Below are positions 1 to 64,000 of a stretch of 64,000 bases of DNA, piece after piece. The notes beneath the pieces are model-generated. The model was not told the origin of the DNA. It worked only from the letters and a program-made list of their open reading frames with translations, and did not search any database. The stretch is from Pelomyxa schiedti (Eukaryota > Protista > Evosea): NCBI GenBank assembly GCA_020536535.1, contig JAHLWZ010000113.1, positions 66,548 through 130,547 on the forward strand, in the 5' to 3' direction. The translations under genes and the position numbers were made by a program. Position 1 is the stretch's first letter. Every line of letters starts with the position of its first letter.

Positions 1-1369
1 GCCCATAAGGAGTGGAGTAGCCACTCTGTGGCTGACTAGTGTATGCTTCCTGAGGAGGCATCGAAGGTGTTTGTGGGTAGGAGTACTGGGGGTAGTTCAT
101 AGGGGGAGGAGATTGGTATGGGGAATTGTATCCCGGAGGATTGAAGGTTTGTTGTTGGTACAGTTGTGACAGTTGTGACTGAGGAGGGCCATAGGGATTG
201 GGTTGCTGAGTTGGGGCAAAATTGGGAGGAGGAACATTGGAGCTATAAGCTGGAGTTGGATTGGGATTATTGTAAACAGGGCCAGTGGGTGTATAATTAG
301 TGGCATAAGGATATCGAGGAGGCTGCGTCGAACCACCAGTGTAATTATTCTGTGGGTAAGTTCCAGGAGGAGCCTGGTGCTGAATAGAAAAGTCCTGCTG
401 CACTCCGGAATATGGGGGATTCCCTCCACTTGGAGGATAAGGGTAAGACTGTGGCATGTTTTGGGAAGGTGGAGCTCCTCCCATGACTGTTGATGATTGT
501 GGGTGTGGTTGCTGTTGTAATTGAGGTTGATTTGGAGCTGCCGGGTAGCTACCAAAGCCGGTCATGGAGGCCTGAGGCCGGTTCTGAGCAGCGGCGTTTG
601 AAGTTGGAGGAATGTTAGAGAATCCTCCACCTGGAATAGGAATTGAACTAGTAGTGTTGGTGGAGTTGGTGTTGATTAAGTTAGAGTAAGTTCCGACTGT
701 GCCGCCAGTGGGATTCGATCCTCCGACCAACTGATGCTGCTGCTGTTGGTCGGAGGAACCAGAACCGGAACCATTAACATTCACATTCACTGTGGATCGC
801 ATTCCGGCTCCCGAAACCGAATTCGCAACCGAACTCGAACTCGTCGTTATCGCACTCGAACTCGAATTCGGATTGGCACTAGATTGTTGTTGTTGATACG
901 CCTGTTGTTGGTAGTTGTTGTTCTGGGCCAGGCTCGATGTAGCATTTGACGTCATAGTATTGGCATTTGCGCTCGTAGCCCCGGTTGTAGTCGATGACGG
1001 CGGATTGGATGAGACGGCTGCGTAGGGGTTCGAACCTCCTACCTGCTGCTGCTGCGACTGTGACACCCCCTGCGGCTGGTGCGTGATCGGCCCCGACTGC
1101 GACACTAGCGAGGCGGAGGAAAAATACGAGGGAGGGGCGGATGGAGGGAGTTGTTGTTGCATCGAGGGGGGCATGGGGAAGCGAGGGAGGGAGGGGACGG
1201 GCATGGGCTGGGGGCGCTGGGCGGGGGCGGCGGACATCGGGAGGGGCATACCGATGGGCATAGGCATGGGGACCGGCATCGGCGGGGGCGGCGGCGGGCG
1301 GAACGACGGGGGCGGCGCCGGCATAGCAGCCGTCGACGTCGGTGGCGCCATGGACGAGGGTGTGTACAT
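1..1369 (-). CDS. Pro/Gln/Tyr/Ser-rich low-complexity protein N-terminus (runs off the window)
   Basis: ATG at 1369 opens an uninterrupted frame (MYTPSSMAPPTSTAAMPAPPPSFRPPPPPP...YPQYSYPQTPSMPPQEAYTSQPQSGYSTPYG) to the window edge. The ORF track misses it because no stop occurs inside the window. The 5' end is GC-rich. Confidence 0.75.
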   Translation of the reverse strand, partial: MYTPSSMAPPTSTAAMPAPPPSFRPPPPPPMPVPMPMPIGMPLPMSAAPAQRPQPMPVPSLPRFPMPPSMQQQLPPSAPPSYFSSASLVSQSGPITHQPQGVSQSQQQQVGGSNPYAAVSSNPPSSTTTGATSANANTMTSNATSSLAQNNNYQQQAYQQQQSSANPNSSSSAITTSSSSVANSVSGAGMRSTVNVNVNGSGSGSSDQQQQHQLVGGSNPTGGTVGTYSNLINTNSTNTTSSIPIPGGGFSNIPPTSNAAAQNRPQASMTGFGSYPAAPNQPQLQQQPHPQSSTVMGGAPPSQNMPQSYPYPPSGGNPPYSGVQQDFSIQHQAPPGTYPQNNYTGGSTQPPRYPYATNYTPTGPVYNNPNPTPAYSSNVPPPNFAPTQQPNPYGPPQSQLSQLYQQQTFNPPGYNSPYQSPPPMNYPQYSYPQTPSMPPQEAYTSQPQSGYSTPYG

Positions 1370-1521
1370 GCCAAGCTGTTGGTTTTGGTTGGGGAACCTA
1401 CTCGGTGTCACCGTAGGCTGCATCACCACCAAGAAATAAAATTTTCTTATTGGTTTGGAAATCAAAAAAAAACATCAAAATTCTCGGTGTTTGTTGTTGT
1501 TGCACTTTGCACGTTTAGTTT

Positions 1522-3645
1522 TTAAGGCAGAAGGCTTTGTATTCTTTTCAGGAATTCTACCATTGTGGCACCGAAGAAGGGAACATCAGAGAGAGCGGCG
1601 TTTGTGAACACCAGGCCGAGAAACTCACTCGTTGTTATGCATTCACCCGTTGTGTTGTTGCTTGCACTTGTGGTTGTTGTTGTGCTTGTGTTCGTGGTTT
1701 GTGCTGCTTCAGAAACAAGCGAAATGTGGGGCACATTTCGCTCATGGATTGGCAACAGAATTGAACACACTGTCTCATTATTGGAATACAGATCAATAGC
1801 TTCCTGCACACTCTGGTGGGTTGCCACTGGAACCAGGAATGATGCACACCGATCAACAGGTAGGAAAATGAGGGCGCCGCACACGAGCATAGCCTTCCCT
1901 GCACTGGGTCTTATGTGAGGATCCCTCTCCAAGAGGTACCCCACCAGGGGGCTCAGGATGTGGTGTCTGTGATTTGGGGGAACTTGATGTTGCCCAAGGC
2001 TTAGGTTGAGAATGAGGTTAGTGTCGAGGTTGTTGTTGTGGTCGAACGGGTGCATGCCTGTGATGAGCTCATATACAACACAACCAGCTGCCCACACATC
2101 ATTCTTTTCCAAGCACAGTGTGGATGGTGACTGTGGAGGTTGTATGACTTCTGGGGAGCGGTTTTTTGGGCAACCGTCAAGGGATTGTGATTGGCCTTGT
2201 GGAATGCAGCCCAATGAATCACACTCTCTCACAGTGCCAAAGTCACACAGCACCCAGAGGTTACCATGGATCCTTGACCTAGAAACTGCCAGTATGTTGC
2301 TCAGCTTGATGTCACCATGGTAGCAGTTGTTGCCATTGAGGTGTGTGCAGGCACACATTAGACAAAATGTAAGCTCAATTGCCTGTTGTGACAGCGAAAA
2401 TCTGGAGATCTGGCCTGTCAGAAACATCTCGGCATTGCCCAAACCGAGCTCCTGCACGATATATGTAGTGCGGGAGAAAACAGGTGTTGGATTGGGGTCC
2501 TTGCATCCTTCCACAAAGTTGCCGCTGTCATCCACAATGCAATAGTTTTGCCGAATATCTGCTGGTATTAGATCTAAGAGCGATTTTGAGTGGAAGAAGC
2601 TGTAAATGTTGCACAGGCTCCAGTGTGGGAAGTTTTTGACGAATATGTACTCTGCGGAAAACCACTTATTAAGGCTCTCAGTACTGTTGCCTGCCGAGTA
2701 GTTGTACATCATTTTGAGTGCCACTTGGCTGTTAAAATGGTCCTGAACTGGAACCTTGTTCACACACCCATTACTCCCCTTTCCAAGGCACACTGCTCTG
2801 CTGATATCAAGGTCATTCATCCCAATTGTTCCAAGGTTTCCCTTGTCAAATCGGGAGAATGCATGAGAATGAAGAACAGGTTCTGGTTGGGCTGGGTTCT
2901 CTGTTGCCCAGTGGTCACTCCTTTCGTTGTAGTTTTTGCTTTCCTCTTTTGCTTCCATGTCACTTGCTCTGAGAAACCTTTCTAGGTTGTTGTCTTGGCG
3001 CAGCTTAGGAAATGCCCCAGCTAAGGAATCAAGGGAGCCCCTGGCTATAGAAATGGAACCGTGGGGAATTGCAACAGCAGGAGCGTGCTGAATAAAATTC
3101 CTGAAGTCTGCAGAACCGGCAAAAGCACGGTGGTCACAATTGGGTGAATCCCACGATTGAAAAAAAGGAAAGTAGTAAAAATAGGATGTGGGTGGGAGGC
3201 CTTCTTGCAGATTATTTTGGATCGCACTTTTGTTATCTCTGCTGGCACTCATCACTGCTGCTGAAGCTTTGTTTATCACAATGCTGTAATTGGATCCAAT
3301 GGCAGGAACAGCCTGGTGCAAAAGAGACATCATGGCGACGTCACCAGGCTGCACACGCACCGACATCAGATTTACAACAAAAACTACTCGGAAAATTCCT
3401 CCTTGGTTGAGTGCCTCCAGTACCGCCTGCTGTTGCTGCCTCTCAACACCAAGAGCTGGAGTGTCAATGTACATTTTGCCATCCACATCAGTATACCGCT
3501 CACACGTTGTCCATCCAGTGCTGATCCAACTACCGAGGCGGAAAGGCGATCCCAGCGGGCCTTGAACAACGGCGCTCAGCAAAGCGCTCTTGCCCACTCC
3601 CAAAGGACCCATGAAGATCGTGGTAATGGCAGGGGGATCCGACAT
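1522..3645 (-). CDS. AIG1/MMR_HSR1-like P-loop GTPase fused to a PINK1-like Ser/Thr kinase (intronless)
   Basis: GTPase motifs: G1 GPLGVGKS, G3 DTPA, G4 NKAS. Kinase motifs: LGKGSNGCV, VALKMMYNYSAG, HGDIKLSNIL, DFG, SPE, DVWAAG, RPSA. Likely ATG at 3645 (MSDPP). Confidence 0.85.
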   Translation of the reverse strand: MSDPPAITTIFMGPLGVGKSALLSAVVQGPLGSPFRLGSWISTGWTTCERYTDVDGKMYIDTPALGVERQQQQAVLEALNQGGIFRVVFVVNLMSVRVQPGDVAMMSLLHQAVPAIGSNYSIVINKASAAVMSASRDNKSAIQNNLQEGLPPTSYFYYFPFFQSWDSPNCDHRAFAGSADFRNFIQHAPAVAIPHGSISIARGSLDSLAGAFPKLRQDNNLERFLRASDMEAKEESKNYNERSDHWATENPAQPEPVLHSHAFSRFDKGNLGTIGMNDLDISRAVCLGKGSNGCVNKVPVQDHFNSQVALKMMYNYSAGNSTESLNKWFSAEYIFVKNFPHWSLCNIYSFFHSKSLLDLIPADIRQNYCIVDDSGNFVEGCKDPNPTPVFSRTTYIVQELGLGNAEMFLTGQISRFSLSQQAIELTFCLMCACTHLNGNNCYHGDIKLSNILAVSRSRIHGNLWVLCDFGTVRECDSLGCIPQGQSQSLDGCPKNRSPEVIQPPQSPSTLCLEKNDVWAAGCVVYELITGMHPFDHNNNLDTNLILNLSLGQHQVPPNHRHHILSPLVGYLLERDPHIRPSAGKAMLVCGALIFLPVDRCASFLVPVATHQSVQEAIDLYSNNETVCSILLPIHERNVPHISLVSEAAQTTNTSTTTTTSASNNTTGECITTSEFLGLVFTNAALSDVPFFGATMVEFLKRIQSLLP

Positions 3646-4220
3646 ATTCGGTGATGAAAGGGAATTTCGGCCCTTGTGCAAACGGGTTGATTTTCACGCA
3701 CTGCGTTAGACAGGATTGTATTCCACCTCACCTGACACAACAAGGGAAAGGACCGGCACGTCACTGCCCACAGTCCAGCTGTCCTGGCGTCTTGGATGCA
3801 CAATAAGGGAAAAAAAACACTGTCCTTCTGCTAACAGCTGGAGTCAGTTCGGGTCCTGCACTGATGCTGGGAGGCACTATTCCTACATATCTTCGTGGGT
3901 CTCATGGTAGTTGGTAAGGGTCAGGTCCTCTCTGTTGGTTACCCTCTCTGACCTGTGGATCAAATCGGCTATAGTTCTATCAGTCGCCGTGACATCACCA
4001 CACACTGTTTAGAACTATCCTAAAGGATTAGAAGTTATAGAAACTCGAGAACGATCTTTGTTCGCTTTACCGACTTCTCTTTTGACATCTATAACGGTTT
4101 GTCTTACAGTATGCTACTGTCTAATCGTATGGCTATGGTCCAATCTTCTTTATACGGAGCCTCGTTGGAATTTGACTCGAAAGAAAAACAAGAAGTGAGG
4201 GGGTCCGGAAAAAAATCGTT

Positions 4221-4499
4221 TCACAGGCAAAGGGACATCATGGAATCGTAAGGCTGTACACGCGATGACCTCAGCGTGACAGCAAATACTACTTGGAAAA
4301 TTCCTCCTTGGTGGAGTTGTGGTCTATCAGCACCAAAAGCGGGTGTGTCATGGAATGCCGCGTTGCTGCCCACATCAGTATACTGCTCACACGTTGTCAA
4401 TCCAGGGAATCCGGTCCCGCTCGGGAAAGGTGCAGGCGACCCGGAGGGAGTCGCAAAATTGTGTACAGCAAAGCACTCTTGCCAGCTTGTGAATGACAA
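4221..4499 (-). pseudogene. Decayed fragment of the same GTPase family
   Basis: FPSGTGFPGLTTCEQYTDV...DTPAFG...QGGIFQVVFAVTLRSSRVQPYD aligns with the paralogues on either side, but it has no P-loop and is truncated. Confidence 0.7.
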
Positions 4500-4573
4500 T
4501 AAAAATCGTTTTAAGGAAGGAACCGCTTGGACTCGACATCGTCGATACTATCACATGCAAAAGGATTAAATTT

Positions 4574-5848
4574 TTACGATTTTTTTCCCCGAAATGGGGA
4601 AGAAAAAAGAGCCTGGTCCTGACCATAGACATACATGACATCTCCTGGGTGAACTGTTCTTTCCTGTCTGGGAGTGGTACCTTGCCAGCTGTATGTCAGC
4701 ATCTCAGGCCCATTGCGTGCCCATTCATGGGTTCCTCCCTTTGGAATGTTAAAGCAGCTGTCTTCCCCTGTGGAATCACTGGTTTTTGTGAGGTGGCAGG
4801 ATACCATATTGGCTCCGCGATTCACGACAATTACATGGTGTGACTTATTCAATTCATGTGCGGTCCTTCGGGTTATGTTTTAAAAGACCGCAACTGATGT
4901 GGTGACTGCACACCTAAGGGTTTCCGTTCTTTGGTTGCTGTTTTTGGTCTCTTCCTCAAATTCTTGTTTCACCTCATCGGCTCTTCGGCTGTGAAGAATG
5001 AGACTAATATTTAATGAAAATGAAGCATGCCTGTGTTTACTGTCCCCCGTGGCGCAGAACAGTGCCAGTTGCAAGTCATATTCTTTTTTTAGAGCTGCGG
5101 CTCTTTCTCTTTGTATTTTTGCCACCAGTTCCTGAAGCAACTGTTCCATAATTGACTGATTCATCCGCTCAGTCCATAACGTACTTTCAAGTGCATCAAC
5201 AAGTGACTCTCGCCCATCTGGGAGGAAGGAAGAAATGGAACCGTGGGGAATTGCAACAGCAGGAGCGTGCTGAATAAAATTCCTGAAGTCTGCAGAACCG
5301 GCAAAAGCACGGTGGTCACAATTGGGTGAATCCCACGATTGAACAAAAGGAAAGTAGTAAAAATAAGATGTGGGTGGGAGGCCTTCTTGCAGCTTATTTT
5401 GGATCGCACTTTTGTTATCTCTGCTGGCACTCATCACTGCTGGTGAAGCTTTGTTTATCACAATGCTGTAATTGGATCCAATGGCAGGAACAGCCTGGTG
5501 CAAAAGAGACATCATGGCGATGTCACCAGGCTGCACACGCGCCGACATCAGCGTGACAACAAAAACTACTCGGAAAATTCCTCCTTGGTTGAGTGCCTCC
5601 AGTACCGCCTGCTGTTGCTGCCTCTCAACACCAAGAGCAGGCGCGTCAATGTACATGTTGCCATCCACATCAGTATACCGCTCACACGTTGTTGTCAATT
5701 CGGTGCCGGTCGATTTACCAGGGCGGAAGGGAGTACCCGTAGGGACTGGGAAAATTGTGGCCAGCAAAGCACTCGTTCCCACCCCCGAGGGTCCCATGAA
5801 GATCGTGGTAATGGGAGGGTCCGAGCCAAGCAGCGGGGGGTCCGACAT
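4574..5848 (-). CDS. GTPase paralogue (degenerate P-loop) + coiled coil + small C-terminal beta-rich domain; 3 exons
   Basis: ATG at 5848, with GPSGVGTS and DAPA motifs. Predicted GT-AG introns at ~4989-5060 and ~4866-4913 join ...QLALRRADEVKQEFEEETKNSNQRTETLR to TAHELNKSHHVIVVNRGANMVSCHLTKTSDSTGEDSCFNIPKGGTHEWARNGPE... (ORF 4574-4852). Confidence 0.75.
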
Positions 5849-5962
5849 CAACGCCCCTGTGTCTTCCACTCAATTTTTTTTTTTTTTGCTCCATCACATA
5901 CACCAAGTGAACGAAACTCGTCAAAAAAAAGTTGGTTTTCCGTCTCTGAAGGAGGGGATGTT

Positions 5963-6769
5963 CTAAGGGATGGATGTAGGGTGCACAGCAGTTGTCGACG
6001 GTGCGCAAGTGGTTGTGACGTTGCTGGAGCTCCTTGCTTCTACTACTTCTTCTTGCAATTCAAGCATCTGGTCTACAGCAGTGTTGGCTGTGGGTCCAAC
6101 TATTTCCCAGACCACAGGCACTGGATCCACAATCAAGGAACTTGGAGGGAGATCCACAACCGGAGCTCGCTTGGTGAACTCTTTGAAGTCGCTGGGAAGC
6201 AAATTGAACGCATCTACATTATCCACATCCTCCCAGGCCTCAATGAATGGTAAGAAATAAACACTTGATGTTGGAGGTAAACTCTGTGGCAGCTGTGCTA
6301 TTAATGACTCCTTTCCTCCTGGGGTGTTGTCAAATAGGCCATGAGGGGTCCTGTTAACGATGATAGAGTAATTCCCTTTGATCATTGGAACAGCCTTGAG
6401 CACAGAGCTAAGTATAGCTTTGTCTTCCATTCGGATGTGGCCTGCTTCAAGAACTACAACAAAGATCAGCTTGGATATTCCTGAAATCATATGACTGATT
6501 ATGTCATCCATGTTTGGCTCATAGAATCCCGGTGTATCAACAAACCAGAACCCTTCATTATCCAACTTTTGCTGGCAGGTAGTAGTCAGACCAGTGCCAA
6601 ACGAAAGGCCCGAGGGAAACGGTAAAGGACAACCAGGTCCCCGTGAGAAAATTGAATTCAGCAAAGTGCTCTTACCAACACCAGGGCTCCCCATCATAAT
6701 GGTGGTGTGCCACTGTGTACCGTTGCATTGGGGTCTGTTGTTCACAATCTGTGTTTTGTTTGTTATCAC
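5963..6769 (-). CDS. AIG1/MMR_HSR1-like GTPase paralogue with canonical motifs
   Basis: GSPGVGKST (G1), FPSGLSFGTGLTT (G2 region), DTPG (G3), NRTP (G4 position). The start is uncertain and may be spliced from upstream. Confidence 0.8.
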   Translation of the reverse strand: MITNKTQIVNNRPQCNGTQWHTTIMMGSPGVGKSTLLNSIFSRGPGCPLPFPSGLSFGTGLTTTCQQKLDNEGFWFVDTPGFYEPNMDDIISHMISGISKLIFVVVLEAGHIRMEDKAILSSVLKAVPMIKGNYSIIVNRTPHGLFDNTPGGKESLIAQLPQSLPPTSSVYFLPFIEAWEDVDNVDAFNLLPSDFKEFTKRAPVVDLPPSSLIVDPVPVVWEIVGPTANTAVDQMLELQEEVVEARSSSNVTTTCAPSTTAVHPTSIP

Positions 6770-7478
6770 AAGTTATCCAAAGTGATAGATAGTTCAGGGA
6801 ATGAACCTCTGATTCCAGCCTAAAAAGGCCTCTGTCGGGGTGTGACATGATCTGGGACTTGTAAGGTGCAATGACAGGTTTAAATGGGTCATCCATGGGT
6901 GTCCCCCAATTCAAGGCGTCTGCAAGACTCTCCGAGAAGCCCCATGGGTCGAAGAAGGGCAGATTATGTGCCTTCAGCATAGAAGCAGCTGGAGCATTCC
7001 CAGGGAGGAGACTGGAAATCGGGGAAGAAATGTAGTCATGCAGCTGTAGCACCTTAACTCGTGTCCTATGCTCCACAGAGTCACGGAGTGAGGCTAGATC
7101 AGAGAAAAAAAAGGACTTTCCTGAGCCAGATCTTCCAATCTTGTGGTGGGAGTAAATGGATGAGCTATCATATTTGTCACCAAAGGAACATACAGGAATG
7201 TCGAAATCTGGCTGGGCTAGATTTGGCGACCTCATTCTTTCTGCTCCAAACCACGCTCTAATTGCAACCTCTTTTGATGATGTACCATGTGTGGACTTGA
7301 AAACAGTCCAATTTCTTAATGGAGGCAAAAGACAAGCTGGCATCCATATTGTTAAGTTCAAATAAAAGAACTTGGAAGAGTGATGCACACATTCTGTTTG
7401 GTTGTCGAGTTTCTGTTGTACTTCATGTCGTTCTTGTTCACCTCGATTCATCCACCCGGTCGGTGAAGCAACATGCAC
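6672..7478 (-). CDS. Divergent P-loop NTPase-like segment, possibly degenerate
   Basis: GRSGSGKS Walker A and DPWG at a G3-like position, preceded by a short charged helical segment. Exon structure is unresolved. Confidence 0.4.
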   Translation of the reverse strand: MHVASPTGWMNRGEQERHEVQQKLDNQTECVHHSSKFFYLNLTIWMPACLLPPLRNWTVFKSTHGTSSKEVAIRAWFGAERMRSPNLAQPDFDIPVCSFGDKYDSSSIYSHHKIGRSGSGKSFFFSDLASLRDSVEHRTRVKVLQLHDYISSPISSLLPGNAPAASMLKAHNLPFFDPWGFSESLADALNWGTPMDDPFKPVIAPYKSQIMSHPDRGLFRLESEVHSLNYLSLWITCDNKQNTDCEQQTPMQRYTVAHHHYDGEPWCW

Positions 7479-7499
7479 CTAATTCTGGATTAGGAAACA

Positions 7500-8246
7500 T
7501 TAAGAAGTTCGCAAATTATGCCTTCTCCTCTGGAAGGTTATTTTCCTTCTGCTCTGTAAGCTTAGCTTGGTTCTTTCCCAGTGTAGGAACCACTTTTTCC
7601 ACACAATAATTATTTGCCGCAAGTGCTTCTTCAACCTTTTTCTCAGAAACTTCGGGAGGATACCTGCCAGTATGTAAGCAGAAGTAATGGGTATGAAATA
7701 GACGAACGACGCCACTGCCGTCAAGAAAGCTGACGGTTGCAGCAATTTCTGAGTCGATTGACTCAATCGGTTGGCCGTGGTCGAGCCACCATCAAACGAT
7801 TTCGCATCACGTGCGAAATCACCCCACCCATGGAACATATCGTCCTTCCACTCCCCAACGTAGCTCCCTCCATCCCTGTACAGCATTCTCCCATTCCCAT
7901 TCTTCTTGCCGTGGTCGAACATGCGACGGTAGATGTCGCTCCAGCCATCAGGTGACCTCCATGTGCCACGCCCATGCCACTTGTCCCCGTCCAACTCACC
8001 CTCATACACTGCCACACGTTCCCCGCCCATTTGCCTCCTTTGGACGCCCCACCCATCCTGTGGTGTTTGATTCCACTCGCCATCCTTGACTTCACCCTTC
8101 TTGTAGTACCACGTTGGCTTCGTCAAACTGCCCAGTCCACTCCACCGACCCTCGTACCACATGTTGACACCTGGACCGTGCTTATTTGCGTCACCCCACT
8201 CGCCGTCGTAGGTGTCGCTTTGAAACTTGCAGCCAACAACCTTCAT
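7500..8246 (-). CDS. MORN repeat protein (degenerate, or 5' part of a spliced gene)
   Basis: Repeats YDGEWGDANKHGPG, YEGELDGDKWHGRG and YVGEWKDDMFHGWG. Confidence 0.7.
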   Translation of the reverse strand: MKVVGCKFQSDTYDGEWGDANKHGPGVNMWYEGRWSGLGSLTKPTWYYKKGEVKDGEWNQTPQDGWGVQRRQMGGERVAVYEGELDGDKWHGRGTWRSPDGWSDIYRRMFDHGKKNGNGRMLYRDGGSYVGEWKDDMFHGWGDFARDAKSFDGGSTTANRLSQSTQKLLQPSAFLTAVASFVYFIPITSAYILAGILPKFLRKRLKKHLRQIIIVWKKWFLHWERTKLSLQSRRKITFQRRRHNLRTS

Positions 8247-8447
8247 CGTGGGTTTTGACAATGCACTAGCTGGCTCGTAATGTTGTGATTATGCGAAGGT
8301 GAACAAAAAAATCCGATTCTGAGTACCTAAATATAGTTGCAGACAACTCGAAAAACCCAACTTAGACACCAAGTTTAATGTTGGCAGCTGTGGCAAGGGT
8401 TCAATGCACACTCCCCCATCTGTTATTCATTGAGAAAGGGGAAAACA

Positions 8448-10350
8448 TCAGTGTTTATTGGAACAGTGGCTGTGTTTTGTGGCTGGAGGTGAGGGTCTTT
8501 CTGTGGTTGGTGAGGTGGTGTCGGCTCCGGCGTCTTTGTTCCTGGGCCTTTTGCTGGGAAGTGAGACTGCTGTTTTGTTGGGGTAGTCATCATCAGGGGC
8601 AGGCGGATGTTTGTTGCCGGTGGTGTCAGTCTTGAAGTACACCCTCTTCTTCTTCTTGTGCTTTGTGGGCACAGTGTTTGGCTTTGAGGGGACTGTTGTT
8701 GATGACGAGGATGAGGTGGTGGATGTTGATGATGATGAGGGTTGGGGGCTGGCTTTGTGCTTTGTTGTGGGGGTGGTTGAGTCGTGGGAATGATGGGCCT
8801 TTTGGGAACTCTTTTGCTGTGGACTTTCTTCTTTTTCAGTGTTTGTGATCCCTGGTCCTATGAAATGTGAGTTGTTGTGGAGGTTACTGGCAGATTTTAC
8901 CTGGGTCACCTGGCTTTTTCTTTGCTGGGGACTCTTCATCTTCACTTTCGCCATCTGGGGAGGATTCAGAGTCTTCACTATCTTCACTGTGGGGTTTTTT
9001 GTCACAAATGCTGGCGTTTTTGAAAGCAGGTGTTTCCAGCAGTGTGAGCATCTTGTCATGCGATAAAAAGTAGACTGTCTCACTGTAACCATCCTGTATC
9101 AGTGTTACCACCGAGTTTGTGAATTCCAACGTAGCTATAAAAGAATAAACTCACAGGGCCAGAATCCCATTGTGCTAATTTGTATTCTTCAGGAATGAGA
9201 GAGTGGTAAATGAGAGACGTGTCACTATCATCATCATCCTCATCAGAACCTTGATTCAGAATTTCAGCTACCACCCCTGTGGGGCTTCCACTAACAAAGT
9301 AGGTTGTGAAGAGCTGTTTTTGATAGTAAGTGTCAGTTTAGTCATAGTGGGAAATACAGAGTGCAAGTTGAGCTAGTGAGACAAGACAGATTGTGAGGAG
9401 AGTTGTACAGTAAATAGAAAGCTCTGGAAACAAACAGTCCACTACTAATCAAAGTGAGTTGCAAGAATGGGAAGATGCATGTTCCACAAGGAAATGAAAC
9501 AGTTTAGAACAAGAAACAAAGGCTCCATTGTAGGGAGGTGACGTTGCAAATGCCATGTAACCAACTTCAAAGTTGCAAAGAGTGAGATAGAAATGGATAC
9601 ATTCATCAAATTACAAATGAATCTGTTAAATCCAGAGTGGACAAACTTGTTTTTGTTCACTGCTTGGAAATTCTAAAAAAAAAAAAATTGAAAAAGAATG
9701 CAAAGGAGAATTGATGTTGAAGAATCTTGATCACAAACAATGGAATTATGATCAGAAACAGACACCAACTGTCCCACTTTTTCAGAAACAGATGAGAGGT
9801 TCTTTGGGTTTTTTTCTGTAACACACCCCCACAACTTCTTTCCATCCTGTGCCACATTCTCCACCTCTAAGACTTGAAGGGATACACCTGGTTACCACAC
9901 CACTATTACACAAAACCATAAATAAAAACCATAAAAGACCATAAAAAAAAAATCCACCACCAACAAAAATGGAGCCAACAGGCCAAGATGGGAGATAGAA
10001 ACTCTGAATAAGCATCTCCCATGCCACCTCTCTTCTCCCACAGTCATTTATAGGAGCATACTAGAAAGCATCCCCCTCAATCTGGAACCAAGCCCTCTTG
10101 GTTGTAACCAACATGAAACCATGGGCCCATGTATGCAAAGTCACTCCAACTTGCTGGTATGGCTGGGATTCACCAGAGACAGTAAAACACATCCTAAACA
10201 GGTGCAAAAATAACTCTGGCACGAACTGAAACTGCACCCAATGAAGACCCTAAACATAATTCCGAACTCCCCAGACTCAGCCATTTGTTGTAGGGCTATA
10301 TAATATCCACAGTACCAGGCACCACCAATCATAGCAGAAACCAATCACAG
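8448..10350 (-). pseudogene. CpG-depleted spliced hypothetical gene or relic with an acidic/basic low-complexity C-terminus
   Basis: The 3' exons can be joined by GT-AG introns (...DSDTSLIYHSLIPEEY, DGYSETVYF..., KHKKKKRVYF). The 5' part has stops in all frames, and very few CG dinucleotides occur at 9250-10200. Confidence 0.35.
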
Positions 10351-11146
10351 CATACTCCACCCATAACAGACACCAGCCAACCAACCCACCATCTCAACCC
10401 CCTCTTGTGTACTTCCACAAAGTACACGAACTCAGCCTTGCTCACAAGGCTCTGAAGTCTGGTGCACTTTAGCAGGATTGGAGAGACTGAGGACTGAGCC
10501 GAATCTGGACCATTACCAGAATGAGACAGCGAAGGTAATGATCAGCACACAGTGCAGCTGGGCGCACAAATACAGCAACAAGAACGCGGCAGGCGGTTTT
10601 GATTATCCATTTGAACATCACAGCCTTTTAACCCAATCACACAACCACTCTGCGAGATTTTACACACTCCCTTTTTATCCCCTTACAACAATGACCAAAC
10701 AAACAAGAGAACCCTTTATTCTCTTCACTCTCACTCGTTTTCTTCCTCTGTGGGACTTATTCTCGAGCCCACAGAAGCTAACACTCTGTATTGTGTAAAC
10801 ACTATTTAGTTAAGACACAGTTGTTAAGCAAACACATAACACATGAGAACAGTAACACCATTCAGCCCACAACATCCCTCTCCTAGACCACCACTCTTAC
10901 ATATTTACTTTCCTTGGTGACTTTTCCCCTACAACCTAACATCCACACCTTGTGACTTTGCCTTGACTACAACAATGTCTCTGAAACTTCACCCTTTCTT
11001 GGAGCTGTTTTGTGGAGCATTCAGCTGAGCACTGTGAGAGACCCTGGGCCCAGACGTCACTTTTATTGAGTTGGCTGAAAAAAAAAAACACCGGACCGCA
11101 GACCCAGAGCACCGGACATTCCTGTCTGTTGAATCAACACAATTTG

Positions 11147-14100
11147 ATGGATCGAGGAATGCGAGGGGGCCAGTACACGGGTGTGTTCGTTGTTTGACAG
11201 ATCTCTCCAACAAACACGTACCGTTTCTTATGATGATGATGTAGTGAGCACAGTCGCGGGGACGGGTATTAGCGGGCGTTTGGATGGCAGGTGCTATACC
11301 GCGCAATTTTGCTCGCCTAGTGGTGTTGCGTTGGACTGGGATGGCAATATTTTCGCAACCTCTAGTAATAGTGTGAGGGTGATCACTGTTTCAGGTTCAC
11401 AACTCTTATGCGTTTTAGTATGATTGTAATCTATGCTGTTTGCAATCGGTTTTTGTTTTGTTGATTGTTTGTAGTGTGGGCGCTTTCCTACTACGGGAAT
11501 TTCACTACAAATAATTGAAATCAACAAAAGGAGATGTTATGACAATTGGATGTGGAACTGCTGGGCATTTAGATGGCAATGGTACTGACGCTATGTTCAA
11601 TGAACCATATGGAATAGCTGTTGATTTTTTGGGAAATCTTTTAGTTTCCGATGTGGCCAATCATTGCATCAGAAAGATCACACCACAAGGTAGCGAAAGA
11701 AACCTCGTTAATCAATACTCAATAGTCTTCGATATTAGGTGTTGTAAGCACAATTGCTGGACAAGGTGGCAAGAAGGGATTTGTTGATGGGCCTTCTCAA
11801 AATGCCAGATTCCAAAGCCCCTATGACATCGCTGTCGATATTTATGGAACAATTTTTGTGGCGGATTATGGAAATCACGCAATCAGGGCTATTTACTCCC
11901 AAGGTTCAAATGGAGGCCTGCTCTCACATTGACAACACCATGTTCTTGGCTTTGCTATACACCCTCCACTTCATCAGACAACGTGTTGATTACATGTACA
12001 CTAGGTTATGTTGTCACAATTGGGGGAAACGGTAAGGCTGGCTTTGCTGATGGCCAGGGTTCAAAAACACTCTTCTCCTCACCGAGCAGTATTGCTCTTG
12101 ATGGAGCCTCAAATATTTATGTGACTGACTCTGGGAATTTTCGAATAAGAAAGATCACCCAAGATGGTAATAGTGGCCGTAATCAAACCAATTAATCCTC
12201 AACGTCTCTACAGGTACAGTCAGCACAGTCGCTGGCAGTATTTTTGGATTTGCTGATGGCCAGGCATCATTTTCCAAATTTGGATCCACAAGTGGAATTG
12301 CAGTTGATGTACTCGGTAATATCTATATAGCAGATTACTCAAATCATAAAATTAGAATGATATCTCAGACTGGTACTCAATTTCTGGTTATACCATTCCT
12401 TTTTATAAAAATGCATAGGAATGGTTAGTACAATTGCTGGAACTGGGAGTGGAGGTTTCTCAGATGGACTGGGTTCCACTGCTTCGTTTAACTATCCATA
12501 TGGTCTCGCAGTGGATTTTTGTGGAAACGTCTACGTTGGGGACTGTGCAAACAACCGCATCCGCAAACTAGTGCCTCCCACACCCTTGAATTACAAAAGC
12601 CCTAAGTATCTGCAACATTAATATATGCAATCCTTTCTATATCTCAGTCCTTTCCTAGAATTGTTTCCGACAAGGTGCGACAAGTCTTTTTCACTGGGTC
12701 TGCCAAGCAAATTCAACAGATACCGCAAGAAGAGTTATACTCATACGCCTTACTTGATGTCATCCTCTCAACTACTAAGTTTCACGAAGGCAGTTCCGAA
12801 GTGCAGCGTGCTGTTAAGGCAATAGAGTGCCTGAAAAAGAGAGCCTCACCTCAAACAGAAATGATGCATGAGTGGTTACTTGGTGAGCTGCCCGGATGGA
12901 TGGGATTTCAATCACTTGGTGTTGCATGCATGACTGGGCACTTAAAAATTGTTTCTGCTATACTTGATTGTGACCCCGACGGGTCTTTACACGGAAGTGA
13001 CACATCTAGGTGTCTTTCATGTGGCTTGTCAAAAGTTTGTGAAAGTATGCAAGCACAAAATCTGTTTTTTTGCGGGTACATTGTGGAAAGGGTAGGAACT
13101 TACTCTAGCTAGGCTCTTCTCTCTGCCGAATGATAATAGAGCGCACTGCACATGGGACGCTCTTCCTGGATTCTTGTACTATCGACAAAATTGCGTGCAA
13201 TTATCCTGAATTGGTTCTATCACAAGACTCCCTTGCCAGTCAACTGACTCGTGAAACTCTTGCAAAACTCGCAACTTTATATCCCAGGGTCTTACTTAGC
13301 TATCCTTCATATGCAATCAAAGCACCTCCAGAAACTTTTATCCTGGCCATAAAACAGCATGACCACGACGGTGAGTTCTCTACGGAACTCATTTCAGCTG
13401 GTGTTACAGTTGAGAAACCTAGTCTTCTTTATGATGCTCTCTCCGACGTTCTCACATCTTCTGTTGTGGATAGTCTGCTTTTGGCTCGTTCCACTGTCAC
13501 GAAGGAAAGCAAGACAACTACCAAGCCGTCTGTAACCACGAAAACGAGTCAAATTGCTCCAACTTCTAAAACCCCTGTCAATAAAAGCGCAAAAAAGACT
13601 GCTAAGTCTCTGGGCACTACTAAGAGCTCAGTCCCACTCAGTACTAGTGCTCCTACCAAAACCACTTCCTCCCCTGCCAAAACTGGTACCTCCCCCACCA
13701 AGGCAAGTTCCAGGAAACAAGTTCAACACCCTGCCGATACTTCGTCCAGTACGAGTTGCAGTCCACTGCCCACTGAACCTCTTTCCAATGATAAGACTAG
13801 TAAGACTTGCACAGAAGCTCCCAGCGGTGCTAGTACCTCAACTCTAAGCAGTGCTCATACTCCAGACCAGTCTACAGTATCTGTTTATGTCGATGGGGAC
13901 AAGACACCTGCCACCTTGGTTATCAGTTCCACTGATACTTTCGGCTCTGTCAAAAGCAAAATCGAGGTCTGCTGTGTTATTCCTTTCCTTGCTTACTCAA
14001 ATGTTCCTCAAACAGGAAGAAATTCTGGACCCAGGAAAGCATGTTGGCAAGATGTTCCTCGAGAAACCCCGTGTATTAATTAGAAGGCCACAACCAACCC

Positions 14101-14171
14101 ACAACTTCCTTTCCCTAGCCTCCGAAGTCATGTTCGCCACCTTCTGCATCCACGTTACAACAACCAACTGA
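11147..14171 (+). CDS. NHL-repeat (6-blade beta-propeller) protein with an ankyrin-like helix, S/T/K-rich linker and small C-terminal domain
   Basis: Six VSTxAGxGxxGFxDG...F..P.GIAVD..GN.YV.D..N..IRKI repeats at 11240-12570. These are followed by ACMTGHLKIVSAIL and a long Ser/Thr tract. Start is approximate. Confidence 0.8.
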
Positions 14172-14339
14172 ACCCCACAACCACACAAATAAAACAAATG
14201 CCCAACACCAGCCAAACAAAATCATCCTCTTTTTAAAAAAAAAACCTCCATACCCATCATTACGAGATTCGCGAAAAGCGCTGTAGCGTACTCTCGCCGA
14301 ACAACAACCAGAGCAAGGTAAAGGGGGGGGGGGGCAAAT

Positions 14340-16410
14340 ATGAGCAGCACGTGTTGCAGCGGGGCGGGGGTGGGGAGCACGAGCAGCCACAGGCAGCTGC
14401 TGCGGCAGAGCGCGGCGCTGCGGGACTACCGGCGGGGGTTCAGCGAGCAGCAGTGGTGGTACGTGGTGCAGCTGACCATGACGCACGGGCTGCGGACGCT
14501 GCGGGGGTGCCTGGACCTGACGCCCCTCAGCCCCGAGGAGCTCAGGCAGCTGGTCGTGGCCGTGGGCGACGACGGCGACCTCCCTGCTTATCTGGCGAAG
14601 CACCATCCTCAGTGGTGTGTGTGTGTGTGAGAGTGTGTTTGCGTTTGTTGAATGCTGTTGTATCTGTTTGTGTTGGTTTTGTTTGCGGCGTGAGTATTCT
14701 CATTTTGTATTGTCGGTGCCCGCTTTTTTTTTTTTTTTTTTACATTTTAATCGGAATTCTTGTTTATGCAGTTTACTTCCTGGTGTTGATATTGATGTTC
14801 CATTGAGCACTAGTTACAGAGAGACTGATACAGAAAGAGAACGAGAAAGAGAAAAGCCCCAGGTTGTTGTCTGCCATTGTGGAATGGGGTGCAATTCAAC
14901 TTGCAATCATCATGGAACCTCTTGTGTCTCAACACCGGAGAAGTGCTGCAGTACCAGCACACACAATTCTCCTTGCGGCGGATGTTCCGTTACCTCCACC
15001 ACCCGTTCGCCCGATTCTGTGGGGTGCTGTCAAAGTGCAGCTGCACGTTGTTCTTGTACAAACTGTATAAATTCTCACTCATGTAGACAACAACAGTACC
15101 ATGAAACACCCTTGAACACCCAACATAATCACTTTCAAACACCTTTGCAAAGAACTCCTTTCGTTACCCCAATTCGTCCATCAGTAGCAAGAAACCAAGG
15201 GTTACACCCGCCAACGGGTTCGCAACACTTCCAGTTTGCACAATCCCCAACAAGATCACAACACCCTCAGACTTTAAGTCACTCCAACAAACATTGTGTA
15301 CACTGCCCACACCATTGTACTCCAAGTCACTGTCAGCCCCATCCCAAACCACGTGCCGAACGAGCTTGCTCTCCCGAAAGATCAAACCATCCAGCAGAAC
15401 CTCACACTGTATACCCGCCTTGGTGGTACGGGGAATCACCTAATCCCCACACCCAAGAAGCTAAGCCACCAAAAGTACCTGTGATGGAATTTTCTCCTCC
15501 ACACTCGCCTAGAGTGGCTTTACCAAAGCAGCGGTATGCTCCGCAATTAAGTTGTACTTCTATTAACCATAAATTGGGGGAAATCAAGGTTTTCGCTGAG
15601 CTGGGATGAACCCTACGGGTCAAGGCATTGTGTGGCCTGCAGAGCGGATCGTACTACATCAAAGCAGTGGCGAGAACCAAGTACCCCAATGATGCGTCAC
15701 AACAAACAGTATTGCTAAATAAGTCTCTCCACTCCTATCTGAGGCTGGTATTCAGGATAACACTGGGACTTCCATATGACCTTTCCAAAGTAAAATCCAA
15801 GGTGAAAGAGCAACTTGACATCGACAGAGAGAGAATGAGACTCATGAAACAAAGTAATTTTTACTTCATAACACTAAGTCACTAAATGCCTTGAAAGACC
15901 GTTCCCCCCCTTCCCAGACTGCCAGTCCTATTGACAAATCCCGCATGTTTACAACTCCTAATTCAACAGTGCACTAAAATCCTTCACAGTACTACAAACA
16001 ATACCAATCACAATACACATGAAATACCCAGCGGCATTCCCAAGCATGAAAATCATTCCGAGTTAAAGGAATCCCACGATGTTCACAACGGGGATGTGGG
16101 TAGTGGTGATGATTGTAGTATGGAGAGCAATAACAACAATACTCACACAAAGCACAACGGCGAGTCACAAACACAAAGTTCACCACAAGTCAACACAGGC
16201 ACCACAACCAATCACTCAAGTGCCACTCGGTGGACAAATCAAGTTGGACTGAGTCAAACGGCTCAGATTATAAGGTTTCCCTCACATAAAGTACTGCATT
16301 GGATTGAAACACTTTTGAATAGGAAAGAAGCCTTGGAGATAGCTGCAAAACTAAAGGAATTGGAAGCAGATAGACTTAGACTACAACAGGAGCTCTTGGA
16401 TGACCCCTAG
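14340..16410 (+). CDS. Hypothetical Cys/His/Pro-rich protein (multi-exon)
   Basis: GC-rich first exon (ATG 14340), then co-linear exons at 14863-15590, 15640-15850 and 15900-16410 ending in a coiled-coil-like tail. Confidence 0.55.
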
Positions 16411-16431
16411 CTTGTGAGAGCTAACCGGTAT

Positions 16432-18702
16432 TTATGTAAATAAAGAAAACAAAAAGAGACTACGGCAATTGCCAAATAAGCCATTATTTTTTCCCCCGTT
16501 ATAGTCAAGAAAAAAAGCCCTTAAATCGAACACGTAGAGAAGTCTGGAACGTCCATTGGGAGAGAAGAAGCCGGAGGTAAAAGGTCCAGAGTCTCGCCAT
16601 TGAGAGAAGAGAAGACCCTCCAGAATTCCCTTTGGGTTATAAACTCGAACCTCTCCCACATTCCTGTGTGAGCCCGCATGTATTTCTCAGTAAAGGGTCC
16701 CACTCCTCCCAAAGCCGCCACAACTGTAAACGTTTAGTACTAAAGGTGTGTGTTAAGTTGGTTGGTACGTGTGGTAATCTTAGAGTCCCAAGTCATGCAA
16801 GGGCAGATAGCAGTCCCATCAATGTCAATGGACTCAGTGGAGCCGTAGTTACCTAAGAGATTGGTGGTTCAACAGAATGCGTGGAAAAAATACTTTGCAT
16901 TGCTGGGCCAAGAAGCATGGTTTGGTACCACGATAACCCTATTCCTTGGTCGGCAAGAATAACAGGGAACGCGGCATATGGCGTGACCACCTTGGAGATT
17001 GATCAGTTAGTGTTGACTTATTACCGCAATTCTTACTTGAAGATGAGTGACAGGTTCAAACGCGATTGAGGGGATACCACAGTCACTAATATATGCAAAG
17101 GTAGGGGGCTGTACGCTAGGGGCACTTGGTTCAGTAACTGAAGCATACAATCCTATTTGTTGGTTTGTAGTTGGTACTCTTCATACAGTTAGATGGTATT
17201 TGAGAAAGGTAGAACAACCAGGAATGCCATTGATGACCGAATTCCAAGTTCTGGCTCGTTCTCCATTTAGAAATACTCTTTCAGCAATTTTAATTTTTTG
17301 GTAAGGCATCATGAGGTATTTCCACTGTTCGTGTGCTGAGAACCTAAGATGGTGACAAAGAAATTACAAACGCAATGTTGCCTACCACCAGCCACGGGTG
17401 ACAGAAATTGTTCCATCAGACGGTGTGCTGAATTCCACCTTTTGTAACTTCTTTCGTTTTAATACCCACATATCCTCCTTCTCAGAGGGGTCGTCCCACT
17501 GACAAAATAAGTCCATGAACCATACAAAGAGCTCTCCTTCGTATGGATCATCCAAGTAGCAAGGGTCACCACAGTACGGGGTAGTGTAGTAGTTGGAAGG
17601 TGTCGGTTGTGCTGATGTATTAACAATGTTTGAAACTGCTCTAACCTAGCATGTGTTATTTTTACTGGTCAAAACTGAAAGATTGCAACCTGTCCATCAC
17701 CATCCCAAAACACAGTTCTTGCATTAAGAGCAAGTTTCTGAAGATATTGGTCATATCGATCAGCGAGATCAAGGTAACCTACACAGTGTAAAAGATATGA
17801 TGAAAGAAAGGAGATACCAGTATCAGAAAGAGCTTGGATGATTCCAATTATTCCCCAAATCATTTCTCCATTGTCTAAAACAATATTAACATTAGAATTC
17901 ACAACAGAAAAGTACCTAAAGAAGGAACCCTATCCTCAAAATCTTGGAAAATATTGTTAGAAGAGCATTCAAATGTTACTTGATTTACCCCATGTTGGGG
18001 AGATCCCAGCATCTGTCACATCAAACCACGGAAGGAAGCCTCCAAAGCTGAGAGCAGAAGGACAAGGTAAAAAAAACAATAAAATAAAAAATGTAGGGTA
18101 CCCTGGGAAGTTTTTATCAAAGTCCTCTATAGCTTGAATTTTCCTTTCTAAAATATCCACTGCTTCATCAGGGGTCATAAGATCAGATACTCTAGTTTAA
18201 TTCTCAGAAAAAAAAAAGGTTCTGGCCGTAACAGTGAGAAGGGAACCTAGAGTCACCAGCAAGGACGTAAGCTAAGTATCCCATGTGAACTGATTCTTTC
18301 GATGGAGCACTGAATGCCCAGTTTTCAGAGGTAATTTCACCAGTGGTATAGTTCAATGGCCTCCCGTCTGTTATCCATTATTCTCGTAAGAGAAAAAAAA
18401 AAAAAAAAAAAATCAATCATAAACAGAAATACCATATGTCATGCCATTTACAGCGTTCGAACCCACGCCCCCTGCCATGAAATTGGACTCATAACGGGCC
18501 ATATCGGCCACGAACAAGTCTCTGGTAGCTTGGTCCGTTTGAACCATAATTGGGTCGTACTTGTACGCCCATCTGCACGAGTCCAGCCCAAAAACGGTCG
18601 CCAAACCTAACTACCCACCCACGTGAGTTCGGCATGTTTAGGGAAAACAAAAAAAAAAAGGCTCAACTGTGTCGGTACCAAAAAAAGAAGAACCGGACTC
18701 AT
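16432..18702 (-). CDS. Secreted endo-beta-1,2-glucanase, GH162 family
   Basis: Spliced signal peptide MSPVLLFLLGLATVFG. Motifs MARYESNFMAGGVG..NGMTYDG, FSAPSKES, FGGFLPWF, LDNGEMIW, YEGELF, FSAHEQWK, GERART, TPYAAFP, YGSTES and TWDSKITT match fungal GH162 (TfSGL type). Confidence 0.88.
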
Positions 18703-19103
18703 CACCGCCTCTTTTTATTTCTCCTTCGGCTTTTTTTTTCTTGAAGAAGATTTCTGGTAACGGCCAAAGAAAGATAAAAAAAATCAAAAAACAACAAGGA
18801 CCAACAAAAAGTACCCACACCATCATCGGGGAGCTAGACAACAAGGACTAACCCAGAGGTACATCTCCAAACAACACAACCACAAGAAAAAACGATCAAC
18901 CAACCTCGTCCTCCGAAACTTCAGCATTCCTCTAACACCAGAGCGCATAAAAAAAAATTAAAAAAAAATCAAGACGCACTAATCCCCTGTCGTCACTTGA
19001 CATCTACTAATAGTAACAACCCTCGGATCGTCATCGACAAGCGCCGGCGGAGCAAGAAAAAAACCCATCCCCGAAAATCCCATTATTTCGAAGCTGCAAC
19101 GCA

Positions 19104-22100
19104 ATGTCGTCCTCAAGGGTCAGGCACTCACCGCGCAGGCCGTCGACGCGCTCGCGACCTTCACGAAAGAACTCCGACGACGAAGATTTCGTGGAAGGGT
19201 CTGAGGCTGAAGAAGATTCTTCTGATTCTGACTTCGACAGAGAACCACCCCCTGCTCCGAAACGATCTCGCAAGTTAGTTCTTTCTTTTCACTTTTTCCG
19301 CGTTTTCTTTCTTCACTTTTTCTCATAGCTTTTTAAAACCTATCCTCATTCGCTCTTTCCTTCTTTCTCTCTCTTTCTTGTACCTTTCAAGTTTTTCTTT
19401 TGTCTTTTTTTTTTTCCCCTATTCTTTTGTTGCCTCAACGAAATCATTGTATTAATATGGGTCTTCCCTCCAAAAAAAGCACTAGGCGTAAAGTGGAACC
19501 CAAAATAGAGACTAAAATAGAACTCAAGGCAGAGCCACATGTTTCAATGCTACCCCCAAAACCAATAACCCAACCAACTGGGGTACTCCACCAAATGGCC
19601 CAGAGCCTGGGCCTGGCTGTCCCACTGGGTGCAGCACCTTTCAATGTCAATACACCCCCACCCCCTGTGACAAACACAACTACTCCAACAAACACCACTA
19701 CTGCGACAGGTACACCTCTGACTAACTTGCCTCCCCCCTCATCACCATCTCCCCCCAGTCCTCAGAGTGGGTCTGGCGGGGCAACTAACACTGGGGGAGC
19801 TGCAAATGGGTCACCTGATAGTCCTAACACTGGTGCACAGGTATCCTCCTGCTATCCTTATTCACTTGATCCTTATCACCAACCACATTTCATTTTCTAA
19901 AGGGCACGGAAACTGCTGCAGCCTCTGTTCCCACTTCATCTCCAAACACAACTTCATCTTCAACACCCACACTCCCAAATCCCTCTGTCAATGAACAAGA
20001 GGAACAACTACCATTCCAACCCCCAATCAACACTGTACAACAGGTATAATAAAACAGGCAGCGTAGTTTCATTGTTTAACTTGTTCAATAGATCCTCAAC
20101 ACTACTGTTGGGAAGTGCCGCATCTTTGTAGTTACACTTGAACACATTAAACTCAGTCAAAAACGTATTCTTGATCTTCCACCTCTGGATTGTGCTGTAG
20201 TATGTTTCCCCTACACACCATCGCCCTAATAACTTGAATGTTTTAGAATTTGGAAGCCTTATCAAGGCAACATAAGGAATTGTATGATGCTATGGCAGTT
20301 GAAACGAGCATGCTTGCTCGGCTTTTTGATGAAATCATTCTTATCCCTGCTGAGATGCACCATACTAAAAGATTGCAGATGGTATCACTTCTGTTTGTTC
20401 TTCTTGGGAATAATTTTTGTAGAACCTAAGCAAATATATGAAGCAACTTGACCTCTATCAACTCGAACTAATGCACTATATAAGACCTGACACTATTCCC
20501 TGGTGCGTTTACCCTTCTATGAGAAACTACCTTGGGTCTTTCTAACTATTTTCAGTCCGGCGGCGCTTCTTGTTACTGATCAGCCATTTTCCCGCTCGAT
20601 TGTTAAAGGGCAAACAGTTGCTCTAGAAGCCCAACTTCTACTACCTTCGTCAATTGATCTCAAGTAAACTTCCTTATCACCTGGGTTTGTTATTGACTTG
20701 GAACACCCAAGAAATGTTGGCCCTGTAGATGCTGATATAGTACAACTTCATGGTACCTCTAAAAAAGGTGTCAAATGTTCCACACCATCCATTGAAAATG
20801 CCTCTGAAACAATTGATACTGAAGGAAAGGTACCCAAATTTACATTTAGATTACACTTTTTTCCTGAGGGGTAAATAAGGTGCGGTTTCATCTGCGGTTT
20901 CCAGCAGGAACCAATAAAAAGCCTGTGACTCTTCGTCTACATGCAACAATCTCCTACCACCCACTGAAGTGTCACAATCCTGCCCTTGCAGTAACTACCT
21001 GAAAATCAACTAAGCCTTTTTAACAATAAAAAAAAAGCAAGCAGGTACAAGAGTTGTTGAAAGCAACGCTTCGAGACCATTTATTATTACCACCAATTCC
21101 ATTCAATGGTGACTTGAACCCTTCTCGTTAGTTGAAGTAACCTTTGCTGCAGGCGAGATTCTGAAGGGATACTGCTAAAAATGGAGGCGTTTGGAGATGC
21201 AACTGAAATTACTTGGGCTAAATTTGCCAACACACTTCAGTCGTATTACCTTGTAGGGCTTTTGTTACCGCAACTTATTTCTTATTTACACCATCATAGG
21301 GAGCCACAAGGCAAAATCCAGAACAGCCTAATAGACCCCTTACACTGAAAGACTTCGAGTTTCTCAATAACCTGAAGTTTGATGGAAACACTGTGGTTAC
21401 TCTGCAAACCTTTGATAACTTTTGGGAGTGGTTTGGTGCTGCTTTAGAAAAGATAAGACACCAAAAGAACCTATGTCCTCTCTGGCTAAAAGGGTAAACC
21501 AACCCGAGAATTTTCCAAAGATTAACCCAATTCAGGTATATATATGGGTTCATTAGCAAAATTGACTCTGAGAAACTCCTCTCCCGATTCGAAGAAGGAA
21601 GTTTCCTTATCAGACTAAGTGATAGATTCCCAGGGAAATACGCCTGTGCCTATGTATATGATGTGAGTGAGCCTTAGAAGAACCTCGTAGTTACTTGTCA
21701 TTCTAACTTACATTCTTTAATCAGGGAGTGGTCCGCCACTCGCTGATAAAAGATACTGATGTGGCCGGCAACAAAAGAACTCTAGTGGATTTCTTACATG
21801 AAATTGATCACGTCCGCATCATAGTACAAGTGAGGTGCGATTTCAATGGTCATATCCAGATCAACAAGTGCATCAAGGTTCGTTTGGCTTTCCCACCCAC
21901 TACCCACACCCACAATCATAATCCACCGGCGCTTTATTTAGCCTTTTTGTTCCCCCTATCAGCCCCTAACACTCTCACAGCAAGACATGTTACAAGAATT
22001 CCTTTCGGAGAAGCAGGACGTGTGCACCCCTGGATACGAGGAATTTCCACCACCGGGAATGAGACCGGCTCCCAGAGTTATTCAGCCAGATCCGACGACT

Positions 22101-22172
22101 GTCAGCCCACAACAGTTATTGGCACATGCTGCACTGTATGAGCAGCAACACCAACCGCAACAGCAACCGTAA
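19104..22172 (+). CDS. STAT transcription factor (Dictyostelium-type; SH2 domain)
   Basis: QPFPRSIVKG, ITTNSIQW, WAKFANTLQSYY, ATRQNPEQPNRPL, FWEWFG, LWLKGYIYGFISK, SH2 GSFLIRLSDRFPG and a C-terminal GYE tyrosine. Confidence 0.9.
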
Positions 22173-22464
22173 AAATAGACAGACAACACGAAAATAGATC
22201 AGATAGAACACGCACAGCAAGTCACTTGACACCCACCCCTTCCCCCTACAAATACCGATACAGAATTAAAACCCTTCCACGCAACAGGACTGGCCCACCA
22301 AACTGTGATAGCAATAAAAAAAGTTTTTTTGAGAGCAGTTGCTAGCAGATTAATTGGCTCGCGACGAACGAGTTTTAATTACGCCGTTCGTTCTTGTGAA
22401 AAAAAAAAGGATCTTTTAACGCAAGGAGACACGACAGCCCGCGCCGTCCGGTTTTTGTTGCAAG

Positions 22465-24620
22465 ATGGGCTTAAAGGACTTCTGGAAGACACTTAAAAAA
22501 ATGGGGCGGTTTAGTGTTGCGTTGCCACCGGGCTCGTGCGACTTCTTGTACGTAGATCTTAACTCCTTCCTCCACAACGCTATGAGGGAAAGAAAATCCT
22601 ACCAACGTAACCCGAATCCGGTCCCTACTACGGATTCCGCTTCCGCTTCCACTTCTACTTCTACTTCTGCTTCTACTTCTGCTTCTGCTTCTGCTTCTGC
22701 TTCTGCTTCTGCTTCTGCTTCTGCTTCTGCTTCTGCTTCTGCTTCTGGTTCGGCTTCGACTCAGTCTCCTCCGCCACTGAAACAGGTATTGCGTTCCTAT
22801 AATAAAATACATCATTTTTGCTTCGCCTTACGTGACTTACTCTGTGGTGTAGTTCGTCCCGCCGTCGGATCTTACTCAAGATGAACGTCGAAAACTGTTT
22901 GCTCGATTGGGTTCTAACTTGAGAAACACCCGACCTCGACGTTTATTGTACTTTGCATTGGATGGTGTGGCGCCAGTTGCAAAAGTGAGGAACCAGGCGC
23001 TTCACAGACGTGATCACTTGAGGTTTGCATTATTACCAGCGCCGACGCCTCTGAAAAACCCTTGCGTTCAGACATCAGCCCCGCTCTGTTGCCATTTCGC
23101 CTGGAACAGAAATGATGGCAAACGTTTCCCGGCACCTCCGTAATTGGATTATTTCTCAGCTTGAAGCAAATCCTACCTGGCATAATCTGTGTGTTATATT
23201 GAGTGACAGCAGTGTTCCAGGTGAAGGGGAACAGAAATTTGTCAACTTCATTAGAGCGCAGTGCGCGTCTCCGCAGTGGTCTCCAGACATCGAACACACA
23301 ATTTGTTCCAGCGACTCTGATCTCGTACTGCTTATACTTGCAACGCGTGAGCGAAATGTTGCAATTGCCAGAGAACAAGTATCCCTCCTATTAAGTTGGA
23401 CTTTTCTAATCCCATCAGGGAGACACTTTCCTCATTGGGCGGCTGACTCCATTCCTGAAAAAGTACTTTGAAGCCTTTTCACAGAACATTGATATTGAAA
23501 AAGTGCTGAATGACTGGGTGTTTCTTGTATTATGCTGGTTTGACAATGACTTCCTCCCCGGTATTCGGAACGGCGGAGGTTTAAAGCGGGCTATGAAGTT
23601 GTATGGGAACTATCTGAAGGAATGTGGCACCCGAATCGAATACCTCACAAATGAGGGGAAGCTCAATATAAAAGCCCTGGGCGCAATGATCAAGCCCTTT
23701 CTGGATAGAGATGTGAAACGTAAAGTTTTTGATCCCAGTTTCTTGAAGACATGGTGTTCCAGTCATATAAGATCCCTGTGCTGGGTTCTCGATTATTTTA
23801 CCCAAGGGCACCCATCGTGGGTGGTGTGTATTGACATACTTGTTTTCAATCAACCATACGCAGAAAGTAATCCCCCAATGGGAGTATGAATATTCCCGGA
23901 GTCCTTCGTTACGTGACCTGGCAAGCCAAATAGGTTCTATGTCGGAGTACCCGCAGTTTGAACTGGTACCCCGGTGTACACCTCTCGAAGTTCTTACATG
24001 TATCACCCCTTTCGAGTGTGTTTCTTTGGTTCCTGAGTGTTACCGCGGTCTTCTCACTGACGAATCCTCGCCGTTTCGTCGTTTTACTGGCAAAGTCTCC
24101 GCCGCAGAAGCAAAGAAACTCCCGGAACACGAAACACTTTCGTATTTGGTGAATGCTGTGAAGTCTATACAACTGACTGGCCTATCTGAACAACAACAGA
24201 AACTTAACACCTTTGGGTCAGAAACTATATTCTTCTCCTCGCGACACCCACTTGCCCGACTACTGCCAAAGGACTCTCCCAGTTGTGGGGTGGCTATTCC
24301 AAGTGCTCTTCAGAATAAGCTCTCACTTAGTGGTACTCTTTCAGATTTTTCAACTGTGAAGTCCGTCATGATGGCAAAGTTCGAGCTTACTCCAGGTTCC
24401 CAACAACCGGTCCAAATTCCCAAAGCACCCGCGCCGAGCGCCACCGTGCCTAAATTCACCCAACACAGTGAGATGAAGTTTTCCAAGTCAGCTCCAAAGC
24501 CACCACCACATGGGGAAGTGAAGTTGCATGTGCCCGTTCCTCAACCTGCCAAAACGATCTTGCTACCAACTCGTCTCCAGCGCAAAGCCCCTTCAACACA
24601 TGACAGCAAAGTGATTTCAA
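22465..24620 (+). CDS. XRN-family 5'-3' exoribonuclease (3' end lost in assembly gap)
   Basis: MGLKDFW, DFLYVDLNSFLH, YFALDGVAPVAK, SDSSVPGEGEQK, DSDLVLL, DWVFLVLCWFDNDFLPG. Confidence 0.88.
22636..22747 (+). repeat. (GCTTCT/ACTTCT)n hexamer microsatellite encoding poly(Ser-Ala/Thr)
   Basis: Tandem hexamer directly visible within XRN exon 1. Confidence 0.95.
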
Positions 24621-24720
24621 NNNNNNNNNNNNNNNNNNNNNNNNNNNNNNNNNNNNNNNNNNNNNNNNNNNNNNNNNNNNNNNNNNNNNNNNNNNNNNNN
24701 NNNNNNNNNNNNNNNNNNNN
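24621..24720. other. Assembly gap (100 N)
   Basis: Run of N. Confidence 1.
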
Positions 24721-24909
24721 CCACGCACCACCACGCCCACGACTGAGGTATCTCAACCGAACCCCAAGCGACCCAGAATATGCACACTCAAAGTCAGACC
24801 CGCACCTGGCGAGGTTTTATTTTAGCTCCATCTTCCCCTTGTAGATTCGTCTAAAAATTTCTCTTGTAAACCAAAAAAAAAAAAAAAAAAAAAAAACGCT
24901 CCAAGAGAA

Positions 24910-26144
24910 ATGAGCACTGAAGGTCCCACTAGTACGTCGACGACAACGGCAGCAGCTGAGACGACGAGGCCGGCGACACCACCCCCGCCGAGTGGCGAGG
25001 ACAGGGCCGACGACGGGGCAGCGGTTGCAGACGAGCTGGGGGAGTGGAGGGCACAGGGGCGGAGGGAGGCAAGTGCGAACATGAAGGCGTGGCAGCAGGG
25101 ATGGACTGACTACTGCGGAGAGTGCGTAGTACACATTACAAATGCCACAGGAAACTATATATATAATATGCCACACTAGTCATTTATTGTCTGTAGAGTG
25201 TTGTTGGAGGGTGGGCATGTGGGTTATGGTTAATGGAATCTGTAATGTAGAGGAGGAAATAGGGGTGGGAGTTTTTTTTTTTTTTTTTTTTTCTTAGAAT
25301 TCTTGACGCCAAGGATACACAAACAAAAAAACGCAGCCGGTGTTGTTATTCTCCTGCGTGTGCTACTATTCGATGTGACTGCTGTATGTCAGTTCTTACT
25401 AGGGGTGCGCCCCCACCAGACCGCTACGTCTGCATGGAGTGTGCGTTGGGGGATGAGCCGACGTTGTGCCCGACTTGTTTTGTTGGGGCTGAATTTCCGC
25501 ACAACCACACCAAATGGTGCCTTGTGACAGCAGAAACTGGTGACCACACCATCACAACAAGGACAAATTCGTCAGTCTCTCTTCCCGCCACAAGGAAGAA
25601 CCTCACCGATTCCGGCAGCTGGCTAGACGAATTCCTCGGGGCGTTCTCAGCCCTTCATGACTGCTTCGAGACCACATACAACTCAGGAACCACTACCCCC
25701 ACAACAGCGCCGATTGCCGGCGGTGGCCCAACCACCTCCACCACAAGTGCAGGAGTGGCCGGGAGTGAGAAGGATGATAAGCAACAGTCATCAGCAAAGC
25801 AGGACAGCAAGGACCAACAAAAGGACCAGAAGTCTACACAGGATGACAAGAGTGGAAGCCCAGATACAGCAGCAACTCCCCCAACGACTTCTTCTTCTTC
25901 AGCATCCACATCGACGACCGAGCGGACGATCAGCAGGGCGCAGTTGCGTGCGTTGCTGACGTCACTGCAGGCGCATGTGCAACTGCCCCCAATTCCGCCT
26001 GGTGACGATTCGGCGCTTTTGCTGCCTCAGGTCACGAATTACACTGAGCGGGACTGTGCCAATGTCTTGAGGTTGCTTTTGCTGGATCTGCACCCGCAGC
26101 AATGGATTCAGAGGCTCATTGCTGCTGCCTACGACTCCTTTTGA
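24910..26144 (+). CDS. Hypothetical protein with a ZZ-like Cys/His zinc finger
   Basis: YCGECW...RYVCMECALGDEPTLCPTCF...HNH spans the exons; GC-rich first exon. Confidence 0.6.
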
Positions 26145-26339
26145 GGGGTTGCCTTTGTCCTTCCGCGCGACCGATGTTCCTGATTTATGTGAAGTTTTTG
26201 AAACGTCCTTGAAAATTCGTTCCCGGGACATCCATCAATGTTCACTTGAACAACCGATCACAAAGGAAAAAGCCAGATCCGACGAAAAGACGGGACGTTT
26301 GTGTGCCGTGGAAAAAGGCAAACGAAAAACACAGATTGA

Positions 26340-28057
26340 ATGCAGGCGGCCGAATCGCCAACGCGGCGTAAGTTGGTGACTCTGGGGCTGGGAATGGCGA
26401 TGATTTTTTGTGGTTGTGGGACAACAATCACCCTTGATTGCATTGATGCCACAGAGTGTGTCAGTATTTTCCTGCCTCTCCAACGCTTGAAAATTTTTGT
26501 TTTGTGGCATTTGGTCCTTCCTTTTGTTGTTGGTTTTGACATGTGACAGGCTGGCCTTTCAAAAAGTAATAAGTACTATCTCTATGTAACACGGTTATTT
26601 GCAGATCTCCGGGGTGGCAAGGTGATGTGCACTTGTTCTCGCACCCATGGACCGAGACCCTATTCATGTTTGTGGGTAATCAAATCAGACTTTGTGTTGT
26701 CATTGCGTTGCTCACTTATCCACAGGAGAGTCGCTGGCGGTTGGTTTCGCATTCTACCAAATTGGAGATCACATCAAGTAATTGACTTTTCAATTGTCCT
26801 CATTTTGATTTTTGTTGTAGGATTCAGATGAAAGCAACCCTGCAAAGAGAGGTTCTTACCAACTTGAAGTTATGATTACATTAATCCATCTCAGAAAGCT
26901 CAACGCAAGCCTACACTGTTAAACCGAGTTCGGACAGTTTTGAACTGGAAAATTTTGGCTCCCACCCTACTGGATTTGCTAAGCAGTGCCCTGGGATGTA
27001 TGGAGAGTGTTGTAGCGGTATGATTTTTTTGACTAGACTGTCCAGGCATAGGGCTTCTATACTGTGCAGCCTCCATCTGGCAGATGTTGCGTGGCTCAGT
27101 TGTGATTTTTGCTGCAATTATCTCTGTGATCCTTAAGCAACGGCAGCGCTCCTACCGTTGGATTGCAGTGGGAATAACAACAGTTGGAATAGTCGTAGCT
27201 GGCCTGACTGACGTATTGAACGCCGTTTTTATACATAAATCCTCATCTTCGGGCATGGCCTCTGCTAGTGTCACCGACCAACTCGTTCCAGAAGTATATC
27301 AACATATTTTCGGAATTGTTGTGGTCGTAGTGGCACAAATTCCGCGTGCACTCAAGTCGGTACTGGAAGAGAAATATCTCAAGATGTATAGATTTATCCC
27401 TTCTCAAATTCTTGGAGCTGAAGGAGTGTTTGGCACAGCAACGATGTGCCTTATACTACCACTATTATCTGTGATCCCTGGGAAAAATGTTCACTTTCCT
27501 TCGCTTCACCTTCGTGTTTTGAAACTCAGGACAGGTATCTCCATTGCCGTATAACACATATGAGTGCATTGCTGACGCAGCTCTGCAACTGTGGAACACC
27601 CCATGGCTATTAGGGATGGCACTTTTATACATTCTGTTTGCTTTCCTCTATGGCGTTGTTGCCCTGTATATAACAGGGCGATTGTCAGCAGTGGACCGTA
27701 CTCTCGTTGATTCATGTAGGACAGTTTTCGTTTGGGCCTGTGATTTGTTCATCTACTACATTATAAGCAAGCAATATGGTGATCCTTGGACTGTGTTCTC
27801 CTGGCTGCAAGGTTGGGATTCCATCTCAGATTACCTTTAACCCATTTCCAGTTGGGTCATTGGTATTGATGCTATCTGGTACTCTTATCTCCAATGAAGT
27901 CATCAAGTTCCCGTGCCTGGATTACACGGCCGACGCACTACCTCCCACCAACTGGAAGAAGCCACCAACAGACAAAGATCCCCTTTTAAGCAGCGGCACC
28001 ATCCCCATTCTACCACCTCCGGAACCCCGACGAGACGATCGTGAGTCCGCTCTGTGA
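26340..28057 (+). CDS. SLC35F6-like drug/metabolite (nucleotide-sugar) transporter
   Basis: ASIWQMLRGSVVIFAAIIS, VLEEKYLK, ILGAEGVFG, LSAVDRTLVDSCRTVFVW, and multiple TM helices. Confidence 0.85.
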
Positions 28058-28179
28058 GTGCATAGCGGTACTCTTACCTCCTGTATTTTTTATGCACGAA
28101 TTCAACAGCGAGTTTTTTTGTTCGTAAGTTGAAAGAAATGGGGAACCCCAACGAAAAAGGAGAAAAGTGATGTTACGTT

Positions 28180-29701
28180 TTAGTAAGTTCTTTCTACAAG
28201 GTAGTCTGCCAAGGCAGTTAAAAATTGAATACCTTCTGTACTGAGGCTGATTGTTTCCAGGGAAGCTTTTGCCTCCAACACAAGCTGATGAATGCGCTCT
28301 TTGACAACTGGTAGGCCATGTTTATTTATAATCCTTGCCGCTTCATGTACGCGAGCTTCCCATGCCTCGTTTGCAACTCCCTTAGAAGGGTGTTAGGGCG
28401 AGTGATTGAAAGCTATGAAGGTCCTACCTGGTTATTGCACGAGGCACTGCACAGTACTTCTTTCAGTATTGCAACCTCATCAGGTGGTGCCCGGGCAAGG
28501 GCAGTTGTAACGAGCATGGTTGCTTTTCCTTGTCTGATGTCGGAAGCAAATTCTCTCCCTTTTTGACTGTTATCGCTGATGTCGAGCACATCGTCCTGCA
28601 ACTGAAAGGCGATGGCTGCGGCATGGGCGTATTTGGTGAGACCAGCGAGTTGCTCCGGAGTTGCACCGGCAATAAGGGCGCCCGTGCACACAGAAAGTTC
28701 GAATAGCTTAGCTGTTTTGTAGGCCATCATGTACTCATATGTAGCAGTCCACTTGGTCAAATCCCGGACTGAATTGCTTTCTGTAGTTGTAGATACTTGT
28801 TCAGTCGGTAGCTGGCATCCAACCATGTCGAGCACTTGGCCAAGGTTTACCACTGTATAGGCATCCAGAAACCTCCTTTCCAGTTCATTCTGCAAGGATA
28901 GGGTCGCGCGTGTCACATCTTCCGTTACGCCAAATGTTACCGGACAGCAAGGTGTGGTACAACTTGGTGGGAGCGCCGAAGTGGACGATAAACGCAGAGC
29001 CTCAGATGTTAAAATGTTGCCAGCCAGTATACCATGTGAAACTGCAAACAAGTCCTGGGAGTTGTGGAATAAAATGCCTCGGTGCTGTTGTTGGTGTGGG
29101 TGCTGCTGTTCCCAGTCGCGAAGAATCTTAGTGAAACACTTTGAGTTAGAAATGATACTTTGGCAAGAGAGTAACGGGAGGAAAAAGACAAGTAAAAAAA
29201 CCTTCCAGACAGTTGGGTTTCCCCTCCTGAGGCTATCTTCATCCATTATGTCATCATGGACAAGAGTTGATGTGTGCAGCAGTTCAGCAGCCAGCATTAT
29301 ATTTGCAAGTGAGCGGTTGGCAACATCCTCCTCCAAAGGTGGTGCCGGTTTGTCAATGTACTTCACAGCCCGATAAGCCATCAAACAAGCTTCATGTTAA
29401 CGTTTTTAAAATAAAACTGCGTGTTCCAAAAGGCAAAAACTGCCACCACAACACCCCATGGTGAAGTAAAGGTAAAAAACAAAAAAACAAAAAAAACCAA
29501 ACAAAACATACCGGCGGGCCTCAGTCTCTTTCCACCGCAGAGTACGAAACCCTCCAGAGTTTGGTACAAGTAGCTCACAAATGCGTCGTCGGCACACATG
29601 CCGCTGACGATCCCTGGTCTGAGAATGTTGTGGAAGTGCCCCACAATGACGGGCTGAAAGAGCCCCGCTATTTGGGATAGAGTGCGCACAACGTCACACA
29701 T
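28180..29701 (-). CDS. Polyprenyl diphosphate synthase (GGPPS/IdsA type)
   Basis: GGKRLRP, first Asp-rich motif ELLHTSTLVHDDIMDEDSLRRG, YKTAKLF, second motif FQLQDDVLD, and SDIRQGKAT. Confidence 0.92.
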
Positions 29702-29991
29702 TTGATAGTATCACTGCAGCCTTTGGAGTCGTGATCTCAATAAGTCAGTGCAGAGTCCCGATTCTGATCGGTGGAGAGCACTCAACCCCGAGCAAAATTG
29801 TGGTCCTCAGTGCTCCTCTGAGGTGGAGGGTTTGATTCTTCTTGATTGCCTGGAAAACAAAACTACAAAAAGAAAAAACGCCGCTGTTTAAACGTTTATC
29901 AACTACTCTCGTTGATGGTTGGTGTGTCTGCTTTTTTTTTTTTTTTTGTTTCCCTCCACACCCTGCCCAACGCCATAACCAACGACCCACA

Positions 29992-31023
29992 ATGCACCCT
30001 CCTCCTCCCTCAGACCTCGAAATCCTGGGCGACATCGGTTCGGGCATCGCGTCGGCGGCCATGAGCGCGGGCCGCTCCACCTACGTCGAGACCACGATCC
30101 CCGCGTCGGCGCTCACGCGGCGCGGCAACCTGCGCCCGGGGTACTACAACCGCCTCTTCTACGGCGCGGTCGCCGAGCACGTGGAGTCGCCCGCCGACGC
30201 GCTGGTGATGCCCGCGGTGAGCTTCACCAAGGGCCCCTGCGCCGCCTGCTGCATGTGCGGCGACTGCTGCGCCGTGTGCCAGCCCGGCTGCGGCACCGGC
30301 GACTGCTGCAACTGCGAGACCGAGGACGGCTGCGCCGGCAAATTCTGCTGCATGTGCGGGGGAACCAAGTTGGTCAGGCACAGGAAGGACAAGGACGAGG
30401 ACGCGGGCGGGGGCGGGGGCGGCAAGGGGGGCTCTGGCTTCGAGTCGGGTCCAACGTGTGTGACGATGACGGCGGTGTCTACTACTACTACTACAACAAC
30501 CACCACCACGACGACGACGAGCAGTCCCACGGCAAGTTCTGCGGATTCGGTGGACCCACCTCCGGGTGGTAAAGAGGGGAATCAGGAGTACGAGGAGGAG
30601 AAGGAGGAGGGGTGCAATGCTTGCTTTCTGTTGTTCTCACTGGTGCAGGGGTGTTGCTTGTGTGAGAGGTGTGAGTGCATCACAAACAAGAATGATTGCT
30701 CTGGTTGTAACTGCCAAGGTTGCTCTGGGACCTCTTGTGAAAATACATGGCTGTAGCCTGCTTACTGTTGCCAAACTTTTTGGCGTGTGTGATAAACACT
30801 CAAAATAAAACAAGCCCAATGTGGCGTGTCTTCATTTCTGGTAACTAGTTCTCATTGCTGATTCTCTGAGGGTAAAGTTAGACCAAACTTCAAGGAGATC
30901 ACTGGGATATGTGATTGTCAAGTGCCAACTGGGAATCTTATTCCCTGTGTACAGGTGATGAATGATGGCGAGTGAACCAATTTTTCCAGCCTTGATTTCA
31001 GTGGAATAACCGCCACTCAATAA
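29992..31023 (+). CDS. Cys-rich protein, possibly a scramblase/tubby-like fold fragment
   Basis: Exon 1 has dense CC/CxxC clusters. Three predicted introns extend the frame to ...WLPMWRVFISDQTSRRSLGYVIVKCQLGILFPVYSLDFSGITATQ* (TAA 31021-31023). Confidence 0.5.
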
Positions 31024-31142
31024 GACAAAGAAAGAAAAAAAAAAACAAAAAAACCCTCCAACGATCACGTGCGGCGAGCGACACGATTTTTTTTTTGGTT
31101 GTCCCTTAAGGGCAGAGGCGAATACTAAGGGACAAAACAAAA

Positions 31143-34100
31143 ATGGATTTGATGCTGGGATGTTGTGATGAGAACTCTGGATCGGACTGTGATGGTTGTG
31201 ATTCAATGCCATGTTGCATCTTGGAAAAAGGGTTGGTGATTGCATTGGTCTGCCTTTCGCTCCTAACAAAAGCCCTTTGTGAAGGTGTTCCTGTGTGAAG
31301 TTTACACCACTTATCTATGTGAGCAAGGCTAGCAACTGGATGGGCGTCCATGTCCTATGGCCGCTTTTTGTTTATGCATCCACGGTAATTCTATTTTATT
31401 AGTTCTTTCTGGGGTTTTGGCTTCTCTTTTTTTTTTTGTTTTTTTTTTTTTTGGGAAAACTTCTCATTGACGTGAACAGGGCGCTCAAGCGTTGTGTGTT
31501 TTCTTGGGTTGCTTGTTCAACTACTATAAAGATGATGACTATTGGTGCTGCCAGTTTTCATTCTTGTGGTGGCACTTCAACCATGATCGAAATGAGACTT
31601 CTACAGTATCCTTGTTCCCCCCATTTTGTAGAGAAAATCGGGATGGAAGACGCAGAATTTTTATATTAGTGCCACCCATATATTGGAGGAGTGGTTTGGA
31701 CATTTATTGTGAGCCTTCTCTCTGTATTATTAGACGTAACTTTACCCAGTTTTGCAAATCGTTCCACTGTTCGGTGTTATCATCAACCACATAAATGACT
31801 CTATTGACTTCAACATACTTTGTTACCTGTTTCGAGTTAAAACCTCAGAGAAGTCTACAGTGGTAATAGTGCTCTCACCCAACTTTATTGCTGAAAGCAA
31901 TTTGTACTTTCCCTCGACAGGTCTGGCTTCTTCCCTTTTTCACTTTCTGGTCGAAGTCAGGTGACTTCTGGGAGTTTTCTATGTTCTGCTATCTCATTCG
32001 GTTTCGTAAGTATGACGACCATGGATTCTTATTTACTGTATTACCATTTGTCTGGATACACTCCAGAGTATGCTCCACTAGATTTCTTACTCTGCTAACT
32101 CTGCATTCCTACAGCTCGCCAATGGAGACAAGAAATTTACAATGACGCTGCTTCCTATACTCACATTTCACTCTACTGATGATAATTACGTTTTTGTGTC
32201 TGCGTTATATTGGCAGTATGCTCACGGGGTTGGCTCTCCAGCTCTCACGTAATGCCTGTAGATTCCATGGTTCAAGGGGAACAAACCACTTTATTGTACC
32301 ACTCCTATTGTACTGGCACAACTATGGAGAATCAAAATTTTTCTTCTGTCCATTTTGGCTATGGTTTGTGAGATTCTTTTCTCTTTCTCCCACCCCTAAA
32401 CTCTGCATTCAGGCGTAAGGGTGAGGATTATGTATATCACTACATGCTCCCTCTTCCTCTTTTTGTCTACCATCGGACTGGACACAGTAAGATGATCCAC
32501 GTTTTACCACTATTCTCCTGGAGAAAACCCGTTGGCGACTCTGTCGGTTGGTTCACATTTCTATTTCTGTTTTGGTATTTAAAGCAGGGCAAAGTAATAC
32601 ATTTGTAATTGCTTTCAATCTCAAATCTTGAAAGAGATCATGGCTGCTGCTTTTTATATTCTATTACCATGCAGTACGGAGTCACGAAATATTGAACCGC
32701 GCAGTGTTATTCTTAATTTTATTGAAATATGACTGGCGAGGACATATTGTTGGCTTTCACTTCCTGTGGCCCCTTATACACGTTGAGTGGGGAGATGATG
32801 TATGCACCTTAGTTTCTGTGAAAGTTCCTTATTGTGGTATAACCTGGAATAATTAGGGGAACTCTGTGAGAGTCATGCCACTCTATTGGCACAGGAAAAC
32901 AAGTTATACTTTCTGTCAAGTACTATTCCCCTTGTATGTACTCACAAGTCTCCTTTTGTCCAACTCAACCCGAATTAAGTTACGTGAATTATCGACATCT
33001 CAAAAAAGGAGACGGTAATATCAACTCGCCACCCTTTTTTCCAAAATGGAACCTTTTTTAAACAATAATTCATCTTCACACCACAACTCCAAAAAACCGA
33101 AGTTAACTCACGTACTTAGCAAGATTTGATCATTGGCTTCTAATATTTCCACTTGCTCTACTACAGTAACAACTCTTCTTTCATGCCTTTTACTAATAAA
33201 AAAAAAAAAACAAAATAGTGAACAACAGAACAGTACTTGGTGCTATGGAAGTCCTGGGTTGGTGATTCCACCATACGTATGGGTGTGGAGACAGAAAGAA
33301 TCAGAGTCATCACAAACATTTATCATTCCACTTTTTACCAGGTGGTGCTTTGGCGGGAATAAGGAGACGTCTTTCCTTTGGCCTCTGGTGTGCCATTATC
33401 CAACCCCTTCAAGTTACAATTAATGAGAACCAAGTTCCGTTTTTGGAGCAGTGAAGAAAAAATTGGTTGCCATATACTACTATTCTGGTATTGCCGAAAC
33501 AAACTCAACGATGAGACTGTTATTACACTCTACCCCTTTTTCTGGGCAACCAAGACTAAAGAAGCAACATACCTGGGCGTGCTACTGATCTTCCCTTATC
33601 CATTTTATGAGTCACGCTTTGCATTTTTCCGGTACTTCCCATTTTATGTTAAAGTGTGGAGAAAAGGATTCCATAAGCCTAATACAAGTAGTTTTCATAG
33701 CACTGGTAAAGATACCATTGTACACCTTTGGCCTTTTTTTTATATTTTGCGCGCTGAAGACATGAGCACAACTTCCTTTTTCTGGATTTTTGCTGATGCA
33801 GCACTGATATATAAAGGCCACTTAAGAGATACACATTGGTTTTATATAGCCTTCTTGGTGTGGTTGGGATACAGTGACGATGGTTCGTTAATACTACTTG
33901 GCTACAACTGAACCCTTACAGGTTCCTTCAAACGACTTTCTATCCTATGGTTCGGAAACTCAAGGTCCCGAATAATTTCCTACACAAAGGAGAGTTTTTG
34001 GATGGCTCTTGTTTTTTGGTGGGGTTTTGGTGACGAAATCAAGTTCAGTATTTTATGGGTACACATTCCATTCCTCATTTCTTAACTCATCCACGTTAGG

Positions 34101-34996
34101 TTACAACACCTATAACGGCTATGATACGTTATCACCAAGGCGAGGTGTTCCACTTGTTCCCAATTTTCTGGATAAGGCAAAAGGAGTACGGAAATTCTTT
34201 TGGGTTTCTCTGGATCGGTCACTACAGACTTAGCCTCGCAGGTAAGCGTGACAAAAAACAGAAAGTTTCATAACCAAACAAAAAAAGGGCGTTTCAAGTC
34301 TAGCTCTTCCACCTACCACATGTTTCTGCCTCTATGGTACCATTACAAAAATGGAGACACAACACTGACACTCCTGCTGTTTGGTGCAGTTGCAAAATAC
34401 CACGAGACCAATTCGTGGGTTTTTCCCGACTGAATTTAAAATTACTAACGCACGAATGTTCTGATTGAACAGTATTTATGTAATTGGATATGGCATTCTC
34501 GTAGCCTACGCTACATCCGATACGTTCACATTGGTCTGTGCCGGTGGTGCCATCTTCATATACAGGACCACATCTGATTACACTCTATTTACAATGGTTG
34601 CATGTGCCCTGTGGTGGAAAATCAAAGACGGTATCTATGACTTTAGAGTTATCTGGAGAGTAATGAGGTTTGCTGAATCCTCGCACCCATTCTGAAGAAC
34701 CTAACCTCCGACCTAATACAGATTCACGTGCGGTGGCAAAGTCTGCCGTTTCGAAATTCACCCGTTCATCTACGTAGCTTCCGGTACTGACACTGAGGTG
34801 TATCTGTTCCTATGGGGCTGGGGACGTGTTAAGGTTTCTATTTTGGGATTAAAACAAACTCAAGACAAATATAAACAACACAACAACCTACGAATATGAC
34901 CCTCACACCACACAGAGAGATGGCGACAACTGGGTTCACCTCGGTTGGTTGTGCTGCTTCACTACAGACTGTGACAAATGCTGGTACCTCGACTAG
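31143..34996 (+). CDS. Large multi-exon aromatic-rich beta-hairpin repeat protein of unknown function
   Basis: About 20 short exons repeat a pattern of polar turn, then hydrophobic-x-hydrophobic-P-F/L-F/Y/W (VLWPLFVY, SLFPPF, LLPFFTFW, VLPFVWIH, FLWPLIH, VMPLYWH, TLYPFFW, HLWPFFY, HLFPIFW, FLPLWYH, IHPFIY). Both termini are Cys-rich. Confidence 0.65.
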
Positions 34997-35075
34997 AGAC
35001 CCCACCTTTTTCCTTCCTGTAAAAAGAAGCGAGTCGAAAAAAAAAAAAACCAAAAAAAACAAGCTTGTTTATGGG

Positions 35076-36471
35076 ATGTCGTCCACACCCAGTGCCCCAA
35101 GCCAGTTAATACCTCAACAAGGCGGCAAGCACGCAGGGAAAAAAAGGAGGAGGAGGCAGCGAGATGGTGGAGCCACGGCGAGCGCTGCACCCAGCAACAA
35201 CAGCGGCAGCAGCGCCGACAAGAAGGGTGGCCTGCGTACCGACGGCCTTGGCCACGCCATAAAGAACACCGCCTACGACGGCACCTTCTTCACCACCACG
35301 TCCAAGCGCCGCCGCGACTCGGCCGCCAAAGCCAAGCCCAACACCCCCGCCAACAGCTGCAGCCGCGCCGAAGCCCCAGCGACATCCTGCAATGGCGAAG
35401 GCAATGGAGCCGCAGCTGCCGAGGAGGGCGAGGCTGTGGAGGAGGAGGAGCGGGGGGGGACTGTGGAGGGCGGGCGGCAGCAGCAGCGGGGGCGGCAGGA
35501 GCTGCCCAAGCACAGGCTGGGGCATGCGTGTGTGTACACGAGGTTCGCGCACTCGTACCACACGGGGTTGTGCTTGCACCAGGACTACAACCACAACTTA
35601 CCGAGGTATGTGCCGCTGCCCTCCCTCCACTGGCTGTGCTGCGTTTGTTGGCCCCGTTTTGGTTTTGGCATTTTCTTTGTGGTTTTGGATTGTGGGAGGT
35701 AATAATGGCGTGACTAGAGAACTTGAGAGAATTGGAGTTATTGGTGGAGAAGGCACCAACAAGATATTGCTTGAATTGGGTGCTGGAACTGGGAAGCTGA
35801 GTGGAATTATGGCTCCCAGTGTTCTTCATATTACTGCGTGTGATAAGGCCTCTCATATGTGCGGTTGGTTGCATCACAGTGATACTTGATTGCTGCTTAC
35901 CTCGGCAATAGAATATTTGAGCATGGATATGGCGAGGAGAGGAATCACTAATGTATCCACTGTAGTTGCGGACAATTCCAATCTGCCCTTCTCATCGCAC
36001 ATAGCCGATTCCGTTGTTGCTGGCTGGTCTATCTGTGAAGATGTGTCAAAACTCTTTGGCAATGATGATGGCATCGAGGAATGTGTTCGACGCGTTGTTG
36101 GTGAGATGACTCGCTGTGCCACAGTCGGTGGAATCATTGTAATTATAGAAACTCTTGGTTGCGGCTACGAACTGCCAAGAAGAACAGGCAGCCACTACTA
36201 CAAGATGCTAACAGAACGTTTTGGCTTTCAGTTCACCTGGGTTCGCACTGACTACATGTGGGAATCCAAACAAGAAGCTCACGAGGCTGCTCTCTTCTTT
36301 TACGGGCCAAAGGTTGCCTCCATGGTAACTGAAATACACATAAACGCCCCACAACCATCGCAGCAACCCACACCAGAGTCCACTGCCCCAACAGAACCCA
36401 AGTATGTGCTTTTGGAATGCACTGGGATATGGTGGAAAAAGATAGAAGCACAAACACAAACAGAGGGTTAA
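35076..36471 (+). CDS. Class I SAM-dependent methyltransferase, bacterial-like, with a low-complexity N-terminal extension
   Basis: Motif I LELGAGTGKLS; ADSVVAGWSIC; IIETLGCG; FGFQFTWVRTDY; ECTGIWWK. Confidence 0.85.
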
Positions 36472-36735
36472 CATAGTGAAAGAACGAGACAATTACAGAG
36501 AGAACAGTGAGCTCTGTGCTGAATAACCAAAAAAAAAAAGATCTTTTTTTTCGTGTAATGACGGATTGATAAAGAAACCAACAAGTGCACAGGTACAGGC
36601 AACCTGCCTGGCAGCGGGAGTTCCCGAGAATTGTACTTAAACACAAAACAAACGGTTTTCCTCGTTCCTCTACTAGTTTTTCTATTTTTTTCCTCCTGGC
36701 TTTCGCACCAAGAGTAATGGCTGTGGTTTGTTTGT

Positions 36736-39700
36736 TTAATGTCCACCGGCGGCAGTTGTGGCCGAGGCAGCTGCGGCTGCGTTGGCAGCTTCCTTTGCGG
36801 CTTCGATGGCAGCTTCGAGTGTTGGTGGCATGGGGGCACCGAAGAGGCCGGTGAAGGAGGCGCCACCACAGCACGGGATGACGCAGGGGTATACTGTAGG
36901 TGCTGTGGGTTCGTTGGGGAGACCAGTGAGAACGGTAATTTCTTCGCCGTTCTGGGAGAATGTTAGGAGAAAAGAAGTGGTCAAAAGAGTGGTCGGTCAA
37001 CCTTGTAGAAAGTGACTGTTCCTTTGCTTGGTGTTCTGTCAACGAACACTCCAAGGCGATCTCCTTCCACGAAGCAGGCATTTGCCAATTGAGAAACTGC
37101 AACACCATTGGAAAGGAATCTGCCTATTCGCTCCCACTTCCAGCAGCCAGTCTTGTCTGCGTAGCTGTTCAGCCCAATTGGAGCTCCTTCAACAATTACG
37201 GCAATGCCGCTGGCACTGCAGCTAGCGACGTCAATCATCACTTCCCAGTAGCGCTGCACTCCAGGAGCAATTCCATAAAGCGAGATAGTACACTGAGTTT
37301 TCTTTCCTGGATTTGTGACTGTGGCTGCGTTGTTGGAGAACTCCAAGTCAAGGCCCTCCAGTGGCCTCCAGGTATCCTTGTGGTAGAGAGTAACATCTAG
37401 AAAGAGGTAAATACAAACTTCAACCGGACAGGTACACACCAATGACAGGGGGTGGTGGAGGGGGTGCAAGTTCGGGAATTTCACGGCAAGTATCGTCAGA
37501 GGGTACCGCACAGAAGTCCACGGTGAAGGAGTCGTTTGTGCAGCAAGGTGTGATTGATGGGAAAAGGTTGTCCGATGTGGCGGGTAGCCCAGTCAGAGTC
37601 TTCAAAGCGCGACCGTTTTTGTAGAAGGTAATGGTGTGTTTGTTGGGGCGTCGATCAACGAGGATGCACATCAAGTCACCAGTCCGGAATCTCTCATTTC
37701 CATCAATGGTGGTACCGTTCTGGAAGAACTTTCCAGTGGCTTCCATCTTCCAACAGTTGGAAGTGTTGGCGTGGTTATTGGCCATGTCTCCTACTTTGTT
37801 CTCGTGTACGACGCCAAATCCACAAGAGTCGCAGCTTGAGTTGTGGATCGTAATCGACCAGAATCGGGCTGTTCCATTAGGAATGGGCATCTTGGAGCAC
37901 GTGGACTGAGTAGTATTGGTAGTGTTGGTGACAGTAAGATCGCCGTTAGAGAAGACGGCATTATTGCCTGACAGATGGCGCCAGCAATCGTCAGCCCATT
38001 TGCTTGTAAGGCACCTTCGGGGCTTGACAACTGTAAAAAGTATTGAGCTCATCTTTAAAGAGAAACGTTTGCGTACTTGTAGAAGCAGCCTTGGCTGCGG
38101 CCTCTTTCTCGGCGGCCTCCTGAGCGGCTACTACAGCGGGATCAATGAATGTTGCGGTTTCGAGGTTCAAAGCTCCTGGCAATTCAATGGCAGTGGGCTG
38201 TTTGGTGGAGAAATCAGCAGTGAAAATATTTCCGCGGCAGCAAGCACCAACAAACGGGATGAGAACCTCCCCTTCAGCACTCTGTAGTCAAGTCAAAAAG
38301 GAGAAAGGAGAAGCAACAAAAACCATACAATAGTGAATTTCCTCTGGTTAGTTTCGTCGTTATTCTTGGTGATTGTAAAGAGTGTGGGTTCCTTTCTTCT
38401 ATCACAGAAACAGGTCAGCACATCACCTGCACCGAATCTCTGACCAGTGTCGTTGCAGCTGCCGTTAATGTAGGCAGAACCACCTGAAGAATGCGGTTAA
38501 CTAAGCTTTTTACAAGAATTGACCAAACCTGCTTGCCACTTCCAGGATCCAGTTCCGTCTCCGTGGTTACCTCTTCCGATGGAAGCGCTTGGTTTGGCAA
38601 CCCCCACACCAGCGTGGCTGCAATCAACGGCTCCAACCTTAACCTTCCATGTGAAGCAACAGCCTGGGGGGATGCCGTACTCCGCGAAGGTACTTTGAGT
38701 GTTGTTCGTAGTGTTCGTCACAGTCAAATTATTGTCGGAAAATACGATATCAAGGTTAGTAAGCTGCTTCCAGAAATTCTTTGGCCACTGCTCGATCGCT
38801 TTCCCAATGCCACCGACAGCTTTAGAACCACTAGCGCTCATATTGCGTTTCACTCCAATCATGTTGGCATGAGACACGTCTAAGCCGGTGATGGTGGTGT
38901 TGCTTAGGTCAGCTCCCATCAAGTTGCAGCCCCTCAGTATGCACTTGGTGAGATCAGCTCCGCGGAAGGTGGCGCCAACCATGATTGCCCCTGCAGCGTT
39001 GGCCGTTGTTAAATTGGCCCCCTTAAGCTTGGCTTGAATCAAATTGGCTCCAGTCAAATTTGCACCAGTGAAATCAGCCATGGAAAGATCACACATCTCG
39101 AGATTGCATCCAGACAAATTGGCGCCAGCGAAATTCCATCCGCGCATTACTTTTCGTGAAAGATCCTGGCCAGAGAGGTCTTTCCCCTTGTTGTTATAAG
39201 GGAGGGATGCGCCTCCAGTTGTAATGGTATCCATAATTGGCCCCAATAAATCCTTGAGTGCAAGGAATCGGCAGGTTTTTTCGTGATCAGGGAGGGATGG
39301 TTTGGGACCTGTCAAACTGTCAACTCGAGAAAAAAAGCCAAGAAAACAAGGTACCTATCCAAGGGCACAAAACCGAAGCAGCAGAACATTTGACAGGTGC
39401 CATTTTGCACCCAGAGCGTTCATGCTCTGCCATGTCCTTGGGGGCAATCTTCTCACCACATGGGCAATCTATGGGACGTCACCTCGTGAGAGTAACGCTA
39501 GGATACTAACCAATAGGACAAATTGGTACGTGCTCGCCGCTAAATTTCCCGCGTTTCACCTTTGTAGCGCACCTGGGGCAAGGAATAATGGTCTCCGGAC
39601 AAACTTCATCGTGTCTGGCGAAATCTTTTGGGGCAACACGCTGACCACAACCGTTCACACAATCTACCAAATGTCACAGAAGGGAAATAATTGCGGGAGA

Positions 39701-40504
39701 TTTACCAATTGGGCAAGAGTCCTTATGATCAGGAGCCAATATTACGTTTCGTTTTGCTGTCAGTCCGCAAAGCTTGCAAGAAATTTCCTGCTCAGTGCAG
39801 ACGTTATCTCTGTGGATCTCGAAATCAAGCGGTGTCACCGAGACACCACAACCAAGAGGGCAAGCTAAAGCAAGTCAACGTACAACAAACGCCCGAGGGA
39901 GAAGCCAAACCTTGGGGGCAGTGATTCCAATGACGATTTAAGAGTTTCCTCTGCACTGCGGTTTTGCAAGTTGGGCAAACTACTTCAAGAGAATCGACGA
40001 GTTGCAACATTGTGAGCGCACGCACAGGCACCTTCTGATGAACCAACATCTCAGAAGAGCATTGCGGGCATTGTGAAGACTACAAAGTGAAAGCAACATT
40101 ACTCTCAGGTAAGAAAAACCCCCGCAATCTCGTACCTTGCAACTGCAACTAGCACAGAACGTGCCACCGCATTCAAGATGGGTCATGGGATCAAGGACTG
40201 GGCCCTTGCACACAATACAGAGAACCTGTGCGAGAGCGGGGTTGCTTTCCACTGGCTCCTTGTACTGAAATTCGATACCGCTGTTTGGTCGGTACAATTT
40301 CATCATCACGGGAGGTGTCTTGACGGGCTTTGCTGGTGTTGGCGCCGCCGCAGGAGTAGCACTTGTTGTTGTCGCAGTTGAGGTTGTAGCTGTTTTACGA
40401 GTGGAAATAAAGAGGAGAGAAAAAAGTTACGACACGAAGATCTCGAAGGGGGGAAAAAAAAAGGGAAGGGAGAAGAAGATCTCGGGGTGTAGAGGCGTAC
40501 CCAT
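36736..40504 (-). CDS. RING + TRAF-type zinc fingers + pentapeptide repeats + three SPRY domains (putative E3 ligase)
   Basis: RING CIVC...HLECGGTFCASC..CPQC; TRAF fingers CPTC..H..HC, CPLGC..H..C and CVNGC..H..C; A(N/D)LxGANL pentapeptides at 38880-39180; three FSxxxLTVTN...W...GxGV...GD...VDR..TITFYKNG...PC repeats. A 4-nt first exon (ATGG) is predicted at 40501-40504. Confidence 0.85.
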
Positions 40505-40775
40505 TTGTCACTCGAAGGTTTTATTTTTTTTTCTGGGAGGGTATCGCTCCGGGTGTTTGTTGGTTTATTTTTTTTTATGTTTGGTTTGGTTCCAAACCGT
40601 TTAAAGGAAGCAAAAAATTGTTGACAATTCTCGATTTTTTCCCCTTTGTAGAAACTAAAAATAAAAGAAGAGAAAAATAAAAAAACGACGTTTCTGGCTC
40701 TTTAGGAGTTTTTTCTAACCTACAAAAAACACTGACATAGAAATTCCCTCTTGTTGATTGAACCTGTTGGTTCAA

Positions 40776-41646
40776 TCAATGGCGGCCCATGAATGAACTG
40801 AATAGTCCCCTTTTCTTTGTTGATTGCGAAGTGGAGGTAGTGTTGCTGGTAGTTGTAGCAGCAGCTGAAGAAGTGGTAGTAGTTGTAGAACCACTGCTGG
40901 CACTGGCGGTTGTTGTTGTAGAACTTCCGAGGGATACTTTTGACCACAGGCTCCTCACAACAGACTCAAATGCGGCAGTGACACTGGCTGGTTGTGCGGG
41001 GTCGGCATCCACTACGTTTACTCGGGTGGAATTCGCAAATGCTGTTACTTGAGCAGGGTCAACTTCGCGTGGTGTGGCCGGCCTCACATTTCCAACAACT
41101 AGCTTTTTCACATCGTCTTTGGTGTATTTGTCCGCTTCGGCTAGCCAGGTACTAAGACCTTCAAAAGTTGCTGCTCTCGTAGTATCAAAGACGAGAACAA
41201 TGGCATGCACGCCACGGAAAGAACTCGTAGTGACAGTATCGACAGATTGCATTCCTTAAGTTAATTAGAAAAAGAACAGAACAAAGGAACACTAGTGTTT
41301 AGTTTTGTATGCCTATTCATGCCAAAGATAAATTATTATGTGTTATGTGAAAATAGAAGTGGATTCGGCGTACCTGTGGTTTCGTACAACATTAATTTCA
41401 CAACTTTCCCCTCGAGGTTTATGGTTTTTACATAACAACCCTCACTATTCGGCGGATTCGTGTTCCCAATGAATGACTGTATTAGTGTCGTCTTTCCAAC
41501 CTAAAGTTTTTGCAAAGAAATGAGACCGACCATTACCCACAACAAAAAGGAAACAAAAATGGGAAAAAAAAAAGTGTGGGGAATGCCTTTGGATCGCCGG
41601 CAACGAGAATTTTAAACAAGAAATCATATCCTCCCTTTTTGGCCAT
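40776..41646 (-). CDS. Atypical Rab1-like small GTPase (degenerate G motifs, no prenylation Cys)
   Basis: YDFLFKILVAGDPKVGKTT, KTINLEGKVVKLMLYETTG, SFRGVHAIVLVFDTT, LVVGNVRP. Confidence 0.85.
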
Positions 41647-41890
41647 CGTGGTTGCTCGTATTAACACAAACAAAAAGGAAACGACACGAGCGCTCGCCTT
41701 CACCGATCTTGGGTTTTTTTTGTTTTGTTTCGAGCGTTCCCCGAATCTGCTCTTGCACTCGAAATTCTCTAAAGTTGGTGCTGGGAGTGGGGAGGTACAG
41801 TCCCTACCATGCAACACTGCAGCTTACTGTTGTTTTGGAATGGGTCCCAGATAGTAGATGTGAGAGACGAGACACATTGTGTCGACTTAA

Positions 41891-43302
41891 ATGGATTCCC
41901 TCGACTCTTTCGCGTGGCCCGACAGCGGAGATGCCGTAGATGACACTAGCCCCCACTCCCAAACCACAGATTCCCGCAACTCAGCAGAAACACAACCCCC
42001 GCCTTCGGCCACCACGACGTCGTCTTGCTCATGCGACGAGCCCAACGCCGCCGCCGCCACAGCCACGTGCACCCGCCCGCCAGGAGGCCGGACCAAGGCC
42101 CCCTCCCCTTTCTCCCGCATCGCGGCGCGCACCGCGTCCTACTCGGGGATCGACCCTGCCGCGGCGTCGCGGGGCCTGCCCTCCAAGTGGGAGAAGGTCG
42201 GCGACGTGGCGATATTCAAGGGGGCGCGGGACGACTCGCTGGTGGCCCGCTGCGGGCTGCACTTCGCGCGGGCCGCGGCGGAGGTGATCCCCAACACGAG
42301 GGTGGTGTGCCTGCAGAGCGGGGGCGTCGGGGGCGAGCTGCGGGTGCCCAGCGTCGCGGTGCTGGGCCCCGTGCTGCCTGCCCAAACCACCACTGTCCAC
42401 GTCGAGAACGGCATAAGGTACACTCTCGATATCACAAAGGCATGCAATCCATCTCTTTCATTTTTTTTTTTTTTTCCCCCCCACAATATGGTTTTTTTTT
42501 GGGGTTGGTGGTGGATTCCTTGCCTATTCCTAAATTGGTAGTATACCAAACAAAAAATTAATGAGCAAAATTTAATTAAATAGGACTCCATTGCATGGTG
42601 TGATTTATCCACATTCAGGTGATGTTCGCGTCGGGAAATGGAACGGAACGCATGCGGTTTTCTCACATTCGTGCCGATAACGAAGTTGTTGTGGACATGT
42701 TTGCTGGGATTGGGTACTTCAGTATTCCCTTGGGCAAGCACGGTCACCCGAAGTGCATTTACAGCATTGAAAAGAATAAGGACTCCTTCCAATTTTTGGT
42801 TGCCAATATTGGTAGGTTGTTCTGTCGTACGTTTTTAACTCTCAAACATAACTTCCTCCCTAGAGCTGAATTCTGTCTCTGGAGTCGTTACTCCAATACT
42901 TGGTGACAATAGGGAAGTTGGAATAGAGGCACTTGGTATTGCCGATCGAATACTTATGGGCTACATTCCCACACCATCAGTATATTTCCTTTTGTGCGGT
43001 GTTACTTCTCAAAGAGTGTAGAATTTTCTTCCCAGGGCCTTCCAGTTTGCTAACCCAAGTGGGTGCCTTGTACACTACCACTATGTGTGTAAGCAGTCAG
43101 AGAAGGAGGAGATGCCTCAACAGCACTTTGTGACAGCCTGCACAGGAACACCCTGGCAATTCCAAGTAGAGAACATTGTAACAGTCAAGTCCTATGCCCC
43201 TCAGGTATTATTTTTTTTTCCCTGCAAAACAACACAGTCTAACTACCTTTCCTCTTACAATAGCTGTACCACTTTGTGGCCGACATCAAAATCCATCACT
43301 GA
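41891..43302 (+). CDS. TYW2: tRNA wybutosine-synthesizing protein 2 (Met-10/Trm5 family)
   Basis: LPSKWEKVGD, GELRVP, HVENGIRYTLDITKVMFASGNGTERMR, VVDMFAGIGYFSIP, IEKN, VKSYAP. Confidence 0.9.
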
Positions 43303-43449
43303 GAAACTTTTCATCAAAAAATAAAAACAAAAATCGATTGAACGCAAAAAAACCAAAGGCGAAAAACCCAACGCGCCACGCTCAGCGTCAATTGGTAGCC
43401 AGTGAATCCATCCAAGCAGTAGACCAATTGATACACCCAATTGAGTGAG

Positions 43450-44500
43450 ATGCCCGAGCAACAGACTTTCAGCGGGGTGGCGATGGCGGCCACGGTGCTA
43501 TTTTTGGCGGGCGCGGGCGTGGGGTCGTGCTACATGTTGTCTTTTGTTCAAAACTACGACTCCTTGCCCAGCGTCCCTGGATTCTCTGACGTCATCTCCA
43601 TGCCACCGGTGGGTCACACTCTCACTTTAATTTCACGCTAACACTCGCACTTCACTTATTGACTCATTTTGGCCACAAAACTAAACTAATTTATTATTAA
43701 ACGGTATATTTATTTTTCTTATTTAACAACATGGGGCCAATCTAATACACGTTTCCCTTATGCTATTGTTGCAGGCTAGTTGTATTGGGAGTGTGTTTAT
43801 AACAACAGCTGCAGCCTTGGCTATGATTGTTGCGGTACTAAAGTACTGTAACCACTTGCTGAGTATCTACGATTTGGACAGTACCTCAATTGTTAAGAAA
43901 CGCGGCTGCATCAGGTTTCTGAGGCCATCAACTTGGTCCGCTTCAGCTCAGATGAGGCTCTCCAGGCTTGTACTTGCCTTGGGACTGTGGACAGCTTTCC
44001 TCCTTGGGCTGGCTGCTTGTGTTCAAAGGTCGGCCATGCCCAAAGCACACGAAGTTTTCCTTGGAGGATTTGTCGAAGGAGCCGCTTTGTATTCTCTACT
44101 AAATTCATGGCTGGAGATATCACTGCGGCAGGATTCCGAAGGCTATTCTCCTAGCTCCGCAATCAGCAGTCCAGGAGGGCCCGTTGGGAATCGAAACAAA
44201 CCCGGCGCCATTCTTAGAGTGCTACTGTGCATTGGCTTGCTTATATTTGGAATTGTCTATGGTGGTTGTATTGGTCTTGCAGTTCTCAGGCTGATGGCAG
44301 GCAGGAACATTGGAATGATCAGGACCGGTGAAGCTATATCCTCCACGGCGGCGCTTGTATTATGGGTGCTATTTGTTGCAACCTCGGTAGGGGACTTCAA
44401 ACAGGCCAAATGTGCAGTCTTCGCATCCAACAACAACAAATCTGTTGTGAGAGTAAACAAAGGTGCAGTCCTACCACTGGACGACCTTTCTGACTCATAA
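43450..44500 (+). CDS. Multi-TM membrane protein, Frag1/DRAM/Sfk1-like
   Basis: About six hydrophobic helices; the pattern DVISMPP.SCIGS..., AHEVF... resembles this family. Confidence 0.55.
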
Positions 44501-44559
44501 GTTGATATCAATAAATAAATATCCCACTTTTTTTGATCTTTTCTTTATGCAGTACATTG

Positions 44560-46282
44560 GTTACTTTGCTGTTTGCCTAGAAGGCAGGAGCACAGAACTC
44601 GTAAAGTCCTGACAGGAACAGTAACCTCAACAGGATTATGAATGCATCAACACCAGCCGTGTTGAGCAGACTCTGTGCACGTGGAATCAGAAGGCCACGG
44701 GTCATCAACTAGGAAAAATGTGGAATTGGTGTCCAACCACCATGAATGAAAGGCATCACTTGAAGTAACACCTTTGATGGATGGATCGTACCAGTCCGGA
44801 TCAGAACAGGTCTTGGCGAGGTGGTGAGGCAACTATGGATAGAAGAAGGAAGGTACTTGGCCGTGCTGATAGCATGATGTCAAGAAGAGAGAGAAGGTGT
44901 CAGTGTTTTGTTGTACTACTTGCTGTATAGATTGAGATAAGGCGTCCTCGAAAACTGCGAAGGCATCGAGCTGGTCAGAGTTACAGTTCAGTGAAATGGG
45001 ATCACACCCTGGTTTTAAGAGTAACATTAAAAGGGTGATGGAGTGCCAAAACCTTCACTAACCAAGCTTCAATAAGTTTTCAACTTGCCAGCTGTCGCCC
45101 ATGCTCTGAGGTAAGAAGAATCTCAACCTTGGGTCCTCCACTAAAGGTAGGATATATTGTGGGAAAAAACACATCCACAAATCATCTCCATGTGCAGCAG
45201 CACAATTAGGGTCAACACTGCCCGTTGCATTCCACAAGTGTGGTCCTATAGCATTCTTCAGTTGGTTCCGCATCACATATACTCCCCACTGACGAACTCG
45301 TCATAATTGATAATTTCGTAGAAAATATACCTGATAACTGGGATAGTCTAAGAAATACCCTGAATCAGGCATGACACCGAATGCAGTCGTTTTCGGTAAT
45401 TTTTCTGCAACACGAGAAGATATCATTATGGTTGACAACGCGCCAGCAGATGTTCCCGTTAGAACGACTTCTGTTGCTGTTTCCAGAAGTCCGCCAACTT
45501 GGTTCAAATCGTCAAGTATTACGTCAACAACATTGCGTTCGCGGAACCAAAGTTGAGTATTGGGTAAAACGAGAGGCTCTTCACGGTTACTGGTATGACT
45601 TGTACCGCCGCAATACATCCAGAACACTAATAACAGTTACAAGATATTTCGGAATTGGGTTCCGACCTAGATTCCAATCTGCAAAGGGATTCACAGTAGA
45701 ATTGTCATTCATGAAGCCTTCAGCGATATTGGGTGAGTCACAAAAGTGTTCAGTAAAGTAAAGTGAGCTCCCAAGATCACTCTGTGCCCTTGATAAACAT
45801 TGCGAGGCAGTCCAACACCAACCACCTCCCCTGAATTGGTGTTAAAAATTTGGAACCATTTCGACAACAATAGAGTAGTTTAGCCAACCTTATATGTATG
45901 CGCCACTTGTCTTTCTGTGCCCCTGTTCTCAGGTAATATCCAGGAGGTGATCTAAAGAGGAAATCACACAAGTTTTCTTAATGTCAATTGTTGGGTTTTT
46001 GTTATCCCTCGAGAGTTCACTCATTTGGATTGATTGTCAATTACAATACTATTATTATCCGTGGTGCCATTTATTGTTCTTTATGCCACGTGGAATCGTA
46101 TCTATCCCTCGTTCCCATAATGGAGGATGATGATACCCATCGAGGCAATAACCACCGTATTTGTCGGCTACATCGGCGCTCACCACGTGCAGAACCAATC
46201 CCTCGTCGTCGCACCCCGTCGTACATCCAATCCCCACCACGATTGCCACTATCACACTGACACCCACTACGGTGGGCTTCAT
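44560..46282 (-). CDS. Secreted pectin acetylesterase / Notum family hydrolase
   Basis: Signal peptide; YCLDGSPPGYY, GGGWC, nucleophile motif GTSAG, DSGYF, CFFPQY, SCYQH. The 3' end is approximate. Confidence 0.88.
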
Positions 46283-46500
46283 CGCTCAACGTACGAAAAA
46301 CGAGCAATTTGGGAGTGAGAATGGGAAAAAGTCCAATCTATGAGATGACCCCATGATGAAACCCAAGAGTTCCACACACCCAGGAGGGACGCGCGGTTCT
46401 GTTGATTCTTGGGTTGATTCTCGTGATTTCACAAACATCTCGCAGGAAAAGCACCCTCCGAACCGTTGCTTATCTGGAAAATCAAAAAATCAACAAAAAA

Positions 46501-49500
46501 ATGAAGGGTGTTTTGGGCGTGGTTGTGGTTGGTTTCGTTGTTGGTGTGTCTTTCTACGCCGCGATTGTGTTGATTGATTAATTTAATCATTGTAGGTTTG
46601 GCAAGTGCTTTGATACCCAGCCCGGTTGGTCTTAGGGTACAAGGACTGACCCAAGACAATGCCTTGGGTATCTTTTTTCTTTCTTTCTTTTCTTCTTTTA
46701 GTTGCAACACTTTTTGTTTTTTTAACCTGGAACTCTATTTTCTTGCAGGCATTGGTGTGAAGAATCCAACCTTCTCTTGGAAACTGCCACTTCCATCCAA
46801 GAAGGATTACGCTAACACTCCTGCATCCTGCCAGGTTGGTTCGCTGGTTATTTTTATTTTCATATTTATGACGGGCTAAGGTTATTGTTTCATTGTCTGA
46901 TGGAACAACCGTTTGGAATAGTGGCGAAGTTGCTTTGCCATCACACAAACAAAGCCTGGAGTACAAGGGTCCAGATTTACTCTCTGCTCACACCTATACC
47001 TGGACAGTGCGCTGGTGGAACACTGATGGGGAAGTATCTCCATGGAGCCAACGTTTTAGGTAAGTTACTACCCAGCTCTCTGCCATGCTCTAATCGCTTT
47101 TGCAAAAGATTTGGTACTGGTTTACTTAATGATGTTGATTGGAGTGCCCAGTGGATCACGGGGTACAACATGTTTCGAAAAGGTCACCATACAACTTTTC
47201 ACATGGAAATTGAGTTACACCTGGACAGACTTCACGCTTTCAGCCGGCTATGGAGAAGTTAAAGTTTTTCTCTGTGGACTTGGATATTATGAGCTTTGGG
47301 TAAATGGTGCACGTGTTGGTGACTCTGTTCTTGACCCTGGTTGGACTGTATACAATAAAAGGTAAACCCGAAAATAGGAATCTACCTAACATGTTTTTCC
47401 TCTCCAGATCACTTTATACTACTTATGATATAACTGATTTAGTAATGACTGGAACAAATGCAATTGGTGTTCTTCTGGGTAGAGGTAGTTCACTGGGACT
47501 TATTGAGCGTATCTAATTAAATCGTCTTACAGGCTGGTGGGGACAAGATCCGAATTTTAACCAAGATCCTGTGTTGATTCTACAGGTGTGACTATTTAAC
47601 AATTAGGCTCCTAATTGGCAAAAGGTTGCTGTTGATGGCGTTACTTCCGTTATTACAGATACAACTTGGAAAGGCGCAGCCTCTCCAATAACTAGTGATT
47701 CTATCTACAATGGGGAAACATATGATGCTAGGTGCTCAGCAAATTAATGCTCTACTTCATTCACACTCTACATAGACTGGAGAAACCTGGCTGGGCAAAC
47801 CCTAACTTCGATGACAGCACCTGGTCTACTGCTAAGAGCTCAAGTGGTCCTGGAGGGTCCCTCCTTGCTCAAGCAATTCCTCCAATCAAGTTTGGCTTTT
47901 GTGTGCTTCAAAACTTAACAATCACATCACAGGCGTATGGCCTGGTTATCTGCTGGCTCTATTTCCACTCCTAAATCTGGAGTATATGTCTATGATTTTG
48001 AACAAAATTTCAGTGGGTGGTGTGTTCTGAATGTCACTGGTGCTAGTGGAACAACTGTAACTCTCAGGTGCACTATTAGTACCATCAAGTATAATTAACT
48101 CTTTTAGACATGCAGAAATCATTAACTCTGATGGTACCATATACGTTGATAACCTCCGTTCCGGTCAGTGCCCAACTTTGTGTGCCTATTTCTCACTCAG
48201 CTTTTTCTTTAGCTGCTGCTACAGACACATACATTTTGAAGGGGAGTGGGGACTGGGAGATATATGAACCTAGATTCACTTATCATGGCTTCAGGTTCAC
48301 TCACAACCAATGAAGTATTTCTCAGCTTTCATTTAGATTTGTGGAATTGACGGGCTATAACAATCCGACACTTGAAACTCTTCAATGCACTCATGTCTAT
48401 TCCAGTGTAGAAGCTGTTGGTGAAGTAGTATTTTCTGACAGTGTTCTCAACCAAATTCAACACAACATTCATTGGGGACAAGAATCCAACTTAATGAGTA
48501 TTCCAACTGACTGCTGTCAAGTATGTCTTCACTTGAATTGAGTGTACCTAATATACTCCAAGAGAGATGAGAGATTGGGTTGGATGGCTGATGCCGAATT
48601 GTCCTCAGAGGAAGCAATTCACAACTATGACATGCAAAGGTATGGAAATCAATCTACTTGATTCTCCTTATTTTACCCAGTTTTTACACCAATTTCGCTG
48701 CCGATATTCTCAACGAACAAGTTTCAAGCGGTGCTGTTCCAGATACAGTTCCGTACATTTGGGGCAGTATCCCCGCAGATCCTGCCTGGGGTTCTGGTTT
48801 GTATCTTTACTTAGCTTTCTGTATGTGAAGAAAAGAAAAGAATTCCCTCACTCGATCTACTGGCTTTGGAAGTACTATGGAGATACTGATATCGTAGCTA
48901 CTAACTACGCAGCAGTGAAGAATTATGTTGATTTCCTTACGACCCAAGCCTCAAATGGTAATACTCACAACTAACCTGTCACCGCTAATATTTCTTCACC
49001 TTCCAGGTCTTGGTAACTTCTATGGTTATTATGGTGATTGGTGTCCCCCTCCACCCTCACCAGAATGTTCGATATCTTATACCTCTTCCTACTACTACAT
49101 AATGAACATTGGGTTGCTCTGTGAGATGGCTGACATGCTTGGAAAAACTGATGACTACCAAACTTACACACAACTGAAGTCCACTCAAATTGAAGCAGTT
49201 AATCCGCTAACCCATTTCAAACTCCTTTCTCATTGTTTTTGTGATTGATAGTTCAACTCTGCCTTCAAAAGAGACTTGACATACAATATTGGTGTTCAAA
49301 CAACACAAGCACTGGCACTTGACCTGGGAGCAGTACCTTCGACGGAAATAAAAAATGTTACTTACAACCTTTTGGATGATATTTGGGATCAAGACACGTA
49401 AGTTTTATCTTTTCTAGTGAAACTTTCACCCTCCCCAGGCATGTGACAACAGGAATTATTGGTGTGAAAGTACTTATGGAGCAGCTTAGCAAAAGTGGGA

Positions 49501-51165
49501 GGACTGACACAGCATTGGCCCTTGCTCAGCAAACAACATATCCTTCTTGGGGTTATATGTTCCAACAAACTGCTGAAACGCCTGCTGTGAGTTATAAATG
49601 ACACTCCAAAGCACTAACCCATCTTTAAAATACCAGACTACCCTCTGGGAGCTGTGGGATTCACCACGGGAAGGATCGGGCATGAATAGCAGAAATCATG
49701 TTTGTGCCATGATCTTTTGTAGCTATCCTCTAACATGTTGCAGATAATGTTTGGTAGTGTTGGTGCGTGGTTTTATAAGTATTTAGCTGGTATCACACAG
49801 GACGCTGACTCAGCAGGGTTTGTTACACACAGTATCTTTCAAATCTCATTGGATTTACAGATTCGAGCACATTATTATAAATCCTCCGCAGTCCCGTGTG
49901 ATTGCGCACTCTACACTTGCAAATGTTTCTGCACACACAGCTTTTGCAGGTAAAGATATCTCCGTTTCATGGTCACATCAGGTAGCATATTTCTGGCAGG
50001 AGGCCAGGCCGTGGCTAACTAATACCTAAAGGGAGGAACTCAGTGCAGAGAAGCCCCTGAGAATCGTGCCGTTAGTATGTGGTGTGGAGATGGCGGAGTC
50101 ATTTCTTCCATTACATTTGCCAGCTTTGGAACACCAACCGGTTTGTTTGAAAGACACCCAACCCCGTTTAAGAGGAAAAAGGCGAATGTGGGCATTATTC
50201 AATCAATTCCAAGTGCCATTCCGCAAATTCGAGCACTGTGATGTCCTCTTGCATTGGGAAGTCTTATTGTGAGATTGAGGCAAGCAATACTGAATTTGGT
50301 GGAGACCCATGCTATGACACAGTGAAGAAGCTCATTGTTCAGTTTACTTGCTCCAACTCTGAAAGTTGTACTTATAGGAATCTCTTTCCTGTTGTATTTA
50401 CTCCTTTGTTACAGCGTACAAACTTACAACGTCAATTCCTACTGGAAGTGATGCCGTAGTCCATATTGCAAAACTAGATTTTTCTGATCTCGTCGTTTAT
50501 GATGGTGATGTGCCTATCTGGAAGAATGGTGTGCAAGTTTTTTTTTCCCCCACCCCAATATCATTCTCAAATTCCTTTCAAATTACAGGGCAGTTAATTC
50601 CGGGCGCTCCAGGAATTCTATCTGCAACAAGCACACCTTTGGATATTGCCCTTTCTGTATCATCTGGCGAATATGAGTTCAGCACTTACGGAACAAGCGG
50701 CACAGTGATTTGCTCAGTCACTGCCGAGGTTTTTTCCTTTTCCTTTTTCGTTTTGCATTTTCTCTGTTGTCCTCTTCTCAGAAATGAACCTCACTTCTTC
50801 TACCATACCCACTCACTTTGTACATCCAGGACTCCACCGCCGTAATGCAGTGCCCTACCGGTTACATCATATCAACAATATCCTTTGCTTCTTTCGGAAC
50901 CCCCACCTATACTGCCGGCACTTGTTCTTCGTATCAGCTTAGCACCTCTTGCCATGCTGGATCCTCTGTTGCTGCTGTTGAAGACTTCTGCCTTGGCAAC
51001 AACATGTACGGCAACATTCCGATATCCTTATTCTAATAAGCCAAACCATCAACTAACCTCATATTAAGGTGCGAGATTTCCGTCCAGGACGATCTCTTTG
51101 GAGATCCATGCTACGGAACACTCAAGTGGCTTGCAGTTGAAGCAATTTGCACCACCAATTCGTAG
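46501..51165 (+). CDS. Secreted alpha-L-rhamnosidase (GH78) with two C-terminal SUEL/Gal-lectin domains
   Basis: GLGYYELWVNG..VGDSVLDPGWT, IYNGETYDAR, YDFEQNFSGW, RFTYHGFR, IPTDCCQRDERLGWMADA, YGDWCPP, TTGIIG, PSWGYM, TTLWELW, NHIMFG. Lectin repeats FASFGTP...FGGDPC occur twice. Confidence 0.92.
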
Positions 51166-51387
51166 ACCACTGTGATGGAATAATAACTTATATTGTCATA
51201 CTGCAGTTGTTTTTTGGTGTGGTGTAGAACGCCTGTAGTTCTAACTTTTCCTTTTTTCCAATTTCGAGCAGTAAGTCTAAGCTCATACCAGTTTCTGTTG
51301 AGGGCTTAGTTTAAGTATTGTGCTTCAACTAAAAAAAAGACATTTCTTTGTTCAATCACTTATTTCTTTTTATTTTTGGTTGGCGAC

Positions 51388-52962
51388 CTAGAACCCTTCC
51401 TCTTGCTTTTCAAGGTCGTAGGGGTCTGGGTTGTCAAAATGTGCTGGTTTCCCAGCCATCAGAATGTCCAACATCTGCGCCATGGAATACTGGGAATTGG
51501 GTTCCCTGGCCTTAATGAAGCCGGAGAGTGGTGGAGGTTCTTGAGGCAATGGTGTGGTAAAGAAATAGGGATCCACGAGAGCCTGACATGACAGGTTAGT
51601 TCAGTGAATTGTGGGAAACTGGCTGACCTGTGCAGCAGACAATCTGGAATCAGGGTTGTAAACCAGCAGTTTGGAAATAAGGTCAATGGCTCCTTGTGAG
51701 CATCGCGGAATTACATCCCTGAACGGGGTGGCAGCAAGTGGACTGAACACTAGCTTGTTGAAATCGGGAAGTGCTTGGACACCCTAAATCCAACAAATCA
51801 GATTAACTTGAAAACTGTGAGACTATTTACGGGCCAGTTTTGTACTGTGGGAGTTCCAAGTATTTGCACAATTTTAAACAACTGGTCTATGTCAGTTTCT
51901 AAAAAAAAAGTGTTACAAAATTAAAATGCTGTTGAGTACTCCATACCACCTGGAAAGAGGGGCTCTCCGCATAGGAGCTCCACAAATACACACCCCAATG
52001 CCCAAATATCAATCCCAAAGTCATACCTCTGTGCACCAAGCAGTAACTCTGGAGCCTTGTACCACCTAAGAAGCGTGGAAGCACAATAAAGGCACGAGTT
52101 TTAATAAACCTTGTTGCAACTTGGTTTGTCATCAACTCCTCTTGCCCTCCAATGGTACACCGTGGCAATGCCCGTGCCAAGCCAAAGTCAGCAATGACAA
52201 GGCGCCCAGTGTCATCCAAAAGGATGTTTGAAGGTTTTATATCCTTATTTTGCTCAACAATGAGAATGCCACACTGGCACAGAGAAATTTGCATACTCTG
52301 TGAACAACGCCGTGAAGATGACAATAAGCGAGACCTCTTAGTATGAGTCTCAAGAAATATTTCGCGCATGCCTCTGGCACATCCCACTGCTTGAGAACCT
52401 GACAGAGTGTGTCACCATTACTCTTTTTCCCCTTCGGATTTCCTCTCACACTTGGTCTAAATCGTATGGCATAAATTCAAGGACCACTGTAATGCTGAAT
52501 GGCTTCGCAACAGTATCGTACAGTTTCACAATGTTAGGGTGCCTCAATGCCTAGCAAAACAAAAACAAAAACAAAAACAAAAACAAAAAAGAAAGAAAGG
52601 AAAAGCAGAGTCAAGAATTGAGAAAAAAGAAGCGGGGAAGAAAAGCATACCATAAGTGCGGTGATCTCCCTGTGAACGGCCACGTTTGATTGCAACAACG
52701 ACCTCGGGCACCGTGCCGGGACTTGGTCCCCACGGCCGTCGTTGAGGCTGCAGCTGCCAACCAGCGTAGTCGTGGTGGCGGCGGTGGTGGTGCACTTGAC
52801 CTTCTTTAGTGCGCACAACATCCCGTCAGCGTTGCGCCGTGCCTTCTTTACAGTGGCGTAGGCCCCGTCACCAATCACTCCCAGCACTGTGTACTCCCCC
52901 TGCTCCTCGTTGTTGTTGTTGCTTGCGTGCCCTGGGACACACTCAGCCGTTTCGGGTCTCAT
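51388..52962 (-). CDS. Cyclin-dependent kinase, CDK20/CCRK-like
   Basis: [68 protein letters not shown]. The 3' end may extend by one more exon. Confidence 0.85.
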
Positions 52963-53208
52963 TCCTTTCGGTTATTTATCTGAATCACACAATCAGAAAA
53001 AGCAGCAGCCTCCAGATTCTCCTCTGGTCTGTGTGATGCCAGCCAAAAGGATGCGAGGAGGCTCCCTGCAGCAGTACCTGTGTGAGCTTCTCGTGTGGCA
53101 CACCTCGACACGCCTGGATCTTAAAAAAAAAAATGTGTTCCTCTGATGTCTTTGTTCTTTCGAGAATCATCACAATGATCTCAATTTCTTTTTGGCTTGT
53201 AATGATCT

Positions 53209-55230
53209 ATGAGCAGCGGTGTGGTTCGTAGTAAAGCGGGGACGGTGTTAGCGGAGAAGTTCTGTTTGTGTTTGGATCTAATCCTTCGGGTTTGTTTGAT
53301 TTGCCGAGTACGTGTCATTAATGCGCAGCACTGCAATTAGAATGCAGATGTCTGCAAGGAGGAGTCTTTTTGGTCCGACTTCTTCATGTTGAAAGTAAAT
53401 TCTGGATATATTCAATCCGTGCTTTCTCGTATGTCACCTGACGTGTTGGCGGCAAATAAGGTTTTTCTTCCATTGCTTTCCGCTATTTCGGTATTCCTAA
53501 ATTCTTGGCCAAGGCACACATCAACATGTTATTTTCCAAATGCTGCGATATGGTGAATAAAAGTGACAGTACACGGAGCCTGCGTGCATTAGAGGTTCCA
53601 TTTCAGCATACTTTGGAGTTAGAATTTATTTTTCACTTAAATTTTTTGTGACAACAAAAACTTCAGCTCCTCTGTCCCCTGTTTAACACTATGTTGCATC
53701 TCAGCTTTGCTTCAGCCCAGTTTGGTTACAGTGCAATCGATGTTATTTGTGGGTCACATATAAACTCCTTCAATGTTTATCCCTTTTTCCCCTACCAATA
53801 GTAAAGTATTTCACTAGAGCCTTCTACTTTCACTTAAGAAGACCTTGGACCATACCTACACAGTGGTGCAAAATCCTATTGATGGTGACCACTCAACCTA
53901 ATACTTCTCTTTAACATTTATTTAGACCTGTCCGCGAAGTTGAAACCATTGTGTCTAAAGTTATTACTTACGGTATTTTATAGTCTCGCCTTTTTAAAAA
54001 CTCAGGGTACACCTTTAGATAATACAAGCATCTAACAACTTGAACCAAAATACTCTGGTTCAGTATCTAATGCTTGTGGATATGTTCAGTAGTGTTATAT
54101 CGGTACCATGATTTCACGATAGCTCTTTATGGAATTTACACATTCTAGACAATTAAAACTGCCACATTTGGGCCTCCATGTGAAGAAAATTTTTTAATTC
54201 TTTGTTCCTCAGTTGCAGTAGCTGCAGCTCTTACTAACTACCGTCGCTATGAATCAACAAACCCCTACCTTGTACAACTGCAAACACTATCAGATCCTCT
54301 GGCCTTGCGGGTACCTTTTTTGCCAATTACCTTCCATTGGTTTCATTAACCACCATAAAGGCTGTTGCACACTCTTTCACAATGGCTTTTGATTCTGTGA
54401 ATAGGTAAATATAATTCCAATTTAGTTCGCTTCTTTTCACTTAATCTGGCTCCAAGGCTACATGTTCTTACCTACAGCAATTCTAGCCCTTTTTACTCTT
54501 GGATATTTGGATCGACTCCCGCCTCCATCAAGATTACACCAACTCTTTCCACATCTACCGAAACATTACCCACTACTCAAAGTACCACAACAACCTCCAC
54601 TCCACAGTCCGCACCTACTAGTACTACACCTGCCGAAACTGTCCTCACAGTAAAGGATGAACAAAGCCTGCTTGCCTTTGTTGGTTCATCTTTGTTACTC
54701 CTGCGTGATTTGTTGCAATCCAACCCACACTTCCCTGACACACTGGTCTCCTTTGAAGGTGACTTTTTCNNNNNNNNNNNNNNNNNNNNNNNNNNNNNNN
54801 NNNNNNNNNNNNNNNNNNNNNNNNNNNNNNNNNNNNNNNNNNNNNNNNNNNNNNNNNNNNNNNNNNNNNAGTAAAGGATGAACAAAGCCTGCTTGCCTTT
54901 GTTGGTTCATCTTTGTTACTCCTGCGTGATTTGTTGCAATCCAACCCACACTTCCCTGACACACTGGTCTCCTTTGAAGGTGACTTTTTCCCAATAGTAG
55001 TGCAGCTCCTAACTGTCACTACAGCCGCACTGCTTGGACAAGTTGTGCAATTCTTGAGTTTTCTTACTGTTACAGCTCCCTCAAACGTGACTCTTTCTTA
55101 TACACAAATATGTTACGTTGTTCTTTTGGGAGCAATGAAGGCAGTCCCGCAGTTATTTTTGTCTGAGAGTCAACCTCTTGACCTATTTTCATTGGTCTTC
55201 TTCACATTCGTCTTCATTATACGGCGTTGA
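53209..55230 (+). CDS. ARMH3/C10orf76-like armadillo helical protein (apparently C-terminally truncated)
   Basis: FWSDFFMLKVN, HINMLFSKC, KPLCLKLLL, QNTLVQYLM and NYRRYESTNPYLVQL match the ARMH3 N-terminal half. The gene spans an assembly gap. Confidence 0.75.
54770..54869. other. Assembly gap (100 N) flanked by an identical ~120-bp duplication
   Basis: 54650-54769 is repeated immediately after the gap (54871-54990). Confidence 0.95.
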
Positions 55231-56417
55231 AAATCTTGAATAATGTTAAATTAATATTAATTCAAAAACTTTTTCCTCACAAGACCCATAGAACAAATCT
55301 AAAATTTACGTGGAAGCTATACCAGGGGCTACAATTCTATGCAAACATGTATTAATACTCTGTAGAAAAAGACTATGGACTGTATTCAATGTAATGAGTA
55401 TCCCACTTTACTTGTATGTAGGGGTTGGGGCACCAAAACAACCACAGAAAATCCTTATAAAAAATGGTAACAAATCATAGAATAAATGAACTTTTTAAAA
55501 AAAAAAAAGGAAACTTCTATCACTTCTACAAATCATCGTTTCCACTCTGAGAGAACAGCATTCCACAATCGATTTCGACTGGAGAACTCTTCTTGAAAGG
55601 CTATTTCTTTTGATGAAGTTTTTTTCTAGTGAAGAAATTTTCTCTCAACCCAACTCATTGTCTGTAATCATTAAGGTACTAGAGTTGAAAAATTACATGT
55701 GTGACTGATCTTTTTAGATTGTGAATCTTATCAACTACTTCATTACATATGGCGATTCATTTCTTAGGGATGCTGAGTACGATTGTTTGTTCTACGAAAT
55801 TGTGCGAAATTCATCGATAATAAATTCCATGTCACGTTCAGGCAAGTGCTCAAACTCCTTGATCCATGCAGATAATAACAACTGAGTAGTGCAAAGTCAC
55901 GGGAAAAATGAAGACCTACTTCTTGGAGTTTCTTTTGCCAATATGCGTAGTATCGCTGCTCATTTTGAGGCTTGCCTCGACAAGCTGGGACATGAAAGCT
56001 CTGAAGCAATGTCCTATGACGAAGTAAGCCAGCTTTTCCAGTAAAAATTCAAAACTAAGGGTGCTTTCAAAACCAGATTGTGAGCCTTCTCCGGTTGAAC
56101 TACTCCACCCTGAAGCTCACTTTCATTGATGCACCCAACCCAACCCAGCTGACATACCACGAGACACAATTTGACAGTGTTCTTTTCACCAATACACTCA
56201 ACCTCATACTATCCATGGGCCCACAACAGCACCCATAAAAACACCAAGTTCAAGGGTCCTGCACCATTCATTCTTCTCAAGGGGCTTTCTGCGGCCCGCT
56301 TCCATTTGTGAGTGAAAAATAGAGTTCACAGAACACAGAATCTCCTTCGTCCGCTGGGTTTTCCTGCTTGTGTTGGTGAGGTACTTGTTGCACTCTCTGT
56401 GCAACAAACATACCGAA

Positions 56418-57724
56418 ATGAAGAAGGGTAGGCTTTGTTGTGGGGTCGCTGTCCTCATGGCACTGAGCGTGGTTCCTTTGATTGTATTGAGCCCTCCTCG
56501 TCATTTGTATGACTATACTGGTGGTGAGAACGAGTTGTGGGAGAAACAACACAGCCTTTTGTTTTTTCCCCGACTATCTTTTACTCTTTTTTAGGGGCTT
56601 TGCAGGCACCAACTTTGGTGACTTCTTTCTTTGATATAGGAAGAGGTGAGGTGTCTGGGAAGTACTCTCGGTCCGTGGGCAAATACCTCTCTTGGCTGAA
56701 TGGTTGACTTATTGTGTAAAATTTGCAATACCCTTAAACTCCTCAAGATACTCTGAAGTTCAGTAATCCAATGGTGATATTTTGTGAAGAGGACGAAAAC
56801 AACATTCCAGAGTTTGTCAGGGTTAGTTCCAAAACAATATAAAGTACCCTGTGGTAACGGAATTTAACAACACAGCAAGTTAGAGGAAATCTTTCCACGA
56901 AAATCGTTATCCTACCAAATGGGAAAATGGACTGGGAACTTAGCTACCTACTAAAAAACGTTACCCTCTAGCCACTACTCTAACACTATATTCAATGTAA
57001 ACAAAGGTATCTGAAATTCTCAACTCTTCCGACTACAAAAGTAAAATGCCAAAATTATCGCGGATTGAGTGCTTTCTTCCATCCTATAGCATTCTCATGT
57101 TCCAGAAGTTTGTGTGGGTGATGAAGGTAGCCAATGAAAATCCCTTTAATACAAGTATATTTGCTTGGATTGATGCAGGAGCCAGTCGCTTCTGCTTGCG
57201 TTGCCAAGGTGTTACCAATAATGTTCTTACCTTTCCCCACAGATCTTGGCTTGAGTTTTTGAATGACGGAAAGGTTTTCATAACCAGTTCACAACAACCC
57301 CGTAATTCTGCTGTTTAGGTCACAATTCAAAGGCTAGGCTCCCTAATGAAAAAACCAGTCCACGACATAATGTGGAGTTCTTCTGTTCCAGTAGCCGGAA
57401 CTATCTGGGCAGGTTCATTCCCTTCACAGACCCACCCGAAACAACCAACCAAAAACAAGGCAACAAAAAGCTCACACAACCAAAACAGGAAACAAAGAAT
57501 CCGTGATTCAACTATGCGAAAAGGGCCTTGACTTTTTCATCTCGGAAATGCTCACACAGGAGCAGTGTGTCAACAATGACCAGATGGCACTTTATGCCGT
57601 GTGGCAAAGGAACCCCGGGCTTTTCCACACCATGTCAAGACACACTATGCTCCACACTGCAAAAACGTGGCTGCCTCTAATTGATAGGCTTCTGGCGCCA
57701 AAAACAAAACCCTGGTGGCAATAG
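56418..57724 (+). CDS. HtrL/YibB (WlaTC) family glycosyltransferase-like type II membrane protein
   Basis: N-terminal TM; VTSFFDIGRG..RSVGKYLSW, NPMVIFCE, KFVWVMKVANENPFNTSIFAWIDAG, VAGTIWAG, NNDQMAL. Confidence 0.85.
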
Positions 57725-57882
57725 CTTGCAAGCTATTCTCCTTGCCACTCTTCTCCCAAGTTGGCAACTTTTTTGATCACTCTCAACGGAAGAGCAGAAA
57801 AAACCGGGAAGAAACCCGGTTTTGGCAGTTTTGCTGGCACAAGGACAAGGGAAGAAAAAAATGCAACGTTTCAAACCAAAAA

Positions 57883-60800
57883 ATGGGCAACGCGATTGGG
57901 AAAAGGCGTCCGCCTGCTGGGGAGAGACAAAATACACCGGAAATTGTATCAGCCAAAACACCCCCAAAACAGCACAAACCCACAATTGGAGATTGCGTCC
58001 GCGTGGGTCCGCAGTACCCCATCCGCTCCTCTCCCGTCGTCACTGAAACAACTGGGACCCTTTTGGGCAGAATCACACGGCTAAATAGCAGTTGTGGGAA
58101 ATTTGTGACTGTGGAGTGGAGCTCTGGCCTGGTGGAGTCGAATCTAAGATTCGGAGAGAGGAGGAACTTCGATGTAGTCTATGCACCAAGTGTTGATGCA
58201 CCGGGAACAGGCTCCGCTGTTGATCCCATAACGGAGGCTTTAGCCTCAACTTCAAAGAGTTCCGAGGCGAAGGGCTGCATTCTGTGCAGGAACAAGAAGT
58301 TCATTGGACTCAGGGTTGTTAGGGGCCCACGTTGGAACCTGAACTGTCTGGTCGATTCATTTGGTGCCGGAACTATAATTCACGTTCACAAGCCGGGACT
58401 TGCAACTGTGAAATGGGACTCTGGAAGGTTGCTAGAGTGCCACTTCACTGGAACAGTATCTGAAGAGGCGGAAATTTTGCCTTTGATAGGTAGAATATTT
58501 CTTCGTGCTCTTTCCCTCACAAGTTCTTTAGTTTTGGAGCGCGACGCCAAGCTTCTCATAGGCTTAAGAGTGATGCGGGGACCTTCATGGAACTATGGAC
58601 TTGAAGATTCCTTTGGTCCAGGTGTTGTCACTGCGCTGGGGAACAACCCTCGTACTGTTGTTGTACTCTGGGACTCAAACACAAATGGATGTTACAGATG
58701 GGGTGAGGAAGGAAATTTCGACCTGTCCATTGCCCCTGAAGCTGGTGATTTCCCCTGCGTGTTCTTTTTCATTTTCCAACCGACGCAGGTGGGAACGCCT
58801 TCCCCGAAGAGTTGCTGAACAAGTCAGTTATCCGCGGCCCTAATTGGCAGTGGGGAGACGACGATGGGAACAGCGTCGGGCAAGTTATACTTTCTGAAAA
58901 AAACGAGAGAGGTTGGGTTTGTGTAAGATGGCAGCATGGCGCTACTGGATCATATCGCTGGGGTGCTTCTGGTTCCATTGACTTGGAACCTTGCCTTCCT
59001 TCTGGTATTTTTTTTTTTTTGACTTACGGAAAAACTTTACATGCGTTCATTTAACAATTCTGACAGGAGACAAGCTATTATCATCAAGTGAAATTGTAGG
59101 CAAGACGGTGGTTCGTGGCCCAGACTGGGAATACGGTAACCAAGACGAAAACGAGTCCGGAGTTGTAGTTTCTGTGCACCCAGAAGACACACAAGCAGTC
59201 CTCGTGCAATGGAAAAGCACCGATGCATGGGCCTATAGGTTTGGGGCCAGTGCTTGTTTTGATGTTTCACTGTCTACTACATCTGTACCAGCATTGCCCT
59301 CCACCTCAAATTCAACAACGGCACAAGGGAAAGGGCAACCGCAGCTTCCTGCACCGCAAGTAGCACCACGTATAGAAGCCACCCCTCCTCCCTCAGTACA
59401 ACCTGTGCAAGCTGTACAACCTGTAGCCAGAACACCTCAAACTCAACCACAGGCTCAACGGCAATCCATTTCTCCCTCGGTAAAGCCTGATCAGGACCTC
59501 TTGATTGAGATACTTGTTTCCTTTATTACCGCCACAGTCAATGAATTCAATTTGGGCATAAGCCCTAATCAAGCGTATGATTTGTGCCTCCAGCTTAAGG
59601 ATGTAGGATTTATTTGAGATGGATACCTCTATCTCTCCTCACTTCCAGTTTAGGTATGGGGAAATGCCAGGCTTCCAACTAGGGAAGAAGTCTCCAATGA
59701 TATCTTCTGCCTCTTAACAGGGGATGGGGATCTAACTTTGGTACGTGAACTCCATCAAGCACAGTCAGCCACAGGAGTGGCCAACTCGACTCTAGTCGAA
59801 ACAACAGGAAGTACTGCGACTTCTACAGCTACACCCACTGTATCCACGTCATCCTCTGCTTCTATTTCCAATTCTACTTTAACTTCAAAATCCACTACTT
59901 CCAACCCTGTTACTGCTACTTCTACCCCTTCTTCTACTTCCAACTCTGCTACTCCCACATCTACTGCTACTGCCACTTCCACTGCCTCTTCCACTTCCTG
60001 CTCCGCTACTTCCACTTCTGTATCTTCTACAGCCACCACATCTACCTCCACTTCCACTTCCACATCCAATTCAACTCCCACTTCCATCTCTTGCAGCAAA
60101 AAAATCTCCCCCAACATTCCTTTGTCACTCCCTTTAAATTTTGAAGAACAGACTGATGCTCTACGTCTTTTCTTGCCAGAGATCTCTGGACGAGTGTGCA
60201 ATACTCTTAAGTGATTTTCTTTAAGTTTCTTCTGCAGAGACTTGCTGCATACTGTCTTGAATTGAGCACATTGATAAAAGATACTGGATTTCCACTTTTG
60301 GATACTATCAAAGCCTTATTTCTTCTACTGTCATCTGCCAAAACCCTCCCCGCACTAGGTTTGTGACACTCCACTTAACCTCTCAAATCAACGCCTCGAA
60401 GAGGATATCATCGGAGAATTGTCGAATAGTGATGATTCGATTCCAGAGACTCACCCCAGGAAATGCTCATGGAACGAAATAGTTCGTGCACTTTTTGAAC
60501 GTATTAACACAGTCAATTCATTTACTCCTCTTAGACAAATAGAATCCGAATAGATGTGGGTTACAGGCCTTCATCTCCTCAGTATGGAGACCAAATTGCC
60601 AGAGAAGATTTCTCCACTCGCCGAGACGCTTTTATGAGTGCTCTTAAGAGAAGGCATGGGGAGGACAGGCAACGTGGATTCTTGATTGATTACATCACCA
60701 GTAACAGTAAAGGACTCCATCTAATTGGATCAACTCTTACTAGTATTTGTGTGTTTTTTTTTCAGCTACAAATATTAGTTATGACCCTGAGCGAACCATG

Positions 60801-62256
60801 GAATTTCTAAAAGGATTCGAATCCCACTCCGCAGAAGACTTACAACGAACTGTACTTATCAGATGGAGTGGCAGTGATGCAGTCGACATGGGTGGTGTCA
60901 GTAAGGTACCTATGGATCATCAAAGTTTCATGCAATCACAACATTTTTATATTAGGCAGTTCTGTGCGACTTTGCAAAGAAGACCCGCAGGGAGCAGCAC
61001 TACCTTGCTTTTCGTGGAGATAGGGAGATTGCTTATATAAGCCTAGCTGCCCTTGGTGACAGTGACTCAAAAACTTACTTCCGTGCTCTTGGGAAGCTCG
61101 CAGGTTTAAACTCAGATTTTGTTCTATCCTTATTTACAGTGCCTCAAGGATTTTCCTTGCTGCATATTTCTGAAGGATTTGTTCTTCCACTACGGCTTTC
61201 GTCTGCTTTTTTCAGTGTCCTTCTTGGTCTACCTCTCACATTTCGCGACTTGGAAGAAATGGACCAGGCACTCATGAATGGCCTCCGCCGACTTTATGAG
61301 TAATATTCGGCAATGGTCTTTAACTAAGGGAACTAATTCCCCCTAAGGAGCACACCAGAAGGAATAGTGGCTGCAGACCAAAGATTTGAACTTGATACAG
61401 AATTTACTTTTTTCGCTCCTATAGAGCTCAAACCAAATGGGTCAAGTAAGCACGCCAGGGTTGTGAGCCAACCATTTCTGACAAGCCTCTCAAGATATTG
61501 AAGTAACAGAAAACAATGCCGAGGAGTTCATAGAATTAGTTCTCAAATTATATCTTGGTTCCCATGCTAAGATGCAAGAGATGCTCAGGAACTTCGCAGA
61601 AGGTAAACCTCTTTGGAATATAGTGTTAGTAGACTCATTTCCCAAGGCTTTTCTGAGCTTATTCCTTCTGGCTTGCTTGGTATTTTTACCCCCAAAGAGG
61701 TGCAAAGACTTGTATGTGGAGATGATTTTCCTGACCCGCGGGACTTGTTCAGCAACCTATTATGGTCAGTTCGTTTTTCTTTACCTTTCCGAATATGTCC
61801 GGCTAACTCCAAATTAGGACCTGTGATGGAGCTGTGCTTGACCTTGGTGAAAGCCCACGAAAGTTCTCAAAGGGCACTCTCAGAGACCCGGGATCAAACC
61901 ACCAGCACATCTACCAGTGGCTTGAGATACTTCTACTAACAGTGTTCTCCCGAGAACAACTGGCATTATTTTCGCGCTTCTTGACTGGCTGCGATGTGCC
62001 TCCAGTTGGAGGATACAGCAGTCTTTTTGATAAACCTGTGACCATTCATTTTGTGGTAATTTTCTGTTCCTTTTATTTAAATTCCTCCAACCAACTATCA
62101 CCACAACTCCCCAATTAGGCCACCAGGGGAGAACAATATCCAGTTGCTCATGTGTGCTCCAACACTCTGGACTTGAGTTCCAACTACAGCTCTCAGGAAA
62201 AACTCCAAGAACACATCTTGGAGGCCATAGCCACCCAAGGGTTCCAACTCAGGTAA
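57883..62256 (+). CDS. HECT E3 ubiquitin ligase with five MIB/HERC2 domains
   Basis: Repeats GxRVxRGPxWxW...G...V.W..G...YRWG; HECT motifs AVDMGGV, ELKPNG, FSRFLTGC, catalytic PVAHVCSNTLDL and terminal GFQLR*. The MGNAIG start is a possible myristoylation site. Confidence 0.9.
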
Positions 62257-62392
62257 CTGACCAGAATGACGAGCAATTGTACAACTAGGGAACCTTGTTT
62301 CAATGCAAGGCCTCACGCGCTTTTAGCGTTCAAACGTCTTTTCAAAAGATTGCTGAACGCAAAAAAAAAAAAAACTAATAACCAACACCAAA

Positions 62393-63307
62393 ATGCAACA
62401 CCGAGTGTCAATTTACCGTAGACTGCTTTTGGCTGGGCAGCACCTCAACCGCACTGGCTACTACGTAGACGTGAAGGCCTACACATACGCAACCGGGCAC
62501 TGGCGGTGCGAAATCAGCCCCTTTGTGTTCCCTTCACAGCCAGAGAACCCGGGAGAGGACGCGGACGCGGACAAGGGAGAACACCTGCTGATGTACAGCA
62601 GCGCCCAGAGGGAGCGCCTGTTCGACGGCGTCGACGCGTCCTCCATGACTCCGGCGCAGATAGCGGGTGCCATGCTGGGCCAGCATGCGCCCGGGGGCTC
62701 CCGCATGGAGGAAAGCCGCTGGGCCAGGCCCACTGCCCGCGTGCTCAGGTGGATGTGGTGGTATGACTGCGTGCTGGAGGCCACCGCGCCGAACGGGGTG
62801 TACTCGGAGTTTGACGACTACAGCGGGTTCACGGTGTGCTTCGGCCCTCCTGATGTGGAGACGGAGAGGAGCAAGCTCGCTGTGTCGTTTGAGGAGGCGG
62901 AGGGGTACAGGACTGGCCACGGGGGGACTGTCCTGCACCCTTTCATACTGGACCCCGGGACAATTCCGGGCCATGTGGCATCCAGGTCTGCTGCTGTCTA
63001 TGCACTGGTTAAGGATGGCAGGTGGGCCCAAGTTGTGGAGCAGGTTAGGCTGTGCCCCGACTTGGTTCAGTACCCACTGCTGCCCAATGGGGCGGATTGG
63101 TCTCTGGGATACTGCATTCTGCACTACGCCGCTGATGCGGCTGAGGGTGTTGTGCCTGTGAATTGTGCTAGGGAGCTGGTGGAACTTGGGGCAAGTGTTC
63201 ATAAGAGGTGCGCTGATGGAACGCCCGTGGAGATAGCAAGAAAGAGAGGCAACACGGGGCTCCTCCCCTTCTTCATGGACAAGTGTTTTCAATCACTCAA
63301 CTTGTAA
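62393..63307 (+). CDS. Intronless protein: uncharacterised N-terminal domain + ankyrin-like C-terminal domain
   Basis: Single 304-aa ORF with GYCILHYAA...LVELGASVHKR..GTPVEIARKRGN ankyrin pattern; GC-rich. Confidence 0.75.
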   Translation: MQHRVSIYRRLLLAGQHLNRTGYYVDVKAYTYATGHWRCEISPFVFPSQPENPGEDADADKGEHLLMYSSAQRERLFDGVDASSMTPAQIAGAMLGQHAPGGSRMEESRWARPTARVLRWMWWYDCVLEATAPNGVYSEFDDYSGFTVCFGPPDVETERSKLAVSFEEAEGYRTGHGGTVLHPFILDPGTIPGHVASRSAAVYALVKDGRWAQVVEQVRLCPDLVQYPLLPNGADWSLGYCILHYAADAAEGVVPVNCARELVELGASVHKRCADGTPVEIARKRGNTGLLPFFMDKCFQSLNL

Positions 63308-64000
63308 CCACCTATCATACTTGGGAAAATAAATAAACACCAAACTACCCAGGACAAAGATTCTGTAGTCTGGGTGAAAAATGCCAACAAAAATTTGATG
63401 GCTTTGTATTGGCCTGACGATTCAAGTTCAGCAGAGGGTGTTGGGTTTGAAAGCCAGTTTCTCTGAAATCTGTCCGTTTTTGGTTGTTGGCACCATTTGG
63501 GGTTGCTCCCTTAGAAAAGAACAGAAGAAAATAAATAGAACTTGATCTCTTAATTTAACCACAGGTGGCATGCGCAGCTCCGCGCACTCCCTGCAGGTTG
63601 ACAACTGTGCCCCCCAGGCATGCAGTGGGGTCTGTGGGCGGTGTGAGGTGAAAAGTCCGCCACCTAAAACAAATGTATGTGAGATGCGGAAAAAGAGAAA
63701 AGAGGCCACATACCAGTATCACAAGGTGCCAGAAATACAGAAATACACTGTGGTGTGCAACGCTGGGAGCCTGGGTACCAACGCAACCTATCATGGTTGA
63801 GTGGGGTTATGATACAAAGGGAGGGGGATTTACCTTGGTGACAAGCTGTCATCTCAGGCTCTCCTGTGCTTGCCACCTTATCCAGAGGAGGTGACCTAAG
63901 GGTAGATGAGAAGGAGAACTGTGGGTTAAAGGACAACTTGCCTATATCAGCAGCCAACTACAACGGGTAACATCTATCGTGCCATCATCTGCTGTTCCAA

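Follow-up and report, generated by a model that had tools for sequence, protein, structure and literature searches.

The stretch of DNA analysed here (the window) comprises 64,000 nucleotides from Pelomyxa schiedti, an anaerobic, oxygen-avoiding amoeba. On the reverse strand at positions 1522..3645, a single open reading frame of 707 codons starts with an ATG at 3645 and encodes a 707-aa protein in which a GTPase domain and a protein kinase domain are joined in one frame, as the earlier note had proposed. An intron-free reading suffices, and the junction is present in contigs of three DNA sequencing runs. The protein consists of an AIG1/GIMAP/Toc34-like G domain (aa 1-199; 3049..3645, family alignment and fold model), a 64-aa linker (2857..3048), a non-RD Ser/Thr kinase domain of a PINK1-sister type with all catalytic motifs intact (aa 264-586; 1888..2856), and a helical C-terminal extension that superposes on that of PINK1 (aa 587-707; 1525..1887), all on the reverse strand. 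Every kinase motif cited earlier is found in frame within 1522-3645: the Gly loop (2784-2767), the beta3 motif (2721-2680), RTTY (2475-2461), HGDIK (2319-2296), KNDVW (2106-2083), and RPSA (1911-1900). In the G domain, the P-loop G1 GPLGVGKS lies at 3609-3586, an altered switch I at 3537-3505, G3 DTPA at 3465-3454, the Arg of the conserved box at 3360-3340, and G4 INKA at 3276-3265. The Pfam Pkinase model matches aa 286-586 (E 3e-24), and a Pfam GTPase match to aa 10-126 is faint (E 0.094 for the single sequence). As described previously, there is no presequence or transmembrane segment in this HGD-type kinase protein, and the G domain occupies the N-terminus instead. The end of the C-terminal extension resembles that of the nearest kinase paralogues. 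No annotated protein matching the fusion gene was detected, and the exact protein was absent from the collection searched.

No homologue of the linker was detected in the 52.4-Mb P. schiedti assembly (5,337 contigs) or in the retrieved loci. In a random sequence of the same composition, a 192-nt stretch would be stop-free in the given frame with a chance of 3.8%, an argument that is weakened by an internal ATG (2958, Met230). A 39-nt in-frame GT-AG intron at 3059-3021 is a possibility on sequence only.

The tandem neighbour on the same strand, Pelo_1352 (4880..5848), encodes a donor-type G domain that has lost the P-loop Lys and is followed by a helical tail; an RNA contig covers 5044-5291 of this gene. 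Positions 3049-3634 of the fusion gene and 5231-5819 of the neighbour are 92% identical in DNA sequence, and the identity stops exactly at the domain end, 3049. Also on the reverse strand are a decayed fragment of another G-domain copy (4229..4483) and a more canonical G-domain exon of the same family with GKST and DTPG motifs (5963..6748). An RNA-supported 58-nt intron (6749-6806) joins the latter exon to the upstream exon 6807-7478, which contains its own P-loop-like motif (GRSGSGKS) and has no Pfam match. The tandem G-domain pair at 4572-6742 has a duplicate on contig C1255 (L042:4164-6302, 82% identity), with an older third pair nearby. An interspersed repeat (3731..4214) begins 86 nt upstream of the fusion ATG and carries a second repeat nested at approximately 3956-4108; the nested repeat has a higher copy number, other copies of the 3731-4214 repeat lack it, and an Rfam search of the 3731-4214 region gave no match. 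A MORN-repeat frame (7500-8261) is located upstream of the GTPase array on the same strand. Downstream, the gene at 1-1370, which begins about 150 nt past the fusion stop codon, encodes a Pro/Gln-rich region followed by RS repeats and an RRM-like stretch, and looks like an ordinary RNA-binding protein. Inspection by eye also found a polyprenyl-synthase-like frame (28413-29384) and a pentapeptide-repeat frame (38497-39315).

The fused G domain belongs to a clear family of about 11 P. schiedti genes, with relatives in a dictyostelid, a chytrid, Mortierella and metagenomes; only one of the 11 or so genes is in frame with a PINK1-sister kinase. Its predicted structure (pLDDT 88) has a P-loop GTPase fold. 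The top Foldseek and VIA rows are Toc34/GIMAP, but Era, EngB, SynDLP, and SMG9 score less than 1 Z away (Z 13.6 for Toc34/GIMAP against 12.7-13.4 for Era, EngB and dynamin-like proteins), so that the classes are not separated by fold score. Atlas neighbours of the domain are annotated as AIG1/MMR_HSR1. The Pfam AIG1 model does not match the fused copy, and it gives the neighbour 21.5 bits, below the cut-off of 27. The family consensus motifs are GNPGVGKST, GLT, DTPG, GR-x-R-P-x-D, and NK. In the fused copy, the P-loop is intact with its Lys (GPLGVGKS). In switch I the Thr is kept, the family-conserved Ser, Gly, and Leu are changed, one residue is deleted, and several of the changes are private to this copy. 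G3 is DTPA, which is common to its subclade, while Gly is present in 18/18 rows outside the subclade; loss of the G3 glycine impairs switch-II movement in GTPases generally. G4 is NKAS, and the Asp of [NT]KxD is missing family-wide. The conserved box after the fourth strand reads VRVQPGD instead of GR-x-R-P-x-D, with the Arg kept, which may correspond to the GIMAP arginine finger. The G-domain dN/dS is 0.38-0.56. Likeness to AIG1/GIMAP and Toc34 (paraseptin) proteins lies in the top fold matches, the conserved-box-like Arg, the tandem array and the helical tails of the unfused copies; differences are the score under the Pfam AIG1 cut-off, the altered switch I, and the lack of the G3 Gly, the G4 Asp and a membrane anchor. 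The N-terminal domain is a GTPase fold with no relation to Roc-COR, as had been suggested, but the proposed gating of the kinase by the GTPase is doubtful because G3 is DTPA and switch I is altered.

For the kinase, sequence, profile, and fold agree that PINK1 is the nearest characterised relative, which bears out the relationship first noticed from the motifs. The closest solved match of the single kinase sequence is PINK1 (E 3e-14), and the kinase-family profile scores 108 bits against PINK1 and 71 bits against the next family. In the predicted kinase model (pLDDT 84), the first 24 Foldseek rows are all PINK1; in structural superposition PINK1 reaches Z 29-33 (other folds, 27 or lower), and model residues 1-451 align with PINK1 129-574 through a C-terminal extension packed on the C-lobe, in agreement with the PINK1-like extension that had been proposed. 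Next in fold after PINK1 are the PEAK1/Pragmin pseudokinases (Z 26.9), in which the kinase domain is also flanked by helices; those proteins are catalytically dead, whereas the fusion kinase retains all catalytic motifs (Gly loop, beta3 Lys, alphaC Glu, catalytic Asp-x-Lys-x-x-Asn, DFG, xPE, and alphaF Asp). The catalytic loop is HGD instead of HRD, and the entire kinase family is non-RD.

In the maximum-likelihood tree, a non-RD protist clade that includes the fusion kinase (support 100/99) is sister to animal PINK1 (99/98), and the two clades together are set apart from other kinases (100/99). Within the protist clade the fusion kinase groups with the Pelomyxa copies (100/97) and has their invariant residues; a larger quick tree agrees and places it outside the animal PINK1 clade. 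In the strict sense this is the outcome that the earlier note had named as a refutation, clustering outside the PINK1 clade, and a PINK1 orthologue was rejected as an identification since the kinase falls in the sister clade and PINK1-specific features are missing. Features in common with animal PINK1 (TcPINK1, PhPINK1, human) are the aromatic KMxxNY beta3-alphaC loop, also given as MxNY and correctly recognised at the outset, a pre-beta5 insert ending in Arg, and the helical C-terminal extension. Missing from the fusion protein are the presequence, the transmembrane segment, the full N-terminal helix, the Ser228 site and insertion 2; it also differs from animal PINK1 in being non-RD and a member of a multi-copy family with variable N-termini. 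In the column of PINK1 Ser228/202/205 before alphaC, the fusion kinase has Asn, with Ser and Thr at +1 and +2; this column is Ser in 15/16 animal PINK1s and in 1/19 family rows. Insertion 2, between alphaC and beta4, is absent. The insertion before beta5 is in the right position and is about 45 aa long, but its sequence is not that of PINK1 insertion 3: the P-x-x-L-P-x-R...G-R-N motif is replaced, and only the last Arg is common. Phosphorylation of the Ser228 site is essential for ubiquitin phosphorylation by PINK1 (PMC8828467), and insertion 3 binds substrate and is needed for ubiquitin binding (PMC8616241). The fusion protein has neither the Ser228 switch nor insertion 2 nor the insertion-3 motif, so that its sequence gives no support for a ubiquitin-kinase activity, and the claim of a ubiquitin/UBL kinase is unsupported. 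Compared with its nearest paralogues, the kinase has a dS of about 1 and a dN/dS of 0.23-0.25 and thus has long been under selection; this purifying selection may predate the fusion.

The kinase is one of at least 29 full-length single-exon copies of the PINK1-sister kinase in P. schiedti, which are accompanied by intron-containing relatives. The N-termini of the family vary and include ankyrin, actin, Sel1, MSP, RING-B-box-NHL, LRR and ARM domains and a second kinase; in the two nearest paralogues (64-67% identity) this part consists of ankyrin repeats plus a coiled coil. Relatives occur in metagenomes, in Paratrimastix and, more distantly, in Gefionella, which shows that the family extends beyond Pelomyxa. 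The Paratrimastix pyriformis protein KAJ4457529.1 (P0042) is an ankyrin-kinase, and the Gefionella okellyi relative is P0073. Up to 6 kb of sequence upstream of each of 20 kinase paralogues contained no G domain, the G-domain family of the fusion was absent from the 150 best kinase relatives, and among 150 scored of 1009 candidates no Ras-family match lay on the same strand beside a listed kinase. A full-length architecture search (targets of 0.55-1.75x query length) returned nothing beyond one kinase paralogue and the neighbouring GTPase. The fusion is thus far a single copy, and no orthologue was found elsewhere. A Pelomyxa tandem kinase, KAH3759533.1 (P0078), has a second domain with a more PINK1-like activation loop; it joins PINK1 on a long branch in the maximum-likelihood tree and is placed beside the protist clade in the quick tree. 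It is a better PINK1 orthologue candidate than the fusion gene. A Parkin RING0-like exon (PF17976, above cut-off) is located at L038:1183-1965 on contig C291.

The fusion gene is best read, from the sequence comparisons, as a domain swap that is specific to this lineage and seen once. The AIG1/Toc34-like G domain next door would have been duplicated, and the copy joined at its exact domain end to a single-exon kinase cassette. Three other copies of the same G-domain subtype continue into a helical tail; since sibling G domains keep these tails and the nearest kinases keep ankyrins and a coiled coil, the fusion is derived for both of its parts. Compared with the neighbour, dS is 0.66 in the 5' third of the G domain and 0.05 in the remaining two thirds, at the 3' side, a mosaic that fits gene conversion. 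The old 5' third disfavours a very recent birth, and the age of the fusion is uncertain. About 48 kb before the window on the same contig (L024:1138-2520), the same G-domain subtype stands in frame behind ankyrin-like repeats, so that this domain, too, is a mobile module. At L029:962-3060, an AIG1-like G domain comes after a URGCP-like GTPase frame and is interrupted, just past its P-loop, by a frameshift or a small intron.

The genome of P. schiedti was assembled from seven separately amplified cells (PMC8887013), and the near-identical repeat shared with the neighbour is about 300 nt long, so an artefact of whole-genome amplification or of assembly across this repeat had to be considered. 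Contigs of four runs (DNA runs X1, X2, and X3 and one RNA run) were examined over 1300-6900. In all three DNA runs, contigs extend from the kinase to 3078 with zero mismatches, 30 letters into the repeat. The threshold for bridging was 31 letters, and the contigs stop at the branch point of the repeat; the contig graph branches at the equivalent position in the tail of the neighbour gene, 5260. Read depth approximately doubles within the shared repeat, and depth at the junction equals that of the flanks. Both junctions are therefore present in the reads, as the equivalent branching and the doubled depth indicate. The two G-domain copies also differ at 47/591 positions, and an assembly chimera is largely rejected. 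Should each of these runs come from a different one of the separately amplified cells, a chimera formed during amplification would be very unlikely. Since no contig of the three DNA runs covers the fusion gene from end to end, it is the published assembly that links the Lys-bearing P-loop to the kinase; all told, an artefact is highly improbable. The single RNA run covers less than 1/10 of the stretch and gave no contig on the fusion gene, an absence that is weak evidence because of this low coverage. The same run gave contigs on both neighbour genes, one of them spliced at 6749-6806; the end of one neighbour RNA contig is presumably a template-switch adapter.

We propose, with moderate confidence, that a nucleotide-bound G domain replaces the sensor and coiled coil of the kinase relatives as a dimerising or docking unit, acting more as a scaffold than as a switch. 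The N-terminal modules of the family would dock or cluster the kinase in the manner of the mitochondrial anchor of PINK1, and the fused G domain is predicted to bind nucleotide through its intact P-loop. Pairing through the G-interface, with the conserved-box Arg kept, could bring two kinases close to each other or place them on an internal membrane. Toc34, GIMAPs, and septins form head-to-head G-domain dimers (PMC5084822, PMC10996617); PINK1 is activated by dimerisation, and its dimers are aided by the TOM complex (PMC8828467). Because of the Gly to Ala change in G3 and the altered switch I, the fused G domain is more likely to be a slow or static scaffold than a cycling switch. The kinase is probably active without priming phosphorylation, as it is non-RD and has no Ser228 site. 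The partner domains (AIG1-like, ankyrin, LRR, Sel1, and RING) and the birth-and-death pattern suggest that its most plausible role would be in cell-autonomous defence or the control of symbionts.

The main rival to this scaffold model, possible though less probable, is an incidental fusion with no joint function, in which either the kinase is produced by itself, for instance from Met230 or by splicing to an acceptor close to 3021, or the entire gene is young and silent. It would account for the lack of an RNA contig on the gene, although the low coverage of the RNA run reduces the weight of this point, and translation from the ATG at 2958 would yield a 478-aa product resembling the kinase-only family member P0016. 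The low dS to the neighbour over the 3' portion of the G domain, the presence in the same array of one copy without the P-loop Lys and of one decayed fragment, and the repeat that adjoins the gene start also agree with a chance event; the old 5' third, which suggests gene conversion rather than very recent birth, the in-frame break exactly at the domain end, and retention of the P-loop Lys that the neighbour has lost do not. Next in order is a GTP-gated ubiquitin/UBL Ser65 kinase, in which a PINK1-type kinase would be turned on by GTP loading, in the way that Roc acts on LRRK2. PINK1 as the top match in sequence and fold, the MxNY loop and the Arg before beta5, the Parkin-RING0-like exon in the genome, and the fusion of some family members to RING domains all speak for such an enzyme, but the Asn in the Ser228 column, the missing insertion 2, the replaced insertion-3 motif, the DTPA of G3, and the closer relationship of KAH3759533.1 to PINK1 make it unlikely. 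An amplification or assembly artefact comes last, by far the least probable of the three: it draws on the amplified single-cell source and on contigs that pass the junction by only 30 letters, and is opposed by the identical junction in three runs and by the branching and depth of the repeat. The most far-reaching reading is improbable as well: the fusion gene would be expressed, its immunity-type G domain would stand in for the TOM anchor of a PINK1-lineage kinase, and GTP-dependent dimerisation would drive Ser228-independent phosphorylation of ubiquitin or a UBL in an amoeba that has no aerobic mitochondria. The gene would then be one of several independent GTPase captures by the kinase family.

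Fusions of AIG1 and protein kinase domains have been reported in Biomphalaria glabrata, salmon, and fungi (PMC7053062). Like the Pelomyxa gene, they combine both domains in one chain within a tandemly expanded, domain-shuffled family; in contrast, their kinase is described as N-terminal and not reported to be PINK1-like, and their origin is presumably separate. The assertion that the architecture was undescribed therefore holds for the exact pair, as no description of an AIG1-like GTPase with a PINK1-like kinase, nor of the kinase family, was found in the literature searched, but not for AIG1-kinase fusions in general. Roco proteins (LRRK2, Dictyostelium Roco) also have a GTPase followed by a kinase in one chain, which is an analogy only: the Pelomyxa protein has no Pfam match to Roc or COR and was rejected as a Roco protein, its linker is only 64 aa, and its kinase is not TKL. 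The top Atlas look-alikes of the whole protein are DSTYK-like proteins with a dynamin-class N-terminal domain, one cluster of which is Dynamin_N plus kinase; both the GTPase and the kinase families differ, and the likeness is at the level of features, with no alignment. PINK1 is treated as a metazoan kinase in the literature searched, with 48 metazoan orthologues (10.64898/2026.09.05.749644), and is never named in the Pelomyxa genome paper (PMC8887013).

The joined gene is real in DNA and is a one-off product of domain swapping. Its single copy, worn switch, and lack of an RNA contig in one run make it a poor foundation for any claim of a new signalling system. Being compact, intronless, and easy to express, the fusion gene could be used to test G-domain control of a PINK1-type kinase. 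Most of the interest lies in the kinase family and not in the fusion gene: where PINK1 has its mitochondrial anchor, its protist sister family has many different docking modules, which suggests an ancestral enzyme that was activated by clustering and was adapted to mitochondria later.
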